Shown: piece after piece, positions 1-64,000 of the stretch | Numbering within the stretch: the first letter of the stretch is position 1 | How the letters are laid out: each line of letters begins with the position of its first letter | DNA from: a virus | Lineage: Duplodnaviria > Caudoviricetes | Reading direction: 5' to 3' (one strand) | DNA length: 64,000 nucleotides | Virus record (IMG/VR): IMGVR_UViG_3300021387_001438 | Location: 11,359 to 75,358 of that record | Program-made: the position numbers and the translations under genes | The notes under the pieces: generated by a model | Databases searched by the model: none | The model's input: the letters and a program-made list of their open reading frames with translations, nothing else | What the model was told of the DNA's origin: nothing

Positions 1-78
1 CCACTAAATTATTTTATATATTCTTCAGAAGAATTTGATTATACCGCAGACCCAGTTGTAACATTGAAAATCTATTAA
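1..78 (+). CDS. C-terminal fragment of a gene truncated by the window edge (possibly a baseplate gene)
   Basis: Open frame PLNYFIYSSEEFDYTADPVVTLKIY ending TAA at 76-78, directly before the RBS of the next gene. Confidence 0.4.
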   Translation, partial: PLNYFIYSSEEFDYTADPVVTLKIY

Positions 79-95
79 AAAGGAGATTGATATTT

Positions 96-833
96 ATGTT
101 AGATAATAAATTATTAGATAAAAATTATTATTTAAATGCAATGTCAAAATTCTTACTTAATTCTTATGGAACAGAAGAAAGATTCGATGTTTATTTAAAA
201 ATTTTAAAAAATTTAAATGATATCTCAGAAGATATATTTAGCAGACTTGATATTTATAATGTTGTAGGTTGGGATGAACCAAGTTATTTTACTAGAAATA
301 ATATTGATAAACAGGCTACAGATGATAAATGGTTGGATATTATTGCATCTATATATAATATAAATAGAACCATGGAAATTGAATATGATGATATAAGAGA
401 AACTCCAGCGGTATCTACTAAAGAAGCAATTACTCTTACAAATTGGGAATTATTTATGTATATCAAAGTTGTAATTAGTAGATTAAATTTTAAAGGTACA
501 GCAAAAGAAATTATTGATTTATATGGTAATGGTTCTCCTTCTGGTGATACAGAAGATATTAAATATTTAGGTATTTGTTATTTATGGAACATAAGTGGTT
601 CACCTCAATCTCTTGCATGTAATGTTATATTAAATAATAATGATTTAATTAATGATTTTAATAATTCAACTGGATATCAAAATATTTGTAAGTTGTTTTT
701 ATCAGATAAACTTTTAATTGAAAGCTTAGGTATTGTTTATACTAAGTCTTTAGGAAGTAGAATTGAATTTGCTAAATTTAATAGTGCTAAATTCTATGAC
801 CCTTCTGAACCAGTAGTTTATATATTTGCATAA
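96..833 (+). CDS. Putative baseplate wedge protein (DUF2612-like)
   Basis: AGGAG RBS at 81-85 supports ATG 96; motifs WLDIIASIYNINR and SRLNFKGT resemble myophage baseplate wedge proteins. Confidence 0.5.
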   Translation: MLDNKLLDKNYYLNAMSKFLLNSYGTEERFDVYLKILKNLNDISEDIFSRLDIYNVVGWDEPSYFTRNNIDKQATDDKWLDIIASIYNINRTMEIEYDDIRETPAVSTKEAITLTNWELFMYIKVVISRLNFKGTAKEIIDLYGNGSPSGDTEDIKYLGICYLWNISGSPQSLACNVILNNNDLINDFNNSTGYQNICKLFLSDKLLIESLGIVYTKSLGSRIEFAKFNSAKFYDPSEPVVYIFA

Positions 834-844
834 GAGGTGATTAT

Positions 845-1234
845 ATGAAATATAGGAATATGATAAAAAATGCAGATGGAACATACAATATCGTTTGGTT
901 TGGAAGTGCTGGGCTTGATGACAATGGTCACAAAATACCAGCTGAAAATTATGTCACAGGTCAAGAAGGAGTTGCTAAATCTCTTATTCAATGGTTAGCT
1001 GTTTTAAAGGGTGAACTTTGGTATAGCATAAATTTTGGATTACCAGCTTTAGATAAAGTTAGAAATAAAGCAATTTATGATGCTTATATTATAAAAGTAA
1101 TTTCTTCTCATTATGAAGTTAGAACAATTAAAGAATATACATCTAAAGTTGAAAATGGAATTTATTCATTTGATTGTATAATTATTTCAATATTTGATGA
1201 AGAATTTAGTATTAATTCACAAGCAAATATATAA
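845..1234 (+). CDS. Baseplate/sheath-initiator protein (gp25/DUF2634-like)
   Basis: Motif QWLAVLKGELWYSINFGLP matches the L..GEW.....G.P pattern of this family; 129 aa. Confidence 0.6.
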   Translation: MKYRNMIKNADGTYNIVWFGSAGLDDNGHKIPAENYVTGQEGVAKSLIQWLAVLKGELWYSINFGLPALDKVRNKAIYDAYIIKVISSHYEVRTIKEYTSKVENGIYSFDCIIISIFDEEFSINSQANI

Positions 1235-1236
1235 GG

Positions 1237-1265
1237 TAGCAAATACCAAATATTTAAATTATAAT
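1237..1265 (+). promoter_or_regulatory. sigma70-type promoter for head genes
   Basis: TAGCAA-17 nt-TATAAT upstream of the RBS of 1292; same GGTAGCA -35 variant as at 3797. Confidence 0.55.
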
Positions 1266-1291
1266 AAATATTAGTAGGAGGAAATTAGTCG

Positions 1292-3298
1292 ATGAAAGTT
1301 TTAATAAAAACACAACTAAGTGCTCATAAATATAAAACACCAGAAGGCTACCTTGTTTGTCAAGATGCTATTTTAGCTAGAACTGGTGCTCAAGAATATT
1401 ATAAATCTGAAATCTATGAAACATTTGAAGGAGAAGATGAAGTAATTTTGGTATATAGAAATCCAAATGAAGTTTTTGCACCAGCAACTTTGGCCTCATT
1501 TGAAGATAAACCAATTACCGTTGAACATCCTGATGAATCTGTTACACCAGAAAATTATAGTACTCTTGCTGTTGGTCATACAAGAAATGTTAGAAAAGGT
1601 AAATTTAATAATCAGGATGTAATGATTGCTGATTTAATTATTACTGATGCCGATGCAATCAAGGATATTGAATCTGGAGTTCGTACAGATTTATCGTGTG
1701 GATATGATTGTGATATTACTGATGGTGATAAGCCTGAACAGATTAATATCAGAGGAAACCATGTAGCACTATGTGAACAAGGTAGAGCCGGTATTGCAAA
1801 AATTATTGATAGTAAAACTATTAAGGATGAGCAATATAAAGGATATATTATTTCAACTGGTTCATACGGAACAAAAATTATTAAAAATGATAAGAAAGTA
1901 ATGGAGGTTGAAACTCCTAATGAAGCTCGTAAATGGATTGATGAGCAATTCAAAAAAGAGAAGAGAAGAAAATATCGTGTAACTTTTGTAAATAGTGCCG
2001 ATAAAACAAGCAATAAAATTGTTGAAGCAAAAGATGAAAATGAAGCCAGAAAGAAAGCTAAAGAAGATAAAGAAGTATTTAGAATTACAGATGTTACAAT
2101 CGAAGACTCATTTATTGTTAAAGGCTTTCCTAAAAAATTTGATAAATTTATACAAAAATATCCTGATATTGAATTTGAAAAAACAGGAAGAGCAAGCTTT
2201 AAAGTCACAATTCCTAATAAAGAAGACAAATGGTCTTTGTGGGAAGAATTAAAAATAATGAATCCTAGTTCAATGGAAATGTTAAAAGATGGAATTAGTC
2301 TTGAATTTGATAGTGAATCAGTTTTAGATTCTTGTCCTGTTAAAGATACTGCTACTCTTCCTTCAACAGATAAGAGTAAGATTAGTAATTATCTTTCTTC
2401 AATTTCAAAATTTACTAAAAATGATACAGATATTTTTGATGTTATTAATCCATTAAAAGAAATGGGATATGATTTAGTTAGAGAGCATATTGATGGTTGG
2501 AGACAAATGCCTGATGGAAGATATCGTAAAGATTATTTCTTTAAGGTTGATGGATATAAAGATGTTTTCATGATTTCATTCTATGTTGAGAATGATGGTA
2601 AATGGAAAGTTGATGAAATCAATGCATACTTTACAGGAAAAACTAAATCTGTTGATGCTGCTCCATATAAATCAAATAGAAACAAATATGTTATTTTTGA
2701 AGAAAATGGAAATTTAATGGGTTCATCTTATAATAATTATTATTTATATGGTGATAGAGATAAGTTCGATACTTATGACTCATTTAATTCTGTTGAAGAA
2801 TTAACAGAATACTTAATGGATAATAAAAATATTAAAAGAGAAAATATTATTTATGTAAAAGATGCATTTAAGTATAAGAAACCAAAAGCAATTAATAAAG
2901 CTAAATTAAAAGAACTTAATAAAATGTTAAAAGCAGTCAATACTGATACTGTTAATGATGATGAAAGAGAAGAAATGATTGCTCATCAGAAGCGTAAAAT
3001 TAAGGAAAAGATTTTAGCTAATATTAAAAAGACAGAATCTGAAATTGCAGAAAATGCAGAAAATGGTTTAGATACAAATATTAATAATTGGTATAATGAA
3101 AATTTTGATGCTCTTAGCATGAATGAAGATGTTACATTTAATGATTTATTTGATGCTCTTGATAATAAAGAATCAGTATATGATTTATTAGGAATTGATG
3201 ATTATGATGCAGTTAAACAATGTTTAACAAAATTAGCAGAATTAATTAATGCTCCATATGATTATGTTTATGAGCAATGGTCATCATATGAGGAATAA
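1292..3298 (+). CDS. DUF2213-family prohead protease-like protein with ~490-aa C-terminal extension
   Basis: N-terminal motifs TPEGYLVC..AILARTG.QEY, KPITVEHP, DLSCGYDC, RGNHVALCEQGRAG typical of DUF2213. Confidence 0.85.
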   Translation: MKVLIKTQLSAHKYKTPEGYLVCQDAILARTGAQEYYKSEIYETFEGEDEVILVYRNPNEVFAPATLASFEDKPITVEHPDESVTPENYSTLAVGHTRNVRKGKFNNQDVMIADLIITDADAIKDIESGVRTDLSCGYDCDITDGDKPEQINIRGNHVALCEQGRAGIAKIIDSKTIKDEQYKGYIISTGSYGTKIIKNDKKVMEVETPNEARKWIDEQFKKEKRRKYRVTFVNSADKTSNKIVEAKDENEARKKAKEDKEVFRITDVTIEDSFIVKGFPKKFDKFIQKYPDIEFEKTGRASFKVTIPNKEDKWSLWEELKIMNPSSMEMLKDGISLEFDSESVLDSCPVKDTATLPSTDKSKISNYLSSISKFTKNDTDIFDVINPLKEMGYDLVREHIDGWRQMPDGRYRKDYFFKVDGYKDVFMISFYVENDGKWKVDEINAYFTGKTKSVDAAPYKSNRNKYVIFEENGNLMGSSYNNYYLYGDRDKFDTYDSFNSVEELTEYLMDNKNIKRENIIYVKDAFKYKKPKAINKAKLKELNKMLKAVNTDTVNDDEREEMIAHQKRKIKEKILANIKKTESEIAENAENGLDTNINNWYNENFDALSMNEDVTFNDLFDALDNKESVYDLLGIDDYDAVKQCLTKLAELINAPYDYVYEQWSSYEE

Positions 3299-3300
3299 AA

Positions 3301-3783
3301 ATGCTTGATGATATAGTAGAAAAAGTAAAGTTAATCAGCATACTTAATCAATACTATATTGAATTCGGTGTTTTACAAGAAGATGAATATATTAAATTAA
3401 ATGTAAATATATTAAATACAGATGATACGATATCTCAAGTAGAAATGTCTGTTAAAGATATTGTATATTTTACTGAAAATGGTACAGTAACTATCCCAGG
3501 AAAGCATATCTTGTCTAAGTTGCTGTACCTAATAGATTTTAGAATCGACAAAATGTTAAATGAAATTGTCGATGGAGTATTTGAGGATAGTTGGACTGAA
3601 AATTATATAGAAGCTAAGCTACAAGAATTGGAAGCACATTTACAAATTTATATCAGAGCAATGATAAGAAGTGAGCTTGCTGGTTCCGTTAATACATTAC
3701 TTGGAACTAAAAATGAAAATGAATATTATTACAATTTTGATGTTTTAGAAAGATTCATAAAGTGTAAAATTGTGAAAAAATAA
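3301..3783 (+). CDS. Putative neck/virion morphogenesis protein
   Basis: IEFGV...FTENGTVTIPGKHIL resembles the EFGT..IP.RPF motif of myophage neck proteins. Confidence 0.5.
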   Translation: MLDDIVEKVKLISILNQYYIEFGVLQEDEYIKLNVNILNTDDTISQVEMSVKDIVYFTENGTVTIPGKHILSKLLYLIDFRIDKMLNEIVDGVFEDSWTENYIEAKLQELEAHLQIYIRAMIRSELAGSVNTLLGTKNENEYYYNFDVLERFIKCKIVKK

Positions 3784-3796
3784 TTTTTAATAGCGG

Positions 3797-3825
3797 TAGC
3801 ATTTATATATTTATTAGTCTATAAT
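3797..3825 (+). promoter_or_regulatory. sigma70-type promoter for scaffold/capsid genes
   Basis: TAGCAT-17 nt-TATAAT. Confidence 0.55.
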
Positions 3826-3864
3826 TATCATAGAAACTGAAATTTAGAAAATGGAGGAATAGAA

Positions 3865-4440
3865 ATGGCATTACTATTTAAAGTTACTGACACTTCTGGC
3901 AAGACTAAGATTGTTAAAGATAAGTCTTCAGTAGAAACTGAAAAGAGATTTACTAAAACACAGTCTAATGATGCTAAGGAAGAAGAAAAGGAAACTCAGT
4001 TTACTAAAGAAGAAGTAAAGGCTTTAAAGACTTTAATTGAAAAGTTAGATGACCTATTATCTTTACTTCCATCCGATGATAAGAAGGATAAGGACAAAGA
4101 TAAGAAGGATAAGGATAAAAAGGAAAAAGATGATGAGTCATTTGATGAAGAGTTTGAGTTCGACGAAGAGGAAGAAGTAGCAACAAAAGATGAAAATATT
4201 GTTGACCTTCCCGATGACGAAGATGCCGAAGAGTCCGAAGAAGTTTCTGAGGAGATTACTGAGGACGGCTTAGTTGATGTCGATGATGACCTAGATGAAG
4301 TCAAGAGCACAAAAACAAATGATTCAAAGAAGTCCTTTGGTGCTATTGAATCAAAACAAGAGTCAACTACATATTCCAACGAGGATATGCAAGCTGAAAT
4401 TGCAGAAGCAATGAGAAAAAGATATGGAGGAAGAAAGTAA
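3865..4440 (+). CDS. Putative head scaffolding protein
   Basis: Very acidic, low complexity with a basic C-terminus; lies just upstream of decoration and capsid genes; GGAGG RBS. Confidence 0.6.
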   Translation: MALLFKVTDTSGKTKIVKDKSSVETEKRFTKTQSNDAKEEEKETQFTKEEVKALKTLIEKLDDLLSLLPSDDKKDKDKDKKDKDKKEKDDESFDEEFEFDEEEEVATKDENIVDLPDDEDAEESEEVSEEITEDGLVDVDDDLDEVKSTKTNDSKKSFGAIESKQESTTYSNEDMQAEIAEAMRKRYGGRK

Positions 4441-4442
4441 TT

Positions 4443-4943
4443 ATGGGATTAATCATTAAGAAGAAGTTACCTATGTTACTAGCTGGTTATCCTACAGTTA
4501 GTGATAAGTATGGAGTTCAGGGTGGTATCCTTGGTGGTTCTACTGCTGCTCATTATGGAGATGTATTAGTATTCGGTTCTGAACAGGGCGAATATGAAGT
4601 AGCTGCTGCAGGTGCTACTGCTGCAGAAGTTGCTGGTATCGTATTAGCAACAAACATTAAGTTAGTTCGTCAGTTCCCAGGTGGTTCAAATGCAGTAAAT
4701 GCAACATTTGAAGTTGGTGAAGCTGTCAATGTATGTATCAATGGTTATATTGCAGTACCTGTTGCTGTAACAGATATTACAAATTTAGTTGAAGGTGCAG
4801 ATGTTTACTTAAATGCAAATGGTAAGTTAACAGAAGATTCAACTGGTGATTTATTAGCTGGTTGGAAGTTTACTGGTATCTATGAGAATAAGGGTACAGC
4901 AGTAACTCCAGCATACGTAGCAGAAATCAAGTTCAATATTTAA
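4443..4943 (+). CDS. Capsid decoration/cement protein
   Basis: Small Gly/Ala/Val-rich beta protein directly upstream of the major capsid gene; GEAVNVCINGYIAV motif. Confidence 0.65.
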   Translation: MGLIIKKKLPMLLAGYPTVSDKYGVQGGILGGSTAAHYGDVLVFGSEQGEYEVAAAGATAAEVAGIVLATNIKLVRQFPGGSNAVNATFEVGEAVNVCINGYIAVPVAVTDITNLVEGADVYLNANGKLTEDSTGDLLAGWKFTGIYENKGTAVTPAYVAEIKFNI

Positions 4944-4962
4944 TAGATGGAGGTAAAGTAAG

Positions 4963-6063
4963 ATGGGATTTACAGAAGTTAAGGTAGAAAATAAATTTTT
5001 CGTTGATGCGGTATCTCCTGAGAAAAGAGGTACTTGTGTAAAGGTATCCGATATGTATGGCTTAAAGGCTTGCCGTACAGTTATCGGTGATGCTAAGATT
5101 CATGATATGAACTTTGGTTTCTTATCAACTGAATTAGCAAAGTTACATACTAAGGCTTATGAGCCAAAGTGGTATGTAACATGGCAGGAAGACTTACCAT
5201 TCGATAATGGTGGAGGTCTTGTTGATTATGTTGAATGGTACTCTGTTGATTGGTCTGGTATTTTAAATAACAACCGTAACTTAGTATCAAACAATGCAAA
5301 TTATATTCCAAGAGTAAATGCCGCTATGACTCAGAACTTAGCAAAGGTATTTACATATCAGGTTGCATATGATTTAAGATTCGTTGAATTAGAGAAGATG
5401 AAGAAGGAAAAGCTTCAGAAGTCTATTCAGGATATTTATAATGATGCAATTCTTGCTGGTTGGGATTTATTCGTTCAGGATGTTGCTTATACTGGTATGC
5501 AGGGTGTAACTGGTTTATTCAATGATGCTAAGGTTTTAGTTAACGTTATTGATAATAATGGTACAACTGGTTCTGGTTTTGAAGGTTTAACTGATGATGT
5601 TGTTGTTGCAGCAATCAATGGTATCTTCGCTACTTACTTATCAGAAAGTAATTTAAACGTTACAATCTTACCAGATAGAATTTTAGTTCCTATGTTCGTT
5701 ATGAACGACTTAGTATCTAGATTCTCTGCATTATATTCTAATTCATTATATGACTTCATTATTGACCATAACTTAGCTAAGGCTCAGGCAAAGGGCAAGA
5801 ACTTCTCATTAGAGATTGTTGGTCGTGATGGATTAGATACATTAGGTACTGCTGGTAAGGGCCGTATTGTAGCATACAAGAAGGATAAGGATTTCGTAAG
5901 AATCGATATCCCTTATGATATGCAGCATTATATTACATTACCAAATATCGAAAGAATGGCTTATACATCCGCATTCTTGGGTCAGGTTTCTCAGGTACAG
6001 TTACCATATAATACTGATGCAAATGAATTCGGTATTGTTTCTTACTGGGATTTCACTCACTAA
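4963..6063 (+). CDS. Major capsid protein (DUF2184 family, HK97 fold)
   Basis: GFLSTELAKL...YE N-terminal motif, AYTG...VTGLFN, PDRILVP; size and position. Confidence 0.85.
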   Translation: MGFTEVKVENKFFVDAVSPEKRGTCVKVSDMYGLKACRTVIGDAKIHDMNFGFLSTELAKLHTKAYEPKWYVTWQEDLPFDNGGGLVDYVEWYSVDWSGILNNNRNLVSNNANYIPRVNAAMTQNLAKVFTYQVAYDLRFVELEKMKKEKLQKSIQDIYNDAILAGWDLFVQDVAYTGMQGVTGLFNDAKVLVNVIDNNGTTGSGFEGLTDDVVVAAINGIFATYLSESNLNVTILPDRILVPMFVMNDLVSRFSALYSNSLYDFIIDHNLAKAQAKGKNFSLEIVGRDGLDTLGTAGKGRIVAYKKDKDFVRIDIPYDMQHYITLPNIERMAYTSAFLGQVSQVQLPYNTDANEFGIVSYWDFTH

Positions 6064-6096
6064 TATAAAAATAAATAATGTATTAGCGAAATAACT

Positions 6097-6146
6097 ATGG
6101 GCTAAATTTAGACTAGCTAGTTTAGTCTAAATTTGCCCATTTTTTC
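6097..6146 (+). terminator. Intrinsic terminator after major capsid gene
   Basis: ATGGGC-T-AAATTTAGACT / AGTCTAAATTT-GCCCAT hairpin followed by a T run. Confidence 0.75.
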
Positions 6147-6171
6147 GTTTATAGAAAAGGAGAATAAACAA

Positions 6172-7587
6172 ATGAAGGTTAAATTTAAAAATGGCTATAC
6201 AGTCGAAATTGATGATGCTTATTTAAAGAATACTCCTAAGTGTGAAATCATTAAAAAGGCAAAAACAATTGTAGATGAAATGGCTTGTGATGAAGATAAT
6301 GTACCAATGGTAATTATCAAAAAGATTAAAACTCCTAATGGATTCAAGGTTGTTGTTATCAAAAATAATACAGTTTCTGGTATTAAGCGTTTTGATAAGA
6401 ACAATGAATATGAAGCTCAAGATTTTTATGATAGACTTGCAGATAAGTATAATCTTGATGAAGAAGGATATGAAGATTATGGTAACACAAGAATTGCTGC
6501 TCCTGCACAATATTTTAAAATGCAGATGCAAGATTCTGTTGCTAGAAAATCAAAGAAGGTTAAAGATGCACCAATTGCTTTTTCTGAAGAATTAGGTTTT
6601 GCTGTAACACCTACAACAATTAACAGATTAATTTCTAAGAAAAATGGTCATGCATTAGACCCTAAGGCTCTTGCAAAGGCTCTTCATTATTTAGAAACTG
6701 ACTTAGATTATGATATTAATGTTAAGGGACCAAAATGGGCAGACCCAGATAATATGGTTACTGACCCAAGAATGGTTAATAAAATCATGAAAAGATATAA
6801 TGAGTTTGTTGCTGAACTAGATAAAATTGATGATGAAGCTTTCAATGATAAAGCTCAGGAAATCATTGATAAGGTAGATGTTCTAAAACAGATAGTTTAT
6901 GGTATTGATGATACTGGCCCAGATGTATCTTCTGAAGAAGATGTAGAAAGCGTTAAAACAGTTGAAGAAGAAACTCCAGTAATCGAAGAGCCAGTTAAAG
7001 AAGTAGTTAAAGAAAAGGTAGTTAAAAAGGCTGCTCCAAAGACTGCTAAGCCAGTTGAAAAGGTTGAAACCAAAGTTGAGGTTAAGCCAGTAGAAAAAGA
7101 AATTCCTACTGCAGACCCAAATATTAATTATGCTGATGATGAAGAAGAAGTTGATTGGGAAGATTCTGTTGATGATGCATGTCATGATTCAGATTGTGAA
7201 GATGTATTTATTGAAGATGTTCCCGTTGCTGGTGCTACAGTACATGCATCAGTAGAAGGTGCTCCTGACCACTCCTTCAACAAGACAATTCTTGTAAGAG
7301 GAAATTCAAGAGCTTTATCAGAAGATGAGACTGATGCAGAATATGGTCGTAGACTATTAATGGGCGAATATGAAGACGTAAAGGAAACTTTATTGTACGA
7401 TATTGCACATGCAGGAGAAGTAGCAGCCGTTACTCCAAAGTATTTATTACATATGGGTATGGAAAAGTATAAAGAAATTGTTGATTTATATAATGTTCCA
7501 GGTCTTGAAAGAGAATATGCTGAATTAGTTAGACTATATAACAAGCTATTCTATAATGGATATTATTTAGGAGTAAGAGGAAATTAA
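6172..7587 (+). CDS. Hypothetical virion/head-associated protein, 471 aa
   Basis: AAGGAG RBS supports ATG 6172 (the track's TTG 6133 lies inside the terminator); acidic, with a K/E/V/P-rich linker. Confidence 0.7.
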   Translation: MKVKFKNGYTVEIDDAYLKNTPKCEIIKKAKTIVDEMACDEDNVPMVIIKKIKTPNGFKVVVIKNNTVSGIKRFDKNNEYEAQDFYDRLADKYNLDEEGYEDYGNTRIAAPAQYFKMQMQDSVARKSKKVKDAPIAFSEELGFAVTPTTINRLISKKNGHALDPKALAKALHYLETDLDYDINVKGPKWADPDNMVTDPRMVNKIMKRYNEFVAELDKIDDEAFNDKAQEIIDKVDVLKQIVYGIDDTGPDVSSEEDVESVKTVEEETPVIEEPVKEVVKEKVVKKAAPKTAKPVEKVETKVEVKPVEKEIPTADPNINYADDEEEVDWEDSVDDACHDSDCEDVFIEDVPVAGATVHASVEGAPDHSFNKTILVRGNSRALSEDETDAEYGRRLLMGEYEDVKETLLYDIAHAGEVAAVTPKYLLHMGMEKYKEIVDLYNVPGLEREYAELVRLYNKLFYNGYYLGVRGN

Positions 7588-7605
7588 AGTAAAGGAGGAA
7601 ATATT

Positions 7606-8025
7606 ATGCCAAATTACCAAAATCATGTTGTAGACCCTACTTGGTTCTGGGATGCAATAGAAGAATTTTCATTTGATTTTGATTGGTTCATTGTTGGCTC
7701 CGTTACTACAGATGAATTATTTAGAGATAAATATACATATACCAAAGATACTATTAGAGGCTCCTTGCAATCACAAGGAACTTCTATTAGTCTATCAAAA
7801 ACAGGTAATACTGAAAATATGGAATATGAATTTTATTGTAAAAGTATATTCAGAATTAAAGTGGGGGATTTTATCCTATATAAAGATAGATGGTTACATG
7901 TTGAGTCAGTAAGAGATATTGATGAATATGGATGTAGAAGTGCAAGATTAAAAATGGTAAATCTTAATAATTATAATGATTTATTAGAATATGTAAAATA
8001 TTTAGAAGGAGAAATACTAGTATGA
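7606..8025 (+). CDS. Putative head closure/adaptor protein
   Basis: GSLQSQG and IKVGDFILYKDRWLHVESVRD pattern; position between head and tail genes. Confidence 0.55.
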   Translation: MPNYQNHVVDPTWFWDAIEEFSFDFDWFIVGSVTTDELFRDKYTYTKDTIRGSLQSQGTSISLSKTGNTENMEYEFYCKSIFRIKVGDFILYKDRWLHVESVRDIDEYGCRSARLKMVNLNNYNDLLEYVKYLEGEILV

Positions 8026-8564
8026 TACCAGCAATTACTTTTGAAGATATTATTAAGGTCATTGGAAATGAAATCCTAGAACAAACAAACATTAGAAGAG
8101 ATATGTTCAAAAATGTTACTGGTGTTCGTGGTTCTTCTCTTGCAAAGAAATTATCTGATACAGAATTAGGTTCAATCAATTTAAATGATACATTTATTGT
8201 CTTTGAATTAAATGAAGATGAAGATACTTCAAATAATGTAACAATTAATGAAAGTGATGATACAGTAAATTTATTTACTGCATATAACTTCTTTCTTAAA
8301 ATTTATGGCAATAAATGTCATACTGTAGCTCAGCAAATACTAACTAGATTAAGGTCAAGACTAATTTCTTTTAGATTAAGAGGCCGTGGTGTTTTGTTAA
8401 CGGAAATTACTTTTCCAGTTAATCAAAACGAATTTATAAATAATACTTTGTGGCCTAGATGCGATTTAACCATCAAGCTACGAGTAAGACATAATATATC
8501 ACTTGTTAAACCAGAAGGTGAATTCAGTGATGAAAATTGTCAAATTATTATTGACGAAATATAA
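8022..8564 (+). CDS. Putative tail terminator/neck protein
   Basis: ATGA overlap with upstream gene; NEFINNTLWPRCDL resembles myophage terminator proteins; directly upstream of the sheath. Confidence 0.55.
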   Translation: MIPAITFEDIIKVIGNEILEQTNIRRDMFKNVTGVRGSSLAKKLSDTELGSINLNDTFIVFELNEDEDTSNNVTINESDDTVNLFTAYNFFLKIYGNKCHTVAQQILTRLRSRLISFRLRGRGVLLTEITFPVNQNEFINNTLWPRCDLTIKLRVRHNISLVKPEGEFSDENCQIIIDEI

Positions 8565-8579
8565 TTATAATGATATAAT
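8551..8579 (+). promoter_or_regulatory. sigma70-type promoter for tail genes
   Basis: TTGACG-17 nt-TATAAT with TG extended -10. Confidence 0.6.
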
Positions 8580-8616
8580 TATATTATAAATAACTATACA
8601 AAGGAGAAAAATAAAT

Positions 8617-9756
8617 ATGAGTGTTAAATATACAAATTTTGTTGAAGTTAACATCAATCATCATGTAGCAAATAAACCTACTGGTTTAAGAGATGTTGCA
8701 GCAGCAATTTTCTATGATTCAACTATTGCTGACCCAAACACAGTTACAGATTTAGGAACCTTAACTAAAACTAGTACTTTACCAGCTGGATTAACTGCTT
8801 TTAAAAATTATGTTGATGCATTTTTTGCAAATGGTGGTCGTAAATTACATTGTATTGTAACAAATATTACACCAGCAACAAATACATTTGTTGATATTAT
8901 TGAAGCTCTTCCAATGGAAGAAATCATGGTTGGTTATGTTGGTACTGGTGCAGATGCTAATGAATCAGATTTTAGAAATGTAGCAGAAGCATATAATGAA
9001 TCAAAAGCAACTGAAAAAATTTATCAAAAGATTTTCGTTGCAGAAATTCCAGCAACCAATGGTAATACTACAGATTTGGCTGCATATATTAAGGTTGATG
9101 ATAAAGTTGTTGATATTGAAAATTATGTATTAAAGTATGGTGCAATGGGTATTGGAGCTTCTGTATTAGCATATTATACTCAAATGAATGCATACTTAAC
9201 AGATAGTGCTGAAGATTATTGTTATACAAAAGAAAAGTATTCTGATAAAACAGCAGATAAGTTTGTATTTAATGATAATGCTTTAGTAAAAGAAGCAATA
9301 CAGTTAGATATTAATATTGATATTAATTTATCAAATGCAGTAAGAAATATTGGTGGTAATGATACTGCTGGTTATTCTTTAACAAATCAGTTTATGCTAT
9401 TAGTAATGCATCAAACATTAACTAGTAGATTACTTGATTTACTAGCTCAAAAGATTAAATATAATTCTCAAGGATTAACTGCTGTTTTGAATGTATTAAC
9501 TGCTGAATTAAACAGATATGTTAATAATGGTTTCTTAACAACAACTAAGACTTGGACTGATGGAGATTTATATTATGATGAATATCTAATTATTAAAGAA
9601 GATACATTATTATCTTTAGGTTATAAGGTAGTTATTCTTCCATTTGAATCATTAACTCCTGATGAGCTTGAAGCTCATCAGTTACCAAAGATTTATATTT
9701 TAGTTGCAGATAGTTACTCAATCAGAAAGATTGTTGTTACTGGTGAAGTATTCTAA
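8617..9756 (+). CDS. Tail sheath protein (DUF3383-like)
   Basis: FVEVNI N-terminus; KIKYNSQGLTAV...LNRYVNNGF and GYKVVILP C-terminal motifs; directly upstream of the tube gene. Confidence 0.7.
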   Translation: MSVKYTNFVEVNINHHVANKPTGLRDVAAAIFYDSTIADPNTVTDLGTLTKTSTLPAGLTAFKNYVDAFFANGGRKLHCIVTNITPATNTFVDIIEALPMEEIMVGYVGTGADANESDFRNVAEAYNESKATEKIYQKIFVAEIPATNGNTTDLAAYIKVDDKVVDIENYVLKYGAMGIGASVLAYYTQMNAYLTDSAEDYCYTKEKYSDKTADKFVFNDNALVKEAIQLDINIDINLSNAVRNIGGNDTAGYSLTNQFMLLVMHQTLTSRLLDLLAQKIKYNSQGLTAVLNVLTAELNRYVNNGFLTTTKTWTDGDLYYDEYLIIKEDTLLSLGYKVVILPFESLTPDELEAHQLPKIYILVADSYSIRKIVVTGEVF

Positions 9757-9777
9757 TAGGTAAGGAGGAAAATAAAG

Positions 9778-10284
9778 ATGGCAAATTATCAGAAATATAC
9801 AAGTGTATACTCATTAACAGATTATATTCTTGGTGTACAAATTCCAGCAGTTGGAGATTTACAGGCTGAAACATTTACAATTGGCGGTCCTGGTGATAGT
9901 GGTAATGGTACATGTACTGGTCAAATTATAGTTTCTCGTAACCAAAACCTATTTGAAACTGATGGTGATGTAACAGGTTCTTGGGTTCATAATAAGAGCT
10001 TAAATAGAACTGGTACAATTACAGTTGATATCAGACAGGTATCAAATTATGTAGTTAAGTTTATTCTTACTTGTGCCGCATTTGAAAAGATTCAAACTAG
10101 AACTGGTGGTATGACAATTACATTAACTCCAGCATTTAATAATGAATCAAATTCTCCAATTATAACTGCTATTGATTGCTTCTTCCAGAAAGTACCTGAC
10201 CAGAATTATGGTCCATCTGCACAGATGCAATCTTGGATTATTACTTGTGGTAGAATTGATTTTACTCCAACTTATACAGAATAA
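9778..10284 (+). CDS. Tail tube protein (DUF3277-like)
   Basis: GDVTGSWV.NKSLNRTGTITV, FQKVPDQNYG....QSWIITC. Confidence 0.7.
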   Translation: MANYQKYTSVYSLTDYILGVQIPAVGDLQAETFTIGGPGDSGNGTCTGQIIVSRNQNLFETDGDVTGSWVHNKSLNRTGTITVDIRQVSNYVVKFILTCAAFEKIQTRTGGMTITLTPAFNNESNSPIITAIDCFFQKVPDQNYGPSAQMQSWIITCGRIDFTPTYTE

Positions 10285-10304
10285 TATTTATGGAGGATTA
10301 AAAC

Positions 10305-10679
10305 ATGGAACAATTTTGGACAATATTTTGGGGTGCAGTAGGAACTGCACTAACCGCATTAATGTCTTGGTTAACTTTTGTAATTACTAATTTCTTTAAT
10401 ACAAAAATTAAAGATAAGAAGATGGCAGAAATGGCTTCAGGTATTACAACCATTATCTTTAATGCAGTTACAGCAGTAACTCAAACTTTCGTTGATACTT
10501 TAAAAAAGAATGGAAAGTTTGATGAAGCTGCTCAAGCTGAAGCTCAAGAAAGAGCATTAAAAATTATTAATTCACAATTAACTGAACCAATGATTCAGTA
10601 TATCAAAGATAACTTTGGTGATGTTCAAGAATATTTAAAGAACAGAATTGAAGCTATGATTTATTCATTAAAAAAGTAG
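10305..10679 (+). CDS. Holin-like membrane protein (LL-H type)
   Basis: One N-terminal TM helix, AVTAVTQTFV, C-terminal RIEAMIYSLK. Confidence 0.6.
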   Translation: MEQFWTIFWGAVGTALTALMSWLTFVITNFFNTKIKDKKMAEMASGITTIIFNAVTAVTQTFVDTLKKNGKFDEAAQAEAQERALKIINSQLTEPMIQYIKDNFGDVQEYLKNRIEAMIYSLKK

Positions 10680-10689
10680 GTGATTATTA

Positions 10690-11172
10690 ATGGCAATTAT
10701 TGGTATAAATATTGATAAAAAGAATCCAGAATATAAAATTAGTGATTTTACTTTTTGGATGCCAAATTTTAAAAACTTCATGGCTACAGAAGATGGAATA
10801 ACCTATTTTAATAAATTATATCCAATTGCCAATGATAAAATATTCTATTCAATATTTGGTACAGATTGGGAATATGCAATGTCATTATGTATTGCACATT
10901 ATGCAACACTCATTGCTGAAAAAGACCAAGCTCCATCCGGTGATACCTTAAGAGGTATTGCCGGTGGTGGTGCTTACAAAGGAGTTCTTCAATCTGCAGG
11001 TGTTGGCGGATTTAGTAAATCTTATGATTTAACAAAGACTATGCTAGATTCACAAGAAGCATTATTTTGGAATCAAACCCCTTATGGAGTTTCATTGATG
11101 GCGTTATTAAAAACTAAGGCAATCCCATCAATTCTTGTTGTTACATCGTACCCAGTTCCAGGTGCAAATTAA
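10690..11172 (+). CDS. Head-tail connector (DUF4054 family)
   Basis: [33 protein letters not shown]. Confidence 0.8.
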
Positions 11173-11193
11173 TGGTAAGGAGAATTAGAATTT

Positions 11194-14100
11194 ATGAAGA
11201 AAATTAAAGTAAGAAAGTCATCAATGATGGATTCAATTTTTAATTTAAAAAATTTATATGCAAGTGATGATTTTAATAATAAATTAAAAGATAAATTTTG
11301 GGATGAAGATTTAGTATCTGAAGCCTTAGAAAGATTTTTTGAGGGAGATTATGGTAATCTCCCAGATTATATTGCAAGAGCAAATGAAAAATATTCTGCT
11401 GGTGAAGGTGATAAATTAACCGGTATTTATCAATCATCTGCTAATGGGGCTTCTTCACCAAAGACAGATTTATGTATTATGTATTCAAAGAAAGATGATA
11501 AATATTTTTTATTAACTACTGATGAATACTTATTTAAAAACAATATTGCTGCTTTAGAAAAAGCAGAAAAGGAAGTCGCTAAGATTGAACAGAGAACTGG
11601 TGAAGTTAAAGGTGACCCTGCAAAACCAGAGTTACAAACAAATTTCTTAAATAGAGATACAAAAATCGTTGAAGGTTATGACTATAAAAACAGTTTAAAA
11701 GATGTTATTTGGTCTGATAAAGATGTTAAATTAGCATTAGAAAAGTTCTTCCATGAAGATTATGGTAATGCTAATCCTAGATTCGTAAAAGAAAATAAAG
11801 AAAAAGTTAGAAATCAATATGGTAATATCTTTGGTATTTATCCAATTGATGAACATAATCTTAATGATTTAGTTGTTTATTATAGTCAGAATGATGATGT
11901 AATTTATTTGTTATCTGTTGGTGATTTTGAAAACTTTAAGGCTTATTGGTTAACTGGTCAATATAAAGGTAGAATGTCTGAAAAAGAAGAAGAGGTTAAA
12001 GGTGATTATGGAAAAATTTTAACTCCTCAAGAATATACAGAACCTCTTGAAAAGGACCCAACAATTAAAAAGTTTTTAGCTCCTTTTATTAATCGTGGTG
12101 ATTTATTAGATACCGATTTATTAAATCCATCTAATAAGTTAGGTTATGAAGGTGATGAAGAAGAGGACGATAAAACTAAAAATAAAAAAGGCCCAGAAAT
12201 TTTAAGAAAACTTAATGACCTTAGACAAAAGGTTGCTAATAATGCTGCACCATTTAATGTAGCTTCTCCTGAAGAAAAAGAAAAGTTGTTAGCTTTCTTA
12301 GATGAATTATTAAGAATTAAGAATATTGAAAAAGCTAATTTCTATAAGAAGGGTACAAGCTATGATATTCCTGAACATAAATTAAATAAATTCCAGAATG
12401 AAGTTATTAGAAATTTATGGGCTCCAAAGAGAAATAAGAAAGCTATTGAAGAAGAAAACAAAAATCTTAAAGAAGCTAAAAAATTCTTAGAAGAATTTGC
12501 TACAACATATAATCAATCTGATGCAAAAGCTAAAACAAAGTATGATGAGCAGCTTAAAGAATTAATCGAAAAATTCTCTAGTAAGTTACCAAAGAGTAAA
12601 GGTCAAACAAAAAATATTGGTATTATTGGTAGAATTATTATGGTATTTAAAGATATCCTTGATAATCAAAAAGATAAAAAAGATAAAGATGGAAACATTG
12701 TTCCAGGAAAACAGATTATCTATAATTATCAAGCAAAAGATTTAGATTTATTATATTCATTAATTGATGATAAACTAGCTAAAAATGCAGAAGAAGAGGA
12801 CCATTTAAAAACTTTAAATTTACCTCTTGAGTACCATGGCGTTGCTCCTAAGTCAACAATTGCTGCAGTTAAAGCATTCTTAGAGGACCCTGAAAAGATT
12901 AAGAAGTCAAATGAAAAAGCTCAGGCAGATTATGAAAGAAATAAAAATTCTGATAAGTATAAGAAGAAAGAGCATGGCTTCCAAATTCCAGAGGATATTG
13001 TTGCTCAGCTACAACAGTTGGCAGAAGAATATAATATTTCTTATGAAGATATTATTGAAAAGATTGCTCAATTAGTATATCTAGAAAATAGAAGTACTCC
13101 ACAAGCAGTTGAAATTTTCTTTAATAGAATTAAAAAACCATACTATTTAACGGAGGATTCAAAGAGCATGAATGATTCAATTAAATATTGTGTATATTTA
13201 AATGGTGAACCATATGTTACATGTGATACAGAAGATGAAGCATATCAAATTGAAGCTCAAATTTATGCTGCATCAAACACAGAAGAAGACTTCCAAGAAT
13301 ATTATGGTTATTATCCAGAAGTTGAAATTAAACAAATCAGAGTTGCTGATTCCGTTTCTACTAATAAATTTGTTGATTTAGGTGAAGTTACAGATGAATA
13401 CACTCATGAAGTTTGTGGTCATATATATAAGTATAGAGGATATTATATTTATAATGATTTTTGTGATGATGTTATTAAAATTTCACCAATTCTTGAAGAT
13501 GGAGAAGTAATTACTGAAGAAGACGAACTTAAAGAAATTATGGTTAGTAATATAAATGAAGCTCGTATGTATATTGATGAATGTGTAGATAATAATCAAT
13601 TTGTCGAAGATTCAAAAGTAAATGATTTTGAATATTATAGAAAGCATAAAACTCCTACAGGTAGTGGCTGGGATATAATTAATGAAGAAAAGAATAAACC
13701 AGACCGTACAGCAGCTCATAAGCAGCATAGACAAGAAACTAACTGGCAAGACCCAGAAGGTATTTATACAAATTGGAGAGTAAAAGGAATAAGATTTGAT
13801 TTAAATGCTGCTGATGTTGATGGTATTACAGAAAAAGAAAAGAGTAAGGTTTATACTGGTAGAATCTTAATTATTGGTGAGCACTACTTTAAGAATAATG
13901 ATTCTGTTATTTCTGATACATGGGATACATTTGAATTTAAGTTTGATGTTGATGCAAACAATTTTACAATCTTTGGTTGGACAGATGCATTCCCAGTTGG
14001 TGAAAGAGATAAAATTGAATCTCTTGCGGCTAATGAATTTAGAAAACAGTATTTAAAGAAAAAAGAAGTAAATCTTGTTAGTGAATTATCAGAAGAAGAA

Positions 14101-16248
14101 TTAGATAAATTTACAAAGTCATTTGGTATTTCTAATATTATTCAAGGTAAAAAACAAGATGGAACAAAAGTTAATGCTGAAGGCAAACTAGCAGCAAAGG
14201 CACTTAAGGCTAAATTAAATTCTCAAGGTATTGATACTGAACAGTATGATAAGGTATTATATATCGATGAAAATGGTAGAGTAAAAGAAGAATACTTCTC
14301 TGATGTAGCGGATAAGATTAATAATGATGGTACATTTATAGCTATCAAGATTCATGATGATAAATATAATACTGACCATTATGGTGTAATTAATTTAAAA
14401 GGAAATAAACTTGAGTTTATTCCAAGAGCCGAACGAGCAAGATATGTTAATGAAAGAAATGAACCACTAAATAAACAAAAATTTGGTGGAGGTGAAAATA
14501 CTCCAGGTGAACCAAAATCTGCAGATGAAATGGATGAAGAAAGATATCAAAAGTTTGTTGCAAGATATGGTGAAAAGGGTTCAAAGAAAATTGATTCTTT
14601 ATTAGTTAAGTTAGGTGTTACAAAACCAATTGATAAGATGACTTATATTTTATCTATCGGTGACCGTAAGAAAGCAAGTGAAATTATTGCGGCTTTAACA
14701 GCAACATTAAATGCTAAGAAATTACCAGAAAATATTGCCGCTGTCGAAGCTGCTACCACAAAAGGTGCAGCCGTTCCTGAGCCTGATAAATTTAAGACTA
14801 AGAAAATTGAAAGAGATATTATCACTCATGATTTAACTGATGAATTTGCACATGTTGTTGACCTTAAGAAAGCAACTCTTGGTGAATATAGTGCCGCAGC
14901 AATTAAAGAATATAAAGAAGGATTACAAGAATTATATAATTTAATTGGCGATAATGATTGGAAGATTGTTTTTAATGATGAAGAATTATTCAGTTATGGT
15001 AAAAACAACAAATCAATTGAAGAGTGGATTAAGCTTATTGCTATAAATGATAATATCGATAAACTTGGTTCATTCTCAAGCATTGAGTATGTTGAAAAAG
15101 AATCTGTTACAGAAGAGACTACTGAAGAAGAGGCTACTCCAGTAACTGATTCATGGGACCGTTCAGATGATAAAGCATATATTGAAAAATTAAAGAATTA
15201 TGTAAATGGATTATTATCAAAAATTAAAGACGAGTCTACACATAAAGCATTCTTTAGAGAGCATAACCTACCAGTATATGCAGAACCTTATAATTATCTA
15301 TTAAGTTTAATTGATAAGGTTGTTGCTAAAACTGAAGGCGTAGATGTAAATCCAAACCTTGCTTTATTAGATGTATTAAAGAAATTTGGTAATAAGCAAT
15401 TTAATAATAGATTATATAATAATTTATTCAGATATGTTACAGATGTATTTGATGATATGGTTCCAATGGTTAAGACTCCTGAATATGATGAAAATTTCAA
15501 AAAATCTGAAGTTTCTGATAGTCAGTATACAAATTTAAAGGATTCATTTAATAATGAAGAATACAAAGAATTTGTAGCATTATGTAAGAAATTAAATCTT
15601 AATACAATGGCAGACATTAAGCAATTTTCTGAAAATCATGGAAATGTAAAAGATAAAGAACTTCTTGCTGCAATGAGATTAGCTACAGAAAACTTAGTTA
15701 CTGATGCAACAGATAATACAAAGTATTATTTATATTATATTCCATACAATCAGGTAGATGGTAAGAAAATATATTATGTTGGTCGTGGAAAAATGACATA
15801 TGTATTTAAGTCAGAAGATTCTGGTTATAAACCAAAAGAAGTTACTTTTGATGATGCTGTAAAGATTGCAAAGCAATTTAAACAGCAAGAGTCTGCTAGA
15901 TTATACTTAGAAGATATTATATCTAAAGATACAATTAGTATTACTGATGAAGTTCCTGCAAAATATAAGCTATGTTTTGAAGGTGAAGATACTTATGATA
16001 TGTTTGATGAAACAGATGTTGAAGATATCTACATTAATAAACTTCCTTCTGATGTAACAGAAGAAGCAGCAATTAAAGCTAAGCTTAAAGAAATTGCTAA
16101 AAAGATTTATAAATCTCGTCAAGGTCAGGTAAATCCAGATAATTATGAAATTGAATTCACTGATGTATATATTACAGAAGATGGAAAGTATGTTCAAAGC
16201 ATTTTAAGTGGAATGTTACCAATCAAAACAAGACTTAAAAAGAACTAA
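11194..16248 (+). CDS. Large multidomain (polyvalent-like) virion-associated protein, 1684 aa
   Basis: Uninterrupted ORF with AAGGAG RBS inside the structural operon; tandem N-terminal domain duplication. Confidence 0.7.
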   Translation: MKKIKVRKSSMMDSIFNLKNLYASDDFNNKLKDKFWDEDLVSEALERFFEGDYGNLPDYIARANEKYSAGEGDKLTGIYQSSANGASSPKTDLCIMYSKKDDKYFLLTTDEYLFKNNIAALEKAEKEVAKIEQRTGEVKGDPAKPELQTNFLNRDTKIVEGYDYKNSLKDVIWSDKDVKLALEKFFHEDYGNANPRFVKENKEKVRNQYGNIFGIYPIDEHNLNDLVVYYSQNDDVIYLLSVGDFENFKAYWLTGQYKGRMSEKEEEVKGDYGKILTPQEYTEPLEKDPTIKKFLAPFINRGDLLDTDLLNPSNKLGYEGDEEEDDKTKNKKGPEILRKLNDLRQKVANNAAPFNVASPEEKEKLLAFLDELLRIKNIEKANFYKKGTSYDIPEHKLNKFQNEVIRNLWAPKRNKKAIEEENKNLKEAKKFLEEFATTYNQSDAKAKTKYDEQLKELIEKFSSKLPKSKGQTKNIGIIGRIIMVFKDILDNQKDKKDKDGNIVPGKQIIYNYQAKDLDLLYSLIDDKLAKNAEEEDHLKTLNLPLEYHGVAPKSTIAAVKAFLEDPEKIKKSNEKAQADYERNKNSDKYKKKEHGFQIPEDIVAQLQQLAEEYNISYEDIIEKIAQLVYLENRSTPQAVEIFFNRIKKPYYLTEDSKSMNDSIKYCVYLNGEPYVTCDTEDEAYQIEAQIYAASNTEEDFQEYYGYYPEVEIKQIRVADSVSTNKFVDLGEVTDEYTHEVCGHIYKYRGYYIYNDFCDDVIKISPILEDGEVITEEDELKEIMVSNINEARMYIDECVDNNQFVEDSKVNDFEYYRKHKTPTGSGWDIINEEKNKPDRTAAHKQHRQETNWQDPEGIYTNWRVKGIRFDLNAADVDGITEKEKSKVYTGRILIIGEHYFKNNDSVISDTWDTFEFKFDVDANNFTIFGWTDAFPVGERDKIESLAANEFRKQYLKKKEVNLVSELSEEELDKFTKSFGISNIIQGKKQDGTKVNAEGKLAAKALKAKLNSQGIDTEQYDKVLYIDENGRVKEEYFSDVADKINNDGTFIAIKIHDDKYNTDHYGVINLKGNKLEFIPRAERARYVNERNEPLNKQKFGGGENTPGEPKSADEMDEERYQKFVARYGEKGSKKIDSLLVKLGVTKPIDKMTYILSIGDRKKASEIIAALTATLNAKKLPENIAAVEAATTKGAAVPEPDKFKTKKIERDIITHDLTDEFAHVVDLKKATLGEYSAAAIKEYKEGLQELYNLIGDNDWKIVFNDEELFSYGKNNKSIEEWIKLIAINDNIDKLGSFSSIEYVEKESVTEETTEEEATPVTDSWDRSDDKAYIEKLKNYVNGLLSKIKDESTHKAFFREHNLPVYAEPYNYLLSLIDKVVAKTEGVDVNPNLALLDVLKKFGNKQFNNRLYNNLFRYVTDVFDDMVPMVKTPEYDENFKKSEVSDSQYTNLKDSFNNEEYKEFVALCKKLNLNTMADIKQFSENHGNVKDKELLAAMRLATENLVTDATDNTKYYLYYIPYNQVDGKKIYYVGRGKMTYVFKSEDSGYKPKEVTFDDAVKIAKQFKQQESARLYLEDIISKDTISITDEVPAKYKLCFEGEDTYDMFDETDVEDIYINKLPSDVTEEAAIKAKLKEIAKKIYKSRQGQVNPDNYEIEFTDVYITEDGKYVQSILSGMLPIKTRLKKN

Positions 16249-16259
16249 AATCAAATAGA

Positions 16260-16292
16260 AAAAGAAGAGTATTTTAGTGATACTCTTCTTTT
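16260..16292 (+). terminator. Intrinsic terminator
   Basis: AAAAGAAGAGTAT / ATACTCTTCTTTT perfect 13-bp inverted repeat, 7-nt loop. Confidence 0.8.
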
Positions 16293-16303
16293 GATATAAT
16301 CAG

Positions 16304-16332
16304 TTGCATTATAAAAATTATAACGGTATAAT
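16304..16332 (+). promoter_or_regulatory. sigma70-type promoter
   Basis: TTGCAT-17 nt-TATAAT. Confidence 0.55.
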
Positions 16333-16416
16333 AATTTAGAAGGGAACACTAATAAAAATTATATTAGTATCAAAGTCAGTATTGAAGAAAAATTTATAAT
16401 TGTAGGAGGGCAAAAA

Positions 16417-16728
16417 ATGGGTGATAATGAGATTGAAAAGAAAGTTATTCAGCATGACGAGCATTTGAAGTCTATTGACCGCCGACTTGATAAAGTAGAA
16501 AACATATCAGAAAATTTAAATAAAGTTAGTATTAGTCTTGAAAAGTTAAATATGTCTGTTGAATCTATTGTTACAAGTCAAAAGAAACAGGAGGAAGATA
16601 TTGAAATGCTTAAGCTTCAACCTGGTAAAACTGCTAAAGATATGTGGATTGCTGTTGCCAAGGCAGCAGCCACTGCAATTATTGGTGCACTTATTGGTGC
16701 ATTATTGGCATTAATTATAAAAAAATAA
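16417..16728 (+). CDS. XhlA/holin-like protein
   Basis: N-terminal coiled coil (HDEHLKSIDRRLDKVE) and one C-terminal TM helix. Confidence 0.55.
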   Translation: MGDNEIEKKVIQHDEHLKSIDRRLDKVENISENLNKVSISLEKLNMSVESIVTSQKKQEEDIEMLKLQPGKTAKDMWIAVAKAAATAIIGALIGALLALIIKK

Positions 16729-16747
16729 AAAAAGGAGAAAAGAAAAA

Positions 16748-17119
16748 ATGGCAAATAGAGATTTTAAAAATGTAAAAAGAATGATATCTAATATTTCAGA
16801 AGATACATATGAAGCCGCCGAATCTGGTGGTGGGGGTAGTGAGTATGTTGACCATATAACTTTGGCATACGGTACAACTGAATTAACTGAAGAGCAAATT
16901 GGGTTTTTATTACAAAATCCGTATGCTTATATTGTATATGTTGACACACCTTTTTACCCTAACAAGTTTAATGGTGCTGCACTTGGTTATGTAACACAAG
17001 TAAATAGCCATAATAATGGTGCAAGTTTATATATAGAATCTATGGTAATTTCCACAAGAAATGGTGCTATTACTATACAAAAATGGACATTAGCAACAAA
17101 TGTTACTCCTACTAATTAG
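16748..17119 (+). CDS. Fibre/adhesin-like module, MANR family
   Basis: N-terminus MANRDFKNVKRMISNIS shared with 17167 and 21218; Gly linker. Confidence 0.5.
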   Translation: MANRDFKNVKRMISNISEDTYEAAESGGGGSEYVDHITLAYGTTELTEEQIGFLLQNPYAYIVYVDTPFYPNKFNGAALGYVTQVNSHNNGASLYIESMVISTRNGAITIQKWTLATNVTPTN

Positions 17120-17166
17120 AAGGCTTTAAGTTTTGAAAATAAATAAAAGAAAGGAAAATAAAAATT

Positions 17167-18318
17167 ATGGCAAATAGAGACGGAAAATTAATTTTAAGAA
17201 CTTTAAAAAATATTAGTGCATCTATCGAGGTTGATGGTGGAGGAGGTACTAAGGTAGTTACTGAGTTACCTGATGTAGGTGAGGAACACACAGTGTATGA
17301 GTTACACGAGGATAAACCAGATGATTATCCTTGGTTATTAACTAAGATAGATAAAAGTGGAGAGTATTCAGCAACAAATTATCCAATTATTGTAGTTGAA
17401 ACATTGGAAGATGCTCAAGCTATGGAAAATCCAGAACACATTAATGTAGTATTCTGGGTAAGAAGCGAGTCAAAAGCATATGAATGTTTTGTTGGTAAAG
17501 GCGGAATCTGGGTTGAATTTAACGAGGTTGATGTAGTAGATAAGGTTTATGCAGGTCAACTTGGTGATTTTGCAATTCTAAAAGATTTTGATTACCATGT
17601 TACAACAGACACTGATGAGGAGGGATATACTATTTTAGATGGTACAGGACATTTCTTAGATGGTAGTGAGTTTACATATGATAATGAAGGGGATGCTGTT
17701 GCACCTTTTGTATTAACAAATGCCACAGATAAGAAATATGGGTTAGATGATAATAACTTAGTAGGTATCATAGATTTAACTAATAGTACTATACCAATTC
17801 CTGAAAGTTGTATTGTTACAAAAATTGACTTAAGTCTTCTTAATGGGAAATTTGCAATCGGTATAGTATTTGCTCCACAACCAGCGCATACTGAAATTTC
17901 TTACTGGATTTATACTAATAACGAATGGGTAAATATGGATAAAACTGGTGGTACTTTATTAGGCGGTGTTTATACTAATGGAGATAATCCAAGTTTAAGT
18001 GCAGATTTTGATATTTATTATAATGATACTAAATTAGAAATTAATGATTATGCTACATATCCAACCACAGAATATGCTGCTCCTACTACATATGCAACAA
18101 TATCTGGTTTACCAAAACTTGATAGTCAAACAAATGAATTTAAATTAATGGTTCATCCTAATGTAATTGTTGACACATCACGGGATAGATTAACTATTTC
18201 AGTAAATGGAGAAGAACAATATGAAAGTAATTGGAATGAACAAATTCCTTCTGAGATTTCTATAAATGTTTCTGGTATTTGTCAAATAAAGATTGGTATA
18301 GGTGGATTACCACATTAA
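17167..18318 (+). CDS. Fibre/adhesin-like protein, paralog of 21218
   Basis: MANR start, VVTELP.VGE.HT.YELH and SYW.YTNNEWVNMD blocks shared with 21218. Confidence 0.55.
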   Translation: MANRDGKLILRTLKNISASIEVDGGGGTKVVTELPDVGEEHTVYELHEDKPDDYPWLLTKIDKSGEYSATNYPIIVVETLEDAQAMENPEHINVVFWVRSESKAYECFVGKGGIWVEFNEVDVVDKVYAGQLGDFAILKDFDYHVTTDTDEEGYTILDGTGHFLDGSEFTYDNEGDAVAPFVLTNATDKKYGLDDNNLVGIIDLTNSTIPIPESCIVTKIDLSLLNGKFAIGIVFAPQPAHTEISYWIYTNNEWVNMDKTGGTLLGGVYTNGDNPSLSADFDIYYNDTKLEINDYATYPTTEYAAPTTYATISGLPKLDSQTNEFKLMVHPNVIVDTSRDRLTISVNGEEQYESNWNEQIPSEISINVSGICQIKIGIGGLPH

Positions 18319-18468
18319 AAAAGACTGAAGTTCCTGCAAGAATTTAAAAACTAAATAACAATATAAGACTCAAGGACAAGGAGTAGATAAACTCCGAACT
18401 CCTTGAGTTTATTATGTAGGCTGTTTATGCGATATAATCGCAACTACAGCAGAAAGGAAAAATTAATC

Positions 18469-19245
18469 ATGAAAAGAAAAATGAAAGATAGTGACTATTA
18501 TTATAACTCAGAACCAGAAGATTTTGATGTTGAAGGAGTTTTTGAAAAGGTAGTAGCAAAGCATGCTCCTACATATTTTGATACATGTGAAGTTATATAT
18601 GGTTGGGCAGAAATTAATATTTCACAAATTTTAAATAAATTAGATGCAAGTACTAAATCTACAATCATTAATAAAATTATTGATGAATTAAATAATAAAT
18701 TTGAGACCACTGTAGTTTATGAAGATGATGTATTTGCTGTTAGTCTTGAAGGTGCAAATATTGCAGAAGAAGAAGTTGGGTATACTGCTGATACAACTCT
18801 TGTTGAAGATTTAGAAGGTCCAGATATGTATGATGTTCTTGAAAATGAAAAGCATATCATTGATAAAAAACTTTATAATGTATTTAAGGTTCCTGCTAAT
18901 GCAAAATATGATATTACTAGTGGTGATGAATATATTTATTATGGTACATATAATTTAGATGTTCAATTTATTGAAGATGGCTTCGATTTTATTAAGTCAA
19001 AATTTGCAGATAAAGCATGGCACATTATTTATCATGTTTTAGAAGATAATGATTTAACAGGAATGCTAGTACCAGATGAAAATGATATTGAAGAAACAGA
19101 AGTAATTGAAAGCAATGTATTCGCTGGTAAGGCTGGATTATTTACTGGTAAACTTACTATTGATAATATTAGAGTTTATTGGGAATATGATTGTAATGAT
19201 TTAGTTGCTGAACCTGATGAATATGATGAATATTATGATAGATAA
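18469..19245 (+). CDS. Hypothetical acidic protein
   Basis: AGAAAGGA RBS supports ATG 18469 (MKRKMKDS...) over the TTG at 18403. Confidence 0.65.
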   Translation: MKRKMKDSDYYYNSEPEDFDVEGVFEKVVAKHAPTYFDTCEVIYGWAEINISQILNKLDASTKSTIINKIIDELNNKFETTVVYEDDVFAVSLEGANIAEEEVGYTADTTLVEDLEGPDMYDVLENEKHIIDKKLYNVFKVPANAKYDITSGDEYIYYGTYNLDVQFIEDGFDFIKSKFADKAWHIIYHVLEDNDLTGMLVPDENDIEETEVIESNVFAGKAGLFTGKLTIDNIRVYWEYDCNDLVAEPDEYDEYYDR

Positions 19246-19263
19246 AAGGAGGTATAAAATATT

Positions 19264-19917
19264 ATGCCAAATCAAATGACTTTTGCAGAAGTAGATGGAT
19301 ATATTGTATGCTATATTAATGGTATAGAAGTATCTAGAGCTAAGAAAGCTGCTGATGGTACATCAACAGCAGAAGTAATAGATATTATTAATGACCAGAT
19401 TAAAGCGAATCCTACTCTTGAAGGTACTGAACCAGATTTAGAAGGGTTAGAAGTTTCTGGTGATAAATATGCTGTTCCTCAAGGTGGAGGAGGAGCAACT
19501 TTAGACGATATTGTAGACTCAGCAGGAAATAAAAGATTTATTGAAGGTAATTTAAATTTTGTTTTGCCTGAAGTGTATCCATTAACAAACGTATACAGTA
19601 AATGGAGTTTAAGTGGTACTCATTTAATGATTGTTGGTGTTTTAGCAAATAACACTGAAAATTCAATTACAATTGCTTCAAATATAAATATCTTTGAATT
19701 AGAATTGCCAGATTATATAATGTCAAAAATTATCCCTATTAACGCCGGTAATGGATTAGTTAGTAATATATCCGGATTAGATGGTAATTCCGTAACCATT
19801 CCTTTTAAATTATTTAAAGGTAACATATTGGCAATAAGAGGTATTACTAGTGGATTGTCAGCTGGTAAACAAGTTCGTTTCCAATTCGACCTATTAATAG
19901 ACGCTGATTATAGCTAG
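19264..19917 (+). CDS. Tail fibre-like protein
   Basis: NPTL.G.EPDLEG.E..G.KY.V..GGG block shared with 19931; beta-rich C-terminus. Confidence 0.5.
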   Translation: MPNQMTFAEVDGYIVCYINGIEVSRAKKAADGTSTAEVIDIINDQIKANPTLEGTEPDLEGLEVSGDKYAVPQGGGGATLDDIVDSAGNKRFIEGNLNFVLPEVYPLTNVYSKWSLSGTHLMIVGVLANNTENSITIASNINIFELELPDYIMSKIIPINAGNGLVSNISGLDGNSVTIPFKLFKGNILAIRGITSGLSAGKQVRFQFDLLIDADYS

Positions 19918-19930
19918 GAGGTAAAAATTA

Positions 19931-21013
19931 ATGCCTGCAGATAATAGAAAATTTTATAGATATAATGTAGAAGGAGAATATTTTGATGAGGATTCAGGAA
20001 TTATCAAAGAAATAATTTATTATCCTGATACAAAAGAAATTACTTTTACATTTTTAGATAATAGTCAAAAGACTGTTGAATTAGCTAATTTAGTTGCCAA
20101 CACAGAGTTGTCAACATTGTTAGCAAGATATATTACTTCCGATACACTTGATATTACCGAAGCAGAAGAAAGCACAAATATTGAAGTCCCAGAATCATAC
20201 AAGAATTGTTACATTGTTACAAGAAATGATATTAGCGATATTACAGTTTTATCTAATGATACTTATTCCATTACTTTGTCGGAAGAAATAGAGCAAGTCA
20301 TTACTGGTTTTAAACAAAATCTTTATGTAGATTGGGTAACAGAATTTCCAGAACTTTCAAGTATATTAGGTATCATTAAATTAACTAATTGTTATCCTTC
20401 AAAGAAAATAAATGGTGATGAAGAAGTACCTACTTATTATATTTTTAGTGCTACTGATGGTTTGAATGATTTTAGTATGGGTTTCTTTTATGAAGATGAT
20501 ACATGGAAAGTTACAATTACATATGGTGCTTTAGCCGATAGAGAGTATGTAAGTATGGAAGTCAGTCGATTAGAAATCCAAATCGGAGAAAAATCAACCA
20601 TTATTCCTAATCCAACTTTAGTTGGTGATGAGCCAGATTTAGAGGGTGCTGAAATTGATGGTGTTAAGTACAAAGTCGGTGGTGGTGGAAAGGAATATAT
20701 ACATAAAATTTCTTTGTCAAGTGTAACTTTTGGAAATTACAGTTTGGTAATAAAAAACCAAAATAATACTCCTTTTACTGTCAATGTTCTCACTGCATGG
20801 CTTTTATCTAATGGATATGTACAAAATGAAAGTTATTTAAGCGTATCACTTATTACAAAAGGAACAGATGATTCTATTGTAACTGGAATTTCTGCAAGAC
20901 CTAACTATTCTAATACTTTATATCTTAATACTATATATTTTAATGTTGATAAAATTGATTTATATAAATCAAACGACAGCCCTACAATTACTGATACAGT
21001 TACGGAGGTATAA
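19931..21013 (+). CDS. Tail fibre-like protein
   Basis: Shares the NPTLVGDEPDLEG block with 19264; beta-rich. Confidence 0.5.
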   Translation: MPADNRKFYRYNVEGEYFDEDSGIIKEIIYYPDTKEITFTFLDNSQKTVELANLVANTELSTLLARYITSDTLDITEAEESTNIEVPESYKNCYIVTRNDISDITVLSNDTYSITLSEEIEQVITGFKQNLYVDWVTEFPELSSILGIIKLTNCYPSKKINGDEEVPTYYIFSATDGLNDFSMGFFYEDDTWKVTITYGALADREYVSMEVSRLEIQIGEKSTIIPNPTLVGDEPDLEGAEIDGVKYKVGGGGKEYIHKISLSSVTFGNYSLVIKNQNNTPFTVNVLTAWLLSNGYVQNESYLSVSLITKGTDDSIVTGISARPNYSNTLYLNTIYFNVDKIDLYKSNDSPTITDTVTEV

Positions 21014-21015
21014 TC

Positions 21016-21192
21016 ATGAATTATTACTATAATGAAACTGAAAAATCTTTTGCAATAACAACTAATTTTGCTTACAGCCCTATTCCTAAAGGATTCAAAA
21101 AGATTTCAAAAGCAAAATATGAAGAATTGCAAGCAGAATTAAATCAAGAAAATACTGGTACTGGCGAAGCCAATTCCAGTGAAAATAATTAA
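21016..21192 (+). CDS. Small hypothetical protein, 58 aa (below the track cut-off; possible fibre chaperone)
   Basis: GGAGG RBS; MNYYYNETEKSFAITTNF...SSENN-stop read from the sequence. Confidence 0.6.
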   Translation: MNYYYNETEKSFAITTNFAYSPIPKGFKKISKAKYEELQAELNQENTGTGEANSSENN

Positions 21193-21217
21193 AAAATAAG
21201 AAAGGAAAAATAAAATT

Positions 21218-22351
21218 ATGGCAAATAGAAGTAAAGAAAATGTAAAAAGATTCGCAGAGAACATTTCAAAGGAGATGGCAACTGATGCTTACAATGGAGG
21301 CGGCGCAGTTGTAGTTACTGAATTACCAGAAACAGGCGAACCTCATACAATTTATGAATTACATCAAACTGCTGAACCTGCATATAATTGGGTTGCGATG
21401 TGTACTCAACAGATGTATGATGATGGTGTTGCTACAGGAAGAGAAGTTATGGGAGTATTACTCATTTTTGATACATATACTCAAATGACAAATGTATTTG
21501 GTAATATCACTATTACTGGTCTACTACCAAATATTCTTGCATATTTAAAAAATGAAGATAAATTATATGGTGTATTTGATGACAGAGGTGAATGGGGATT
21601 TATTGAAGTTGAAAAGCACTCTGATTATAGTTTTGGACCATTTATGGAAGATGCACCACTTACATATGTTCTTAAATCTTATGAAGGGTATGATGAAGCA
21701 ACTGATAAGTACTATGGTACATTATATGATGGTACTAGAGTAGAACTAGATAGCAGTAATAAAGGATTTATTCTTCATCAAACTAATCTTGGTAGTATGG
21801 AAGTAGTTATTTGTATGATGGATTTAAAAGCAATCCCGGTTGGTTCTACAGTATATACTGAAATTCCTTATAGTGATATAATTCAAAATCCAATGAACTT
21901 TCAAGAATGGGTGTTTAAACCAGACCAAGGAGGAGAAAAAGTTAGTTATTGGTATTATACTAATAATGAATGGGTTAATATGGATGAGATTCCTAGCACT
22001 AATATAGTTAAAATAGGTATTACTTGTTCTAATGGTACTTATAGCGTACTAACGCTACCATTAAACTCTATAACAGTAACATATGATGATGTAGATTATA
22101 GAGTTACTCAATATGCTCAAACTGAAGTAGCAACTGAAGTAGTAGATACCGTTACTTATTATGGATATATTGAAGTACCAATGCCTACTCAAGACAATCT
22201 TACTCATACTATCAAAGTGTCTACTACTGAACTAGCCATTAATTGGTGGTATGAAATGATATCTAATATAGCTTCTTCATTAAATGAAGATTATCCAACT
22301 GAGATACAAGGTATTCCAGCAATAAAGATATATTATGAATATAATGCTTAA
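21218..22351 (+). CDS. Fibre/adhesin-like protein, paralog of 17167
   Basis: MANR start, VVTELPETGEPHTIYELH, SYWYYTNNEWVNMD. Confidence 0.55.
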   Translation: MANRSKENVKRFAENISKEMATDAYNGGGAVVVTELPETGEPHTIYELHQTAEPAYNWVAMCTQQMYDDGVATGREVMGVLLIFDTYTQMTNVFGNITITGLLPNILAYLKNEDKLYGVFDDRGEWGFIEVEKHSDYSFGPFMEDAPLTYVLKSYEGYDEATDKYYGTLYDGTRVELDSSNKGFILHQTNLGSMEVVICMMDLKAIPVGSTVYTEIPYSDIIQNPMNFQEWVFKPDQGGEKVSYWYYTNNEWVNMDEIPSTNIVKIGITCSNGTYSVLTLPLNSITVTYDDVDYRVTQYAQTEVATEVVDTVTYYGYIEVPMPTQDNLTHTIKVSTTELAINWWYEMISNIASSLNEDYPTEIQGIPAIKIYYEYNA

Positions 22352-22384
22352 TATAGTAGCAATCAACTAATAATTAGGAAGAAA

Positions 22385-22419
22385 ATAAAAAGAACACTAG
22401 ATTCTAGCGTTCTTTTTAT
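22385..22419. terminator. Bidirectional intrinsic terminator
   Basis: ATAAAAAGAAC-ACTAG / CTAGC-GTTCTTTTTAT inverted repeat between convergent gene blocks. Confidence 0.75.
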
Positions 22420-22420
22420 T

Positions 22421-23089
22421 TTATATATTTACTCTTCCTTTTGGTTTTATATGTGATTTCTTTGGTCTTCTATCATTTAAAAATGGAAATGCATCTGATT
22501 TAACTATCCAACTTATACCAAAGAAAAATAATGCGATAGCTTCTATTATCCATGTAAGATTATAACAATCAAATCCAGGAATAAAATCTAATAAAAATAA
22601 TGTAAATGAGCCAATCATACCAATACCACATATACGATAAATAATATTTTTAATTCTCTTTTGTTTAGTAGTCGTACCTCCTGTTTTTGTAAACAAGAAG
22701 AACGACATAAATGCTAAAACACTGAAAAATCCTACAGCACTTATACAATGAAAAATATTACTTATATTTGATGGTAAATGTAAAATTCCTGTTTTGGTAT
22801 CTGGATTATCTAAATAAGTCATAGGAAATAGACAAATTAAAATACCAAATACTCCGGCAATTGTTGATGAAATATCATCCAATTTATCATATCCTTTATA
22901 ATTAATAAGTAATATTCCTGCACTACCAAGAATTACCATAAATGTTCCAACTGTAAAGTATGAATAATAAGTTATTGATATTGATTGAACCCAAGATAAA
23001 CTAATTAAAACTACCATCCATGGAAGTAGTATACCAAGAATTCCAATCATAATTCTCATTCTTTTTGTATCAACAGTTACATCTCTCAT
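22421..23089 (-). CDS. Multi-pass membrane protein (DUF998-like)
   Basis: About six hydrophobic segments; GILGILLPW and YKGYDKLD motifs. Confidence 0.65.
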   Translation of the reverse strand: MRDVTVDTKRMRIMIGILGILLPWMVVLISLSWVQSISITYYSYFTVGTFMVILGSAGILLINYKGYDKLDDISSTIAGVFGILICLFPMTYLDNPDTKTGILHLPSNISNIFHCISAVGFFSVLAFMSFFLFTKTGGTTTKQKRIKNIIYRICGIGMIGSFTLFLLDFIPGFDCYNLTWIIEAIALFFFGISWIVKSDAFPFLNDRRPKKSHIKPKGRVNI

Positions 23090-23101
23090 ATTTATTTCTC
23101 C

Positions 23102-25138
23102 TTAAATTATATTTCCATAGAATTTTACTGCTACTCTTATATTAGCTACGAATCCATCGGCATGAGTTCTGAATTTTAATTCATCAGCATGATTCTTATC
23201 ATACTTAAAATTATCAATATCTGCCTTTGTTAATACACAACTTGTATCAAGTAAAACCTGTTTTCTTGAGAATCCAAGATTTAAGTTTGATACCGATTTA
23301 TCAAAGTCGATTCCATATGTATATCTTTCGATTGAAAGTTGGTCATTAAATATTCCACTCAAAGATTCATCCAAACTACAATCAATGAATACATTTTTAT
23401 CTGGAGCAAACTCTTTTAATTTTCTTAATCCTTCATCAAAATTTGCGATAAACATTTGTTCCCTTGTTACAATAAGCTTAGAAATTACATCATATTTAAT
23501 TGCGATTTCTGATACTTTCCATACATCTCTATCTTTATAAACAAATACATTTGTATAATCATAAAGCTCTTTAGTAACTTTAAGCATATTTGAATCATTA
23601 AATGATTTACCATAAACCGCAAATCTTTTATCCATGAAACAGAATAATACTAATTGTGAGAATGCATCAACAATATCATCGTGGTCTACAGATGGGAATG
23701 CTAAAAGTTTATTTTTTAATAATTCAAGTGCGGGTGATAATTTCCATGTGCCACTTAATTTATCAAAAACATCTTTAACAAATACAACATTTCCACCGGC
23801 TTCTAAATTCATACCAGAATTCATATAAAGTGTTGCTGATTCAAGTCTTTGATATTTAGATTGACTTCCTGGCTGGAAAGTTTTTAGACCTGCAACCTTG
23901 TCAGAAAGCTGTTGAAGAATTGGAGCACCATTTGCTTTATCTTCGACAACCTGAATAATTCCTGGGAATTTCTCTTCAAGAGTTGTTACATACTCAATAG
24001 ATTTATTAAATGCTTGCTTAACTTCTAATGCATCTTTAATATATAATCTTGAACCAACCTTATATGCTAAAACAGAACCCAAGAAATCTGATTTTTCTTT
24101 ATCTTTTACTGGGAAGTCATGAGAAGCATAAATTTCTTTTGATTGTGAAATAGATGGACATTTTGGTAGGTCTTCCTCATAAATCATTTCTTCCTTTACA
24201 GGAGCATCATCAGAAGCAGTTGGGTCTTGAAGATACTGTGTTCTAAATACAGATTCACCAACATTATTTCTAATTTCAGAATAATCACCGAATCGTTCTG
24301 GCCAAAGAGGAGCTCCTTTACCAAAACAAATTACATCTCCTGAAATAGGACAAATAAATAAAGTAGCCTTTGAGAATAGTGCCGGAAAATTTACGAAGAT
24401 GTAACTATTTCGTAGATTCTCATCATTCATAATTCTTCCTGTTATATCGTTTCTAGATAGTCTCTGTTGAATATTTATAATGATACACTTGTTGATATTA
24501 TTAATACGAGATGGCATGGTATTTTGATAATAATGCCAAGCATTAGACATTTCTTGTTTATCCTTACGAGCTTGCTCTGCATTAACTAAATCATCGTTGA
24601 TGATAATATCACCACCATAGCCGGTCATGGCATCACGAGATTGAGAATAAAGTTCGCCACCTCTACTATCAACAAGAGATTCTGCAGTATCAGTAATGAT
24701 TTTTATATCTGGATATAACTCTTTAAATCTAGCTGAATTAACAATAGCTTTTCTTTTAGAGTTCATTTTTGTAGCAAGCCCACCTTTATGGGAAATAGAT
24801 ACTGCTTTTATTGGTGCAAATGTCCATAACCAAACAGGACCAAATACATTAAATATACTTGATTTACTGTGTCTTGGTGGAATTGTAATATTTATATTTT
24901 TCTTCTTTTTTCTGATGTCGATTACTTCGTAATCCTCAACATTGTTAGGTAATATAACATCTGGATTTTCATAACCAATCCAATCTCTACACATATATTG
25001 AAAAGTTTCACAAAAAATTTGTACTATTTTACCATCTTCAAATTTTGCAGGTTCACATGTTGGCCAAAAGTCCTTCACGAAATCGTAGAAGGACTTTTTA
25101 TAAAGCTCTCGATAGAGTAACTTTTCTGTGGCATTCAT
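23102..25138 (-). CDS. terL: Terminase large subunit
   Basis: Walker A ITIPPRHSKS, Walker B IIINDD, nuclease motifs SHDFP, VEDKANG and HDDIVDA. Confidence 0.9.
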   Translation of the reverse strand: MNATEKLLYRELYKKSFYDFVKDFWPTCEPAKFEDGKIVQIFCETFQYMCRDWIGYENPDVILPNNVEDYEVIDIRKKKKNINITIPPRHSKSSIFNVFGPVWLWTFAPIKAVSISHKGGLATKMNSKRKAIVNSARFKELYPDIKIITDTAESLVDSRGGELYSQSRDAMTGYGGDIIINDDLVNAEQARKDKQEMSNAWHYYQNTMPSRINNINKCIIINIQQRLSRNDITGRIMNDENLRNSYIFVNFPALFSKATLFICPISGDVICFGKGAPLWPERFGDYSEIRNNVGESVFRTQYLQDPTASDDAPVKEEMIYEEDLPKCPSISQSKEIYASHDFPVKDKEKSDFLGSVLAYKVGSRLYIKDALEVKQAFNKSIEYVTTLEEKFPGIIQVVEDKANGAPILQQLSDKVAGLKTFQPGSQSKYQRLESATLYMNSGMNLEAGGNVVFVKDVFDKLSGTWKLSPALELLKNKLLAFPSVDHDDIVDAFSQLVLFCFMDKRFAVYGKSFNDSNMLKVTKELYDYTNVFVYKDRDVWKVSEIAIKYDVISKLIVTREQMFIANFDEGLRKLKEFAPDKNVFIDCSLDESLSGIFNDQLSIERYTYGIDFDKSVSNLNLGFSRKQVLLDTSCVLTKADIDNFKYDKNHADELKFRTHADGFVANIRVAVKFYGNII

Positions 25139-25141
25139 GTA

Positions 25142-25579
25142 TTAAGCCTTAGTTTCTTCAGATGGTTTTTCTTCTGTAGTCTTTTCACTAATTGCTTTAA
25201 CTTTTTCTAAATATGCTTTTTCAGTTTCTCTAAACATATCAAATGTATTGATAAGTAATGTAACAATGGATTCCGTTGTTAAATCAGAATGAGCTAAATT
25301 ATTCTTTTTTTCATTTTCATAATTGTAGATTAATAAACTAACCGCAGTTAAGCTATCATTAAATGTTAGGGCTTTTGCAGCTAAAACATTTCTGTCGGCC
25401 TTTAATGACTCAAGAAAATTCTCATTAATCTTGTCATTATCTGGACTCTTTTCAATAATGTTGATTAATACATCTTGCTGAACAAGTGCCTTTTCAACAT
25501 CTTCTTTAGCCTTTGTTAGGCTCTGCTTTACCTCATAAAGCTTTGAAATTTTTGATACTAGATTTACTTGTGTTTCCAT
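25142..25579 (-). CDS. Hypothetical coiled-coil protein
   Basis: ORF abutting neighbours in the operon; AGGAG RBS. Confidence 0.65.
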   Translation of the reverse strand: METQVNLVSKISKLYEVKQSLTKAKEDVEKALVQQDVLINIIEKSPDNDKINENFLESLKADRNVLAAKALTFNDSLTAVSLLIYNYENEKKNNLAHSDLTTESIVTLLINTFDMFRETEKAYLEKVKAISEKTTEEKPSEETKA

Positions 25580-25580
25580 T

Positions 25581-27356
25581 TTAAATAAATTCTCCTATTC
25601 TCTCATAAATTCTTTCTACATAGTAATCATAATCAATATTTTTTTCCAAAAAATCTTTGGCTTCATCAGTGAATAAATCACGATTATAAATAAATACTGA
25701 ATTTGGTAAACTTGCAACCTTTGCAACTTTATCTTTTGCAACACCTTTTTTATGCTTATTTACCATACCAATACATTTTTTATTATTCCATGCAAATGCT
25801 CTACAAATCGGACCAACATTCATTGATGATGTTGAACCATCAGAATTAATTAAATCATAAGTTAAATAATTGAATGTACCTTTTTTACAAGCATATTGGA
25901 ATAATCTAAAATCATCTTTTAATTCTTCAACAGTTTCTTCTGGTGTTTTATCATATATTAGTGCATTAACAATACCTTTTGCGATAATCGCGGGTTCTTT
26001 ACAATTAAATATTGTTCCAGCGGAATATGCTTTATCAGAGAAATCATAGTTTTTAAGTGCTTCACCTTTAACTTCAACATCTCCATGCTCATCTTGATAA
26101 ATATAGTTATTAACATCTCGCTGAAACAAATTATAAATATATTTTGGTTTTATAACAAAATTAGTTCGCTTTAACCAACCATCAAGAATCTCAAGAATCT
26201 TCTTTTCATCTTCATCAGAATTAGGAAGCAACATTAATCCATCTGTATTAGTTTGGACAAATATGCAATATTTGTATATTTTTTCCATTAAATCTATAAG
26301 GAATAATTCACCTGTGACTGGTACTAAAGTACCAATTTCAGGGTCATACATTGCTGAACCTTTATATCCTTGAGCACCAAAAACTGCTAAAAGAATTGTT
26401 TTATATGATTTTCTTTTTGGACTAGATGGGTCAATTTTCTTTAAAGCTATTTGTTGGTCATACATCATTACATATCTCTTTTTTCCTTCTTCTGGAATTG
26501 CACGAGATAATAAATCATAATTAATCATAACTAAATTATAATAGCCTGACACATCTAAATATAATAATCTTTTATAATAAACTTTTTTAAGTGCCTGATG
26601 TAATCCACCAGCACCTAAAGATAATACTGCATTACCAATAGTAATTTCTTTCATTTTAGTAGAAGTCCTAAACTCTTCATTTAAATAAAAATCAATTACT
26701 TCTTGATTTTCAATAATTAAATTTGAATACATTTTTGGTGGAACTTTTTTATATTCTAATGATACATCTTTTTTAGCCATCAAAACTGTTGAAGCAATTT
26801 GAGCTCCTGTCATATCTAAACAATCAGCTAAATCAAGTTTCCATTCTTTAATGATATCTAATCTTAATTCAAATCTATCATATGTTGCTCTAAAATTATA
26901 TAATGTTTGATATAAGTCTGATTGATTATATTTTTCAGTCAATCTCTTTTCTTCTTCTGTTAAAGGCCTATCCAAGTCAAAGTCAACTTCTGTTGTATCA
27001 ATTGACTTACCTGCGATAAGTTCTGTAAGCTTTAATGAGATTTGTTCACCATAGCCTGTATTCATTACATCATAGTGATAAAACTTCAAATTTGAGTAAA
27101 TTTTCTCACCATTAATAATTGCTTTAGAAGTCTTATAAGAATCTTTATCTTTAGATATTGCTTCTAAAACTAGATTATCATAAAACTTACCATTCCAATT
27201 TATATAAATTGAATCTTCATAAGTACACTCAAAGAAATTTTTGATATCATTTATATCCCATATTTGATATAATTTTTGACTATTTCCATCAATTACAATA
27301 CATCCAAATAATGTATCATACTTAAAAACTTCGAAGTCACATATAATCAACTTCAA
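25581..27356 (-). CDS. DNA polymerase, family B, with 3'-5' exonuclease domain
   Basis: ExoI CDFEV, ExoII NGKFYD, pol motifs YLDVSGYY, KTILLAVFG, QTNTDG. Confidence 0.85.
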   Translation of the reverse strand: MKLIICDFEVFKYDTLFGCIVIDGNSQKLYQIWDINDIKNFFECTYEDSIYINWNGKFYDNLVLEAISKDKDSYKTSKAIINGEKIYSNLKFYHYDVMNTGYGEQISLKLTELIAGKSIDTTEVDFDLDRPLTEEEKRLTEKYNQSDLYQTLYNFRATYDRFELRLDIIKEWKLDLADCLDMTGAQIASTVLMAKKDVSLEYKKVPPKMYSNLIIENQEVIDFYLNEEFRTSTKMKEITIGNAVLSLGAGGLHQALKKVYYKRLLYLDVSGYYNLVMINYDLLSRAIPEEGKKRYVMMYDQQIALKKIDPSSPKRKSYKTILLAVFGAQGYKGSAMYDPEIGTLVPVTGELFLIDLMEKIYKYCIFVQTNTDGLMLLPNSDEDEKKILEILDGWLKRTNFVIKPKYIYNLFQRDVNNYIYQDEHGDVEVKGEALKNYDFSDKAYSAGTIFNCKEPAIIAKGIVNALIYDKTPEETVEELKDDFRLFQYACKKGTFNYLTYDLINSDGSTSSMNVGPICRAFAWNNKKCIGMVNKHKKGVAKDKVAKVASLPNSVFIYNRDLFTDEAKDFLEKNIDYDYYVERIYERIGEFI

Positions 27357-27367
27357 ATGACATCACG

Positions 27368-27778
27368 CTACTTTCCTGTTGAGCCGTTCCAACCAGCACC
27401 TCTTGCTTCACCTAAATCATCAACAAAGTCACAAATAACTACTGGAACAATAACTAATTGACCAATTCTATCTCCACGCTTAATTTCATAATCATGATTA
27501 GATTGATTAGTAATAATCGCATGAATTGGTCCTCTATAAGAAGAATCAATTGGTGATAGTTGAGTAATAATTCCTAACTTTGATAAGCTTGACCTTGGAT
27601 GAATAAATCCAGTATATCCATTTGGAATTTCAGTACCAAAACCAAGATTGATTGCATATGTTTCATGAGCTTTAATAATAACATCTTCAGGTGAATAGCA
27701 ATCTGCGCCAGCATCATCATAATGCTTTCTACATGGAGCTTGATAGAAATTATCAAACTTAATAATTTTAATTTTCAT
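27368..27778 (-). CDS. dut: dUTPase (trimeric)
   Basis: DAGAD, PRSS, IDSSYRG, RIGQLV, RG.GWNGSTG motifs. Confidence 0.95.
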   Translation of the reverse strand: MKIKIIKFDNFYQAPCRKHYDDAGADCYSPEDVIIKAHETYAINLGFGTEIPNGYTGFIHPRSSLSKLGIITQLSPIDSSYRGPIHAIITNQSNHDYEIKRGDRIGQLVIVPVVICDFVDDLGEARGAGWNGSTGK

Positions 27779-28535
27779 TTTTTACCTCTTTATATAATAA
27801 TGGGAATTTTTTTCTTAATAATTCTGTTGGATTGTCAGTCTTAGCAAATGGACAGTTACATGCCATTTTGCCTTCTTGACAACCTCTTTTTTGACATGGA
27901 GCACCAGTTGTACTTATTGAAAATAAAATTGGGTCTAACTTATATAATTCTTCCCATATTCTTAATGTAACATATTGAGTTTCTAATGTATTTCTGTTAC
28001 AAATTCTTGTTGAAATCATTTGTTTAAATGCAAGTGGGTTAGCAGAAATAATTAAAACATTCCTTAATCCTTGAGGAGCCATATAACCAGCTGCATCATT
28101 ATCAATTCCATTTGTTACAGCATTTCTATAATCTGTCATAGATTTTCTGCAAGATTTTAAATAATCTTTTTCTTGATGCTTTTCCATAATATCATATGGA
28201 ACAACAAAGTCTGCTTTACCAGAATAATCTGAATATTGAAGACTTGCTGATGTAAATGTAAAGCCAGCAGTATGTCTTGTAATTTGTGCTAAGAATCTTC
28301 TTGATGCACCAACTACAACAATATTGATAGTTGCAAATCTTTGAATAGTAGTATGTGGTAATTCACACATCATTTGATAAGTTTCATCTTTTGATGACTT
28401 ATTATATAAATCAATAAAATCATTCATTGATTTAATGTTATGACCTCTTTGTGTTAATCTTGCTGCACAAACTGTCATTTTTCTTGAAGTTTCTAATACT
28501 TCTGGATTTAATACTTTTACTTCTATATTATTCAT
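27768..28535 (-). CDS. thyX: FAD-dependent thymidylate synthase
   Basis: RRFLAQITRH...SASLQY, RICNRN; start set at MNNIEV from the RBS. Confidence 0.85.
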   Translation of the reverse strand: MNNIEVKVLNPEVLETSRKMTVCAARLTQRGHNIKSMNDFIDLYNKSSKDETYQMMCELPHTTIQRFATINIVVVGASRRFLAQITRHTAGFTFTSASLQYSDYSGKADFVVPYDIMEKHQEKDYLKSCRKSMTDYRNAVTNGIDNDAAGYMAPQGLRNVLIISANPLAFKQMISTRICNRNTLETQYVTLRIWEELYKLDPILFSISTTGAPCQKRGCQEGKMACNCPFAKTDNPTELLRKKFPLLYKEVKNEN

Positions 28536-28950
28536 TTTGAACACCTTCCTTAGTAGGACGTTTTAAAACCATACCTGCACTAAAAAGAGTTTCTGATACA
28601 GACTTTTTATCTTTGTTAGTATCAAAATATTCTCTTACAAATATATTTTTTTCATCCATAAGAAGTGCTCTGAGTAAAATAAAATAGTTGATACAGTCTA
28701 AAAGCTTCTCATCCCATTTTTCCATTGTAAAATTATCATAATTTTTAGCCATATCAAAAACTGACATAATGTGTTTTGTTAGATATCCTAATAAAGTATT
28801 TACTGAATTAGTATCTAACAATTGTGCACCAGCTTTAAAACTATGTAATCTATCACTAGAAAAATCATATTCTTTACTTTTGGAAGCTAATAGTTCTGAA
28901 CAACTATTTAAGGTATTTTGCAAAACGATATTGAATTCCTTTGGTGTCAT
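28528..28950 (-). CDS. All-alpha NTP-pyrophosphatase-like protein (DUF1599/Nmad1-like)
   Basis: KSKEY...DRLHSFK, YLTKH, EKLLDCINYFIL pattern; located in the nucleotide cluster. Confidence 0.5.
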   Translation of the reverse strand: MTPKEFNIVLQNTLNSCSELLASKSKEYDFSSDRLHSFKAGAQLLDTNSVNTLLGYLTKHIMSVFDMAKNYDNFTMEKWDEKLLDCINYFILLRALLMDEKNIFVREYFDTNKDKKSVSETLFSAGMVLKRPTKEGVQNE

Positions 28951-29158
28951 GTTGTTTAATCCTTTCTGATATTTCTACTAAGTCGTCACTTGAAATTAAA
29001 ATTTCAAGATTCATCTTAGTCTTAATGTATTCTTCTAAATCAATACCAGTATTATATACAATGCCAGTTTCTAATGATTTAAAAGAATTATCATTTATTT
29101 TTTCAAATAAGTCAAATTGAGTTTTACCTAATTTAACTAAAGTATACTTGTTAATCAT
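28904..29158 (-). CDS. Hypothetical protein
   Basis: ORF in operon with GTGAT RBS. Confidence 0.55.
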   Translation of the reverse strand: MINKYTLVKLGKTQFDLFEKINDNSFKSLETGIVYNTGIDLEEYIKTKMNLEILISSDDLVEISERIKQHDTKGIQYRFAKYLK

Positions 29159-29165
29159 GTAATCA

Positions 29166-30062
29166 CTATCCTTTCACATGGTCAAACATATAATTAAAAT
29201 ATCTATATTCACGATAGTACCATTTTCTCTTATGGTCTGAATCTTTTGATTTAAAGAATGGACTAGATTCAATAATCTTTTTTATCATTTCTTTATCCTT
29301 TGTTACATAGCTATAAATATAACTAACAAGATAGAAATCTCTTTCAGACTCATCTGAATTAGCACCTGGAGCTTTTCCAAACCATATGTTTTGGAAATAG
29401 ATATTTTGTCTATACTGAGTAGTAACTATTTTTAATAGTTCTTCTAATGTTCTAGTTTCTTCATAATCACTATAATTTTCGTCTATTTTTAGTTTTTTAG
29501 GTCTAAGCATATAAATATCTAAAAAGTCATAAAGAATTGAATCTGGACAAATATTTATATCATTATCTGTAATTTTTTTACCTGTGACCGTAACATATCT
29601 GTAAGAATTTGACGGCTGGTAAAATTCAATTTCATTTTTAGAATTCTTAATATAATAATATTTATTATAATCTTCAATTACTTCTTCATATTTAAATAAT
29701 ATTCTTAAACCCGTTCCACTAAAACTAAATTCAATGTATGCAATATCTTTAAACAAATCAATAATCTTTTTTGCTCTCTCATCTGCAGATGATGATTCAA
29801 ATGGAATACCAAAACAGTGGTCAACATCAATAGCAAATATATTGCTGGCTTGAATTGATATTCCAAGTCCTTTATAATCAGGTAATAAATCAATGTTAAT
29901 ATCATAGAAATCAACAAAGTCATTTACATTATTTGGACTAGCCTTTGAACCATCTTGCTTATGAGGAATTTTATTTTCATCAACTAAGCAAAATCTTAAT
30001 CCACAGTCTGTTAGTTTGTTATTTGTTAGTATTTGTTGATATGTTTCATAAGCATTGTACAT
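29166..30062 (-). CDS. Primase-polymerase (AEP, NrS-1-like) with C-terminal helical domain
   Basis: AIDVDH, EFSFSGTGLRI, YVTVTG, SERDFYL motifs. Confidence 0.8.
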   Translation of the reverse strand: MYNAYETYQQILTNNKLTDCGLRFCLVDENKIPHKQDGSKASPNNVNDFVDFYDINIDLLPDYKGLGISIQASNIFAIDVDHCFGIPFESSSADERAKKIIDLFKDIAYIEFSFSGTGLRILFKYEEVIEDYNKYYYIKNSKNEIEFYQPSNSYRYVTVTGKKITDNDINICPDSILYDFLDIYMLRPKKLKIDENYSDYEETRTLEELLKIVTTQYRQNIYFQNIWFGKAPGANSDESERDFYLVSYIYSYVTKDKEMIKKIIESSPFFKSKDSDHKRKWYYREYRYFNYMFDHVKG

Positions 30063-30083
30063 AGTTGATACCTCACTAGAAAA

Positions 30084-30629
30084 TTATTCTTCTATTAAAC
30101 CAATAGCCTTAGCTCTCTTCCAAGAAATAATTGACTGCCAAGTTTTTAATTCACCAGTAGTATTATTTTTCTTAGTTGAGACATTTACATAAATATTTAA
30201 ACCTTCAATAATATCTAAAGCGTCAAGTAATGTTGCACTTGATAAGAAAGCCTCTTTATCAAGAATTGGCTTACCAATTTCATCGCCTTCAAACTTAACC
30301 ATATCATTGGCAAATCTGTAACACTTCTGCTCATCACTTAATACAAAGTTAATAAATATCTTTCTACCTTTTGTCTTATTGATTAATTCAAATGTAGAAT
30401 AACCCTTTTCATCAACAACTAAACCTAAACCATCTTCAACAACCTTCATAGTTAAACTAACCATTGGTTCACCAGAAGACTTAGTTGTCTTTAGCTCTGC
30501 CTTTTCAACTTCACATAAATAATATCCATCAGGTAAATCACTATACGAATCATTACCTTCTGGGTCGATTTTATCGACGTCTAACTTTCCTAATAAACTA
30601 TCTAACTTATCAAAATTAAAATTTTCCAT
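30084..30629 (-). CDS. ssDNA-binding protein (DUF669-like)
   Basis: LPDGYYLCEVEKAELKTTKSSGEPMVSLTMKV; next to the AAA recombinase. Confidence 0.7.
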   Translation of the reverse strand: MENFNFDKLDSLLGKLDVDKIDPEGNDSYSDLPDGYYLCEVEKAELKTTKSSGEPMVSLTMKVVEDGLGLVVDEKGYSTFELINKTKGRKIFINFVLSDEQKCYRFANDMVKFEGDEIGKPILDKEAFLSSATLLDALDIIEGLNIYVNVSTKKNNTTGELKTWQSIISWKRAKAIGLIEE

Positions 30630-30647
30630 GTTTTATACCTTCCTTAA

Positions 30648-31766
30648 TTATTGTTTTGCTGCTTTTGCAGCGGCTAATTTTCTTTTGATTTCAGCAATTT
30701 TTTCTTCTTTAGTCATTGCTGTAGTTGGCTTTGGAGTATCAGCAGGTTTAGCTTCAACTTTAACTGGTTCTTCAACTAGCTGTCTAGCTGGTTCACTTGC
30801 AACCTCAGTTGCAGGAGTTGCAGCTCTTCTACCTCTTGTTGATTTTGGTTTTACTTCTTTTACAGGTTCTTCTTGCTTTTCATCAGTCTGTTCAATCTGT
30901 TGAGTCATAGCTTCAACTTCTGCAACTTTGTCAATCTGTTGAGTCATGGCTTCAATTTCTGGGTCTTGTTCTTGAACTTCAACAACGACCTTTGGTGGTT
31001 CAACAACCTTTGGAGTAGAAATTACTGTAGGTTTTTGTGTACTAATAGTTCTAACATTCATATTTGGAGCAGTTAAACCAACTGTTTCAATAAATGTCTT
31101 CCAATCTAGTGGAATTTTAGCTGGGAAATTAGTATCAGGAATACCACGAATGACACCATATTCAGTAGTTCCATCTGGAGATAAACTTAAATATCTCTTA
31201 ATAGTTAAATTTCCATTTTCATCTTCTTCTGGAGTTGCATAGCAACGAAGACAATATCTAACGCAACCAACGATGTCTGTCCATAGCTTTTCAGAAATTT
31301 TATCTGATGGTGCAAACTTTAAATATTCTACACCACGCTTGTCTTTATTCTTGATTGTTACACCATGAGTAAGTAGTATAATGTTCTTTGATTTATTGAT
31401 TAAAGATTTAATAGTCAAGAAGAAATCCTTTCTAACTTGCTTATAACCTTTACCATAACCTAAATCTGATAAGTCTGTTATCTTATTTGCTCTAATATAT
31501 TCTTCTTCACACCATAAATATAGGTCTTCAATTAGGTCAACAACAATTGTATCATAATCATCAAAGCTTCTATTAAATACATCTTTAGCTTCTTTCCAAG
31601 ATTCAACCTTAATATGGTCTTCTTCTTTAGCTCCCCAATCTTCTAGGTAAGCATAATTATCATCAGTACAAATAAAGAATGGTTTACTTATACCATTTGC
31701 ATAGGCGAATACTGATTTACCAACACCAGGTTCACCATAAAAAATAGCCTTAATTGTTTTATTCAT
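30648..31766 (-). CDS. AAA ATPase (AAA_24/Sak4-like recombinase) with low-complexity tail
   Basis: Walker A YGEPGVGKS, Walker B IVVDL, GYGKGY, LLTH; the tail contains a 39-bp near-tandem duplication (EAMTQQI x2). Confidence 0.8.
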   Translation of the reverse strand: MNKTIKAIFYGEPGVGKSVFAYANGISKPFFICTDDNYAYLEDWGAKEEDHIKVESWKEAKDVFNRSFDDYDTIVVDLIEDLYLWCEEEYIRANKITDLSDLGYGKGYKQVRKDFFLTIKSLINKSKNIILLTHGVTIKNKDKRGVEYLKFAPSDKISEKLWTDIVGCVRYCLRCYATPEEDENGNLTIKRYLSLSPDGTTEYGVIRGIPDTNFPAKIPLDWKTFIETVGLTAPNMNVRTISTQKPTVISTPKVVEPPKVVVEVQEQDPEIEAMTQQIDKVAEVEAMTQQIEQTDEKQEEPVKEVKPKSTRGRRAATPATEVASEPARQLVEEPVKVEAKPADTPKPTTAMTKEEKIAEIKRKLAAAKAAKQ

Positions 31767-31778
31767 TTTAATCTCCTT

Positions 31779-32126
31779 TTATTTTTCAATAATTTGTGTT
31801 GAATTCTTTTTAATTTGTTTTAAAATTGCATTCTCAGAAATATCTTGATATGTAATCATCAAAACATTTATTGCGTTTTGTACTGCAATCAAATGAGCCT
31901 TATCTCCTAATTTAATCCAATAGTTAATTGCCATTGGAGTAATTGTAATTCTTTTGATTGGAGTATTAATTGTAAAGCTTTCAAGTATAGAATGAATATT
32001 TTCTCTTGCACAACTTGATGTTTTTACTCCTAACACAGTTGGATTTAACATTCTAAATGAATACTTTTCAACTAAATAATCAAGTTCTTCTTTCGAAAGA
32101 ATTTTAATATTTTTTGGATTTGACAT
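31779..32126 (-). CDS. Hypothetical protein
   Basis: AAGGAG RBS and upstream promoter. Confidence 0.65.
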   Translation of the reverse strand: MSNPKNIKILSKEELDYLVEKYSFRMLNPTVLGVKTSSCARENIHSILESFTINTPIKRITITPMAINYWIKLGDKAHLIAVQNAINVLMITYQDISENAILKQIKKNSTQIIEK

Positions 32127-32183
32127 TTATATCTCCTTTCATCAAAATTTTATTACTTACATTTTAACTTACTTACATTTATA

Positions 32184-32211
32184 ATTATATCACAAACTTA
32201 TAATAAGTAAA
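32184..32211 (-). promoter_or_regulatory. sigma70-type promoter
   Basis: TTTACT-16 nt-TATAAT with TG extended -10 on the minus strand. Confidence 0.5.
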
Positions 32212-32222
32212 TAGCTAAATGA

Positions 32223-33368
32223 TTATTTTTTCAAAATATCTTCTTTACCTTTATAATAATTATAAGTTAGAAAATATTTATCAAGTAATTCATCATTACA
32301 AATATATTCTTGTTTTAAAGCCTCTTTAATATCTTCCCAATTATCAACTGGCTCAAAATCAACACTTCTGAATCCATCAAGAAGTTCTTTAAAATCAGAA
32401 TAGTGATTCAATACATTTTTATGGTCTATTGTCATCATATCGATATCAACACAGTCTCTGACTTTTAATTCACCTAAATCTTCATCATAAAGTGTGTCTT
32501 CAATTTCATACAATAAAAATGCATTTTCAGTATGATAGAAAATATCATAATACTCTGATGGTCCATAAATTCCATTTGCATTAGAATAATTGATAAAATA
32601 GCATTCATTTTCTTCTAAAATCTGTGCTGTATCTGCCATAACAGATAAATTATTAATATAATCATCAATAACAGATTGAGAAAATTCATTAGGAGAATAT
32701 GTATGATGATAAAGTAATCCTTCATTAATATCATATTCTGTCTTTAATCTCATCATAAAACTATCCAAATTCTCATTTTTCTTTTGTTTTATTTTTGACT
32801 TGATTAAACTTATTATACCAATCTTATAAACTGGAACATCTGGAAAATTATGCTTTAATAAAAATATATATCTATAAATCTGTTCCAAATATTTATTCCA
32901 ATCTGGAGCTTCACTTGCTGTTTTATAATCTATAATAATAAATCCTTTATCAGTAAGTAATAGTAAATCAATAATTCCCATGAAAGTATGGTCTTTATCA
33001 AATCTAAATGATTTAAGTGGAGCATACAAAGTTAATTCATGCATTTCTTCATAGCATTCTAACTGTTCTCCAGTTTCTTCATCTTTTAAAATCTCTGATA
33101 AAATTTCATTTTTATGGATTAAATATCCATGTACCATTGATTCTGCTAAACACTGTTGTGGTGTATACTGTCCTTTATCATAAAAACTTCCGTGTTCATT
33201 AAAGTATTCTAATAAATCTTCAGTATTATTTTCAATTCCCCAATGTACAGCAGAACCAATAGCTAGGGCCGGTTTTGTAACTTTTAAATGTATTTTTTGT
33301 TTATAATTTAAATAAAATGACATTGGACATTCAAACATTTTATTTAATTTAGAATGTGATAAAAACAT
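32223..33368 (-). CDS. PD-(D/E)XK nuclease (RecB/Cas4-like exonuclease)
   Basis: LSHSKL..FECP, GSAVH, GIIDLL, IIDYKT; AGGAGG RBS supports start MFLSH at 33368. Confidence 0.8.
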   Translation of the reverse strand: MFLSHSKLNKMFECPMSFYLNYKQKIHLKVTKPALAIGSAVHWGIENNTEDLLEYFNEHGSFYDKGQYTPQQCLAESMVHGYLIHKNEILSEILKDEETGEQLECYEEMHELTLYAPLKSFRFDKDHTFMGIIDLLLLTDKGFIIIDYKTASEAPDWNKYLEQIYRYIFLLKHNFPDVPVYKIGIISLIKSKIKQKKNENLDSFMMRLKTEYDINEGLLYHHTYSPNEFSQSVIDDYINNLSVMADTAQILEENECYFINYSNANGIYGPSEYYDIFYHTENAFLLYEIEDTLYDEDLGELKVRDCVDIDMMTIDHKNVLNHYSDFKELLDGFRSVDFEPVDNWEDIKEALKQEYICNDELLDKYFLTYNYYKGKEDILKK

Positions 33369-33529
33369 ATAATTCCTCCTAATTTTTGGTAAATAAAAAT
33401 GTATACCATAATTTCTTATGGTATACATCAATCAGAAGATTAAAACAAATAACAAACTAGTAACAAACTTATCATGTTTGTCAAGATTATTATATAGTCA
33501 ATCTTTTTGAAATGCTACCAAAAGATAAC

Positions 33530-33742
33530 TTAATCGTTTAAAATAATATAATCAATTTCTGTTTTATCGATTATAATATTTTCAGTTAGCTTAACATATC
33601 TTTGTGGAGAATTTAATGTTTCTTGTAATTCATCAAAAAATTCAACTGGGTCACCATTGACCTTTATTTTACAAAATAATTTTTTGTTTTTCTTTTTATA
33701 TACGCTAATTGATTTTTCTGGATTAATCGTTGTCGTTATCAT
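33530..33742 (-). CDS. Hypothetical protein
   Basis: ORF overlapping its upstream neighbour in the operon. Confidence 0.5.
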   Translation of the reverse strand: MITTTINPEKSISVYKKKNKKLFCKIKVNGDPVEFFDELQETLNSPQRYVKLTENIIIDKTEIDYIILND

Positions 33743-33932
33743 CTAGCACATCTCCTTCATAAATAACATGACCAGTTTCTTTATCTCTATAAATTTTTCC
33801 TTTTTTAATTAGTCTAAAGAATTCTTTTTTAGAATCAGTTTTTGATGGTTTTCTATTGGTAATCTTACACCAATTTATATAATCAATCGAACTAACTCCA
33901 GTAATTCTTAGACTTTCTTCATTAATATACAC
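33723..33932 (-). CDS. Hypothetical protein
   Basis: GGAGG RBS; operon context. Confidence 0.55.
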   Translation of the reverse strand: MYINEESLRITGVSSIDYINWCKITNRKPSKTDSKKEFFRLIKKGKIYRDKETGHVIYEGDVLDDNDND

Positions 33933-33933
33933 T

Positions 33934-34485
33934 TTATTTACCTCCTTGTATTACATCTAGCATTGCTCTTAATTCTTCAGCAGAGCAGTTTTTAACATCT
34001 GTAACTGTATTTTCTGGAACAATATCTAATACTTCAGGACTGTCAATTACCTTTGATTGAGCATCATGAATTTTTAATATCATATCCATATATCTTAATT
34101 TAAGTTTACCGTCAACTCTTTCATGTTCAGGACATTCATCCATAACTATACTTGATGCATAACCGCCAAGTTCACTTAAAGTTAACATTTTTCTTGAAAG
34201 CTGTTGATGTTTTATTGCCGAGTTTATTCTTACAATTTCTTCTCTAATACCATATTTAAAATAAATTTTTTGAAGCTCTACTTCTGGAATTTTCAAAATT
34301 TTACCAACAACCTTAATATCATTATATTCTACCATATATTTTACAAATAATTTTTCTTTGTTTGTAAATCCATATTCACCAATTGGGTCCGCTTCTAATG
34401 AATAGGTTGGTTCTGTTGATAATTTATTGTCATATTCTTTTTGGATTTTACCTAAATCCATATCTTCATTTTTATCATTTCCCAT
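33934..34485 (-). CDS. Possible terminase small subunit-like protein
   Basis: TNKEKLFVKYMVEYND resembles the HTH start of TerS proteins; KLRYMDMILK helix. Confidence 0.4.
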   Translation of the reverse strand: MGNDKNEDMDLGKIQKEYDNKLSTEPTYSLEADPIGEYGFTNKEKLFVKYMVEYNDIKVVGKILKIPEVELQKIYFKYGIREEIVRINSAIKHQQLSRKMLTLSELGGYASSIVMDECPEHERVDGKLKLRYMDMILKIHDAQSKVIDSPEVLDIVPENTVTDVKNCSAEELRAMLDVIQGGK

Positions 34486-34491
34486 TATTTA

Positions 34492-36213
34492 TCAGCTCCC
34501 TAAAATTTTTATTTTTCCATTTATAAACGCTACTTTAATATAGGCCGCATTCATACCCATCTTTTTTGGTTCAACATTATATATCTTCTTTAATCCTTGA
34601 GAAAATGATATAGCTGAACCAGTATATCTTACAATTTGTCTTAATAATTGAAGATTAATATAAACATCATTTTCTAGGAAATAACTAATATAATCTTCTT
34701 CAGAAACAAGGAATTTATCAATCATATCTTCATAACTAAATATACCCATTTTCTTAATAGTTGGAGAAGCGTGCAATTTTTTACAGTTCATATCATAAAA
34801 TAATTCTTTACAATTTTCTTTGTTATTTGCATTCTCATGAATAAATGAGTTAATTCTATCAATTGTTATACAATCAATAGCATCTTTTAATGTGAAGTCG
34901 ATATCACTATAAGACATCTTCCAATCATTTTCAGTAAATTCAAAATTTCTTTTGAAACAGTTTGTTCCTAACATGATACCATACATAGCAAAATAAATAT
35001 ATATTATTGTGTTACTAACATCATCTTTTAATTCTTTTAAACTATCTGAGAATGTTGTATCATAATAATCTCCTTTTTTAAGAAATCTTTTTTCTTTATC
35101 ATATGTATAATAAATTTCAAATATATTTATTCTTCTTCTAAAACCATTTGTTGTATCACTAAATTTAATTTTTTCTTGGTCATTACCAGCAAAAATAAAT
35201 TTACAATTAAGAATTGTTGAATACTTATCAACACCTTTATGTTCAGCAAATTGTAGCATTGAACCTGTCAAAGCTTTAATCATTTTAGATTCTGTATATG
35301 TTTTTGCTGAAGTTTCAAGGAAAATATTATGTGAATGATTTTCAAGTGAACCAACTATGAATCTATCTGCTTCGATATCATCAAGGCTGTTTGCAGCTAC
35401 TCTTGGAATAACCCTATTCGAAAAGCAACCATCAAACAATGAATTTTTACCATTTTGGCCAGCACCAATTAGCATAACGAAATACTGACTAAATGATTGT
35501 AATACTGTATATCCTAATATCTCACATAAATGTTTGAATCTTTGCATACTAAACTTATGACAATCATTAAATGACATATTATATAGAAGCTCAAAGCAAT
35601 AATTCTTTTGAGTTTCATTTAATTCTCTTAATAAATCAACAAATTCTTCAAGTGAAAAATCCTTGATATTAATATCTAATGGTTCAAATTCAAAATTAAA
35701 ATACCAATGAATGATATATTTGCTATCATAAATATAAATTTTATTTGCACATTGTGGAACAGAAATTATTTTATATTTAAATAGCCAATCATTTTTATCA
35801 AAATCAAATACACCATTTCTAAATGCAACTTGACTATCTGATAATTCATAGACTCTTACTGCATCCGTTTCATCATCGATACCAACTTTAATAAGAGAAG
35901 TTTTAATATTTTTTGTGAATGATGCAACAATATCAGCAATTCTATCTTCACCTTCATCTGAAGGAGTTGTAAAATATTTGTATCTTAGTAAAGCATAAAG
36001 ATTATCAATTAAGATTTCTTTTGCTTCTTTTAAACCACAAAATTTATAATTTATTTGGTCAAATCTTTTTGCCAAATAATTTTCATCATATACATAAACT
36101 TGACACTCTTGAGCTAATAATGGTCGCCAATCAACAAGACTCATTTTCATATAAATTTGTTTTTGTTGAACATTGTTTGCCAAGTTTGCAACACTGTTTT
36201 GCAAATTTACCAC
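34492..36213 (-). CDS. D5-like SF3 DNA helicase (primase-associated)
   Basis: VAFRNGVFD, Walker A GAGQNGKN, IKALTG, FIFAGND, GFRRRI. Confidence 0.85.
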   Translation of the reverse strand: MVNLQNSVANLANNVQQKQIYMKMSLVDWRPLLAQECQVYVYDENYLAKRFDQINYKFCGLKEAKEILIDNLYALLRYKYFTTPSDEGEDRIADIVASFTKNIKTSLIKVGIDDETDAVRVYELSDSQVAFRNGVFDFDKNDWLFKYKIISVPQCANKIYIYDSKYIIHWYFNFEFEPLDINIKDFSLEEFVDLLRELNETQKNYCFELLYNMSFNDCHKFSMQRFKHLCEILGYTVLQSFSQYFVMLIGAGQNGKNSLFDGCFSNRVIPRVAANSLDDIEADRFIVGSLENHSHNIFLETSAKTYTESKMIKALTGSMLQFAEHKGVDKYSTILNCKFIFAGNDQEKIKFSDTTNGFRRRINIFEIYYTYDKEKRFLKKGDYYDTTFSDSLKELKDDVSNTIIYIYFAMYGIMLGTNCFKRNFEFTENDWKMSYSDIDFTLKDAIDCITIDRINSFIHENANNKENCKELFYDMNCKKLHASPTIKKMGIFSYEDMIDKFLVSEEDYISYFLENDVYINLQLLRQIVRYTGSAISFSQGLKKIYNVEPKKMGMNAAYIKVAFINGKIKILGS

Positions 36214-36220
36214 CTACTTT

Positions 36221-36514
36221 TTAAATACTTAAAATATAACCTATTGTACCATATGTCATATTGGTACTAATATTTTCACTTTCATGAATAGTGATTTCTT
36301 CAACCTTTAATATTCTTTTTAAAGTCTCAAGATTAATTTTATTTAATGTGTTATCATTAATAAAACAATTTCCATAAGTTGATAGATTTCTACAAATCCA
36401 CTTATATTTTGTTTCCAATTCTGATGGAAGTTTCTTTTTAGTTTCTTTACTAATTTCTTTTAACTCTTCATCAATCCCATAAAACTTAATTTTATCACTT
36501 ACACTTTGTCTCAT
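36221..36514 (-). CDS. Hypothetical protein
   Basis: ORF in operon. Confidence 0.55.
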   Translation of the reverse strand: MRQSVSDKIKFYGIDEELKEISKETKKKLPSELETKYKWICRNLSTYGNCFINDNTLNKINLETLKRILKVEEITIHESENISTNMTYGTIGYILSI

Positions 36515-36515
36515 A

Positions 36516-37112
36516 TTATCTTGGCCAATCCTTAATATTATAATTATTTTTTATAATCCATTTTCTTGTTGTAATAATTATTTCTGTAAAAAGCTTGTTT
36601 GTTATGTTTGGTAAATTTTCTAGTGTTGAATAATTGTATGTTAATAGTTCATTAATTGTTTTAATCTTATTGGTTTTTAAAAATTTAATTATTTTATTTG
36701 ATGTATTTAGTTTTTCAATTGGAATATTCTCTTCAATAAAATATTCATCAATAATATTTCCTGCTACAATAGTTCCATTTTTAGTATTAATTTCTAATGG
36801 TTTTATTTCAGTTCTTTTTGGTAATAAAAATTTTTCTCTTATTTCATCTGTTTTTAATACTTTAAATGTTGCTGCTAAATTTTCTTGAACTTCTCTTATA
36901 CTGATTTTATATTTATTTGAGATTTCTTCATAAGATTTATTATTTTTATAAATGTCTAATAAAATATTTATTGCATTATCTTTAAATAAATTTTTATGTG
37001 AACTATATACATTATATAAAATTTTTTCAAAATTGTTAATATCAAATTTATCTAATTCATTATAATCTTTTGCAATGGCACCAAGTATAAAAATTTTATA
37101 TGGATACATCAT
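36516..37112 (-). CDS. Putative transcription regulator: sigma70 region-4-like HTH plus RNAP alpha-CTD-like domain
   Basis: KSYEEISNKYKISIREVQENL HTH; IPIEKLNTSNKIIKFLKTNKIKTINELL...LENLPNI matches the alpha-CTD consensus. Confidence 0.6.
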   Translation of the reverse strand: MMYPYKIFILGAIAKDYNELDKFDINNFEKILYNVYSSHKNLFKDNAINILLDIYKNNKSYEEISNKYKISIREVQENLAATFKVLKTDEIREKFLLPKRTEIKPLEINTKNGTIVAGNIIDEYFIEENIPIEKLNTSNKIIKFLKTNKIKTINELLTYNYSTLENLPNITNKLFTEIIITTRKWIIKNNYNIKDWPR

Positions 37113-37402
37113 ACTCCTCCATGATAAATTTTGATATCACCATTAGGAGACATTACTACTTTTTTAACATCACCAATTCTACTTCCTCTAACTACAACGG
37201 ATTTATCTGCTGCACAACCAGATTCTTTTGAATCCTTAAAAAGTTCTTGTGGATTTACATCAATACCAATATTATCTGGTTCTGATTGCTTGTTAAGCAC
37301 ATCTCTACCAGGACCCATAATAGTATTAATTATATGATTTCTGTAAGCTTCATCATCATTAATATCAAATCCATAAAGCATAATTGATAATCTTTTATCC
37401 AT
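37109..37402 (-). CDS. Hypothetical protein
   Basis: AGGAG RBS; ATGA overlap with the next gene. Confidence 0.6.
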   Translation of the reverse strand: MDKRLSIMLYGFDINDDEAYRNHIINTIMGPGRDVLNKQSEPDNIGIDVNPQELFKDSKESGCAADKSVVVRGSRIGDVKKVVMSPNGDIKIYHGGV

Positions 37403-37416
37403 AATTATTCTCCTTT

Positions 37417-37740
37417 CTATTCTTTAATAAGCTTAATTAAAATTTTCCAATATTTTCCGTTTTCATCAAAGTCTGGGTCTTTGAAAAGGGTATTCTCAAA
37501 AAGTTGAAATTTACTTAAAATTATTTCTTCTATGACCTTTTCAGGTACTTGTGCTTCTCGTAATGATGAAACGATATCTGGTTTTGAGTTAATTACATAT
37601 TCTACATCATTTATAACAAGAGACATACCAAGTGGTGGCTTACCTGTTATCGCTTTTCCAACAGCATCTCTTAACTCTAAAGAGTCATAGAATCCTTCAA
37701 TATATCTATATGAGTCATCAAAATTCTGGTACATTGGCAT
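37417..37740 (-). CDS. Hypothetical protein
   Basis: TAATG coupling with the upstream gene. Confidence 0.6.
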   Translation of the reverse strand: MPMYQNFDDSYRYIEGFYDSLELRDAVGKAITGKPPLGMSLVINDVEYVINSKPDIVSSLREAQVPEKVIEEIILSKFQLFENTLFKDPDFDENGKYWKILIKLIKE

Positions 37741-38093
37741 TATGCGACACCATCACATTCTGATGAGGTAAAGAAATCATCATCTGATTTATTTGTAAGT
37801 CCCATAAGTTCTGGCAAATTTGACATTGTATACTCAAGAGCTTCAGGAATTGCTGCATTTAACATTGTATTAAATAGCTTTGTTAATAGATTTATACTTT
37901 CAATTTCTTCTTTTGTTTTACCTTTTATACTGTTAAACTGTAAATCATTTAATTCATCAACTAATTTTCCAGTATATGCTTGTAAAATATCAACTACCAT
38001 GCTGGCAAATTCAGTCATACCAATTGGTTTTATTTCTGCATCATCAGGAATATTATTATCTTCAATTATCTTTTTGATTTTTTCATCAACCAT
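37740..38093 (-). CDS. Hypothetical protein
   Basis: GGAAGGTGA RBS supports start MVDEK. Confidence 0.6.
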   Translation of the reverse strand: MVDEKIKKIIEDNNIPDDAEIKPIGMTEFASMVVDILQAYTGKLVDELNDLQFNSIKGKTKEEIESINLLTKLFNTMLNAAIPEALEYTMSNLPELMGLTNKSDDDFFTSSECDGVA

Positions 38094-38097
38094 ATTA

Positions 38098-38325
38098 TCA
38101 CCTTCCATATAAATATAAATCAAATTCTTCATTCGGTTGATACACAAATCCAGGTAAATCCCAACGAGATTTTACAACTTTTCTTTTAGATTTTGCATAT
38201 CGACCTTCAAGTCCATCTGTTGTAGAATTTATAGTTTTACTAATTTTTGTGCAATTACATCTGTCACATTTTTGGTCTTTATCTTTTAATCCTATAACAA
38301 TATGACCACATTCCATTAAATACAT
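38098..38325 (-). CDS. Small Cys-containing hypothetical protein
   Basis: MYLMECGH...CDRC zinc-like motif. Confidence 0.55.
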   Translation of the reverse strand: MYLMECGHIVIGLKDKDQKCDRCNCTKISKTINSTTDGLEGRYAKSKRKVVKSRWDLPGFVYQPNEEFDLYLYGR

Positions 38326-38326
38326 T

Positions 38327-38869
38327 TTATTTGTCTTTCTCAATAACAACCACGCTCCAATTATAGACTGTACCACCTCTTTTAAGTGCTGTACTTAATG
38401 CTGTTTTAATAGTATTGATTGATGCTCTAGTTTGTTTTACCGATTTTAAATACATTGCAGCATCTGCCATAGACTTAAATTCTACTTCAGTACATTCTAG
38501 TCTATTAATTAATTTAATCTTTTTTCTATGCTTTTCTCTTAACTTATCATAAGCTCCTAATTTATTTTGTCGATTTATAAATGATTTCTTTGTTAACCAA
38601 ATTAAATTATCTGCAGAATTATCTTTTGTATCTAAATTAATATGACCAACAATTAGCGGTTCATCAGTATCTGGTTTTTCAAGAAAAGCTTCAGCAACTA
38701 ATCTTGCAACACTTGCACTAATTACTTTTCCATTATGGAACAGGGTTACAAAATATTGATTACAATCTTTACGAATAAACTGTGATAATATTTTTTTTGA
38801 TTTACGACTATATATTATTCCATTATCATATACTTCATAATTATCATATACTAATTTAAATCTTGCCAT
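38327..38869 (-). CDS. NUMOD4/HNH homing-endonuclease-like protein
   Basis: YEVYDNG.I, SVARLVAEAFL, VGHINLDTKDNSADNLIW, C-terminal NUMOD1-like EFKSMADAA. Confidence 0.75.
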   Translation of the reverse strand: MARFKLVYDNYEVYDNGIIYSRKSKKILSQFIRKDCNQYFVTLFHNGKVISASVARLVAEAFLEKPDTDEPLIVGHINLDTKDNSADNLIWLTKKSFINRQNKLGAYDKLREKHRKKIKLINRLECTEVEFKSMADAAMYLKSVKQTRASINTIKTALSTALKRGGTVYNWSVVVIEKDK

Positions 38870-38872
38870 AGA

Positions 38873-40420
38873 TTAATCTCCTTTATATTTTGATAAATCC
38901 ATTTTAAACATTTCATCAGTATACTCAACACCTTGTTCAAGAGATTCTTTCATTCTTCTCTCAACCCAATTTTCTTGATAAAATACATGATAGAATACAG
39001 GTTCTTTTGAACCAATTCGATGAACTCTTTTTAATGACTGTGCCCAGTTTTTATATACTGGAGTAGAGAAGATTATACAATGATTCCATAACTGATAATT
39101 TCCACCAGCTGAGCCACTATCAAAATTCATAAGAATTATATTCTTTTTATTTGTTAATCTTTCTTCTTTTGTTTGACTTACAAATCTATCATAGAAAAAA
39201 GTTGATTTAATCTGACCACACATTATATCTATATTGTATTCTAATTCTTCACAAAGATTATATAATTCAAATAATTCTGGAGTGTAATTATAAAACAGTA
39301 CATAATTGTCCTCATTATTTTCTAATAAATTTCTTAATTGATTTAATCTATCTTTGTTATACCAAATTGAATCTTCTGCATTTCCTTGAAATCCTATTGA
39401 AATTTGTCTTGCTCTTAAATACATTCCAGCAGCAGTTTGACATAAATAATTAAAATCAGGATAATCAAGGTTTCTATAAAATGGATTATTTACTTTTGAT
39501 TTTGTTTTATAAATTGAAATATCTTCTACTTCAATATTTCTTTTAGCTAAATAGCTTTCTATTATATTTCCTCTTACCTGTTCTGATACTAACATATTAA
39601 AATCAATTGTTGCAGGAAGAGTATGATTTATAAAAATTTGTTCTGGTAGGTCAACAACCTCATCTGATTTTATTGTTAATCCATATTGATGAACTAAATC
39701 ATAAAATTCATCTTCATTTTTATATCCAACAATTGGTTGTTCCCAGTCTTTTAAACTTGGAACGTGTCCCATGATACAAAACTTATCTTTAAATTTTGTT
39801 TTACTCATTGTACAACCAAGAAGAGATAATTGATTATGCATATCAATAAATCCAACTGAAAATGGAGTACCACTTAATAAATATAAATATGATTTCTTAG
39901 CATAAATTTTACAATAATCATTTAACATTTTGATACATTTTGAACGAGCAGAATCCGCATTTTTAATCATATGAGATTCATCAATTATTAATGCAATATT
40001 ATCTCCTTTAGAATTTTTAATAAAGTCCATAAATGTATCTTTGATTTTAATAATCTTCTTTGGTTTTGAATGCATGTATTCTTCAGTTCTTGCAGTAAAT
40101 AATGCTTGATAATTAACCACAATAATCTGACCATTTTCAGTATTATAATCTATCTTTTTAACGGTTTTAACATTATATTTATCAAGTGGAATATCATATT
40201 CTTTTGACCAATATAGCCACGAACCATTAGTATTTTCTGTTTCTAATGCTTTATCTTTAAGTGTAACAACAATGATTTTTGTACAATTATTTGCTTCAGC
40301 TAATGCAAGAGCTGTAATTGTTTTTCCAAGTCCCATATCTAAGAATAATCCATATGATTGTTTTGATTTTAAATCATCAACTATTTTCTTTTGAAATGGA
40401 AATAACTTGTCATAAATCAT
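38873..40420 (-). CDS. SNF2-family helicase
   Basis: LFLDMGLGKT, IIDESH, LSGTP, QSLKRVHRIGSK. Confidence 0.9.
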   Translation of the reverse strand: MIYDKLFPFQKKIVDDLKSKQSYGLFLDMGLGKTITALALAEANNCTKIIVVTLKDKALETENTNGSWLYWSKEYDIPLDKYNVKTVKKIDYNTENGQIIVVNYQALFTARTEEYMHSKPKKIIKIKDTFMDFIKNSKGDNIALIIDESHMIKNADSARSKCIKMLNDYCKIYAKKSYLYLLSGTPFSVGFIDMHNQLSLLGCTMSKTKFKDKFCIMGHVPSLKDWEQPIVGYKNEDEFYDLVHQYGLTIKSDEVVDLPEQIFINHTLPATIDFNMLVSEQVRGNIIESYLAKRNIEVEDISIYKTKSKVNNPFYRNLDYPDFNYLCQTAAGMYLRARQISIGFQGNAEDSIWYNKDRLNQLRNLLENNEDNYVLFYNYTPELFELYNLCEELEYNIDIMCGQIKSTFFYDRFVSQTKEERLTNKKNIILMNFDSGSAGGNYQLWNHCIIFSTPVYKNWAQSLKRVHRIGSKEPVFYHVFYQENWVERRMKESLEQGVEYTDEMFKMDLSKYKGD

Positions 40421-40444
40421 GCTATCATCACCTCATCTTTCTAT

Positions 40445-40473
40445 ATTATATCATAAATTTAATGTAATGTAAA
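40445..40473 (-). promoter_or_regulatory. sigma70-type promoter
   Basis: TTTACA-17 nt-TATAAT with TG extended -10 on the minus strand. Confidence 0.6.
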
Positions 40474-40476
40474 TAT

Positions 40477-40656
40477 TTACATTTTAGAAATTTTATGTAA
40501 TTTTTTAAATTGTGATTCTGTTAAAAAGAATATGTCATATGCATTATTCATTGATAAGAACTTTTTGTATGATTCATAATCCTTTTCATCGTACTTTAAT
40601 GCAAATTCAATATCAAATGTTGACATTCTTTTTATTAACTCAATCATATTTTCCAT
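40477..40656 (-). CDS. Hypothetical protein
   Basis: Short ORF in operon. Confidence 0.45.
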   Translation of the reverse strand: MENMIELIKRMSTFDIEFALKYDEKDYESYKKFLSMNNAYDIFFLTESQFKKLHKISKM

Positions 40657-40657
40657 A

Positions 40658-40972
40658 TTATTTATCCAACCAATCATATAAATTTTTGATATTTAATTTT
40701 CCATTAACAGAAAAATTGTTATTTGCACAATCTATACAAATTAACTTATTTCCGTTATTTGAATAACTACTGTCAATAGATACTGCTTTACCACAAATAC
40801 AACAGTTATATCTATTTTTTAAAGTTTCTTTTTTAAAATATTTATCAAAGTTATTTTTATTATTGGCATCAATTTCTTTATCATACCATAATTCTACTTT
40901 TGATTCTTTTACTGGAGTTTTCTTTGATACACCAGTTATTCTTTTTCTTGGAGTAAATTTTTCATCACTCAT
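40658..40972 (-). CDS. Zinc-finger hypothetical protein
   Basis: CCICG...ICIDC; GAGGAG RBS. Confidence 0.6.
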   Translation of the reverse strand: MSDEKFTPRKRITGVSKKTPVKESKVELWYDKEIDANNKNNFDKYFKKETLKNRYNCCICGKAVSIDSSYSNNGNKLICIDCANNNFSVNGKLNIKNLYDWLDK

Positions 40973-41906
40973 TTTCATTCTCCTCATCAATTTGTTTTAA
41001 TACTTGTTTAGCAGATTCCTCAATTGATTTAATATCTTCATCAGAAATTATAACTTCATCATCTACCGGTATAATTAATGGTTTATATAAACCACCTACA
41101 TATGATGGAAAACTATTTATTTCTTTAACAGCCGTTGGGTCACAATATACTTGGGGCAGTGGAGCAGTATTAAATGTTATATTATTTGATAGATTTATAT
41201 ATGGACCTATTGCTGTATTTCCTGCACCATAAGTATTATTAAGTGTTTGTGTTATATAAGTATGAAATTCATATTTAGTTTCATAGATTGATGTAGTAAA
41301 ATCAAAATCACTAAACACAATCCAATAAGTAACACATGGACCACCTTTATCTATAATACTATTGATTATAAAACAAATATCTGTTGTAAAGTTTTGAGGA
41401 TTGTATGTTCCAAATGGAGTAAATTTTATATCCTGATAGCTAATTCCACTTTCAAACCATTTAGGACATTCTATATCAATGTAATGTATTTCAATTTGAT
41501 TTTTATTTAGTTTAACATTATTTTTAACTTTCATAACAATGTATTCAATTAATTCATTTAAATACATTTTTGAAGCTTTTGCTAAATCATAATTTATAAA
41601 CGTAGAATCAAAATCTATTAATAATCTTTTTACTTCTTCATCAGAAGAACTATATATTGGAATAATATCACCATTATCTAATTCTTCATTTAAGTATACT
41701 TCAAAGCAGTCAAAGAATTTTTCTTTTGCAGTTACCCAACCATTATTTTTTGGTTGAATTGTTATCTCTTTAGCAATTTCTGTTGATACTATACAATATA
41801 TTTTATATAGCAGTTCATCAATGTCTGGAGCATTATATTCAATTTTAAACGGAAAAGAAATTCTATTTGTATCACTATATAAATCTATAGTAAATTTTCT
41901 TTTCAT
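40965..41906 (-). CDS. Hypothetical protein
   Basis: GGAGGTG RBS, long ORF; N-terminus weakly similar to the 55546/56362/57368 family. Confidence 0.65.
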   Translation of the reverse strand: MKRKFTIDLYSDTNRISFPFKIEYNAPDIDELLYKIYCIVSTEIAKEITIQPKNNGWVTAKEKFFDCFEVYLNEELDNGDIIPIYSSSDEEVKRLLIDFDSTFINYDLAKASKMYLNELIEYIVMKVKNNVKLNKNQIEIHYIDIECPKWFESGISYQDIKFTPFGTYNPQNFTTDICFIINSIIDKGGPCVTYWIVFSDFDFTTSIYETKYEFHTYITQTLNNTYGAGNTAIGPYINLSNNITFNTAPLPQVYCDPTAVKEINSFPSYVGGLYKPLIIPVDDEVIISDEDIKSIEESAKQVLKQIDEENENE

Positions 41907-42595
41907 TTATCATCACCTCCAAGAATACTATTAAGAGTATCAAATGCAATATCTGTGAAAATCATATCTTGATTATCCTGTTCATCATGCAATCCATATG
42001 GATTATCAGTATCAATATAACATGTACTAATAATAAATTTTTTCCAATTTTTAAGAAATCCTTCCCAATCAATACTTGGAAACATACTGTTTGGAAATAT
42101 TCCACCTAGTGATTTAAGATTTTTATGAGTTCCTCTAGCAGGAATAATAGTTACTCCCGTTTTATCTGGTTCATTTGATAAATCTACGGTTTCAACTAAA
42201 TCACTTCTATTTACTGACCAATCATATTTATATCCATCAAGATAAATTCCATCATTATCATCTAGTAAAACAAATATACCAGCAGGTTGATTAAATCTAA
42301 TACGACCAGACTCTTCAATAATTATTTTATCAATATTAATTGAAGCAGCTCTAATACTTGTGCCATCTTTTAAAAATATTAAAGTAGTTTTATTTTTGAA
42401 ATACTGATTTTTATTATCTTTATATTTATTATTTAATTTAAGAATATCTTTAAAATCATTAAGAGTAATATCAATAGAATAAAGATAATTAATAATATTA
42501 TTAAATTTTTTTCTATTTGCAATTTCTACCTGTTTTGGATTTCTTTTAATCCAATTTACAATCCATTCAATTTCTTTTTCTTTCATATTAATCAT
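41903..42595 (-). CDS. Hypothetical protein
   Basis: Long ORF in operon; start uncertain. Confidence 0.6.
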   Translation of the reverse strand: MINMKEKEIEWIVNWIKRNPKQVEIANRKKFNNIINYLYSIDITLNDFKDILKLNNKYKDNKNQYFKNKTTLIFLKDGTSIRAASINIDKIIIEESGRIRFNQPAGIFVLLDDNDGIYLDGYKYDWSVNRSDLVETVDLSNEPDKTGVTIIPARGTHKNLKSLGGIFPNSMFPSIDWEGFLKNWKKFIISTCYIDTDNPYGLHDEQDNQDMIFTDIAFDTLNSILGGDDK

Positions 42596-42596
42596 C

Positions 42597-43169
42597 TCAT
42601 TTCTGACATATTGTATAATGTATATAATTAAGAGTCCAAATCCAACTATCAAAATCTAATAATACTCTAAACTCATTTTTACATTCAATGTTTATATAAC
42701 TTTTATTTGTTTTAGCATCTATCATAACATCAAATGTTAATGCTCTTTTAAGTTTTGCAACGCTCCAATAATAAACAACTTTTGGATAATAAACAACTTT
42801 TGATTTATTTAATATTCTTTTTGAAAAGATATCAGTTAAAAATATTTGTATTCCTTTCGGGTCAAAAAATTTGTGCTCATTTATTTCTGTATCTTTATCT
42901 TCATCATATGTAATAACATTACAAATTTCTGTTGAGCTACTGTTAACTTTGTTACAGTATACATCAAAATAATTAAGGAAATCTGATAAATTACCATGAA
43001 AATATTTACGACAAAATTCATAAATAAACATGGAATGAATTACTTTTAACCAAAGATTTTTATTAATTATTCCAATTCCAGCATCAAGTTTAAATTCTAT
43101 TTTACTTGATACTCTATATTTATTAAATAATTCAATTTCATAGGAGTCTCCTACAAGTCCCATTCCCAT
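42597..43169 (-). CDS. Hypothetical protein
   Basis: AGGAAGTG RBS. Confidence 0.6.
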   Translation of the reverse strand: MGMGLVGDSYEIELFNKYRVSSKIEFKLDAGIGIINKNLWLKVIHSMFIYEFCRKYFHGNLSDFLNYFDVYCNKVNSSSTEICNVITYDEDKDTEINEHKFFDPKGIQIFLTDIFSKRILNKSKVVYYPKVVYYWSVAKLKRALTFDVMIDAKTNKSYINIECKNEFRVLLDFDSWIWTLNYIHYTICQK

Positions 43170-43195
43170 AAATTATCACTTCCTTAATTTATTAT

Positions 43196-43663
43196 TTATT
43201 TTCTTTCTTTTCCTTCAGGGTCTAATCTAGTAATTGTAAAAGCATAATCATTTGAAATCTTATGTAAATATCTTGCATGAGTTCTAGCCGCAGTATCACC
43301 AGTATTATACCAAACAAAATATTCATTAGTAGGATAATACTCACTATCAAGAATTACTGTTTTTATAATACCAAGTTCAAACTTATCTCCATTTTGATAT
43401 AAAACTGTTTCACCAACTTTATATTCTGGATATTCAACTTCTTCTTGTTCATATGAATATGGATTAGCTGATGTATCTTCAGTATTGCGAAGCTCATTTT
43501 CAACTTCTTCAACATGTCCTATTGCTTTTGCTAATCCTTTTAAATAGCCAATATTAACATTATATGTTTCATTATCTGAATCTTTATAAACTCCTCGAAG
43601 TTGTTCAATAGAATTTTTAATAGTATCATTTATATATGTTTTTACTTTTTCTAAATCTGTCAT
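43196..43663 (-). CDS. Hypothetical phage protein
   Basis: GGAGG RBS; SH3-like YKVGETVLY C-terminus. Confidence 0.65.
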   Translation of the reverse strand: MTDLEKVKTYINDTIKNSIEQLRGVYKDSDNETYNVNIGYLKGLAKAIGHVEEVENELRNTEDTSANPYSYEQEEVEYPEYKVGETVLYQNGDKFELGIIKTVILDSEYYPTNEYFVWYNTGDTAARTHARYLHKISNDYAFTITRLDPEGKERK

Positions 43664-43666
43664 ATT

Positions 43667-44068
43667 TTATTCCTCCAAAACATTTAAAATATCAATGGCT
43701 GCTTTAACCTCACTTAAGATTTCTTCAGTAGTCCACTTCTTACCGCCAGTTCGTAAATTAGGTGGAAACATAAAATTAATACCACTAAAGTCATCGATGT
43801 GAGCATAATCCCAACCTAGATAAAATCCTTTCTTGGCATTTAACTTTGGTGGAAGTGGTCCAGCCCAAGTTAAGCCTCCATTAACAACATCAGATATTTC
43901 ATCTGGGGCATCAGAACAGTCTACATTATAAAATTTACTAGTTTCAGGAATTCTGATATATGCACAAGGATGAGTTCCGTAAGATACAACAATATAATCA
44001 ATTCCATTATAAGTTCCCTTATCAAGACATTCAATTTCTAATTTTGGTTTATAAATCATTTCTTTCAT
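43667..44068 (-). CDS. Conserved phage hypothetical protein
   Basis: GTHPCAYI, VNGGLTW, LGWDYAH motif family common in phages. Confidence 0.7.
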   Translation of the reverse strand: MKEMIYKPKLEIECLDKGTYNGIDYIVVSYGTHPCAYIRIPETSKFYNVDCSDAPDEISDVVNGGLTWAGPLPPKLNAKKGFYLGWDYAHIDDFSGINFMFPPNLRTGGKKWTTEEILSEVKAAIDILNVLEE

Positions 44069-44081
44069 TTCTATTTACCTC

Positions 44082-44357
44082 TTATTCAACTTGACTTCCA
44101 AAACCTTCATCATAATCTTTTGATATATACAATCTAACAATATTATCTTTTTTGTAACAAGATAATTTAGTTTCAATTTCATAAGTGTACTTTTGTAAAA
44201 CAGGAATAATTTCATTAAAAGAATTAACACTCAAAGAAAAATCTATATACCAATCATTTTGCTCATCAATAATTGAATTTTTATTTTTTAAATCATCAAC
44301 TAAATTTCTCAATACATTATGTTCTTTATAATCATATATTTTAATTTTAATTATCAT
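44082..44357 (-). CDS. Hypothetical protein
   Basis: ORF in operon. Confidence 0.55.
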   Translation of the reverse strand: MIIKIKIYDYKEHNVLRNLVDDLKNKNSIIDEQNDWYIDFSLSVNSFNEIIPVLQKYTYEIETKLSCYKKDNIVRLYISKDYDEGFGSQVE

Positions 44358-44376
44358 AAGTTATTCACTCTTATCC

Positions 44377-44586
44377 TTAAATAATATCGATTCTGTGAAC
44401 ACCATCACCACGAATGATATGATACTTACCATACAACTCTTTACAAGATGTGAACACCTCATCATAAATTTCATATAGATTTGATAATTCTAATGTTCCA
44501 TATTTACCAATATTTTTTGCAATTTCTTTCATGGTCTTATTATATAATTTTTCTGTTTCTTTATTTTTAAAAATAAATTTAGTCAT
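44377..44586 (-). CDS. Hypothetical protein
   Basis: AAGGAG RBS. Confidence 0.55.
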   Translation of the reverse strand: MTKFIFKNKETEKLYNKTMKEIAKNIGKYGTLELSNLYEIYDEVFTSCKELYGKYHIIRGDGVHRIDII

Positions 44587-44613
44587 ATATTATTCTAACT
44601 CCTTATTCTTTTC

Positions 44614-44703
44614 TTAATATTTATCTATATCTTTATATTTTATACACATATATATTCTTCCACCTATAACAAATAATAACATTAGTAAAAACATACATAA
44701 CAC
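44614..44703 (-). CDS. Small membrane peptide, 29 aa
   Basis: AGGAG RBS, GTG start, MLCMFLLMLLFVIGGRIYVYKRYKDIDKY fills the gap. Confidence 0.45.
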   Translation of the reverse strand: MLCMFLLMLLFVIGGRIYMCIKYKDIDKY

Positions 44704-44720
44704 AATAATATCTCCTATGC

Positions 44721-45338
44721 TCATTCTAACATCTCCTTTAGCACTTTATTTCTTACATCAATAGTCTTTTCTCCATTTAAAATTTTGCATAACCATTCAG
44801 GATGAATTGAGATTAAAACATTTATATCATTTGGTTCATAAGCTGCATAATCCCAATGATTAATACTAACTCTCATCATATTTTGAGGTGCATTAATTAA
44901 TTGTTTAGTAAACAACATTCCACCAACATCTTCGATTTTATAGACTTCGCTCAATTCCTTTGGCTTATCAAAAATATGCAAGTTCTTAATGTGGATTGCA
45001 TAACCTTTACTATCCCAAGTAGTTCCGAGATATTCACACATTTGTTCACAAGTTAAACAACTTTCTTTTGAAATTCTATCTATGTTGTCATTATAGTAAT
45101 CATCATATACATGCTCAGATAAAGCCATAGTATCTATTTCTTCAACATCAAAATCACATTCAGCAACGATTTTGCCATTTAAAATTTTAGAGTAACCAAA
45201 CAATTGGATTTCTTCTTTTAAAGTAGTAATTCCATATTGTTGATACCATGTTATTTCTCCATTATCAACATTAACTTCTGAATATTCCATTTTAGCTAAA
45301 TAAGGCTTTGCCTTTGTACAATATAATAAAAGTTTCAT
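44721..45338 (-). CDS. Hypothetical phage protein (ASCH-like motifs)
   Basis: LLYCTK, NGKIVAEC, YAIHI.NLHIFDKP, VLISIHPEW..KILNGEKTIDVR. Confidence 0.6.
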   Translation of the reverse strand: MKLLLYCTKAKPYLAKMEYSEVNVDNGEITWYQQYGITTLKEEIQLFGYSKILNGKIVAECDFDVEEIDTMALSEHVYDDYYNDNIDRISKESCLTCEQMCEYLGTTWDSKGYAIHIKNLHIFDKPKELSEVYKIEDVGGMLFTKQLINAPQNMMRVSINHWDYAAYEPNDINVLISIHPEWLCKILNGEKTIDVRNKVLKEMLE

Positions 45339-45604
45339 TCTAGCACCTCTCTTAATAAGTTAAACTCTTCTTCAGTAAGTATTTGATAACTAAACATAAT
45401 TTCAGAATTATATTCTTCTAAACTACCAACATCCCATAATAGGTCCACATCCACATACTTTTCTTTTATAATCTCTAAAGCCTTTAGGGATTTTTCAACC
45501 TGCTCACATTTATAAGGAAGTAAACCCTCAACTGTAAGTCCCTGTTCATCTGCAACTTCAAATTCTTTTATATCTTGAAAATGCTCTAGTGGTGTTTTGT
45601 TCAT
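45335..45604 (-). CDS. Hypothetical protein
   Basis: ATGA overlaps on both sides. Confidence 0.6.
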   Translation of the reverse strand: MNKTPLEHFQDIKEFEVADEQGLTVEGLLPYKCEQVEKSLKALEIIKEKYVDVDLLWDVGSLEEYNSEIMFSYQILTEEEFNLLREVLE

Positions 45605-45858
45605 TCTTCCACCACCTTAATGCTTTGTAAATGAACTACTTTAAATGCCTTATGTTGCTCAACATACATTACAGCACAAATTTCATTTTTGTATTTTATA
45701 AAATCACCATCACTTATAAGATATGGTCCTTTTTCTTCATGCAAGGTAAATTCATAAGAATAAAAATTCTTTACTTCTCGGAAAACCCCACGCAGTTTTA
45801 AAATGCTAAATGTTTCCAAATGAAACCATTCACACGTTTCTAACATTTCTTTTTCCAT
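45601..45858 (-). CDS. Hypothetical protein
   Basis: Operon context. Confidence 0.55.
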   Translation of the reverse strand: MEKEMLETCEWFHLETFSILKLRGVFREVKNFYSYEFTLHEEKGPYLISDGDFIKYKNEICAVMYVEQHKAFKVVHLQSIKVVEE

Positions 45859-45860
45859 AT

Positions 45861-46361
45861 CTATTCCACCACCTCTAAATGTAAGTCATTGAAAATTTGT
45901 TTTTCTTTCTCAAATAAATGTAAAATTGGTTTTAAGTTATTATCTCTCAATACTACTGATTTAACATCAGAAAAACTTATTCTTAAGCATAAACAATATT
46001 GGGTATCACCCATTTTAACTTTGATTGTTGGTGGAAGACTTTCTGGAACACCGAACTCTAAATCTTCCCATTTTAAGTAGTGCTTTGGTTCTTGTGCCTT
46101 TAGTAAGACTTGTTCTATAACATCGCATTGATAGTCAATATTTTTTTTGTTATGTACATAAAATTTATAATTGTTTTTTATATCTAAAATACATCTCATC
46201 GCTTCACTAGGGTTTGCATTGTCGATTGCTTCTAAACGTTCTAATGCTTCTTTGATTTTATAAAAATTGTAATCAATATTGCCTACATCATATCTATTTA
46301 ACCAATCATCAAGAAACTTCAACAATAAACTAATATCTAAAACTTCTTGTTCTTTACTCAT
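45861..46361 (-). CDS. Hypothetical protein
   Basis: MSKE start and helical N-terminus similar to 46354. Confidence 0.6.
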   Translation of the reverse strand: MSKEQEVLDISLLLKFLDDWLNRYDVGNIDYNFYKIKEALERLEAIDNANPSEAMRCILDIKNNYKFYVHNKKNIDYQCDVIEQVLLKAQEPKHYLKWEDLEFGVPESLPPTIKVKMGDTQYCLCLRISFSDVKSVVLRDNNLKPILHLFEKEKQIFNDLHLEVVE

Positions 46362-46743
46362 TTTTAAGTTCCTTTCTTGTTAAGGCCCACCAATTTCCAT
46401 AATCTTTTAAAGGAAAGTCATAATACATTCCTCTACTGCATACATATAATCTATTGTTAAAAAACTCATAGTCTAAATCATCAAAGAATTTTTCTTTTAT
46501 TATTCCATAAGTTTCTTTGATATACACATACTTTTGCTCATTTGCTTTCTTACATATTTCAATAGTATTGTTGATGGATTCCAATTGTTGGAGTGCTTGT
46601 TCAATAATTGATAAATCGTTTAATGATTTTTCAAAATTTATATAATCCCTACTATCTTTAGAACCTTGTAAAACAAGCCCACACATTTCATGCTTTATAA
46701 CAGTTTTTATTTTACTTAATGCTTCTAAATATTCTTTACTCAT
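46354..46743 (-). CDS. Hypothetical protein
   Basis: GAGGTG RBS; YGNWWALTRKEL C-terminus common in phage accessory genes. Confidence 0.6.
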   Translation of the reverse strand: MSKEYLEALSKIKTVIKHEMCGLVLQGSKDSRDYINFEKSLNDLSIIEQALQQLESINNTIEICKKANEQKYVYIKETYGIIKEKFFDDLDYEFFNNRLYVCSRGMYYDFPLKDYGNWWALTRKELKNE

Positions 46744-46756
46744 TCTAACACCTCGA

Positions 46757-47023
46757 TTACTTCCCTAATTTTTTTATTTTCTTTACTTTTACAAGTCTAT
46801 ATTGATAAGCTTCGTCCTCTTCATTAATTAAGCAATCAGTTCTTGAATTATAAGATGTATTATTCCAAATACTAGCACAATGATACACAAATCTTTTTAA
46901 ATTTTCTCCAAAGCAATTTCGTGCTTCTTTTCCATCATCTCTTGCAATAACTACCCTAGGGTCTTCTTCGCCTTTACTAGCAACAATATAAATTCTTCCG
47001 TCTTTATCTTTAAATAGTTTCAT
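46757..47023 (-). CDS. Hypothetical protein
   Basis: AAGGAG RBS. Confidence 0.6.
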   Translation of the reverse strand: MKLFKDKDGRIYIVASKGEEDPRVVIARDDGKEARNCFGENLKRFVYHCASIWNNTSYNSRTDCLINEEDEAYQYRLVKVKKIKKLGK

Positions 47024-47035
47024 TCTTCTTTCTCC

Positions 47036-47230
47036 TTATTTCAAAAATTCTTTATTACACTTTGGACAATAATCTAAATCAGGTTTTTCAATCAATCTAG
47101 GATTATCTTCCACCAATAGCTCATTGCAATATGGACAATGATACTCTGCTCTTAAGGTTGTTCTATTGATAACCAGTTCTAACTTCTTAAGCTCAGGTTG
47201 CTTTTCTTTTTTCTTTCCAAATAATCCCAT
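47036..47230 (-). CDS. Small zinc-ribbon protein
   Basis: CPYC...CPKC; AAGGTGA RBS supports start MGLFG. Confidence 0.6.
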   Translation of the reverse strand: MGLFGKKKEKQPELKKLELVINRTTLRAEYHCPYCNELLVEDNPRLIEKPDLDYCPKCNKEFLK

Positions 47231-47243
47231 CAAAATCACCTTC

Positions 47244-47786
47244 TTAATATCCTTCAAAATAAAGTTCAATTCCTTCATTTAATTCAAGGCAAGCTTTACT
47301 AAACTTACCTTCATAATGTAGATTTTTAAATCCTATCAAATTAATTAATCTTACTCCAATAAATAAATATGAGCGAGTATATACATCTATCATACAAGAC
47401 GTTACTTCATTTATGCTTTTTCCTTGTATATACTGACGTGTGAAATTTGCAGTAGGAATACATCCTGGATTAACAACTGTTAATAGAGAATCCCATTTAC
47501 TACAATCATAATCACTATCTTTTGGTTCACGCTTTAAATATTTTAGAGTAAATTCATTATCTTTTTTAGCCTTTTTTGTAAAGTATTCCTCAGTTTCAAT
47601 AATATATTTATCTATTGCTTCAAGTATAGGAGCTAATTCCTTAATTTTAAACTTTTCAAAACAACTCTCTTCATCAACAATACATCCTTGTCTTTTTAAT
47701 TCTTCTAGAAATTGCTTAGGACACTCATTGTTACCAAATAATTGTTCTTTATGTTCTCCACATATTGCATAAATTCTATAACTCAT
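47244..47786 (-). CDS. Hypothetical protein
   Basis: AAGGTGA RBS. Confidence 0.6.
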   Translation of the reverse strand: MSYRIYAICGEHKEQLFGNNECPKQFLEELKRQGCIVDEESCFEKFKIKELAPILEAIDKYIIETEEYFTKKAKKDNEFTLKYLKREPKDSDYDCSKWDSLLTVVNPGCIPTANFTRQYIQGKSINEVTSCMIDVYTRSYLFIGVRLINLIGFKNLHYEGKFSKACLELNEGIELYFEGY

Positions 47787-47802
47787 ATTTACTTCACCTT
47801 CT

Positions 47803-47946
47803 TTATTCTAGTTTCTTATTGTTAAAATATTCTTCATCAAGTTCTGTTCTTTTTGATGCTACTAGCATACACCAAATTATTAACAATAAAGTTATTAATA
47901 TTAAAAATCCTAAAATACATAATGTCCATATAACCCATAGTTGCAT
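47803..47946 (-). CDS. Small membrane protein, 47 aa
   Basis: MQLWVIWTLCILGFLILITLLLIIWCMLV... fills the gap between annotated ORFs. Confidence 0.55.
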   Translation of the reverse strand: MQLWVIWTLCILGFLILITLLLIIWCMLVASKRTELDEEYFNNKKLE

Positions 47947-47947
47947 A

Positions 47948-48364
47948 TTATCGCCACTCTCTTATATTAAAATTTTCACCATTATCAAAATCTAATACAT
48001 GAATTCTTACAGCTTTATTATCATACCTAGAAGTCTTATATGATATTTCTCTACAGAAGAATTCTTTAATATACTTATCATAATCTTGACATATAATAAA
48101 CAGGTTATCAAAATTATTACGATATTCAAATATTAAATCTGTAAATTCTGGATAATTTATTTTACCCATATGAGGAAAATCATCAACAATTAAATTCTTA
48201 TAGTAGAATTGTTCACCAGTATATTTTTCTATAAAGTCAAATTCAGTAACCTTTGACCAACAATATTTATCTATATTTTCATCATAGATAACATTTTGTG
48301 CAAACCAAGTTTTACCACATGGTCCTTTTCCATGAATTATATAGATATCTTTCATATCAATCAC
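47948..48364 (-). CDS. Small P-loop NTPase
   Basis: Walker A GKGPCGKT, Walker B LIVDD. Confidence 0.6.
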   Translation of the reverse strand: MIDMKDIYIIHGKGPCGKTWFAQNVIYDENIDKYCWSKVTEFDFIEKYTGEQFYYKNLIVDDFPHMGKINYPEFTDLIFEYRNNFDNLFIICQDYDKYIKEFFCREISYKTSRYDNKAVRIHVLDFDNGENFNIREWR

Positions 48365-48678
48365 TCCTTTTTATCAGGATTATTTTCTTCTTTATTTTCT
48401 AATTTATTTAATAATTCTGTTAATGCTTTTTCATCACCAAGAGGAATTTTAAATACTTCAACATCTGGATTATCTCCAGGAAGTATCTTATCAATTCTAG
48501 CATTCATTTCTTTTAAGTGAGCTTCTTTTAATTTTAAATCCAACTCACATGCTTTTATTTTTACTCTCATTGCTGCATTTTGAATTCTTGTACAAGAGTA
48601 ATAATATCCAAGAAAGAAAGATAAAATCGGTAAAAGGCAACAAATAATTACTAATGCTACAACAATATTTGTGTTCAT
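48361..48678 (-). CDS. Membrane-anchored hypothetical protein
   Basis: N-terminal TM helix; AAGGAG RBS. Confidence 0.6.
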   Translation of the reverse strand: MNTNIVVALVIICCLLPILSFFLGYYYSCTRIQNAAMRVKIKACELDLKLKEAHLKEMNARIDKILPGDNPDVEVFKIPLGDEKALTELLNKLENKEENNPDKKE

Positions 48679-48692
48679 ATAATCAACTCCTT

Positions 48693-49433
48693 TTATAAAT
48701 TCTCACAAATCCAATTATGACAGATAGTTGTATCAACAATTACCTCTGATTCATTACGAGCTTCATAGCATGCCAAGATAGCATCTGGATTTGTAATGAC
48801 CATTTTATATAATTTTGGATTTGTATTATTTCCAGCTTTATTAAATCTTTCAGCAAACCATCTTGCTTTTTCTTTATCAACAGTCCATGATAAACCTTCA
48901 GGCTTTCCATTATGACTTACTCCTCGATAGACAGTTACTCCTGCTGGAAGTGAAGCAAGTCTTTTTAGAGTATTAAATGTATCAATCTCTTTTTTATCCA
49001 TCAAGAAATCTTTATTTGCTTTTTTGAAATATCTTATTAGTTCTCTTCTATTTACATTATTATCTTGATTTGGCCATTCTTCCATTACATAGAATTCAGA
49101 TAATAGCTTTGAAAAATCTTCATTAGATAAATAGATATTAACATATTTGAAGAAAGTCAAGTAATAACTTTTATTTAACAACATGACAATTCCAAACAAA
49201 TCTTTTGCATTATCAATCTTTTCAAATGTTTCAGACTTAAAGATTTCATAATCCTCTTTTTTATATAAATCTAAAATTTTTGGATTATCTTGATTTTCTT
49301 TTACTGATACATATAAATTATTACTTGTAAACGGATGTTGAATTATAAAAGGAATTTTTGTTGCTTTAATTGGCACTGCCAAAAATAGCAACTTACTCAT
49401 TTCTTTAATCTTATCTAAATTAGTTTGTTTCAT
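48693..49433 (-). CDS. Putative ADP-ribosyltransferase-fold protein
   Basis: R-S-E triad-like motifs VYRG, LSWT, NESEV; AAGGAG RBS. Confidence 0.55.
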   Translation of the reverse strand: MKQTNLDKIKEMSKLLFLAVPIKATKIPFIIQHPFTSNNLYVSVKENQDNPKILDLYKKEDYEIFKSETFEKIDNAKDLFGIVMLLNKSYYLTFFKYVNIYLSNEDFSKLLSEFYVMEEWPNQDNNVNRRELIRYFKKANKDFLMDKKEIDTFNTLKRLASLPAGVTVYRGVSHNGKPEGLSWTVDKEKARWFAERFNKAGNNTNPKLYKMVITNPDAILACYEARNESEVIVDTTICHNWICENL

Positions 49434-49461
49434 ATTTCATACTCCTTAATTTTATTTTTTT

Positions 49462-50084
49462 TTGCCTCTACCATACACTAGCTCACTTTGCCTACACACT
49501 ACCATACTCGACTCTACCATAACATGACTGCCTGTTACTTTACCATAACTGGTCTACTCCTCGCTTTGCCGAAACTTCACTTTACTAAACCTTACCTTTG
49601 CATTTCAAATCTTGACTTCGCCCATACGATATTATGCTGGACCCAACGTCACCGATACATTGTTACACCAATCTTTGCCTAAACTAGGATGTACTATACA
49701 ATTCCAAAACGGTACCATAAATTGCTTTGCCTAAGCTCCACGATGCAAGACTTTACCAATACTCTACCTTACGTCACTAGACTTCACCTTGACAATACCA
49801 TGTCTTACTTTACCACAACTAAACACTAATTAACTTCGGTCCACTTTGCCTTGACTAAACTTATCTACACCGATACTGTTTATTAGTCTACTATACTGTA
49901 CCTCTACCTTACCAAACTTTACCATAGCACGACCAATCCTTACATCACCTTCACTAAACTTAATGGCACTTTACTTTTCCGTAACATAACCTTTCAAGAC
50001 TATGCCAATGCACAACTTCTCTTTAATACACTTTGCCAAAACGCCACCCTACCAATCTTGACTTATCCATTACAAGACGAGGCC
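49462..50084 (-). ncRNA. 5-nt periodic NGY-NN repeat array (putative guide RNA array), downstream of the RAMP gene
   Basis: Minus strand e.g. AGT-tt-AGT-gaa-GGT-ga-TGT-aa-GGA-tt-GGT-cg-TGC-tat-GGT-aa-AGT-tt-GGT-aa-GGT; GY steps of 5,6,5,5,5,5,6,5,5,5,6; no minus-strand ORF of 60 aa or more in the track. Confidence 0.75.
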
Positions 50085-50120
50085 TATACTTTATTTAATA
50101 TATATTAATATAGGATTGAA

Positions 50121-50143
50121 GGAGAGAGACTAAATCTCTCTCC
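50121..50143 (-). promoter_or_regulatory. Hairpin spanning the stop codon of the RAMP gene
   Basis: GGAGAGAGA / TCTCTCTCC perfect 9-bp inverted repeat with a 5-nt loop containing the TAG. Confidence 0.6.
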
Positions 50144-50720
50144 AACTGAATGAACCCTTACCGGAATTACGCCACTGAAGAAGTCCATTGAATTTTCCAT
50201 AATCTAACCATTCTTTAATTAATGGTAGGTCTTCATCACACAACATAACAATCTTAAATTTACATGTTGCACCGGCAGCAATTTCTTCAGAAATAGCAAG
50301 CGAGATTCTTTCACCCTGCATTGTTTGACATCTTAGAGGTCTCTGACATTCTGTGATTTCAGAATAATTCTCAATCACATTTTCTCTTCCTTCAACAAAT
50401 ACTCTTAGGTCAATATGCTTCTTGAAGGCTTTTAATTGACTAGATAGAGTACCTTTAACTTTTGATAGTGCTGAACATGCAGACTTGAAGAATCCTTTTA
50501 ACTGATAGTCATAAATAAATGGCTTACCATCTTTGGTTCTTGGAAAGAATGTTTTACCTTTATCAACAACATTATCTTTTCCAATGGCTTCAATCTCTTC
50601 TTCTAGCTTCTGAGCATCTGGAGCCTTACTACCGATGAATGAACGATATACATCTTTATCTCCTGTTTGAGTTCCTAATAAACCCTGTAAAAAAGTTACT
50701 TCAATATTTAATGTTTTCAT
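50130..50720 (-). CDS. Stand-alone Cas7/RAMP-like protein (Vipr-like), 196 aa
   Basis: TAAGGAG RBS supports MKTLNIEV at 50720; RAMP hallmarks LNIEVTFLQGLLGT, GKPFIYDYQLKGFFK and the G-rich loop YGKFNGLLQWRNSGKGSF. Confidence 0.75.
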   Translation of the reverse strand: MKTLNIEVTFLQGLLGTQTGDKDVYRSFIGSKAPDAQKLEEEIEAIGKDNVVDKGKTFFPRTKDGKPFIYDYQLKGFFKSACSALSKVKGTLSSQLKAFKKHIDLRVFVEGRENVIENYSEITECQRPLRCQTMQGERISLAISEEIAAGATCKFKIVMLCDEDLPLIKEWLDYGKFNGLLQWRNSGKGSFSWREI

Positions 50721-50802
50721 AATTTGTTTTAATCTCCTTAATTTATTATTTGTTTTAATCTTCTGAATTTTTTGGTCTTCACATCTTGGATAATCTACAT
50801 CT

Positions 50803-51103
50803 TTTGCCAATGCCATACAAAACCACACTTTACCATTACCGGACCGGACAATACTTTTCCATTGCACTTTTGGACAATACTTTACCAACACGACAGCCAA
50901 CTATTCTATGCTGGTACTTTACCAACACTGTTCCAAGCTATTCCATTACAGTACCATACCAAACCTTACCAACACTCCACTGAACAAGGCCTTGCCGTCA
51001 CAAATCTTTTCTTGGTATCACATCACCATCACAAAACCACGCTTTACCATTACCGTCACAACGCCACACCTCACCGTCACAACGCCACACATCACCGATA
51101 CTT
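50803..51103 (-). ncRNA. 5-nt periodic NGY-NN repeat array, upstream of the RAMP gene
   Basis: Minus strand GGT-ga-TGT-gt-GGC-gt-TGT-gac-GGT-ga-GGT-gt-GGC-gt-TGT-gac-GGT; steps 5,5,5,6,5,5,5,6; internal 21- and 26-bp period duplications. Confidence 0.75.
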
Positions 51104-51107
51104 TTAG

Positions 51108-51425
51108 TTACAAGAAATCTACGATGAAGTTTGTGATATATGCCATAAACAATACTTTATCTTTGGTATAGAACGACATATAGGTTTCTCCTGTCGACTT
51201 GTCACAGGTGTAGCAAGAATATAATCCGGAAGAATTTGTATCTGACGATGGATAGTCAAACACTAGTTTAACTTCTCTTGAATTACCATCAAGATTAAAT
51301 TTAGTTGGCAAATCTTTTTCTTTTAATTTTTCTGACAAAACCCGTTTGATAAACTGAACTGCCAAATTATCTTGTAGGTCTGGAGAATTAACTAATTCCG
51401 TCAAATTCTTAATTTCTTTCTGCAT
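51108..51425 (-). CDS. Hypothetical protein
   Basis: GAGGTGAG RBS; its stop abuts the upstream array. Confidence 0.6.
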   Translation of the reverse strand: MQKEIKNLTELVNSPDLQDNLAVQFIKRVLSEKLKEKDLPTKFNLDGNSREVKLVFDYPSSDTNSSGLYSCYTCDKSTGETYMSFYTKDKVLFMAYITNFIVDFL

Positions 51426-51463
51426 CTTCTCACCTCACTTTCTTTTTTGATTTTGGTAATACA

Positions 51464-51685
51464 TTAGGTCCAAATGAAATCTACTACATTTACTGTGATA
51501 TCATTATGCTTGTAGACTTCAACTAATTTATCAAGTGTAGATAACCTTATATCACCTGCAATATCTAGATTCTTTTCTAATCCAGATTGGTACACTAATT
51601 TTGCTTTCATGATTAATTTTTTATTATCACTTGACACATCTTTTAATGAATCTTTTACATTGATAATCATATTGATAACCTCCAA
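51464..51685 (-). CDS. Small hypothetical protein
   Basis: First gene after the promoter at 51728-51756; start may be the internal MINM after GGAGG. Confidence 0.55.
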   Translation of the reverse strand: MEVINMIINVKDSLKDVSSDNKKLIMKAKLVYQSGLEKNLDIAGDIRLSTLDKLVEVYKHNDITVNVVDFIWT

Positions 51686-51727
51686 AATGTAAATATTAAT
51701 TCTTTGAACTTCTAAACTTACATACTT

Positions 51728-51756
51728 ATTATATAATACTTTTTATACTTTGTACA
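51728..51756 (-). promoter_or_regulatory. sigma70-type promoter reading into the RAMP/array locus
   Basis: TGTACA-17 nt-TATAAT on the minus strand. Confidence 0.5.
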
Positions 51757-52058
51757 CATATTTTTAATAAAATTTTATTTTTTTTCTTCTTATAAAAATA
51801 CGTGTGTGCACATATGCACACGTAATAAAAAATAAAATATAAATAAGATATGAACATGAATAAAATAAAAAATATTTATATTCATAATGATGCACCCAAA
51901 ATATTTTGAATATATGACTGTTCAGAAATATTTATTATGTTTTATGGATTTTTAGTATACCTAAAATTTGAATACGATTATAGCTTGATTGTTTTGATTT
52001 TGGATTGTGTGTTTAACGATTTATAGGAGAATATTTTAGGCACATCATTATAAATATA

Positions 52059-52101
52059 AATATTAAATTTGATTGATTTGAATATTAAATTTGATTGATT
52101 T
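52059..52101. repeat. Tandem direct repeat, 21 bp x2
   Basis: AATATTAAATTTGATTGATTT at 52059-52079 and 52081-52101. Confidence 0.85.
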
Positions 52102-53158
52102 ATTTTCTATATTTATTATATATCATAACTTGTAAAACGTAAATAAGTTAATGTAAAAACAATAAATTTTATTGGTTACGATGAAACAAAAAACAGCGAA
52201 AATGCTATACTGGCGAAGCAGAATAGCTGGAAAATTAGGAACAATAAAAAGGAAAAGAGAATGAAAATTACTTAAAAAGTTACTTAAAAACAACTTAAAA
52301 ACTTTTTTTGAGATGAAAATTAGAGTAATGAAAATGATTCAAAAATGCTGATTTAAAATGTAAATATTCCGTAACTGGAACTAAGGACTGGTAATTTAAA
52401 CTTTCAATTGGAAGTTTTAAACTATTAAATAAATTTGTGTAAAAATGTGTAAAGAACTGTAAAAAATTGTAAATCAAAAATTTTATTAAATAAGTGTGTA
52501 AGTTTAGATGAAAAACAGAGCAAAGCTCTTACACTTTTTTTACACTTTTTTACAAAACTTTACAAATTTTGGATTTAAACTCACAGATACAAATTTATTT
52601 TAAATCTATAAAGTGGGTACGGAATACTTACGTTTCAATTTTTCCTTATATAGAATGTCATTCTATATATAATAAACAACCTTCTTTTTTTCTTTTATTT
52701 TTTTTAATAATTTAAAATATTTTAATAAAGAAAATATAAAAATAATAAATAAGGTATAAAAACATATATTTTTAAAAAATAATAATAATAAAGAAGTGGC
52801 TCCAGAGTTTAAATTTTAAATTTTTGGACTCATTTTTCATTTTCAAAATTTTTTTATTTTTTCCACAAAATTAAAAACTTAAAAATAATTTTTTGGTTTC
52901 CACAAAAATTTTCTTGCGCACACACGGCCACATGCACGCAGGAGAAATTTCTCATCAACTAAAATTTTTTCCGGAAATTTTTTCGTCACCACCAACTTAA
53001 AAATTTTTTCCTCCACTTGTCAGAAGACAGGGGAGGTGGGGTCCCTCTCTCCGTCAATTCTGTTTCAATAGTCAGAAAATTATTTTTTAGAAATGGTATA
53101 CTTTTTTTCTCCTTCGATATATAATTAAATAGAAATAATTAATAGGAGGATTCTGCTC

Positions 53159-53719
53159 ATGAATATTAATGATAAGTCAAATGGTTTGAAGAAGGTCAAC
53201 CATGAAAAAATTAAATCTCAATCAGATGTGTATGAAATTTATCTTGGTACATTCATCGACAATACTTTTACATGGTATTCAGTAAAAGAAATGAAATCTT
53301 TGACTGAGGCCTACAAAGAGTTTAAGTCTTATGTTAATACTCAGTTGAAGTATACCGACGAAGAACTACAGCAGGTCTGGGATACTGGACGACTTGACAT
53401 TGAATTACGTCAGGGCTCCAAGCTTTTGAACTGGGTCGGCATTTACTCCAGAGAAGTTAAACCTCTTGATAAGAAGGAAGAAAAAGAAGTTGAGAAGGGC
53501 GACATCAAAAATAAAGAAGCCAAGAAAAATAAAAAGGATTCTGTTGATACTGCCAAGCTCAGAGAAAAATTCTTCAATGATTCTGTAAACTGTGAATCTG
53601 TTCTATTAAAGACTCATTACCAATCTCATGATGAGTTCGTTGTACGGACACATGATGGTAAAACAAAGTGCCTAAATGTCTACGGCACAGATGAAGATTC
53701 CCTTGAGATTGCTGAATGA
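53159..53719 (+). CDS. Hypothetical protein, lone plus-strand gene in the minus block
   Basis: AGGAGG RBS, TATAAT at 53120-53125, own terminator. Confidence 0.75.
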   Translation: MNINDKSNGLKKVNHEKIKSQSDVYEIYLGTFIDNTFTWYSVKEMKSLTEAYKEFKSYVNTQLKYTDEELQQVWDTGRLDIELRQGSKLLNWVGIYSREVKPLDKKEEKEVEKGDIKNKEAKKNKKDSVDTAKLREKFFNDSVNCESVLLKTHYQSHDEFVVRTHDGKTKCLNVYGTDEDSLEIAE

Positions 53720-53767
53720 TATAAATTAAAGAATTACTAACAGCCTTAGTTAATTCATACTCCTAAA

Positions 53768-53805
53768 TAAAAGGCGGACATAAATTTTGCCCGTCTTTTA
53801 TTTTT
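53768..53805 (+). terminator. Intrinsic terminator
   Basis: AAAGGCGG...CCGTCTTT hairpin followed by a T run. Confidence 0.65.
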
Positions 53806-53876
53806 TTATTTTATCGATATATAAATTAATTACAGATGACAGAAAATCAAATCTGGACCAATTTTGATATGTCTGG

Positions 53877-54146
53877 TTAAGTGTGTGTGCCTAACCTGAA
53901 ATCTCTTTTAGTCAGAATTATCTCTTCTCCACACACAGGACACTCGCAGGTCCAGTACGGTTCCCAAACACATTCAGCTTCTCCGATATCGGTGTAAGAT
54001 AAATTACACTCCCTGAGCTCAGTCTCAAAAAGACATCCGTCATCATGACAGAGGACTTGACATTTGGGATTCTCATCGAAGAGCTTCTTGATTCCTAAGA
54101 ACTCTATCAGAGAATCCTTATCCCATTTCTTACGAATTATTTTCAT
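53877..54146 (-). CDS. Cys-rich hypothetical protein
   Basis: CECPVCG; ATGA overlap. Confidence 0.6.
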   Translation of the reverse strand: MKIIRKKWDKDSLIEFLGIKKLFDENPKCQVLCHDDGCLFETELRECNLSYTDIGEAECVWEPYWTCECPVCGEEIILTKRDFRLGTHT

Positions 54147-54493
54147 TCTTCCTTTGCTCCTTTCGTAATTTCAGTAAACTGACTCTCAAGACATGGAGGC
54201 CAATCATATTGATGGAACATTGGGTCGACAGCTTCTTTTGGAATAGCAGTCCATCTTCCTGTTGGGTCTGACTTATCTTCTTTCATTTCAACTACTAAAA
54301 GATATCCATTATATTTTTCTTTGCACTTATCACATGGCTCAAGTGAACAACAACATTCCCTTGGTGCTTCGGCATCACCTTTAAGCTTTCCCATGAGAGC
54401 AATGCCAGTTGTCTCACCACAGTAGAAACAAACTGTCATCGATGGATTAATGCCATGCTTTGGACTTAATAGTATGTCATCATTCTTCTTCAT
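54143..54493 (-). CDS. Zinc-binding hypothetical phage protein
   Basis: LSPKHGINPSMTVCFYCG, EPCDKC; GAGGAGG RBS supports ATG 54493. Confidence 0.65.
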   Translation of the reverse strand: MKKNDDILLSPKHGINPSMTVCFYCGETTGIALMGKLKGDAEAPRECCCSLEPCDKCKEKYNGYLLVVEMKEDKSDPTGRWTAIPKEAVDPMFHQYDWPPCLESQFTEITKGAKEE

Positions 54494-54722
54494 CTTCATC
54501 ATCCTCCTCATCTTCCAAGTCATCATAGTCATCTTCTTCATCATCGACGATAGTATATTCATCATCGTTGATATCATAATCACGAACATCTCCTGCGTCT
54601 GCTAAATCTTTTAAAGACATTTTGGCAAGCTTATCTTTTGCATCTTCTAAATTATCTGCTTCAATATCTATAGAAGATATCCAAGCCTCCACATTAATAT
54701 CAAATCTATAAGTCTTAGACAT
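54480..54722 (-). CDS. Acidic hypothetical protein
   Basis: GAGGAG RBS; D/E-rich tail. Confidence 0.65.
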   Translation of the reverse strand: MSKTYRFDINVEAWISSIDIEADNLEDAKDKLAKMSLKDLADAGDVRDYDINDDEYTIVDDEEDDYDDLEDEEDDEDEEE

Positions 54723-54723
54723 A

Positions 54724-54963
54724 TTACTTTTCCTCCTCTACTAAGAATTTCTCAAGTGATGTGAAACTAAATGTCCTTGTTGCAACAGGACCTTCTACTT
54801 CAGGATGTACAAAAGTATCTGAATCACGGCGTACAGGATTGTCGAATTCTACATCGACATACTGCTCATGAGATGCTGTGCCAGACTGCTTGTCTATCAC
54901 ATTTACGATTACTCCTTCTCCAAATACCTTGTGATTAACTTTCTTACCAATAAACATTTCCAT
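54724..54963 (-). CDS. Small SH3-like protein
   Basis: IGKKVNHKVFGEGVIV motif; AGGAGG RBS. Confidence 0.65.
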   Translation of the reverse strand: MEMFIGKKVNHKVFGEGVIVNVIDKQSGTASHEQYVDVEFDNPVRRDSDTFVHPEVEGPVATRTFSFTSLEKFLVEEEK

Positions 54964-54976
54964 TTTTTCTTTCCTC

Positions 54977-55231
54977 CTAATCATTAAAATGTTCACTAAT
55001 ATAAACAATATCTTTTTTCTTATCTATTAAAATAAATTTATCTACTTCTGGAATCACAGCTAGACTATTCCAAGTTCCATGTAGCTGACCATAGTCATCG
55101 ATGGAAAGTACGATGCCTTCCTTACCCTGAAATTTACTTGGGTCTTTTTCTCCTGAAAGAGATGTGATTCTGAGTGTTAAGCCTATCGGCATTTTACAAT
55201 CTTTGTATGGTAATACTTCTTCATATTTCAC
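54977..55231 (-). CDS. DUF4314-like protein
   Basis: GKEGIVLSIDDYGQLHGTWNSLAVIPEVDKF. Confidence 0.7.
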   Translation of the reverse strand: MKYEEVLPYKDCKMPIGLTLRITSLSGEKDPSKFQGKEGIVLSIDDYGQLHGTWNSLAVIPEVDKFILIDKKKDIVYISEHFND

Positions 55232-55539
55232 TATTCCATCTCCTCTATATTCTTAAGATTAAATTTATAAAGAGGGTAAGTACAGAATCCAGACTGAGCC
55301 GTCATACCTATCGACTTACCCAATTTATTATTTCTAATAAATTGCTCTGCCCAACTACAGTTGTTGGTATCAACAAAAGCCATACCTTTTCCAAGTGGGT
55401 AATTTAAATTTACTGTAAGCACTGCAAAGTCTTCATGAGTATCCTCATCCATCAATAAAATTGCTAAACTACCATTATTACAGTAGCTAGTTCTAAGTGG
55501 TTTAACATTAAATTCTTTTCCATAAGCATCAAGTTTCAT
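55231..55539 (-). CDS. DUF4313-like protein
   Basis: YCNNGSLAI, AVLTVNL, AFVDTNN, QSGFCTYPLYKF. Confidence 0.75.
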   Translation of the reverse strand: MKLDAYGKEFNVKPLRTSYCNNGSLAILLMDEDTHEDFAVLTVNLNYPLGKGMAFVDTNNCSWAEQFIRNNKLGKSIGMTAQSGFCTYPLYKFNLKNIEEME

Positions 55540-55545
55540 AATTTT

Positions 55546-56043
55546 TTATCCTCCAAATCCTACTCTTATTTTTTGAAACATATCTATTGGACATTCAACT
55601 CCTAAATTTGGCATTGTTAATGTCAAAAAGTTTCCATTCTTTTCTAGATGTACAAACTTACTTGAGTAATAACAATCTGATATAGTAAATCCAGAAGTCT
55701 TTTTAAACTTTTCTGGATGACTCTTATATAGATTTATGACATCTATAAAATCTTCACTAATTAATTCATCTTGTGTAAAGTATTTATATCCAGATATTCC
55801 TTGTGGTTTTTCAAACTCATCATAACATGCTAGAGGTATTTCATAATCAAGCTCACCATTTTGGTCGAAGACAGGTTCATTAAGATAAATAGTATCAATT
55901 ACTGTTACATCCCATATAGTTCTGTAGATGTTAAACAAAAACCAGAATAGGTCTGCTTCATGATAATACATAATATTAAAACAATCAGATGAATATTCTA
56001 CTCCGTATGCATCTTTAATATATAATTTAACCACTTTCTGCAT
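55546..56043 (-). CDS. Hypothetical protein (paralog family with 56362, 57368)
   Basis: GGAGGTG RBS; LYI...G and IPLACYDEF motifs. Confidence 0.6.
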   Translation of the reverse strand: MQKVVKLYIKDAYGVEYSSDCFNIMYYHEADLFWFLFNIYRTIWDVTVIDTIYLNEPVFDQNGELDYEIPLACYDEFEKPQGISGYKYFTQDELISEDFIDVINLYKSHPEKFKKTSGFTISDCYYSSKFVHLEKNGNFLTLTMPNLGVECPIDMFQKIRVGFGG

Positions 56044-56356
56044 TATGAATCACCTCCAAAAAATCATTTATCTGCTGTAACAAATCATCAAAGCTTCTGA
56101 CTAACATGTAGTGGGAGCCTCTTGCTCTGCAAAGTCTTTCCCACGTTTCTTGAAGTGTAGACCTCTTACCAGTTTCGGTCTTAATTTCTACTTCAATATG
56201 ATAACCATTAAGTGACATCCAGAAATCTGCAGAACCCTTTTTATAGTTTGCCGATGAAGCTATCCTTCTTTCGAACATGACTGGGATGCCACCTTTTTGA
56301 AGTTTCTTTAATCCTTCTTCAATCTTATCTTGAATTACTGTTTCATACTTCTTCAT
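56027..56356 (-). CDS. VRR-NUC domain nuclease
   Basis: GSADFW, IEVEIKTETGKRSTLQETW. Confidence 0.8.
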   Translation of the reverse strand: MKKYETVIQDKIEEGLKKLQKGGIPVMFERRIASSANYKKGSADFWMSLNGYHIEVEIKTETGKRSTLQETWERLCRARGSHYMLVRSFDDLLQQINDFLEVIHNAESG

Positions 56357-56361
56357 ACTAA

Positions 56362-56916
56362 TTATCCTTTTATAATAAAATGAAAAATATCATTTAGATT
56401 AACATTATGAAAGAAATTTGTCATTCCTAGAATATATCGTTGCGTATAACTATTTGATTCAGTATACCATCTTATCCATCCAGGGCTAAGCTTCAAATAA
56501 AATGTTTGACCTTTAAAATATTCATCATCTGTCTCTACTCCAGGAATGTCACGATTAATTTTGGCTTCATCAAGATTTTTAATTTGATTCCATGTATATC
56601 TGAAATTTTCATCAATATGTGGTTTACCTACATCGTCTTTCCACTTATATGGAAATGGTTTAAATTCCATATTATCATAAAACTCAGAGTACGATGCAAC
56701 AGGAATTGGATTATCTGGGTCAGATACATCGTTGATAATGATATCTTCAATTAATCCAAGAGATGTTCTTGGGACAAGAGATAACAGAATGTCTGGTAGA
56801 AGTATTGCTGTGGCTAATTCTTTTTGTTCTTGTAACCAATGATAAACTTGAAAACCACTTACTGCAAGGTCTCGACCATCATGTAATACAATATATAATT
56901 CTGCATCGTACGACAT
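56362..56916 (-). CDS. Hypothetical protein (paralog family)
   Basis: AELYIVLHDG...IIINDV..PIPVASYSEF. Confidence 0.6.
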   Translation of the reverse strand: MSYDAELYIVLHDGRDLAVSGFQVYHWLQEQKELATAILLPDILLSLVPRTSLGLIEDIIINDVSDPDNPIPVASYSEFYDNMEFKPFPYKWKDDVGKPHIDENFRYTWNQIKNLDEAKINRDIPGVETDDEYFKGQTFYLKLSPGWIRWYTESNSYTQRYILGMTNFFHNVNLNDIFHFIIKG

Positions 56917-56921
56917 ATTAC

Positions 56922-57266
56922 CTACTCTCCTTTCAATATTTTATTTATTTTTAGATTAACTGCTATTAATAAATTACTTAGCTCCTGCTGTACAGCAACA
57001 AGAGCCTGCTCAGTTTTGATACCATGATTAACCAAGGTCCGATTCGCCTCTTCTAAATCTTTGATACGCTGCTTATAAAGAGCTAACTGATTGTACTGCT
57101 TTTCTACTTCTACACCAAATATATTTTTAATCTTTAAGATTAACTCATCTGGCACAGTCTCTATATTTCTTTCATACTTTGAAATTGCCGATGGAGAACA
57201 TCCTAAATACCCAGCAAGAGTATCTAGGGTCATTCCTTTTGATTTTCTAAATTCTTTTAATGTCAT
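56922..57266 (-). CDS. XRE-family HTH transcription regulator
   Basis: LKEFRKSKGMTLDTLAGYLGCSPSAISKYE. Confidence 0.85.
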   Translation of the reverse strand: MTLKEFRKSKGMTLDTLAGYLGCSPSAISKYERNIETVPDELILKIKNIFGVEVEKQYNQLALYKQRIKDLEEANRTLVNHGIKTEQALVAVQQELSNLLIAVNLKINKILKGE

Positions 57267-57367
57267 GTTACAACACTCCTTTTTTATAAATTTTTTATTT
57301 AATCTACATATATTTTATCATATTTTTATCAAGTTGTACATAGTTAAAATGCAAATACTTACATTTT

Positions 57368-57955
57368 TTAAAGTTCTTTACCATTATCATTATAATTAAT
57401 ACATTTTAGGAACTTTTCTAAATTAAATACATCTGAGTCCGAATCTACATCAATAATTTTAATATAGCAGTCTTGAGAAATTTTTATTAATAGGTCTGAA
57501 TAATCTCCTGGATGACCATCATCAGTGTAGCTTATTTCTACAAATTTACTATCAGATACACGATAATGTGGACTAAGCATTATCTTTTGATTCCTAGGAA
57601 ACTTATGATTCCTATGCATAGTTAATAGACTATAACCAAATGGATTTTGCAACTTATTTAATCTATACATTACACAATTTAATGGATTAAATGTTGAACT
57701 TATTAATTCAGACATACAAACTAATGGAACAATCTCTCCATCATCTGTAACCGTATTGATATAAATGTCTTTGATAGGGATAAGACCTTCTCCAGAATGA
57801 TTCGGAATATCTGCCCACATACCAAAGATTGAATCAGATATTTCACCTATGATTGCTTCTAGGTGCTCATCTGTTTGATATTTTATTTCGATTGAGGTGG
57901 AATAAGATTCACCATGATTAAACTCTATGTAGAGTTCTGCGTGTTTAATTAACAT
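57368..57955 (-). CDS. Hypothetical protein (paralog family)
   Basis: AELYIEFNHG...IYINTV..IVPLVCMSEL. Confidence 0.6.
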   Translation of the reverse strand: MLIKHAELYIEFNHGESYSTSIEIKYQTDEHLEAIIGEISDSIFGMWADIPNHSGEGLIPIKDIYINTVTDDGEIVPLVCMSELISSTFNPLNCVMYRLNKLQNPFGYSLLTMHRNHKFPRNQKIMLSPHYRVSDSKFVEISYTDDGHPGDYSDLLIKISQDCYIKIIDVDSDSDVFNLEKFLKCINYNDNGKEL

Positions 57956-57957
57956 AT

Positions 57958-58338
57958 TTAATCACCATCCATTTCTAATTTGGCACGTAACTCACGAAGC
58001 TCTTTTCTCTTTTGTTCTTCGACGACTTCTCTAATTAGCTCTTTAACAACATCTCTGGTGATTCCATTAAAGGATTCATTACCAAGCATCACAAAGTTAG
58101 AATAGTACTTTGGTTTGTTTCCAAGCTTTAATAAATTTTTAATTTTTATTTTTGACTGCATAATACTTCTTGCATACTTAACATTTTCATATATGTAGTA
58201 TGTAACAGATTGGTCAGGATGTGAACCATACACATATTTTCTTTTAGCAGATGGTTCATATTCTATTTCGACATTGATAGGTAGATTTTGTCTACGAGTA
58301 GTACGATGCACTAATATCCATTCAGCTCCCATTATCAA
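57958..58338 (-). CDS. Hypothetical protein
   Basis: ORF in operon. Confidence 0.6.
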   Translation of the reverse strand: MIMGAEWILVHRTTRRQNLPINVEIEYEPSAKRKYVYGSHPDQSVTYYIYENVKYARSIMQSKIKIKNLLKLGNKPKYYSNFVMLGNESFNGITRDVVKELIREVVEEQKRKELRELRAKLEMDGD

Positions 58339-58348
58339 TCACCGTCCT

Positions 58349-58786
58349 CTATAAATTTTTATAATTTATTTTTAACCAATTTTTAATATCTTCTTCATAA
58401 TTATAAACATTGTTTGATTTATTTAAATCTACAAAATCATTAAGGTCATTTAATAAATCATCAATATTTTTATAACTACTAAAAAATTCATGATATCCAT
58501 AAAATGATGGTCTTTCAAATTCAAAATTATTTACTATTTTCCACTTTGCTCCTTTTTTAGATTCTTTTATAAGCAATCTAAAATGATAAAATTCATAATC
58601 TGTTGATACCATTGTATCTAAAAGGTACTTAATTGCATTAGCATAATTTTTAAATTCAAATTCTTTAAAGTATTGATGATAACTACTATCATTACAATCA
58701 TCACTTATAACATTTATCATCCACTTACCTTCACCATTATTATTTAAAATATCATTAATTTCATTAGGCATCATAATTTTTTCCAT
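58349..58786 (-). CDS. Hypothetical protein
   Basis: AAGGAG RBS. Confidence 0.6.
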   Translation of the reverse strand: MEKIMMPNEINDILNNNGEGKWMINVISDDCNDSSYHQYFKEFEFKNYANAIKYLLDTMVSTDYEFYHFRLLIKESKKGAKWKIVNNFEFERPSFYGYHEFFSSYKNIDDLLNDLNDFVDLNKSNNVYNYEEDIKNWLKINYKNL

Positions 58787-58801
58787 AATTTTTTTCTCCT
58801 T

Positions 58802-59131
58802 TTAATTTTTTTCATGGATTGCTGCATGGCATTCATGACATACAGCCATCAAATTTTCTCTTGAATGGTTTGCACCACCGATATTTACTGGAACAATGTG
58901 ATGTACTTCTGTTGCAGGAGCACCACACATTTTACATGTTGGATTAAGAGATATGAATTTGTCACGGATACGCTTCCATGCTTTACCATATTTCTTCGAT
59001 GTAACAATCTTATGAAATCCAAACTCTTCAAGTAGGGATGTCATCTCTTCTTTACTAAGATTAACTTTGACGGATGATTCCCCTAAGGGAACCATCCTAA
59101 TTTTTCTTTTCTTATCATCGATAAATCTCAT
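58802..59131 (-). CDS. HNH endonuclease
   Basis: CKMCG..ATEVHHIVP..IGGANHSRENLMAVCHECH; start set at MRFIDD from the GGTGA RBS. Confidence 0.85.
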   Translation of the reverse strand: MRFIDDKKRKIRMVPLGESSVKVNLSKEEMTSLLEEFGFHKIVTSKKYGKAWKRIRDKFISLNPTCKMCGAPATEVHHIVPVNIGGANHSRENLMAVCHECHAAIHEKN

Positions 59132-59142
59132 AACATCACCTG

Positions 59143-60975
59143 CTATCTGAACATTTGGTCCATACATCTTAAGATATTCTCTTCTAACTCATCACAATAG
59201 TTGGATGTGAATATCTTTTTTGCCTTTGGACAATACTTTTCGATGTAGAACTGGTCATCTGTATCACAAATCATGATAACATTCTGATGATTCCATACTT
59301 TGTATCTAGGTCTGGATTCTTTACAATTTACTCCACCATCAAACAATACGAAGTTCCATACTGTTTGACCTTGCTTCTGTAAGTTATGATAGATTCCAAA
59401 GATTTCATCATAGATATCAGTACCTTCGGTACACTCAATTCCCATGTTGTCATCTGTTCTGACTGTATGCCTGTTACCATGAGTTACCAATGTGAACTCG
59501 AATGCTGCATGTTTCTTGGATAACTGCCATAGACTTCTGATGATTGAGTTTGCAACATTCTTATTCCATTCAAATGAACCTGAATTATCACAGAAGAAGT
59601 TGATTCTGAATTTTCCAGCTGTGGCATTCAATCCATTTGGATTTGGCTTATCAAACCATCGGTATGTTTCTACTCGTCCTACACGATGAACATTCTTTGG
59701 ATTGATTCTTCCAGAATATCCTGCTAAGGATTTCGCCTCAATGGATTTCTTCTTCAACATTCTTAAGATGTACTGCTCTGCTTGGTTTGAGAACTTTGGA
59801 GTACAGTTATATTGATTGATGACTTGCTTGCTGTATTCTTCTTTTAAGACTTCTGCAAGCTGCTCTGCTGCATCATCAATATCTTCACCTTGGAATCCAT
59901 GTTTCTGTAATGCATCTTTGATAATGTCTTGTAGTTCTTGGTCATTTACACCTTTGGCATGCTTTCCAAGGTCTTGACTATTATCTTGACTTGTCTGCTG
60001 GGATTCAGATGACTGACTATCAGATTCATCTTTAGAATTGTCTGATTCATTCTGTCCATCGACAGAATCTTCAGATTCATCTTCATCTTCCTGATTACCA
60101 TCACCTGCTTCTAGGTTATCTTCATCAGATTGGTCACTAGAATTGGATGGGGTACCATTTGGAGATGACTGCTGATTACTATTTTGTTGATTAGACTGTT
60201 GGGATTGGCCAGATTGCTGTCCAGCCAACTGTTCATACATCTTATATTTTATATAACATGCAAAGATTACATCTAGTATTCTACCACCATAGTCTCTTTG
60301 CTCACCATATTTTGATTTTGAATTGACATTGTATGTATCATAGATTACATCATATACTAGCTTTACAATTTCTGGTTCAATATCATTGAATCTTACTATA
60401 CGATAGAAGAATTCATAGAAGTTCTTGAAGCCTTTGTTATTTGGGTCATACTTACTAATTTTCTTTATGAAGTTCGGAAAGTCTACCTTTAAGAAGATTC
60501 CTTTATTTAATGTTTCAATTCTTTGGTCTTCAAAGACATTGATTAAACTTTGGATTAATGGCTTATCATCATAGATTGGCTTTATTACATTTAAGACATA
60601 ATCATATGTGCTTCTTATATTTGGATATTTACCTGCATTAATTTCAGCTTGTAGCTGACTATTACCATCTAATACTCTAAATGTTTTAGACCTATAGATT
60701 GCATAGTATGTATCCATTGCACATGAATACAAATCTTTTGGAGTAAGCATTGTATGAGATACTTCATGATATAGAAGACATCTTGCATCTTCTTCTATTG
60801 TATTATCATTCATGATATCAGCAAGCATTGGATATGATATCACGATTTTATAATTCATTGGGTCATAATATGAAGCTTTGCAAGTTTCAGATAGCTGAGC
60901 ATTGATTCTTGCACCTAGGTAATAACCTATTGGTAAAGTTTTTACTATTTCATTTACTTCTGCGAATGTTAACAT
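59143..60975 (-). CDS. VWA-domain protein (CobT-like) with N-terminal HExxH motif
   Basis: LLYHEVSH, VFEDQRIE, Q/S/D/E-rich linker, MIDAS motif CDNSGSF, FDG. Confidence 0.75.
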   Translation of the reverse strand: MLTFAEVNEIVKTLPIGYYLGARINAQLSETCKASYYDPMNYKIVISYPMLADIMNDNTIEEDARCLLYHEVSHTMLTPKDLYSCAMDTYYAIYRSKTFRVLDGNSQLQAEINAGKYPNIRSTYDYVLNVIKPIYDDKPLIQSLINVFEDQRIETLNKGIFLKVDFPNFIKKISKYDPNNKGFKNFYEFFYRIVRFNDIEPEIVKLVYDVIYDTYNVNSKSKYGEQRDYGGRILDVIFACYIKYKMYEQLAGQQSGQSQQSNQQNSNQQSSPNGTPSNSSDQSDEDNLEAGDGNQEDEDESEDSVDGQNESDNSKDESDSQSSESQQTSQDNSQDLGKHAKGVNDQELQDIIKDALQKHGFQGEDIDDAAEQLAEVLKEEYSKQVINQYNCTPKFSNQAEQYILRMLKKKSIEAKSLAGYSGRINPKNVHRVGRVETYRWFDKPNPNGLNATAGKFRINFFCDNSGSFEWNKNVANSIIRSLWQLSKKHAAFEFTLVTHGNRHTVRTDDNMGIECTEGTDIYDEIFGIYHNLQKQGQTVWNFVLFDGGVNCKESRPRYKVWNHQNVIMICDTDDQFYIEKYCPKAKKIFTSNYCDELEENILRCMDQMFR

Positions 60976-60989
60976 AGACATTCCTCCTT

Positions 60990-61550
60990 TTATATTTTAG
61001 ATTTTTGTAGCTTTTTCCATTTTGATAAATCTTCACTATCAAGTTTAATTTTATGACTTATTCCATTTATATTATCACTAATCTTAGTATCTAAGTCAGG
61101 AATATTAATTCCATTTTTTTCAATAATTTTTAAAACTTTTGGAGTAAAATCAATGGTAATTCTATGCCATACTAATCCATAAAGTTCACTATGTGAATAT
61201 ATTATGAGTTCAAGTATTGGTCCACATATATTACATATATTTAATTTATATGACATAAGTGGAGGCATATTAATGTTCTTAATAAAATTATTAAAAATCC
61301 TTAGGTTAATTGGAGAGCTAGAAGGGACTTCATTAGGGGCAAGTTCATAATTAATACCATATTGAGCAACCGAATTTTTTGATATTTTGGCTGGAGTACC
61401 AGAAATTATTTTATTAAGGTAATTATAAATTTCCTTTTTTTGATTAGTAAGATTAAGATTTATAAGTTTTGTTCCACAATGAGGACAAAAATTATCATCT
61501 ACATTATTAGTAGTATACTCACAATTTTTACAAGTTTTTATTACTTTCAT
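60990..61550 (-). CDS. Zinc-ribbon hypothetical protein
   Basis: CKNC...FCPHCGTKL; AAGGAG RBS. Confidence 0.6.
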   Translation of the reverse strand: MKVIKTCKNCEYTTNNVDDNFCPHCGTKLINLNLTNQKKEIYNYLNKIISGTPAKISKNSVAQYGINYELAPNEVPSSSPINLRIFNNFIKNINMPPLMSYKLNICNICGPILELIIYSHSELYGLVWHRITIDFTPKVLKIIEKNGINIPDLDTKISDNINGISHKIKLDSEDLSKWKKLQKSKI

Positions 61551-61566
61551 ATTTGTTTTTTTCTCC

Positions 61567-61785
61567 TTAATCATTAAAATTTTCTGGAAGTGCTTCAAAT
61601 ACATAATCCATGAAAGCATCAACTGTTTCTATATTCTCTTCGAATGGAGTATTATCAAGTTCTTCACACTCAATATAGTCAAGAGCAGTGGCAGCGCCAT
61701 TACTGGAATTGATATGAGACTTTTGCTCATCTGTTAAGTTATTAAATTTTCTAATTAGTTCTTTTAGTAATTCTGTTTTAATCAT
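61567..61785 (-). CDS. Hypothetical protein
   Basis: AAGGAG RBS. Confidence 0.6.
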   Translation of the reverse strand: MIKTELLKELIRKFNNLTDEQKSHINSSNGAATALDYIECEELDNTPFEENIETVDAFMDYVFEALPENFND

Positions 61786-61830
61786 ATTATTTTTCTCCTT
61801 AAATTTTTTCTTTTTTTTTTTAGTTTGAGC

Positions 61831-61858
61831 AAGTACGCACTCACTAGAATGCGTACTT
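61831..61858 (-). terminator. Hairpin over the AAA gene stop codon
   Basis: AAGTACGCA / TGCGTACTT inverted repeat. Confidence 0.45.
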
Positions 61859-62932
61859 AGCTAATGTATCTGCACTAGTCTCATAATACTTCAACTCAGC
61901 TGCTCTATCGACGATAGGCTCTGGAAGAATTATGTCCTGTGCATTGACGATATCATTCATTGTAGCAATTACTTTGAAGTTAGGACTAATTTCTATTAGA
62001 TTACCTTCAAAGTATATCTTATCTTTGTTATCTAAGAAGTTCTGCATGAATCTCATGGTATCTATCGGCAATAAACCAAACTCATCTAGGATTATTGGCT
62101 CACCATTTATCATGGCTTCCTGGAATTCACTTGGTTTGAACTGTGGATTACCATTTGCATCATTGAATGTGAAGGTCTTCATCAAATCTGTTGCATCCAT
62201 GGTACCTGAGCAAGCAATTATCTTTGCTGTTGGATTTTGTAGCATGGCGGTTGTGGTTTTACCACTTCCAGCTGGACCATAGAATATTACCAATCTGTTG
62301 TTGACCTTGTTTGTCATATTTGGAGCAAGTTGCTGAATATCTTTGATGATATTCTTCCACTCATCTGACTTTATCTTATTTGCCACATCATTTGTATACA
62401 TATGACCAATCAATTTGAAATAACCATTCACATATGCAGCTGCGCTTGTGTATGACTTTGAATTATAGCATAATGTATTGACAAATCTTGGAGATGGATT
62501 GAACTTGAACTCCGAGAAGAAGTTGACTAGCCTTGTTGCTATGCTAGTCTTTAGTTCTGCTAATGCAGCCAGCATTGCAGCTTGCTTTGCAGCATCATCT
62601 TGCTCTTGGTCAGGCTGACTTTGATTTTGGTCAGGTTGCTGAGGTTGAGTTTGCTGAGTCTGCTGTACGGGTCTTGGATTACCTTGTCTGCGATAAGGAT
62701 ATCCAATCGTATTTGGATTTGGATATGCAACTCGTAAGTCTAAGGCTTTCTGAGATGCACTGTCTGGACGGCCGGATTTTTCATCCATGATAATCTCGTC
62801 CAATTTGTTAAGTACTGTTTGGTCGGTGATGACATACCAACCATTTTCCCACCATATATTTGTGGTTGTTATTTTACCACGGTGGATGGAGACAACTGCT
62901 CCGCGATTAGTTTTTAATGTTGATAAATCCAT
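61844..62932 (-). CDS. MoxR/CobS-like AAA+ ATPase
   Basis: Walker A YGPAGSGKT, Walker B IILDEFG, FKVIATMN, PIVDR. Confidence 0.85.
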   Translation of the reverse strand: MDLSTLKTNRGAVVSIHRGKITTTNIWWENGWYVITDQTVLNKLDEIIMDEKSGRPDSASQKALDLRVAYPNPNTIGYPYRRQGNPRPVQQTQQTQPQQPDQNQSQPDQEQDDAAKQAAMLAALAELKTSIATRLVNFFSEFKFNPSPRFVNTLCYNSKSYTSAAAYVNGYFKLIGHMYTNDVANKIKSDEWKNIIKDIQQLAPNMTNKVNNRLVIFYGPAGSGKTTTAMLQNPTAKIIACSGTMDATDLMKTFTFNDANGNPQFKPSEFQEAMINGEPIILDEFGLLPIDTMRFMQNFLDNKDKIYFEGNLIEISPNFKVIATMNDIVNAQDIILPEPIVDRAAELKYYETSADTLAKYAF

Positions 62933-62933
62933 A

Positions 62934-62969
62934 TTTTTCTCACTTTCTGTTTTATAGACTATGCTGTCT
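62934..62969 (-). repeat. 36-bp leader repeat, copy 1 (identical to 63576-63611)
   Basis: Plus strand TTTTTCTCACTTTCTGTTTTATAGACTATGCTGTCT; includes the AAAGTGAG RBS. Confidence 0.9.
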
Positions 62970-63002
62970 TATTATTTTTTGATTTACTACTATGAAAGAC
63001 AA

Positions 63003-63023
63003 AGGCTGCATATTATGCAGCCT
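63003..63023 (-). terminator. Hairpin over the stop codon of 63013
   Basis: AGGCTGCAT / ATGCAGCCT inverted repeat followed by TTGTCTTT on the minus strand. Confidence 0.55.
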
Positions 63024-63570
63024 CACTTTCTTTAATTTGGTCTAATGCTTCTTTTATTGTATCTGCATCAAATCTAAAGAATCTTTTAAGCACAGCGGCA
63101 AGTTCTGGTTTTGATTTGAATAAGAACTGTCTTGCGTCTTCATCTGAATTGACATAGCCATAATCAACTACTATGAAATTATCATTATTAGCACAGTCAT
63201 GGATATTTAATACATAGGTATCATTATCTATGCTAAAGTCAAAATCATTAAATTTCTTTGGTATCATTCCAAATACTTCTTTGGCGACATCACATGCTGC
63301 AATATAGTCTGGGTCATCAGTATCTATATTATCCATAATAATTTCTGCGTCTTCACATAGTTCAGTAAGCAGCCAGCAATATGCTTCTTTTGCATCATCA
63401 CTTAATTCAATAATTTCTGTTGATACATCAGGATGATAAGATTCAAAGAAGTCTAAGACACTAATTTCACCTAGTAGGTTGCCTGTACAAGCAAATCTTT
63501 CTGCATTGGTAAATTCATTGTTGTAGCAGTCTTTAATCTGCTGTAATAAAGTTTGTAATTCTTGGTTCAT
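63013..63570 (-). CDS. Hypothetical early protein (acidic)
   Basis: Start MNQELQ follows the shared 36-bp leader. Confidence 0.7.
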   Translation of the reverse strand: MNQELQTLLQQIKDCYNNEFTNAERFACTGNLLGEISVLDFFESYHPDVSTEIIELSDDAKEAYCWLLTELCEDAEIIMDNIDTDDPDYIAACDVAKEVFGMIPKKFNDFDFSIDNDTYVLNIHDCANNDNFIVVDYGYVNSDEDARQFLFKSKPELAAVLKRFFRFDADTIKEALDQIKESEAA

Positions 63571-63575
63571 ATTTG

Positions 63576-63611
63576 TTTTTCTCACTTTCTGTTTTATAGA
63601 CTATGCTGTCT
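63576..63611 (-). repeat. 36-bp leader repeat, copy 2
   Basis: Identical to 62934-62969. Confidence 0.9.
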
Positions 63612-63655
63612 GATTTTAAAGACTTTACTGTCTGATTTTAAAGACTTTACTGTCT
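63606..63655. repeat. Tandem repeat, 22 bp x2 plus partial
   Basis: CTGTCTGATTTTAAAGACTTTA at 63606 and 63628, then CTGTCT. Confidence 0.9.
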
Positions 63656-63739
63656 TATTTGTTTAGTATAGGGGGCCCCGGGGGCTATACTATTTATATA
63701 ATAAAAAATGACTTAAGTTTGATTTAAGTCATTCATTAT

Positions 63740-63975
63740 TATTTACAATTTTATTATACAATATTTTTTGATTATTCAAAATCGCAAAATATTATATTTT
63801 AATTTTAATTAAGAATTTTGTCTCTTAATTATTTACAACTTTATTATATTATAATTTGATAATATTTAAAATCGCAAAATTTTATATTTTAATTTTTTTG
63901 ATTTTTAAAAGTTGTTTCTTATTTATTTTCAACTTTATTATATTATATTTTTATAATATTTAAAATCGCAAGATA
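63740..63975 (-). promoter_or_regulatory. Three tandem ~90-bp units carrying early promoters
   Basis: AAAATCGCAA at 63778, 63868 and 63962; on the minus strand two units read TTGCGA-18 nt-TATAAT. Confidence 0.65.
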
Positions 63976-64000
63976 AGATATATTTTTAAATTTCAAATTT

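What the first reader, a model, noticed from the sequence alone, without database searches (positions are those of the whole stretch)
49462..51103. Candidate minimal RNA-guided system: lone Cas7/RAMP-like gene between two 5-nt periodic NGY-NN arrays
Seen: a 196-aa gene with RAMP motifs has a ~300-nt array upstream and a ~620-nt array downstream, both on its own strand. Each array is a conserved triplet (GGT, GGC, AGT, TGT, AGC) alternating with a variable dinucleotide. No other cas gene and no repeat-spacer array was found in the window. Established: Cas7 oligomerises along guide RNA with a fixed nucleotide step. Inference: each protomer binds one triplet and presents the NN bases, so the guide encodes a non-contiguous target. 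From memory, this matches the recently reported phage VIPR systems (GGY/NN RNAs, anti-phage targeting); I cannot verify that here. This instance stands out for its relaxed NGY triplets, regular 6-nt steps and two arrays.
Basis: partly seen in the sequence, partly recalled or inferred. Interest (0 to 1): 0.96.

Follow-up and report, generated by a model that had tools for sequence, protein, structure and literature searches.

The report
Phage VIPR locus with short-block guide arrays
A 75-kb gut phage carries a VIPR system, a small Cas7-like protein flanked by two arrays of 5-base guide-RNA repeats; this kind of system was first described in 2026 preprints, so it is a real new example of a known kind rather than a new one.

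Summary
A 196-aa gene (50130-50720, minus strand) lies between two same-strand tracts built from 5-nt units [N-G-Y-n-n]. These are the only such tracts in the complete 75.4-kb phage genome (lag-5 G autocorrelation z = 7.4 and 9.2 against shuffles). The protein folds as a minimal Cas7/Csm3-type RAMP (VIA-align Z 13.0; Foldseek E 5.5e-8). Its family profile aligns over its full length with the profile of the reference Vipr of phage SUSP1 (hhalign E 7.2e-5). Of 165 homologous loci, 145 carry a periodic tract of at least 200 nt on the gene's strand, but no neighbouring gene is shared.

This is a VIPR system, described in bioRxiv preprints from April to October 2026.

Only the G at position 2 is invariant. 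Units are grouped in blocks of mostly 5-7, followed by one extra base. This block layout probably equals the paper's "staggered arrays with 1-nt overlapping vrRNAs". Blocks are gained and lost as whole modules between related phages.

No target, accessory (vap) gene, ribozyme, 3' tail, CRISPR array or cas gene was found. Verdict: a new member of a known kind, of moderate interest. The open point is how blocks that specify only 10-14 nt achieve specificity.

The parts
50130..50720 (-). vipr gene: 196-aa minimal single-RRM RAMP (Cas7/Csm3-like) protein. It has a C-terminal glycine-rich loop (G-x-x-Q-W-R-N-S-G-x-G-x-F) and a poorly modelled thumb (about residues 128-141).
   Evidence: The AF2 model has pLDDT 77.9 and pTM 0.73. 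Foldseek against the PDB puts type VII Cas7 8z4j_J first at E 5.5e-8, followed by Csm3 chains. VIA-align gives Z 13.0 to Csm3 9g9a_D (rmsd 3.0, 150 residues aligned). hhalign to the SUSP1 Vipr clade profile gives E 7.2e-5 over 178 columns. The family holds 3927 proteins in one search and 1592 clusters at 50% identity in another.
50803..51103 (-). Upstream vrRNA array: 58 pentamer units [N-G-Y-n-n] with 15 single-base steps. It includes a 21-nt block duplicated in tandem (51048-51097).
   Evidence: Supported (z = 7.4) and TRF. A near-identical phage contig (L083) has one extra in-phase 5-nt unit here.
49462..50084 (-). Downstream vrRNA array: 121 pentamer units with 22 single-base steps, giving about 22 blocks of mostly 5 units plus 1 nt (26 nt). 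Each block starts with GGY, and most start with GGY-AA-AGY.
   Evidence: Supported (z = 9.2). The motif GGYAAAG occurs 10 times in this tract and 4 times in the upstream tract.
50085..50129 (-). AT-rich spacer of 45 nt between the vipr stop codon and the first block of the downstream array.
50721..50802 (-). Short leader between the upstream array and vipr, holding the AAGGAG ribosome-binding site.

Best explanation
This is a VIPR (Viral Interference Programmable Repeat) system carried by a complete 75.4-kb tailed phage.

Shown here:
- The 196-aa protein is a minimal Cas7-type RAMP related to the reference Vipr of phage SUSP1.
- It is flanked on its own strand by two C-poor arrays of pentamers in which G at position 2 is nearly invariant and positions 4-5 are hypervariable.
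- The gene-plus-array pair is the only module conserved across about 150 homologous loci.
- The arrays are divided into blocks of mostly 5-7 units. Each block starts with GG and ends with NGY-AA plus one non-G base. Related phages gain, lose or swap blocks as whole modules.

Inferred from the published SUSP1 work:
- The arrays are transcribed with the surrounding minus-strand operon.
- One Vipr protomer binds per pentamer, sequestering the N-G-Y bases and presenting the NN pairs.
- The ribonucleoprotein pairs with double-stranded DNA of a competing phage, prophage or satellite, skipping every third target base.
- Binding silences transcription.

My own inference on the extra base: successive blocks lie in frames staggered by 1 nt. 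The first G of each GG is the terminal G anchor of the previous block's filament. Each block is therefore a closed short guide of 5-7 NN pairs, about one filament turn. Specificity would need several blocks acting on one target genome.
For: Fold:
- AF2 model with pLDDT 77.9.
- The top PDB matches are all Cas7-family backbones: Foldseek E 5.5e-8 (type VII Cas7) and 4.6e-7 (a type III-A Csm complex chain); VIA-align Z 13.0 and 12.9 to Csm3, 11.2 to Cmr4.
- A family profile hits the Csm4 glycine-rich loop at E 0.005.
- The top hit among viral models is a 55%-identical phage protein named 'Cas system-associated RAMP superfamily protein'.

Link to Vipr:
- The SUSP1 locus was located and shows vipr between GGY/NN arrays.
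- The profile-profile alignment is full length at E 7.2e-5 and places SUSP1 D177-W178-R179 on Q182-W183-R184.

Arrays:
-.
- Same-strand arrays lie beside homologs in 79/80 IMG/VR loci. Tracts of at least 200 nt occur in 145/165 loci.
- Block grammar over 1264 blocks: lengths 5, 6 and 7 occur 359, 330 and 286 times. The first unit has G at 93% and 95% of positions 1 and 2. Internal units have G at position 1 in only 20-36%.

Modular turnover:
- Shared block orders with whole-block gains and losses among related phages.
- L084/L085 and L086 encode the identical protein but share only one block.

Locus content:
- No other conserved neighbour gene.
- Phage context shown by terminase, capsid, protease and DNA polymerase genes.
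- No excess of self-targeting: 51 perfect block matches against 58.6 +/- 9.2 in shuffles. The paper also found no self-targets.

Against: - No transcript, processing or binding data exist for this clade.
- No natural target was found under the 1-nt skip rule or seven other pairing models.
- The profile link to SUSP1 Vipr is only moderate (hhalign probability 63%).
- The locus lacks the 3' tail or pseudoknot and the 9-16-unit guides of the characterised type II systems. It also lacks a vap gene.
- A 5-unit block specifies only 10 nt. The phage's own genome already holds about 17 perfect chance matches to 5-unit blocks. Independent short guides acting by the simple rule would therefore be poorly specific.
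- I could not view the paper's figure S18, so the equivalence with 'staggered arrays' is inferred from its legend only.
Confidence: 0.88

Rival explanations
1. It is an RNA-guided RAMP system, but with a different reading code or target from SUSP1 VIPR. One version is RNA targeting, as in the type III and type VII Cas7 backbones that are its nearest solved structures. Another is a code in which the free position 1 (and perhaps position 3) of each unit also pairs with the target.
For: The closest solved folds are RNA-targeting backbones: Csm3, Cmr4, gRAMP and type VII Cas7. Positions 1 and 3 are far less constrained than in SUSP1. The profile alignment puts Gln182 where SUSP1 has Asp177, a residue that contacts G1. 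The NN pairs alone give each block too little information.
Against: No pairing model, including those that use position 1 or 3, gave more matches than shuffled controls in 3.5 Mb of related phage DNA, so nothing positively supports another code. W183 and R184 of the glycine-rich loop are kept. All seven published VIPR types are described as using the same pentamer logic.
Confidence: 0.08
2. The periodic tracts act as DNA rather than as RNA. They could be binding sites, iterons or recombination substrates for the RAMP-like protein or another factor.
For: No promoter or terminator signal above background flanks the tracts. No RNA family matches them. In-phase unit and block duplications are also typical of DNA repeat dynamics.
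Against: The strand asymmetry is strict. The arrays are about 10% C and 30-34% G on the gene's strand. They lie on the gene's strand in nearly every locus. The partner protein has an RNA-binding RAMP fold with a glycine-rich loop. In SUSP1 the equivalent tracts are transcribed and co-purify with Vipr.
Confidence: 0.03
3. Each whole array, or several adjacent blocks, is read as one long continuous guide against one contiguous target. In this view the extra base is simply looped out.
For: It would solve the specificity problem of 10-14-nt blocks. The arrays have no tails, ribozymes or terminators between blocks.
Against: Related phages gain and lose blocks as independent modules and reorder them. 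Block ends carry conserved start and end signatures. Sliding windows of 8-12 units across block junctions, with 0 or 1 extra target base, gave only chance-level matches in the phage's own genome. This is a variant of the main reading, not an alternative to VIPR.
Confidence: 0.12

Closest known systems
Type II VIPR of Escherichia phage SUSP1 (Vipr ALH47069.1, vap1, four vrRNAs); bioRxiv 10.64898/2026.04.26.720920 and 10.64898/2026.04.26.720927
   Same: Both have a protein of about 195 aa with a minimal RAMP fold and a C-terminal G-x-G-(D/Q)-W-R glycine-rich loop. Both are phage-encoded. Both have same-strand pentamer arrays on each side of the gene, with a conserved G-containing triplet and hypervariable NN. 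Neither has a CRISPR array or other cas genes.
   Different: SUSP1 has strict GGY, 9-16 uninterrupted units per guide, a conserved 3' tail with a pseudoknot, separate transcripts of about 100 nt, and a vap1 gene. This locus has N-G-Y units, blocks of 4-7 units joined by one base, no tail and no vap. Protein similarity is visible only at profile level.
'Staggered vrRNA arrays' and YNNNG/NNNNG repeat variants noted in the VIPR discovery paper (fig. S18 legend and methods)
   Same: In the paper's framing (Y-N-N-G-G) the unit here reads Y-N-N-N-G. Adjacent blocks lie in frames offset by one base, and the first G of GG is shared. [quoted passage not shown]
   Different: I could not see the figure or the type assignment, so the identity is inferred. 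The paper says that only the ribozyme-interspersed and single-vrRNA architectures were confirmed by small-RNA sequencing, so staggered arrays remain uncharacterised experimentally.
Non-canonical VIPR array clusters (e.g. WGT/NN, TGH/NN) from the Evo-PIN intergenic atlas, bioRxiv 10.64898/2026.10.21.760802
   Same: Both are 5-nt periodic arrays with a degenerate fixed triplet next to a Vipr-like fold.
   Different: That work reports about 10 repeats per array and does not mention a block level. Whether this clade is among its 99 clusters is unknown.
CRISPR class 1 backbone subunits (Csm3, Cmr4, type VII Cas7)
   Same: These are the best structural matches: an RRM core, a thumb and a glycine-rich loop, with oligomerisation along a guide at a fixed step.
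   Different: This locus has no repeat-spacer array, no Cas5, Cas6 or large subunit, and no adaptation genes. The step is 5 nt rather than 6 nt. The guide information is non-contiguous.

Membership tests
VIPR system | Vipr protein: small single-RRM RAMP with a glycine-rich loop and a thumb | tested here: met
   AF2 model. Foldseek E 5.5e-8 to type VII Cas7, with Csm3 chains following. VIA-align Z 13.0, rmsd 3.0, 150 residues aligned. The glycine-rich-loop profile hits Csm4 at E 0.005.
VIPR system | Sequence relationship to reference Vipr proteins (SUSP1 / X1U2U4 clade) | tested here: met
   hhalign of the family profile A3 against the SUSP1-clade profile A2 gives E 7.2e-5, probability 63% and 178 collinear columns, with DWR aligned to QWR. 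The support is moderate. A single-sequence comparison gave only E 0.032.
VIPR system | Same-strand flanking arrays of pentanucleotide repeats with a conserved G-containing triplet and hypervariable NN | tested here: met
   The motif is the degenerate N-G-Y (Y-N-N-N-G in the paper's framing), not the canonical GGY.
VIPR system | The protein-array association is conserved among homologs | tested here: met
   79/80 IMG/VR loci. 145/165 loci have tracts of at least 200 nt.
VIPR system | No CRISPR array and no other cas genes; a minimal locus | tested here: met
VIPR system | Accessory vap gene next to vipr (typical, six vap families) | tested here: not met
   No neighbouring gene of the window is shared beyond the closest relatives. 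Clustering of neighbour ORFs gave no family that includes the window. The paper names six vap families for seven types, so a vap may not be obligatory.
VIPR system | vrRNAs are expressed and co-purify with Vipr | not testable with these tools
   This needs small-RNA sequencing and a pull-down.
VIPR system | Targets follow the 1-nt skip (NNx) rule and lie in competing mobile elements | tested here: inconclusive
   No enrichment over shuffled controls in the phage's own genome, in 3.5 Mb of related loci or in IMG/VR hits. The blocks are too short for a database search to be decisive.
Type II VIPR (SUSP1-like architecture) | Guides of 9-16 uninterrupted units capped by a conserved structured 3' tail | tested here: not met
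   The blocks have 4-7 units. No conserved tail lies between blocks. No RNA family hit was found.
CRISPR-Cas (class 1) | Repeat-spacer array plus Cas5/Cas6/large subunit or adaptation genes | tested here: not met
   No repeat-spacer array in the 75-kb genome. No cas hits among the tested neighbours.

The most novel reading that the evidence does not exclude
The block grammar may be a functionally distinct VIPR mode. Each array would encode some 15-22 closed, one-turn mini-guides of 5-7 NN pairs (10-14 specified bases). None of these is specific alone. Target choice would then come from many short filaments of one array acting together on one competitor genome, or from extra pairing by the unconstrained position 1. 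Either would differ from the single long guide of the characterised type II systems.
Probability: 0.25. Interest if true: 0.7.

Novelty: new member of a known kind. Interest (0 to 1): 0.42.

Why it matters
VIPR is a newly described RNA-guided DNA-recognition system, proposed to predate CRISPR. This locus adds a clean, complete example in a non-temperate-looking 75-kb gut phage. It belongs to a very large, mostly gut Clostridia-associated clade (at least 1592 clusters at 50% identity). All published experiments concern type II systems with long, tailed guides. This clade has degenerate units, no tail, no vap and short abutting blocks. It is therefore a good test case for three questions: how guides are delimited without a ribozyme or Cas6, how many units are needed for specific binding, and whether position 1 carries information. 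The locus is about 1.7 kb, small enough to move into a reporter assay directly.

Tried and rejected
1. Family libraries. Pfam, PHROGs, NCBIfam and PADLOC gave no hit for the protein.
2. Similar DNA in GenBank phages. None was found. Translated search found only four unannotated gut phage records.
3. Solved Vipr structures. None surfaced in the PDB copies, by sequence profile or by Foldseek or VIA-align fold search, so no direct superposition was possible.
4. Target search.
   - Windows of 8-12 units across block junctions, with 0 or 1 extra target base, gave chance-level matches in the phage's own genome.
   - Five-unit seeds from 1069 blocks, with skips of 0-3, were searched against 2 Mb of related loci. 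There was no excess except the trivial self-match at skip 3.
   - The window's 31 blocks were searched against 3.5 Mb. There was no excess.
   - The only 7-unit block was used as a 14-base pattern in IMG/VR. It gave more than 113 scattered hits. The 80 fetched hit loci showed no outstanding enrichment for other blocks.
   - Eight pairing models, including models that use positions 1 or 3, showed no excess.
5. The NN dinucleotide spectrum was compared with codon positions in the phage's own ORFs. It did not discriminate between frames.
6. Neighbouring genes as vap candidates. The 105-aa upstream gene and the 246-aa downstream gene are not conserved with vipr. ESM Atlas gave no usable lead for the first and only a weak ADP-ribosyltransferase lead for the second.
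7. Promoter and terminator scans were at or below background. Rfam gave no ribozyme.
8. Host. There are no tRNAs and no close named phage relative. The only indication is that homologs lie mostly in gut Clostridia MAG contigs.
9. The reading of the tracts as coding sequence was rejected. The ORFs inside them are by-products of the repeat.

Full report
THE SEQUENCE

On the minus strand, a 196-aa ORF (50720 to 50130, ATG preceded by AAGGAG) lies between two non-coding tracts. The upstream tract (51103-50803) begins 5 nt past the stop codon of a 105-aa gene. The downstream tract (50084-49462) ends at the ribosome-binding site of a 246-aa gene. The three features therefore fill a gap in a long run of minus-strand genes.

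The lag-5 autocorrelation of G is 0.448 upstream and 0.355 downstream. In 1000 dinucleotide-preserving shuffles the mean was 0.00 (sd 0.061 and 0.039), giving z = 7.4 and 9.2. A scan of both strands of the whole genome finds this periodicity only here.

A dynamic-programming parse gives 58 and 121 units of the form N-G-Y-n-n:
- Position 2 is G in 55/57 and 107/120 units.
- Position 3 is a pyrimidine in 50/57 and 104/120 units.
- Position 1 is G, A or T.
- Positions 4-5 are variable.

On this strand the tracts are C-poor (10%) and G-rich (30-34%).

A SECOND LEVEL OF ORDER

The parse needs 15 and 22 single-base insertions, and each falls just before a GGY. The arrays are therefore strings of blocks of mostly 5 units (range 4-7) plus one base, about 26 nt each. 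Many blocks start with GGY-AA-AGY (14 copies of GGYAAAG).

The same grammar holds across the protein family. In 83 arrays and 1264 blocks, lengths of 5, 6 and 7 units occur 359, 330 and 286 times. Other features of the blocks:
- The first unit is G (93%), G (95%), A/C/T, A (84%), A/T.
- Internal units keep only G at position 2 (95-98%). G at position 1 falls to 20-36%.
- The last unit is N-G-Y (94% pyrimidine) followed mostly by AA.
- The spacer base is non-G in 90% of cases.

My reading is that successive blocks lie in frames staggered by one base. The first G of each GG would serve as the final G anchor of the preceding frame. This fits the cryo-EM finding that each NN pair is clamped between the triplet on its 5' side and the next protomer's site on its 3' side. 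This reading is an inference.

THE PROTEIN

No curated family matches it. An AlphaFold2 model built from 33 homologs has pLDDT 77.9 and pTM 0.73. The low-confidence segments are 21-52 (a helical insertion) and 130-140 (the thumb).

- Foldseek against the PDB gives only Cas7-family backbones at the top: type VII Cas7 8z4j_J at E 5.5e-8 and the type III-A Csm complex chain 6ifl_F at E 4.6e-7.
- VIA-align against 48,161 chains gives Csm3 9g9a_D at Z 13.0 (rmsd 3.0, 150 aligned), Csm3 6ae2_B at Z 12.9, Cmr-beta, gRAMP, type VII Cas7 at Z 12.0 and Cmr4 at Z 11.2.
- The family profile hits the glycine-rich loop of Csm4 at E 0.005.
- Among viral models the best match is a 55%-identical protein named 'Cas system-associated RAMP superfamily protein', followed by weaker hits that include two archaeal-virus proteins.

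The family is large. One search gave 3927 proteins. An exhaustive search gave 1592 clusters at 50% identity.

LINK TO VIPR

The literature search shows that VIPR is real. The discovery paper describes:
- a Vipr RAMP of about 20 kD;
- vrRNAs made of YNNGG repeats;
- a rule in which NN pairs read double-stranded DNA while skipping every third base;
- transcriptional silencing of competing phages and satellites;
- seven types, with variant repeats (NNNGG, YNNNG, NNNNG) and variant array layouts, including 'staggered arrays with overlapping vrRNAs'.

I located the reference locus in phage SUSP1 (KT454805.2). It has a 195-aa gene and a 146-aa gene between intergenic tracts full of GGY/NN repeats.

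A single-sequence comparison with my family profile was weak (E 0.032). I then built a SUSP1-clade profile from 37 sequences and a broader profile of this family from 42 sequences. Their hhalign comparison gives E 7.2e-5, probability 63% and 178 collinear columns from the first strand to the C-terminus. It places SUSP1 D177-W178-R179 on Q182-W183-R184.

In SUSP1, D177 (with H17) contacts G1, W178 stacks on G2, and R179 helps hold Y3. Here W183 and R184 are kept, and the G1-contacting Asp is Gln in at least 90% of the family. This matches the loss of conservation at position 1. It is a correlation between two clades, not a test.

CONSERVATION OF THE MODULE

In 79 of 80 IMG/VR loci that encode a homolog, a G-periodic tract lies on the gene's strand directly beside it. 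With genome-derived loci added, 145 of 165 loci have a tract of at least 200 nt. Most of the remainder are short contigs.

None of the window's neighbouring genes is shared beyond the closest relatives. Clustering of neighbour ORFs gave no family that includes the window. I therefore find no vap gene.

The arrays evolve as cassettes:
- Related phages share runs of blocks in the same order, with whole blocks present or absent.
- L084/L085 and L086 encode the identical protein yet share only one block.
- A near-identical contig (L083) differs from the window by one in-phase 5-nt unit.
- The upstream array carries a tandem 21-nt block duplication.

GENOME AND HOST

The window belongs to a single 75,358-bp contig with a 107-bp terminal overlap, so the genome is probably complete and circularly permuted. 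Its GC content is 29.5%. It encodes a head protease, major capsid protein, large terminase, DNA polymerase, primase, helicase and recombination nucleases. It has no tRNAs and no close named relative. Homologs in genome collections lie mostly on phage-sized contigs binned with gut Oscillospiraceae, Lachnospiraceae and other Clostridia.

WHAT I COULD NOT SHOW

No target was found. The own genome shows no excess of block matches: 51 perfect matches against 58.6 +/- 9.2 for shuffled unit order. This agrees with the absence of self-targeting reported for other VIPRs.

The same count shows that a 5-unit block (10 specified bases) matches the 75-kb genome about 17 times by chance. Independent short guides under the simple rule would therefore be poorly specific.

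Searches of 2-3.5 Mb of related phage DNA under eight pairing models gave no excess. An IMG/VR scan with the only 14-base block gave more than 113 scattered hits. No ribozyme, tail, promoter or terminator marks the blocks, so how guides are delimited is unknown.

VERDICT

The system is a member of the VIPR kind published in 2026, not a new kind.

Its degenerate triplet and 6-nt steps are traits of its clade. The degenerate triplets are noted in the literature. The 6-nt steps probably correspond to the paper's staggered arrays, although I could not view the figure to confirm this.

What remains open, and gives the locus moderate interest, is the function of short abutting blocks without a tail or vap. 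This architecture has no published experiments.

Noticed in passing
window 48693-49433 (-): The 246-aa gene just downstream of the array belongs to phrog_4776 (unknown function). Its C-terminal half has an R...S-x-T...E-x-E-like pattern. The nearest named ESM Atlas cluster is an ADP-ribosyltransferase (DRAT) family at the low score of 0.87. This is a weak lead that it may be a phage ADP-ribosyltransferase. It is not conserved next to vipr.
   Followed up: partly
window 63584-63975: Two tandem repeats lie in an AT-rich non-coding stretch: 22 nt x 3.5 copies (63584-63660) and 94 nt x 2.6 copies (63738-63975). They could be origin or iteron-like elements.
   Followed up: no
genome G000, both ends (the contig's last bases are window 63894-64000): The last 107 bases of the 75,358-bp contig repeat its first 107 bases. 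The contig therefore looks like a complete, circularly assembled phage genome.
   Followed up: partly
window 47244-47786 (-): A 180-aa ORF gives a short PADLOC hit to the DRT-associated model RTasMBL (E 2e-6, residues 39-97 only). Its meaning is unclear.
   Followed up: no
L084:6596-6880 and L086:819-1091: In the 75%-identical relatives, a 90-94-aa gene follows vipr directly and precedes the array. The window has no counterpart. This could be a clade-specific accessory gene.
   Followed up: no
L162 and L165 (Porcincola intestinalis isolate genome): One cultured isolate genome carries two distant homologs of the gene (36-37% identity) on different contigs. This is a possible laboratory entry point for this family.
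   Followed up: no

Follow-up and report, generated by a model that had tools for sequence, protein, structure and literature searches.

What is carried by a stretch of phage DNA that lies between two minus-strand genes, contains no credible open reading frame and repeats itself every five bases? The stretch in question (49462–50084) is part of a 64,000-nt window, the whole of the DNA analysed, which covers positions 11359–75358 of a phage genome of 75,358 nt, a single AT-rich contig (29% GC); coordinates given here are those of the window. An initial annotation, drawn up from the letters of the DNA, had described the stretch as an array with a two-level grammar, in which 5-nt units are grouped into blocks by 6-nt steps, and had suggested that it may encode several guides. 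Our analysis places it within a known kind of system: it is very probably a guide-RNA (vrRNA) array of a phage VIPR locus, namely the downstream one, in the 'YNNNG' variant.

VIPR is a CRISPR-like, RNA-guided DNA silencer found in phages, which combines a lone ancestral RAMP protein (Vipr) with vrRNAs of alternating GGY and NN, reads dsDNA through the NN positions while skipping every third target base, plays a role in conflicts between phages and has been divided into seven types, I–VII (bioRxiv 10.64898/2026.04.26.720920, 10.64898/2026.04.26.720927). VIPR has been put forward both as a CRISPR ancestor and as a compact tool that can be programmed, with the type II layout alone characterised; the characterised vrRNAs have 9–16 repeats, and vrRNAs frequently show internal degeneracy (VIPR preprints). 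Cryo-EM reported in a 2026 preprint places one protomer on each repeat, with a pocket for Y that sterically excludes purines. The part of the first preprint available to us mentions alternative NNNGG, YNNNG and NNNNG repeats, and the legend of its fig. S18 mentions 'staggered arrays with overlapping vrRNAs', which stand outside the architectures confirmed by small-RNA sequencing (10.64898/2026.04.26.720920). WGT/NN-like variants also appear in fig. S10 of a VIPR preprint (10.64898/2026.10.21.760802), as far as the accessible part of that source goes.

To describe the repetition in the stretch, we computed its base autocorrelation, which reaches 0.426 at a lag of 5 nt, 0.472 at 26, 0.446 at 31 and 0.394 at 21, compared to about 0.21 at other lags. 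Peaks thus occur at lags of the form 5k+1 (26, 31 and 21), and those at 26 and 31 exceed the value at lag 5. Within the whole 64-kb window, a period-5 signal appears at two places only, here and at about 50790–51105. The plus strand of the stretch is poor in G (G 9.8%, C 30%), and the gene-sense minus strand is therefore poor in C (C 10%). A dynamic-programming parse of the minus strand across 49467–50084, in which each unit is anchored on a G followed by a pyrimidine (G-Y), scored 150, against 11.2 ± 7.3 with a maximum of 33 in 200 shuffles, showing that the proposed five-base periodicity goes beyond what base composition produces. The RNA fold of the array showed nothing beyond shuffles (z −0.8).

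The parse yields 120 steps in the array, of which 96 are 5 nt long and 24 are 6 nt long. These 6-nt steps are evenly spaced, at 5.17 units per block with a standard deviation of 0.82, and none of 10,000 permutations matched this regularity (permuted standard deviation, mean 4.06, minimum 1.84). Across 49885–49961 the parse returns a step run of 5,6,5,5,5,5,6,5,5,5,6,5,5,5, identical to the one given in the initial annotation, which had also stated that each 6-nt step there precedes GGT. That statement holds inside this segment; array-wide the rule is GG[Y/A], because the triplet after a 6-nt step consists of GG followed by T (11), C (10) or A (3) in all 24 cases, whereas G is the first letter after a 5-nt step in 18 of 96 cases. 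Inside the blocks, the mean unit has G at position 2 in 82% and Y at position 3 in 84% of cases, with G at position 3 in 1% of units in this array. Variation is thus spread unevenly, with G2 and Y3 fixed and N1, N4 and N5 variable, differing between blocks.

Each block can be written as GG[Y/A]NN followed by three to six N-G-Y-N-N units, the final unit of which has one extra base, or equivalently as G-(YNNNG)n. The extra base in this last unit is A/U-rich, and punctuation by one extra base every 4–7 units is found in both arrays. Block lengths are 26 nt (13 blocks), 31 nt (6), 21 nt (2), 36 nt (1) and 16 nt (1); as a shorthand for the array, 26/31 is more apt than the 21/26 given earlier. Of the two Gs at a boundary, the first keeps the phase of the upstream lattice and the second opens the downstream one. 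Across the 23 blocks, the head reads G-G-Y-R-A-A-G-T, with G in 23, G in 23, Y in 20, A in 16 or G in 5, A in 17, A in 18, G in 23 and T in 19.

The ten GGYAAAG sites reported previously are all present, with plus-strand 8-mer starts exactly as listed and every site on the minus strand. Successive sites are separated by 114, 73, 36, 57, 26, 52, 109, 26 and 52 nt. The window as a whole contains 29 such sites, where 10.2 ± 3.0 would be expected; the two arrays account for 14 of them. Since GGYAAAG opens only 10 of the 23 blocks, it is the G|G register shift, and not this motif, that marks boundaries in general. The upstream array follows the same pattern, with 46 five-nt and 14 six-nt steps in its parse, GG after 12 of the 14 six-nt steps and a tandem pair of near-identical 21-nt blocks. 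The features of the locus are collected in Table 1.

Table 1. Features of the VIPR locus in window coordinates, with the type II locus used for comparison.
Feature	Coordinates	Strand	Remarks
Downstream vrRNA array	49467..50084	-	23 complete blocks; dynamic-programming parse and block table
vipr gene (P0001), 196-aa protein with predicted Cas7/RAMP fold	50130..50720	-	start ATG at 50720; AAGGAG ribosome-binding site before the ATG
Upstream vrRNA array	50790..51105	-	about 12 blocks; grammar as in the downstream array
Inverted repeat, 9-bp stem and 5-nt loop	50117..50150	-	spans the stop of vipr; followed by the AT-rich leader that precedes the downstream array
P0002, 246-aa gene	48693..49433	-	ribosome-binding site after the last block; phrog_4776, function unknown
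P0003, 105-aa gene	51108..51425	-	upstream of the VIPR locus; no Pfam or PHROG family
Block starts (high coordinate), first 12 of 23	50084, 50068, 50037, 50006, 49980, 49949, 49923, 49902, 49871, 49850, 49814, 49788	-	parse
Block starts (high coordinate), last 11 of 23	49757, 49731, 49705, 49679, 49653, 49622, 49596, 49570, 49544, 49518, 49492	-	parse
GGYAAAG block heads, n = 10	49486-92, 49538-44, 49564-70, 49673-79, 49725-31, 49751-57, 49808-14, 49844-50, 49917-23, 50031-37	-	plus coordinates
Escherichia phage SUSP1 locus (KT454805), type II VIPR	vipr 28474-29061; vap1 28031-28471		four vrRNAs

The gene between the two arrays encodes a 196-aa protein without a Pfam or PHROG family. A longer open reading frame, extending up to 50900, was considered for its start and rejected, as it reads the array in frame. 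Homologues are abundant and unnamed, with more than 3900 at the level of clusters of 90% identity and 1592 clusters at 50% identity, and IMG/VR as well as uncultured gut phages contain them; a scan with the single protein additionally found a homologue on four contigs from Clostridia metagenome-assembled genomes (MAGs). The locus belongs to a huge uncharacterised branch of Vipr proteins from gut and rumen phages, with arrays in which short punctuated modules are densely strung together. An AlphaFold (AF2) model built on 72 homologues reached a pLDDT of 91.2, and its best Foldseek matches were type VII Cas7 and Csm3 (E about 1e-8, TM 0.57–0.60, probability 1.0). The model contains a long beta-hairpin at residues 123–147 and a G-rich loop at 175–190, and the sequence profile matches Cas7 in the PDB (8yhd family, E 7.8e-6) as well as the G-loop of Csm4. 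From this modelling we are confident in assigning the protein as a small stand-alone RAMP with a predicted RRM core, thumb and glycine-rich loop. The gene for this Cas7-fold Vipr is flanked on either side by minus-strand N-G-Y-N-N arrays.

Comparison with the Vipr of phage SUSP1 was made at the profile level, where hhalign aligned the 72-sequence profile over 174 columns and the full length of the protein, with an E-value of 1.8e-4 and a probability of 48%, a weak match by sequence; tblastn from the 196-aa protein did not reach the SUSP1 Vipr. The GxGxWR motif of the G-loop is aligned, such that W178-R179 of SUSP1 corresponds to W183-R184 here. Residues that contact G1 in the SUSP1 protein are altered (H17 to T17, D177 to Q182), changes that fit the degenerate first letter of the triplet in our array.

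In minus-strand orientation, the 5'-most element of the locus is the 105-aa gene, followed by the upstream array, the ribosome-binding site and the 196-aa gene, the inverted repeat over the vipr stop, an AT-rich leader, the downstream array, and finally an A-run with a ribosome-binding site and the 246-aa gene. The inverted repeat is kept in three relatives (L012, L018 and L019), whereas the leader behind it diverges; scoring it as an intrinsic terminator gave a negative result, and it may serve in processing or attenuation between gene and array. Both outer genes were considered as accessory (vap) genes and rejected: P0002 has no homologue beside vipr in 18 related loci, and tblastn with P0003 found matches only in L018, L012 and L019, the closest relatives. 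By this comparison P0002 appears as a neighbour of vipr and not as its conserved partner. Scans of the stretch for Rfam families, tRNAs, promoters and terminators yielded nothing useful and no RNA family, and blastn of the locus against GenBank phages gave no match. No CRISPR-like tandem repeat was listed near the locus, eight neighbouring proteins are without a Pfam family, and there are no cas genes nearby. The genome carries a phage helicase and further phage families, making this a minimal non-CRISPR locus in a viral genome.

The VIPR locus lies within a block of minus-strand genes of replication type, including a DNA helicase (phrog_62, 38873–40420) and an ATPase or clamp-loader-like protein (61844–62932). 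This position suggests that the locus is probably expressed with early or middle genes.

We then compared the arrays with those of related loci. A period-5 array adjoins the homologue in 10 of 11 viral loci that encode it, the eleventh being truncated just after the gene, and also at every further locus examined (L012 and L014–L019, from Logan/ENA assemblies and Clostridia MAGs); in every related locus, arrays and vipr gene lie side by side on one strand. In 17 arrays of the branch, the six-nt steps recur at regular intervals, with p ≤ 0.005 in 15 of the 17, across base compositions from AT-rich to GC-rich. GG follows 71–100% of six-nt steps in these arrays, compared to 15–32% of five-nt steps, and unit composition is similar throughout the branch (G2 82–92%, Y3 about 84%, G at position 3 1–6%). 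Mean units per block range from 3.9 to 8.6 among the relatives. An A-rich motif is conserved, which occupies the block head in the window array (GGYAAAG) and the block tail in other relatives (xGCAAA|GG). Regular six-nt steps were seen neither in the SUSP1 arrays nor in a second array type of one relative (L003), indicating that the two-level grammar is a property of this branch and not of VIPR as a whole.

The SUSP1 system offers the closest characterised comparison. The two Vipr proteins are of similar size (195 aa in SUSP1, 196 aa here), align over their full length and share the W-R of the G-loop, and in both phages arrays lie upstream and downstream of vipr on the gene strand. However, the SUSP1 vrRNAs have 12–14 strict, uninterrupted GGY/NN repeats and a conserved, structured tail of ~40 nt, lie ~125 nt apart and show no regular 6-nt steps, whereas the blocks of the window array have 4–7 repeats and lack a tail, their first G is degenerate, and a vap1 homologue is missing. 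At the window locus we thus found none of the hallmarks of type II VIPR (9–16 repeats, a structured 3' tail and vap1), nor a conserved accessory gene. Likeness extends further to the Cas7 filaments of Class 1 CRISPR systems (type III Csm3, type VII Cas7), the best structural matches, in the RRM core, thumb hairpin and G-rich loop, and Class 1 Cas7 and Vipr each place one subunit on an RNA segment of fixed length. Unlike Class 1 CRISPR, the locus has neither CRISPR repeats nor cas genes nearby, its period is 5 nt instead of 6 nt, and the guide information is non-contiguous.

A closer fit is provided by the single-G and staggered forms of VIPR, to the extent that the published mentions describe them: a lone Cas7-like Vipr gene in a phage, flanking intergenic arrays of 5-nt period, a fixed G-Y and a degenerate first letter. 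Consecutive putative guides would also abut, offset by 1 nt in register and with no spacer between them. The window array fits the wording of the fig. S18 legend, with a +1 register shift at every block boundary and a boundary G common to both lattices, and its layout probably corresponds to the published 'staggered array'. Relative to what the partly available staggered-VIPR papers contain, documented here are the statistics of block length, the invariant restart on GG, the GGYAAAG head, and block deletion and shuffling at strain level. Our contribution is accordingly a quantified grammar and strain-level evidence for punctuated blocks as modular units, and not a new kind of system.

To examine how the arrays vary, DNA contigs of related strains from four public runs were placed on the locus. 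In a 36-nt deletion (49807–49842), the GGCAAAGT head of the 36-nt block is fused to the body of the next block, and a 62-nt deletion (49787–49848) removes exactly the 36-nt block and a 26-nt block, rejoined at GG. The joints of these one-block and two-block losses sit in block heads. Related strains also carry in-phase 5-nt insertions behind 49704 and 49738, and the upstream array of strains X5 and X7 has a replaced interior. Among the listed substitutions in the array, 11 of 29 fall on Y3, and 9 of these 11 exchange C and T; several changes at position 2 restore G.

At a greater distance, the Vipr proteins of L012 and L019 are 89% and 88% identical to that of the window. In the first block common to L012 or L019 and the window, or to each other, the variable pairs are kept while N1 and Y3 differ; beyond this block, the two relatives have mostly other blocks, and the few that are shared stand in a different order. 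The upstream array is absent from L012, and that of L018 has one extra unit. Whole-block deletions, reordered shared blocks and 5-nt insertions, together with the lack of regular 6-nt steps in SUSP1, indicate that the blocks are modular. Gain, loss and shuffling between strains proceed block by block; the blocks evolve like CRISPR spacers, being lost, duplicated or shuffled whole, with slippage of single units. The initial annotation had placed guide boundaries at the 6-nt steps or at GGYAAAG motifs; the blocks bounded by 6-nt steps are indeed what is lost, duplicated and reordered, but GGYAAAG does not serve as a general mark, being present at 10 of 23 heads.

How could such an array work? 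By analogy with the published type II system, the array would be transcribed, and one Vipr protomer would bind each repeat, holding the fixed G and Y and presenting the variable bases. These would pair with dsDNA, every third target base being skipped, and genes of rival mobile elements would be silenced. At a boundary, an anchor G followed by a second G would put no pyrimidine in the next protomer pocket, such that the register would end there and restart on the second G; the A/U-rich letters beside the boundary are candidate sites of nuclease cleavage. As the Y pocket excludes purines and G is rare at the Y position (1–6%), the filament register should be unable to run through G|G, suggesting that each block is a separate guide. 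We consider it rather likely that each block is its own short, tail-less guide. An explicit rule for where a guide ends and the next one starts would be useful for array annotation, target prediction and estimates of the minimum length of a Vipr guide.

Two observations bear on how far this independence goes. Under the published NN rule, a 26-nt block specifies about 8–11 bases, far below the 9–16 repeats of characterised vrRNAs, so that fully autonomous blocks look under-specified; and because other relatives carry the A-rich motif at their block tails, the true cut site may not be G|G. A more radical reading, possible but put forward only tentatively, is that in the gut-phage Vipr branch the working guides are tail-less mini-vrRNAs of 4–7 repeats, with a G|G break that the filament cannot read and a decoding logic unlike type II. 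Mini-vrRNAs of this kind would be non-unique under the NN rule, implying either that many blocks act together (multivalently, on one transcript or in many RNPs) or that the first letter is read as well, giving three informative bases per pentamer.

The low information content of a block could also mean that functional vrRNAs span several blocks, the extra base being punctuation inside a long Vipr filament or R-loop, for instance a hinge or a relief of the register, and not a guide boundary. In addition to the contrast between 4–7 units specifying only 8–14 bases and the 9–16 repeats of characterised vrRNAs, the lack of a conserved tail or obvious processing structure between blocks and the frequent internal degeneracy of published vrRNAs are in line with this idea. 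It is nonetheless doubtful, as strains can lose exactly one or two internal blocks, the order of shared blocks differs between relatives and identical blocks occur in tandem. Furthermore, the first variable pair is semi-fixed (R-A in 18 of 24 blocks, A at position 5 in 17 of 23), and a contiguous target would consequently need periodic AA, while block lengths from 16 to 36 nt leave no fixed structural period.

Other functions for the arrays have less in their favour. Solo vrRNAs of SUSP1 satellites, which come without a vipr gene, redirect a rival's VIPR (VIPR preprints), and the present arrays might by the same token be decoys, vrRNA-like sponges that titrate or redirect the Vipr of a competitor; this is very unlikely, since every related locus has its arrays beside a vipr gene of its own, in the same orientation, whereas the published decoys are defined by the absence of that gene. 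Still less probable is an element acting as DNA and not as RNA, such as phased iterons or bent DNA at an origin or packaging site, even though the mean period of 26/5 = 5.2 bp is near half of 10.4 bp and the locus lies among replication genes, including the DNA helicase. Against such an element stand the strong strand asymmetry (C at 10% on the gene-sense strand), the hypervariability of the variable positions between strains while the fixed G-Y is kept, the range of mean units per block among relatives, which leaves the mean period unfixed, and the strict linkage and orientation to a gene for an RNA-binding protein of predicted Cas7 fold.

Returning to the preferred reading of the blocks as guides, we searched for their targets, and none emerged with any of the reading rules applied. 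For self-targets under the NN-skip-1 rule, windows of 5–12 units matched against the 75-kb genome gave maxima equal to those with shuffled unit order, and multi-block guides built under four junction rules found nothing above chance in the genome and the related loci. The 223 blocks of the 17 arrays had seven perfect matches in 358 kb of related loci, compared to 3–12 in shuffles, and with the skip-1 rule the 18 related loci likewise gave nothing beyond shuffled controls. A three-letter code (N4 N5 N1) with a skip of 0 or 1 nt showed no enrichment, and with a 2-nt skip re-found the arrays only. Three exact scans of viral contigs with long blocks from relatives returned 0, 12 and 21 matches, at chance level and without extension into the flanks. 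The composition of the variable pairs, compared with codon positions 1–2, was not discriminating for the window and weakly favourable for L012 and L019 taken together.

An 8-unit block of L015, from a Eubacteriales MAG, equals, in frame, the first two codon letters of a conserved motif, I-E-V-V-Q-D/E-Y-K, in a conserved protein of ~1000 aa encoded by the viral contigs L033, L038, L040 and L052. As a target this match was rejected as most likely due to chance, since the number of matches is at chance level and the phages are apparently unrelated to the host.

Two further relatives show how such arrays appear in assemblies and how they may differ within one genome. The contig of L018, a near-identical assembly of 74.7 kb, breaks just after vipr, inside the downstream array, which suggests that such arrays break assemblies and that their length may often be under-reported. 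Upstream of vipr in L003 (3051–3525), a second array consists of strict GGY/NN runs of 13–20 units that each end in a conserved TGGCA before the next GG, so that two array styles may coexist in one phage.

What the first reader, a model, noticed from the sequence alone, without database searches (positions are those of the whole stretch)
50130..50720. Stand-alone, very compact Cas7-like protein with no Cas5, Cas6, Cas8 or nuclease partner
Seen: N-terminal beta strand LNIEVTFLQGLLGT, GKPFIYDYQLKGFFK (compare the P.IPGSSLKG motif of RAMPs) and a C-terminal G-rich loop YGKFNGLLQWRNSGKGSF. The track's 60-aa N-terminal extension is just the array read in frame; the RBS sits at 50731-50740. Inference: a self-sufficient filament-forming effector, or alternatively an anti-CRISPR decoy.
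Basis: partly seen in the sequence, partly recalled or inferred. Interest (0 to 1): 0.8.

Follow-up and report, generated by a model that had tools for sequence, protein, structure and literature searches.

The report
Phage Vipr protein of VIPR system
The lone Cas7-like gene is real and is the Vipr protein of a VIPR system, a CRISPR-related, phage-borne RNA-guided DNA silencer first described in 2026 preprints, so it is a further example of a published kind rather than a new one.

Summary

A family profile aligns over the full length with the tested Vipr protein family of Escherichia phage SUSP1 (hhalign E 3e-5). The gene sits between two same-strand non-coding arrays of 5-nt N-G-Y-N-N units. 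In 93 of 95 related loci the homologue has such an array beside it.

The complete 75-kb phage genome has no match to the Cas1, Cas5, Cas6 or Pfam RAMP models, and no neighbouring gene is conserved across relatives. This matches VIPR systems (bioRxiv 2026): Vipr polymerises on a pentamer-repeat guide RNA and silences double-stranded DNA targets.

The anti-CRISPR decoy alternative is not.

Local peculiarities:
- GGY appears only at the start of roughly 26-nt blocks, each set off by one extra base.
- The two SUSP1 residues that read the first G are replaced.
- There is no accessory gene and no 3' tail.

Targets were not found. This scan has already met VIPR loci in at least 154 other genomes.

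The parts
50130..50720 (-). vipr gene: 196-aa minimal RAMP (single RRM, thumb hairpin about residues 122-147, G-loop 179-190)
50734..50739 (-). ribosome-binding site AAGGAG, 13 nt before the ATG at 50720
   Evidence: read directly from the sequence; homologues start at this Met
50803..51103 (-). upstream vrRNA-type array: about 12-14 blocks of N-G-Y-N-N pentamers, each block opened by one extra base plus GGY
   Evidence: G periodicity 5.2 nt with power 25; Viterbi parse; no excess RNA structure, z -0.07; one-pentamer indel against a near-identical phage
49462..50084 (-). downstream vrRNA-type array: 23-24 blocks of 4-7 pentamers (mostly 5, i.e. 26 nt per block)
   Evidence: G periodicity 5.2 nt with power 55; parse; 10 of the window's 29 GGYAAAG sites lie here; the two arrays are the only period-5 regions in the 75-kb genome
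51666..51756 (-). candidate early promoters for the leftward operon that would carry both arrays and vipr (weak, consensus match only)
   Evidence: two sigma-70-like sites scoring 10/12 on the minus strand, and no terminator-like site on that strand between them and 48600; promoter-like sites are not enriched over shuffles, so this is only a suggestion

Best explanation
The gene encodes a Vipr protein, the minimal RAMP of a VIPR (Viral Interference Programmable Repeat) system. The two flanking arrays encode its guide RNAs (vrRNAs). By analogy with the tested SUSP1 system, the operon transcript would be cut into short pentamer-repeat RNAs. One Vipr protomer would bind each 5-nt unit and hide the G-Y scaffold bases between the thumb and the G-loop. 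The two variable bases of each unit would be left exposed, and the resulting helical filament would pair with double-stranded DNA using two bases in every three. It would then sit on the target and block transcription, most likely of a competing phage, prophage or satellite, or of a host gene. Shown here: the RAMP fold, homology to the SUSP1 Vipr family, the pentamer arrays on the same strand, their near-universal linkage to the gene, faster divergence of the variable positions than of the scaffold, and the lack of Cas partners. Inferred only: transcription and processing of the arrays, filament assembly, DNA binding, the skip rule, and silencing.
For: Sequence: profile A1 hits a type VII Cas7 at E 6.6e-6 and Csm4 at E 1e-3 at the G-loop. 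A1 against the SUSP1 Vipr family A2 gives hhalign E 3.2e-5 over 185 columns, end to end. The G2/Y3-reading W178 and R179 of SUSP1 are kept as W183 and R184 in 96% of sequences.
Arrays: period 5.2 nt with power 55 and 25, against an expectation near 1. Units are N-G(86-93%)-Y(83-86%)-N-N. This matches the GGY/NN grammar and the YNNNG and 'staggered' variants described in bioRxiv 10.64898/2026.04.26.720920.
Linkage: 14 of 15 viral or metagenome loci and 79 of 80 MAG loci have a period-5 array within 400 nt on the gene's strand.
Variable positions: NN identity is about 50%, against 72% for the scaffold G and 83% for the CDS, in a relative whose protein is 89% identical. A near-identical phage differs in the upstream array by one 5-nt unit.
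Context: a complete phage genome with direct terminal repeats and no match to the Cas1, Cas5, Cas6 or Pfam RAMP models.
Against: Homology to the tested Vipr is remote (hhalign probability 73%, about 17% identity). Inner units lack the first G, which SUSP1 needs: GGY>AGY is among the GGY substitutions tested there, and perturbing GGY abolished silencing. No vap accessory gene and no conserved 3' tail were found. Blocks carry only 8-14 variable bases, which is little specificity if each block is a separate guide. No target was found in 1.5 Mb of related phage DNA under four decoding rules. No expression data could be obtained. The VIPR literature consists of 2026 preprints.
Confidence: 0.88

Rival explanations
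1. Same protein-RNA machinery, but a different reading rule or target class from SUSP1. For example, each 26-nt block might be a mini-guide, several blocks might be read together across the extra base, three variable bases per unit might be used, or the target might be RNA rather than DNA.
For: Inner units are N-G-Y-N-N, with the first position A-rich rather than G. The SUSP1 G1 readers H17 and D177 are T/S17 and Q182 here. A mean period of 5.15-5.2 nt and a one-base reset are conserved across the clade. The closest solved folds are RNA-targeting Csm3 and type VII Cas7.
Against: The preprint already lists YNNNG repeats and staggered arrays within VIPR and reports DNA targeting for the types it tested. 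No invariant Asp lies in the loop after strand 1, where Csm3 has its catalytic Asp (the Csm3 position is from my own knowledge). None of my alternative decoding rules gave a target signal either.
Confidence: 0.25
2. The arrays act as DNA, as iterons of an origin, partition or packaging site whose 5.2-bp period is half a helical turn. The protein would then be their DNA-binding partner, not an RNA-guided effector.
For: The period of 5.15-5.2 is close to half of 10.4 bp. The locus lies about 1 kb from a very AT-rich divergent intergenic region at 51700-53100 that could be an origin.
Against: The protein has a RAMP RNA-binding fold with a conserved G-loop. The G-rich strand is always the gene's sense strand. 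The variable positions diverge faster than synonymous sites, which iterons would not do. The 5.2 average arises from 5-nt units plus one extra base per block, not from a smooth period.
Confidence: 0.04
3. An anti-CRISPR decoy: a Cas7 mimic (or decoy RNAs) that poisons host type I/III/VII effector complexes.
For: The fold is close to Csm3 and type VII Cas7. The gene lies among small early-region genes, where phages often keep counter-defence genes (the placement rule is from my own knowledge).
Against: The flanking arrays contain no CRISPR-like repeat. The protein keeps its own RNA-binding residues and is almost always paired with a pentamer array of its own. Relatives occur across many host families, which does not fit mimicry of one host complex.
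Confidence: 0.03

Closest known systems
Type II VIPR system of Escherichia phage SUSP1 (Vipr + vap1 + four vrRNAs; bioRxiv 10.64898/2026.04.26.720920, .720927, 10.64898/2026.10.15.759431)
   Same: A RAMP of about 195 aa with the same N-terminal strand and a C-terminal G-x-x-W-R...G-x-F loop. Pentamer-repeat arrays lie both upstream and downstream of the gene on its strand. The carrier is a phage, and there are no cas genes.
   Different: SUSP1 vrRNAs are runs of about 12 strict GGYNN units, each with its own upstream element and a structured 3' tail, and a vap1 gene follows vipr. Here GGY occurs only at block starts. Blocks are 4-7 units, abut one another and are offset by one base. No tail or vap was found. 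The G1-reading H17 and D177 are T/S and Q.
VIPR systems with alternative YNNNG / NNNNG repeats and 'staggered' vrRNA arrays (same preprint, Methods and fig. S18 legend); non-canonical WGT/NN and TGH/NN arrays (bioRxiv 10.64898/2026.10.21.760802)
   Same: Only one G and one Y are fixed per pentamer, and successive guides are offset by 1 nt within a continuous array.
   Different: I could not see the figures or data tables, so I cannot say which of the seven types this clade belongs to, or whether it was among the 667 representative systems.
CRISPR Cas7 backbone proteins: Csm3 (type III-A, e.g. 6xn3_F) and type VII Cas7 (8yhd/8z4j)
   Different: There is no CRISPR array, no Cas5/Cas6/Cas10/Cas14 partner and no second RAMP in the genome. 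The guide period is 5 nt rather than 6 nt (the 6-nt figure comes and my own knowledge).

Membership tests
VIPR system / Vipr protein | Homology to an experimentally characterised Vipr (SUSP1) | tested here: met
   Profile-profile hhalign E 3.2e-5, probability 73%, 185 aligned columns covering both proteins end to end. The relationship is remote, about 17% identity.
VIPR system / Vipr protein | Gene flanked, on its own strand, by tandem pentanucleotide repeats with a fixed GGY (or related) scaffold and variable NN | tested here: met
   Two arrays with period 5.2. Units are N-G-Y-N-N, with GGY at block starts. 93 of 95 related loci have an adjacent same-strand array.
VIPR system / Vipr protein | NN positions hypervariable relative to the scaffold | tested here: met
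   NN identity 49-52% against 72% for the scaffold G and 83% for the CDS in relative L097. This rests on one pairwise alignment with many gaps, so it is moderate support.
VIPR system / Vipr protein | Strict first G of GGY in every unit (required in SUSP1) | tested here: not met
   In inner units position 1 is G in only 18-31%. The preprint allows YNNNG/NNNNG variants, so this excludes type II-like grammar, not VIPR membership.
VIPR system / Vipr protein | Adjacent vap accessory gene | tested here: not met
   No neighbour within about 3-4 kb is conserved across 90 loci. Only XRE repressors and SSB recur, at variable positions, and neither is in the window. The preprint notes stand-alone vipr genes, so this feature is not obligatory.
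VIPR system / Vipr protein | Structured 3' tail on each vrRNA (type II) | tested here: inconclusive
   No recurring non-pentamer element lies between blocks. Array RNA is no more structured than shuffles, z -0.07. There is no Rfam hit, and so no hammerhead.
VIPR system / Vipr protein | vrRNAs expressed, bound by Vipr as a helical filament, recognising dsDNA with a one-base skip | not testable with these tools
No targets were found in local data.
VIPR system / Vipr protein | Viral or proviral, non-CRISPR context | tested here: met
   Complete 75,358-bp phage genome with direct terminal repeats. Capsid, terminase and DNA polymerase genes are present. No Cas1, Cas5, Cas6 or Pfam RAMP matches.
CRISPR-Cas Cas7 (Csm3 / type VII Cas7) | Cas7 RAMP fold | tested here: met
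CRISPR-Cas Cas7 (Csm3 / type VII Cas7) | Encoded in a cas operon beside a CRISPR repeat-spacer array, with Cas5/Cas6/large-subunit partners | tested here: not met
   No cas genes in the genome. No CRISPR-like repeats in the window.

The most novel reading that the evidence does not exclude
This very large gut-phage clade may be a mechanistically distinct VIPR variant. Its units need only G-Y, because the two residues that read the first G in SUSP1 are replaced by Thr/Ser and Gln. Its guides are written as abutting blocks of about 26 nt, each reset by one extra base and opened by GGY(A)(A). It has no tail and no accessory protein. If so, guide processing, filament nucleation and the decoding rule (short mini-guides acting together, or composite guides read across the extra base) would differ from the published type II mechanism.
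Probability: 0.3. Interest if true: 0.6.

Novelty: new member of a known kind. Interest (0 to 1): 0.4.

Why it matters
VIPR is a newly described RNA-guided system, proposed to be ancestral to CRISPR, with only a few tested examples. This locus shows that a vap-less, tail-less form with block-structured arrays is extremely common in gut phages and in phage-sized contigs binned mostly with Clostridia: at least 1,592 clusters at 50% identity. It also offers a natural test case. The protein residues that read the first scaffold G co-vary with loss of that G in the guides. That prediction can be tested by swapping residues and units, and it could widen the design rules for this small programmable DNA binder. 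As a discovery it is not new.

Tried and rejected
- **Pfam and PHROGs on the protein:** nothing useful. Pfam RAMPs does not detect it even in a six-frame search.
- **Target search:** I took the variable bases of 31 parsed blocks and scanned 1.5 Mb (own genome plus about 95 related loci, both strands). I tried the published one-base-skip rule with single blocks, adjacent block pairs with junction offsets -1 to +3, clustering of hits from different blocks, and three-variable-base rules with period 3 or 4. None exceeded shuffled guides. The period-5 self-match control worked. The database is tiny and the host is unknown, so this says little.
- **Collection-wide pattern scans:** not attempted. Single blocks give at most 14 specified bases, which would yield hundreds of chance hits, and the junction rule for joining blocks is unknown.
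- **Homo-trimer prediction:** no verdict, so not evidence either way.
- **First genome-contig scan with the broad alignment:** failed. It was repeated with a closer alignment.
- **Supplementary tables of the VIPR preprint:** not held, so the VIPR type could not be assigned.
- **Ideas considered before finding the VIPR papers, then dropped:** TRAP-like ring binding, primase start-site arrays, Chi-site arrays and parS/iteron arrays. The RAMP fold and the published grammar explain the data better.

Full report
**Observation.** The minus strand of the window carries a 256-aa frame at 50130..50900. The real gene starts at the ATG at 50720. AAGGAG sits at 50739-50734, and most homologues are 196-198 aa and align from that Met. 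The family is very large: more than 3,900 clusters at 90% identity and 1,592 representatives at 50% identity with E <= 1e-3. Pfam gives nothing, and PHROGs gives only a non-significant hit.

**Surroundings.** The gene lies in a leftward operon of small genes of a complete tailed-phage genome. The genome is 75,358 bp, has direct terminal repeats and is rated 100% complete by CheckV. It encodes a capsid protein, terminase, DNA polymerase, primase and helicase.

Both intergenic spaces next to the gene (49462-50084 and 50803-51103) are non-coding, richer in G+C than the rest, and G-rich/C-poor on the gene's strand. Fourteen of the window's 29 GGYAAAG sites fall in them.

A Fourier analysis of G positions gives a sharp peak at 5.2 nt, with power 55 and 25 against an expectation near 1. 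These two stretches are the only such regions in the whole genome.

A Viterbi parse explains the 5.2-nt figure. The arrays are rows of 5-nt units N-G-Y-N-N grouped in blocks of 4-7 units, mostly 5, so a typical block is 26 nt. Each block is preceded by one extra base and opened by GGY, usually GGYAA followed by AGY. This agrees with an earlier first-stage note on the same stretch.

**Conservation of the pairing.**
- In 11 IMG/VR loci, 4 metagenome loci and 80 MAG contigs that encode homologues (42-68% identity), 93 of 95 have a period-5 array within 400 nt of the gene on the same strand. It is usually downstream, and sometimes upstream or on both sides.
- The block grammar, with one extra base and a GGY start, recurs in phages from 30% to 65% G+C.
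- No other neighbouring gene is conserved. Only XRE-type repressors and SSB recur, at variable distances, and neither is in the window.

**What the protein is.** An AlphaFold2 model built from 73 homologues is confident (pLDDT 89.5, pTM 0.82). Its order of elements is that of a RAMP: strand 1, an inserted helical region, helix 1 starting at the Y-x-x-K-G-F-F-K motif, two strands, a long beta hairpin (122-147) carrying invariant R127, R130 and R138, a strand, helix 2, the G-rich loop and the last strand.

- Foldseek against the PDB returns 181 matches at E <= 1e-3. The list is headed by Cas7 of type VII systems and by Csm3.
- A family profile also finds the type VII Cas7 by sequence (E 6.6e-6) and Csm4 (E 1e-3) at the G-loop.
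- BFVD's best match is a 55%-identical gut-virus protein already labelled 'Cas system-associated RAMP superfamily protein'. The ESM Atlas neighbours are viral clusters, one with the same label.

**What the system is.** A literature search for pentanucleotide periodicity in phages led to four 2026 bioRxiv preprints on VIPR systems. They report the following:
- Vipr is a minimal RAMP of about 20 kDa found mostly in phages and prophages.
- It is flanked by intergenic arrays that give vrRNAs made of GGY/NN pentamers.
- One protomer binds each repeat in a right-handed helical filament that hides GGY and presents NN.
- The complex recognises double-stranded DNA using two bases in every three, and it silences transcription.
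- Seven types exist, with variant repeats (NNNGG, YNNNG, NNNNG) and 'staggered' arrays whose vrRNAs are offset by 1 nt.
- Some vipr genes stand alone.

I took the SUSP1 locus from GenBank. Vipr is L012:28474-29061(-), vap1 lies directly downstream, and GGYNN tracts with tails lie on both sides. I then built its family alignment. Profile-profile comparison with the window's family gives E 3.2e-5 over 185 columns, end to end.

According to the cryo-EM preprint, W178 and R179 of SUSP1 hold the second G and the pyrimidine. Here they are W183 and R184, in 96% of sequences. The two residues that read the first G, H17 and D177, are Thr/Ser17 and Gln182. That fits arrays in which the first G is kept only at block starts. 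This co-variation is an inference from an alignment, not a demonstrated contact.

**Behaviour of the arrays.**
- A near-identical phage from another sample differs in the upstream array by exactly one 5-nt unit.
- In a relative whose protein is 89% identical, the CDS is 83% identical in DNA and third codon positions are 69% identical. The variable array positions are only about 50% identical, and the scaffold G is 72%.
- The upstream array RNA folds no better than shuffled sequence (z -0.07), and no Rfam family, including ribozymes, is found.
- No terminator-like site separates the arrays from the flanking genes on the minus strand. The arrays are therefore probably co-transcribed with the operon and processed afterwards. 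This is inferred.

**Mechanism and rivals.** The best explanation (0.88) is a VIPR effector and its guides, working as in SUSP1. The fold, the homology, the array grammar, the linkage and the lack of Cas partners are shown here. Expression, filament assembly, DNA binding and silencing are inferred.

Within that frame, the reading rule of this clade may differ (0.25). Blocks carry only 8-14 variable bases, the first G is dispensable, and there is no tail and no vap. A DNA-level iteron role (0.04) and an anti-CRISPR decoy (0.03) are poorly supported.

**Novelty.** The kind is published as preprints, including relaxed repeats, staggered arrays and stand-alone genes. This scan has already noted VIPR loci in at least 154 genomes, two of them sharing sequence words with this protein. 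I therefore file it as a new member of a known kind. What it adds is modest: the size of this clade in gut phages and in phage-sized MAG contigs binned mostly with Clostridia, the precise 26-nt block grammar, the unit-wise indel, and the replacement of the G1-reading residues.

**Limits.** The VIPR type could not be assigned because figures and tables are not held. Targets were not found. Expression data could not be obtained.

Noticed in passing
window 48693-49433 (-): A 246-aa gene directly after the downstream array matches PHROG 4776 (unknown function, E 2e-34) and has no Pfam hit. An earlier first-stage note suggested an ADP-ribosyltransferase fold. It is not conserved next to vipr in relatives, so it is probably not an accessory (vap) gene.
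   Followed up: partly
window 51700-53100: A very AT-rich (12-25% G+C) divergent intergenic region with several short tandem repeats and a small hairpin at 52517-52529. It lies between the leftward early operon and a rightward gene at 53159, and could hold the early promoters or an origin.
   Followed up: no
window 63738-63975 and genome ends: A 94-nt unit is repeated 2.6 times near the window's end. The first and last roughly 110 nt of the 75,358-bp genome are identical (direct terminal repeat), so the genome is complete.
   Followed up: partly
L003:5026-5500 versus L003:6576-6900: One related locus carries two array dialects. Upstream, beyond an intervening gene, lies a strict GGYNN array with period 4.95 and no one-base resets. 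Downstream lies the block-type array with period 5.2. This may mean two VIPR guide sets in one phage, or solo guides for another Vipr.
   Followed up: no
L098 (contig end) and L006, L008: Several assemblies break at or just after the downstream array, including a 99%-identical phage whose 74.6-kb contig ends right after vipr. The arrays seem to be hard to assemble or variable within samples.
   Followed up: no
L017-L096, 1-3 kb upstream of vipr: About half of the related loci have XRE-family (cI/Cro-like) repressor genes, and 19 have an SSB gene, near vipr. This places the system in the immunity/early-replication region of temperate phages, mostly on contigs binned with Clostridia.
   Followed up: partly
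window 51052-51093 and 50817-50841 / 51031-51055: Recent in-register duplications lie inside the upstream array: a 21-nt unit repeated at 95% identity, and a 25-nt block repeated at 96% identity 214 nt apart. This suggests that guides multiply by local duplication.
   Followed up: partly

What the first reader, a model, noticed from the sequence alone, without database searches (positions are those of the whole stretch)
50803..51103. Upstream array shows recent in-phase duplications, suggesting how guides are generated
Seen on the plus strand: ACCGTCACAACGCCACAC at 51052-51069 and 51073-51090 (period 21); GGACAATACTTT at 50846 and 50872 (period 26); TACTTTACCAACAC at 50878 and 50915; and a 24/25-identical block at 50817-50841 and 51031-51055, near both ends of the array. 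The 21- and 26-nt periods equal the higher-order blocks. Inference: the array grows and diversifies by in-register slippage or recombination rather than Cas1-Cas2 acquisition (no cas1/cas2 seen).
Basis: partly seen in the sequence, partly recalled or inferred. Interest (0 to 1): 0.72.

Follow-up and report, generated by a model that had tools for sequence, protein, structure and literature searches.

The report
Duplicated guide modules in VIPR array
The repeats lie in the upstream guide-RNA array of a phage VIPR system (a CRISPR-related DNA silencer published in 2026), and related phage variants differ by whole five-base units or whole guide modules, so the array changes by slippage and recombination; whether this creates new guides is not shown.

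Summary
Observation confirmed. The longest exact repeat is 18 nt (P=0.003), and there are 14 repeated 12-mers against 0.8 expected when units are shuffled. The downstream array shows no such excess.

The stretch is the upstream 'staggered' vrRNA array of a VIPR system. A 196-aa Cas7-like protein is flanked by two arrays of NGY-NN pentamers. These are cut into modules of 5k+1 nt (21, 26, 31 or 36 nt), each starting with one extra base plus GGY. The 21- and 26-nt periods are module lengths.

Variants support in-register change. One contig differs from the window only by one extra 5-nt unit. Other samples show +5 nt, -36 nt (one module, recombined head to head) and -62 nt (exactly two modules). 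They also show replacement of window 50862-51066..51102 by 47-99 other bases. Three other VIPR lineages show the same classes of event. The complete phage has no Cas1, Cas2 or reverse transcriptase.

Not shown: that this process creates new specificities.

VIPR is published, and this scan has already noted whole-module gain and loss on other DNA. Array dynamics are not treated in the preprints searched.

The parts
50804..51097 (-). Upstream staggered vrRNA array, 14 modules M1-M14. Each module is one extra base + GGY-NN + 0-5 further NGY-NN units. The extra bases lie at 51097, 51076, 51055, 51049, 51028, 50997, 50971, 50945, 50924, 50913, 50887, 50861, 50835 and 50809.
   Evidence: Viterbi phase parse. 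G-rich, C-poor composition. No open frame on the minus strand.
51056..51097 (-). M1 and M2: a tandem 21-nt duplication, 20/21 identical. The NN strings are identical (GA GT GT GA). The single difference is at a non-reading G1 position.
51031..51055 (-). Copy 1 of the 24/25 block: the one-unit module M3, an extra T, and the first 3.6 units of M4.
   Evidence: The one mismatch is C/T at a Y3 position.
50817..50841 (-). Copy 2 of the 24/25 block: the last unit of M12, an extra T, and the first 3.6 units of M13.
50836..50887 (-). M11 and M12: adjacent 26-nt modules that share their first three units (NN AA AT CC) and then diverge. M12 holds a perfect tandem 5-mer at 50840-50849.
50946..50971 (-). 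M7, with a tandem 5-mer (two copies) at 50952-50961. The variant L013 has three copies, which is the only difference in 1261 nt.
50862..51102 (-). Hypervariable part of the array (M1-M11). In contigs of three other samples it is replaced by 47, 49 or 99 other bases. The vipr-side breakpoint is always 50861, the M11|M12 boundary.
   Evidence: read laying joints.
50130..50720 (-). vipr: a 196-aa single-domain Cas7-like RAMP.
   Evidence: No Pfam or PHROG match. AlphaFold model with pLDDT 78; the best PDB matches are type VII Cas7 and Csm3 (E 3e-7, TM 0.57-0.62). 3927 homologues. Conserved Q-W-R-N...G loop.
49468..50085 (-). Downstream staggered vrRNA array: 23 modules of 16-36 nt, with no significant internal duplication. 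Variants show +5, -36 and -62 nt.
51108..51425 (-). Upstream 105-aa ORF of unknown family. Its stop codon lies 10 nt before the array, so the array is probably co-transcribed with it.
   Evidence: Co-transcription is an inference.
51728..51756 (-). Promoter-like site (10 of 12 consensus matches) following a terminator-like hairpin at 51804-51821. This is a possible start of the transcription unit that contains both arrays.
   Evidence: Consensus scan only.

Best explanation
The stretch is the upstream guide-RNA (vrRNA) array of a phage-borne VIPR system.

How the system works, from the literature: transcribed from the minus strand, each NGY-NN pentamer would bind one Vipr protomer. The GGY bases are sequestered and the NN bases read a DNA target, skipping every third base.

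What is seen here: the array is 'staggered'. One extra base followed by a strict GGY resets the register every 4-7 units, giving modules of 21, 26, 31 or 36 nt.

Reading of the repeats: they are relics of in-register copying within this array. There is one tandem module duplication (M1/M2), one dispersed block copy (M3-M4 against M12-M13), one partly diverged neighbour pair (M11/M12), and doubled single units. The conserved pentamer scaffold and the conserved module head (GGY-AA-AGT) supply microhomology every 5 and every 21-36 nt. Replication slippage or unequal recombination can therefore add or remove whole units and whole modules without any dedicated acquisition enzyme.

Shown here: the grammar, the excess of duplications, the Cas7-like fold, the in-register variants, and the absence of Cas1, Cas2 and reverse transcriptase.

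Inferred: transcription and loading of these modules, the slippage mechanism itself, and any role in creating new specificities.
For: Identity as a VIPR system:
- Pentamer and module parse.
- Cas7/Csm3-like fold of the 196-aa protein.
- Complete phage genome with direct terminal repeats, capsid, terminase and polymerase genes.
- Homologues of the protein in phages of 30-65% G+C carry G-skewed pentamer arrays next to the gene.
- The published definition of VIPR and of staggered arrays (bioRxiv 10.64898/2026.04.26.720920) and its structure (10.64898/2026.04.26.720927).

Duplications beyond chance.

Common descent rather than convergence: the copies also agree at the free scaffold positions G1 and Y3, and each of the two near-exact copy pairs has its single difference at a scaffold position.

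In-register change between variants:
- L013 differs by one 5-nt unit only.
- The 62-nt deletion can be placed at 49790-49851, which is exactly two modules, with 7 nt of microhomology.
- The 36-nt deletion joins two module heads.
- The 5-nt insertion doubles one unit.
- In the L002 lineage a 33-nt internal repeat flanks blocks that are present or absent in 8 variants, and there is also a 10-nt indel.
- L036 against L037 shows +20 and +21. L047 against L050 shows 5, 21 and 63.
- Internal duplications are significant in 3 of 8 arrays tested.

No Cas1, Cas2 or RVT_1 in the genome.
Against: - No RNA data: no listed sequencing run is RNA, so transcription, processing and loading of 4-unit modules are unproven.
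- Array 1 holds stubs of 1-2 units (M3, M9, M14) and a module without a GGY head (M10), so part of it may be non-functional.
- Selection for register, rather than the mutational mechanism, could explain why only in-register variants are seen.
- The contigs of other samples were seen only as alignment summaries. The replacing 47-99 bases could not be read.
- L013 may come from the same study as the window.
- One indel does not fit: 32 nt in L019, at the array's 3' end.
Confidence: 0.7

Rival explanations
1. The upstream array, or its middle part M2-M11, is a decaying, largely non-functional tract. Its repeats and length variation would be neutral microsatellite-like instability with no role in guide supply.
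For: - Stubs of 1-2 units and a headless module.
- Three other haplotypes carry only 47-99 nt in place of about 205-240 nt.
- The duplicated modules have identical NN, so they add no new specificity.
Against: - 83% of non-first units keep the NGY scaffold, as many as in the downstream array (76%).
- The copies keep the 5k+1 grammar.
- The leader-proximal M1 and the vipr-proximal M12-M14 are conserved across haplotypes.
Confidence: 0.15
2. The repeated modules are kept by selection. They would serve either as extra doses of one guide or as a tiled set of guides against variants of the same target. The similarity would then reflect function rather than recency.
For: - M4 (AA GT TT GA) and M13 (AA GT TT AT AT), and M11 and M12, share a prefix and then diverge, as variant-specific guides would.
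- In L022 two modules 426 nt apart share all six NN but differ at three scaffold positions.
- The literature reports many vrRNAs converging on one element.
Against: - No targets were identified here.
- In total, 5 of 5 differences between copies fall in the scaffold, which is only weakly unlikely by chance (0.6^5 = 0.08).
- This reading explains retention, not origin, and is compatible with the best explanation.
Confidence: 0.1
3. The NN strings converged independently and no copying took place, or the repeats are an assembly artefact.
For: - The scaffold and the head motif raise background similarity.
- The record is a metagenome assembly.
Against: - The copies also agree at free scaffold positions, and the unit-shuffle null, which keeps scaffold composition, is exceeded.
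- An independent contig (L013) and the Logan contigs of run X1 carry the same array.
- Repeats of 18-25 nt are shorter than a sequencing read.
Confidence: 0.05

Closest known systems
VIPR systems with staggered vrRNA arrays (bioRxiv 10.64898/2026.04.26.720920, fig. S18; structure 10.64898/2026.04.26.720927)
   Same: - A small stand-alone Cas7-like RAMP in a phage.
- Long intergenic arrays of GGY/NN-type pentamers on both sides of the gene.
- Adjacent guides offset by one base.
- No Cas1 or Cas2.
   Different: - The protein is not detectably similar in sequence to SUSP1 Vipr (tblastn finds only four unnamed fecal phages), so the type (I-VII) could not be assigned.
- The first G is degenerate (NGY) except at module heads.
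- Modules are short (4-7 units, against 9-16 in type II) and no 3' pseudoknot tail is evident.
- The preprints, searched by terms, do not describe array dynamics or how guides arise.
CRISPR arrays
   Same: - Guide-encoding arrays next to a RAMP gene.
- Variants differ by loss of whole units through recombination between repeats.
   Different: - No repeat-spacer structure and no Cas1-Cas2 acquisition.
- The 'repeat' is interleaved with the guide every 5 nt, so slippage can also act inside a guide.
Simple-sequence contingency loci and slipped-strand mispairing
   Same: - Gain and loss of whole short tandem units at doubled units.
- Microhomology at the junctions.
   Different: The units are not identical: only 2-3 of 5 bases are fixed. 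Events are seen where neighbouring units happen to match, or at the conserved heads.

Membership tests
VIPR system | Vipr protein: a small (~20 kDa) single-RRM RAMP with a G-loop and thumb, related to Cas7 | tested here: met
   - 196 aa. The AlphaFold model (pLDDT 78) best matches type VII Cas7 and Csm3 (E 3e-7 to 1e-5, TM 0.5-0.62).
- The conserved C-terminal Q-W-R-N..G loop parallels the D177-W178-R179 G-loop contacts described for SUSP1.
- There is no direct sequence or structure comparison with a solved Vipr: none was found in the PDB copy.
VIPR system | Intergenic arrays of tandem pentamers, with a conserved GGY (or related) triplet alternating with a variable NN, flanking vipr | tested here: met
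   - 56 + 119 units were parsed. G2 and Y3 are kept in 76-83% of non-first units, and module heads are a strict GG[YA] in 36 of 37 modules.
- Among variants, 9 of the 29 listed substitutions are C<->T at Y3.
VIPR system | Staggered array: successive vrRNAs offset by one base | tested here: met
   Every module has length 5k+1. There are 14 + 23 modules.
VIPR system | Carried by a virus or other mobile element; no CRISPR array or adaptation genes | tested here: met
   A complete 75,358-bp phage with direct terminal repeats. No Cas1 or Cas2.
VIPR system | An accessory vap gene next to vipr | tested here: inconclusive
   The neighbours 51108-51425 and 48693-49433 have no Pfam family. The latter matches only phrog_4776, of unknown function.
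VIPR system | vrRNAs are expressed, bound by Vipr, and direct DNA binding under the one-base-skip rule | not testable with these tools
   No RNA run is listed. The own genome shows no match better than shuffled guides, which agrees with the published absence of self-targeting but identifies no target.

The most novel reading that the evidence does not exclude
VIPR arrays carry a built-in, enzyme-free way of remodelling their guide repertoire. The fixed pentamer scaffold and the conserved module heads would act as slippage and recombination substrates that duplicate, delete, fuse and exchange guide modules. This would be a primitive counterpart of CRISPR adaptation, and it could explain how guide sets turn over in a system without Cas1-Cas2.
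Probability: 0.3. Interest if true: 0.7.

Novelty: new member of a known kind. Interest (0 to 1): 0.45.

Why it matters
VIPR has been proposed as the ancestor of CRISPR, but the preprints I searched do not say how its guide sets arise or change. This locus and its variants give sequence-level evidence that arrays change by whole units and whole modules at microhomologies, and that one array can be a hot spot while its flanks stay 97-99% identical. If copying followed by divergence or exchange supplies new guides, that would fill the 'adaptation' gap in the VIPR-to-CRISPR scenario. The rule that every module is 5k+1 nt long is also a practical aid for calling staggered guides.

Tried and rejected
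- Protein-coding reading of the array. All three minus-strand frames carry stops. The open 111-aa plus-strand frame follows from the lack of G and lies against the gene direction. Rejected.
- Global Fourier periodicity. It gave no 5-nt peak because the register resets every module. Only the phase-aware parse shows the period.
- Rfam: no family matched in the window.
- blastn against phage records: no match.
- TRAP-like protein sponge, G-quadruplex tract and R-loop origin. These were considered before the literature check and dropped once the Cas7 fold and the VIPR grammar fitted.
- Diversity-generating retroelement: no reverse transcriptase.
As a result, the DNA of the eight 99%-identical and nine 88-90%-identical Vipr variants could not be fetched.
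- An exact 24-mer scan of IMG/VR found nothing.
- No RNA holder is listed among the sequencing runs.
- Self-target search. The best own-genome matches of the 27 modules with 5 or more units are no better than those of shuffled guides.
- Point substitutions are not enriched in NN, either among variants of this phage (8 of 29) or in two other lineages (2 of 9 and 6 of 17). These numbers are small, and one search uses only the 40 best-supported of 134 differences.
- Target search in public collections was not attempted. Array-1 modules specify at most 12 bases, below the 14 needed for a collection scan.

Full report
**Observation.** The four repeat pairs are present exactly as listed. TRF and the repeat finder recover them independently. 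On the minus strand, which is the strand of all neighbouring genes, the region 50780-51110 is G-rich and C-poor (109 G, 33 C). It has stops in every frame. A second tract of the same kind lies at 49468-50085, on the other side of a 196-aa ORF.

**Grammar.** A plain Fourier analysis shows no 5-nt peak. A phase-aware Viterbi parse resolves both tracts cleanly.
- The units have the form N-G-Y-n-n.
- They are grouped into modules. Each module begins with one extra base followed by a strict GGY and then holds 0-6 further units.
- Full modules therefore measure 21, 26, 31 or 36 nt (5k+1).
- The upstream array has 14 modules (M1-M14) and the downstream array has 23.
- The first unit's NN is AA in 21 modules and GA in 7, out of 37. 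This gives a conserved head, GGY-AA-AGT.

**What the system is.** My first readings were a protein-binding unstructured RNA or a degenerate coding repeat.
- The preprint 10.64898/2026.04.26.720920 defines VIPR as a small phage-borne RAMP (Vipr) plus vrRNAs of alternating GGY/NN pentamers whose NN bases read DNA with a one-base skip. It also mentions 'staggered arrays' in which neighbouring vrRNAs overlap by one position.
- The structure paper shows one protomer per repeat, with GGY sequestered and NN presented.
- Here the 196-aa protein has no Pfam or PHROG family. Its AlphaFold model (pLDDT 78) best matches type VII Cas7 and Csm3 (E 3e-7, TM 0.57-0.62).
- It has 3927 homologues. Homologues in phages of 30-65% G+C are flanked by G-skewed pentamer arrays.
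- The record is a complete 75-kb phage with terminal repeats.
- I file the locus as a VIPR system with staggered arrays. The type could not be assigned, and no vap gene was recognised.

**Anatomy of the repeats.**
- The 21-nt pair is M1/M2, two adjacent four-unit modules. They are 20/21 identical and their NN strings are identical.
- The 26-nt pair is the shared first three units of the neighbours M11 and M12, which then diverge.
- The 14-mer pair is a module boundary plus the conserved head, so it is only weak evidence of copying.
- The 24/25 block is the last unit of one module, the extra T, and 3.6 units of the next. It is found at M3-M4 and at M12-M13, and it explains the odd one-unit 'module' M3.
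- Perfect doubled 5-mers lie at 50952-50961 and 50840-49.

**Statistics.**
- With units shuffled among non-head positions, array 1 exceeds the null: longest repeat 18 nt, P=0.003, and 14 repeated 12-mers against 0.8 expected. Array 2 does not.
- At NN level, three module pairs share 3 or more in-register NN against 0.27 expected, P=0.004.
- The same test is significant in two of six arrays from other lineages: L002 with a 33-nt repeat, and L022.

**Variants of this phage.**
- L013, a 1266-nt metagenome contig, differs from the window over 1261 nt only by a third copy of the doubled 5-mer in M7.
- Logan contigs from four other runs in four studies match the flanks at about 95-99%.
- In the downstream array these contigs show a 5-nt insertion that doubles one unit, a 36-nt deletion and a 62-nt deletion.
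- Re-deriving the junctions shows three things. The 62-nt deletion can be placed at 49790-49851, exactly two modules (36+26), with 7 nt of microhomology. The 36-nt deletion fuses the heads of two modules. The insertion turns a 26-nt module into a 31-nt one.
- In the upstream array, 50862-51066, -51074 or -51102 is replaced by 47, 49 or 99 other bases. The vipr-side breakpoint is always at the M11|M12 boundary.
- M12-M14 are also kept in protein-level variants whose called ORFs run into the array.

**Other lineages.**
- Eight variants of the L002 lineage (93-97% identical) differ by blocks of 97 and 73 nt bounded by the 33-nt internal repeat, and by a 10-nt indel. A 32-nt insertion at the array's end is the one event that does not fit.
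- L036 against L037 shows cassette replacements with net +21 and +20 nt.
- L047 against L050 shows 5, 21 and 63 nt.
- Taking the seven array indels of 21 nt or less between variants at least 95% identical, all are 5k or 21 nt. Under a flat length distribution this would be about (5/21)^7. That is my own rough figure and it ignores selection.

**Limits.**
- Substitutions between variants are not concentrated in NN (8 of 29). Nine are C<->T at Y3, the position that only needs to be a pyrimidine. Other lineages give small numbers.
- The duplicated modules have the same NN. The data therefore show how the array changes length and order, not how a new specificity arises.
- There are no RNA data.
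- The genome has no Cas1, Cas2 or reverse transcriptase.
- Guides match the phage's own genome no better than shuffled guides do.

**Verdict.** This is a real and statistically supported feature of a known kind of system. Its link to guide genesis remains an inference. The three VIPR preprints, searched by terms, do not treat array dynamics. This scan has already noted whole-module gain and loss in another genome.

Noticed in passing
window 48693-49433 (-): A 246-aa gene starts 35 nt after the downstream array. It matches only phrog_4776 (unknown function, E 2e-34) and no Pfam family. It is a candidate accessory (vap) gene.
   Followed up: no
window 49468-50085: Among variants in other samples, 9 of the 29 listed substitutions are C<->T at the Y3 position of a unit. 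Several others restore a canonical G2 where the window has a degenerate unit. Y3 behaves like a neutral 'wobble' site of the scaffold.
   Followed up: partly
L047:1970-1985 against L050 (terminator hairpin just after vipr): The terminator-like stem-loop after vipr appears in two near-identical variants as reverse complements of each other, that is, as a flipped hairpin.
   Followed up: no
L047-L051, downstream of vipr: This lineage (Vipr about 37% identical, 236 aa) has arrays with a different grammar. Heads resembling ATGGA recur every 35-45 nt and G-A recurs at a 5-nt period. Many 5- and 20-nt gaps separate the variants.
   Followed up: partly
window 51700-52900: A very AT-rich (12-25% G+C) intergenic region holds several short tandem repeats: 22 nt x2 perfect at 52059-52101, 11 nt x3.4 at 52264-52301 and 10 nt x3.7 at 52437-52473. 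It is a candidate origin or regulatory region.
   Followed up: no
window 63584-63975: Tandem repeats of 22 nt (3.5 copies) and 94 nt (2.6 copies) lie near the end of the window.
   Followed up: no
L022:748-778 and 1174-1204: In a relative with a 70%-identical Vipr, two 31-nt modules 426 nt apart share all six NN dinucleotides but differ at three scaffold positions.
   Followed up: partly
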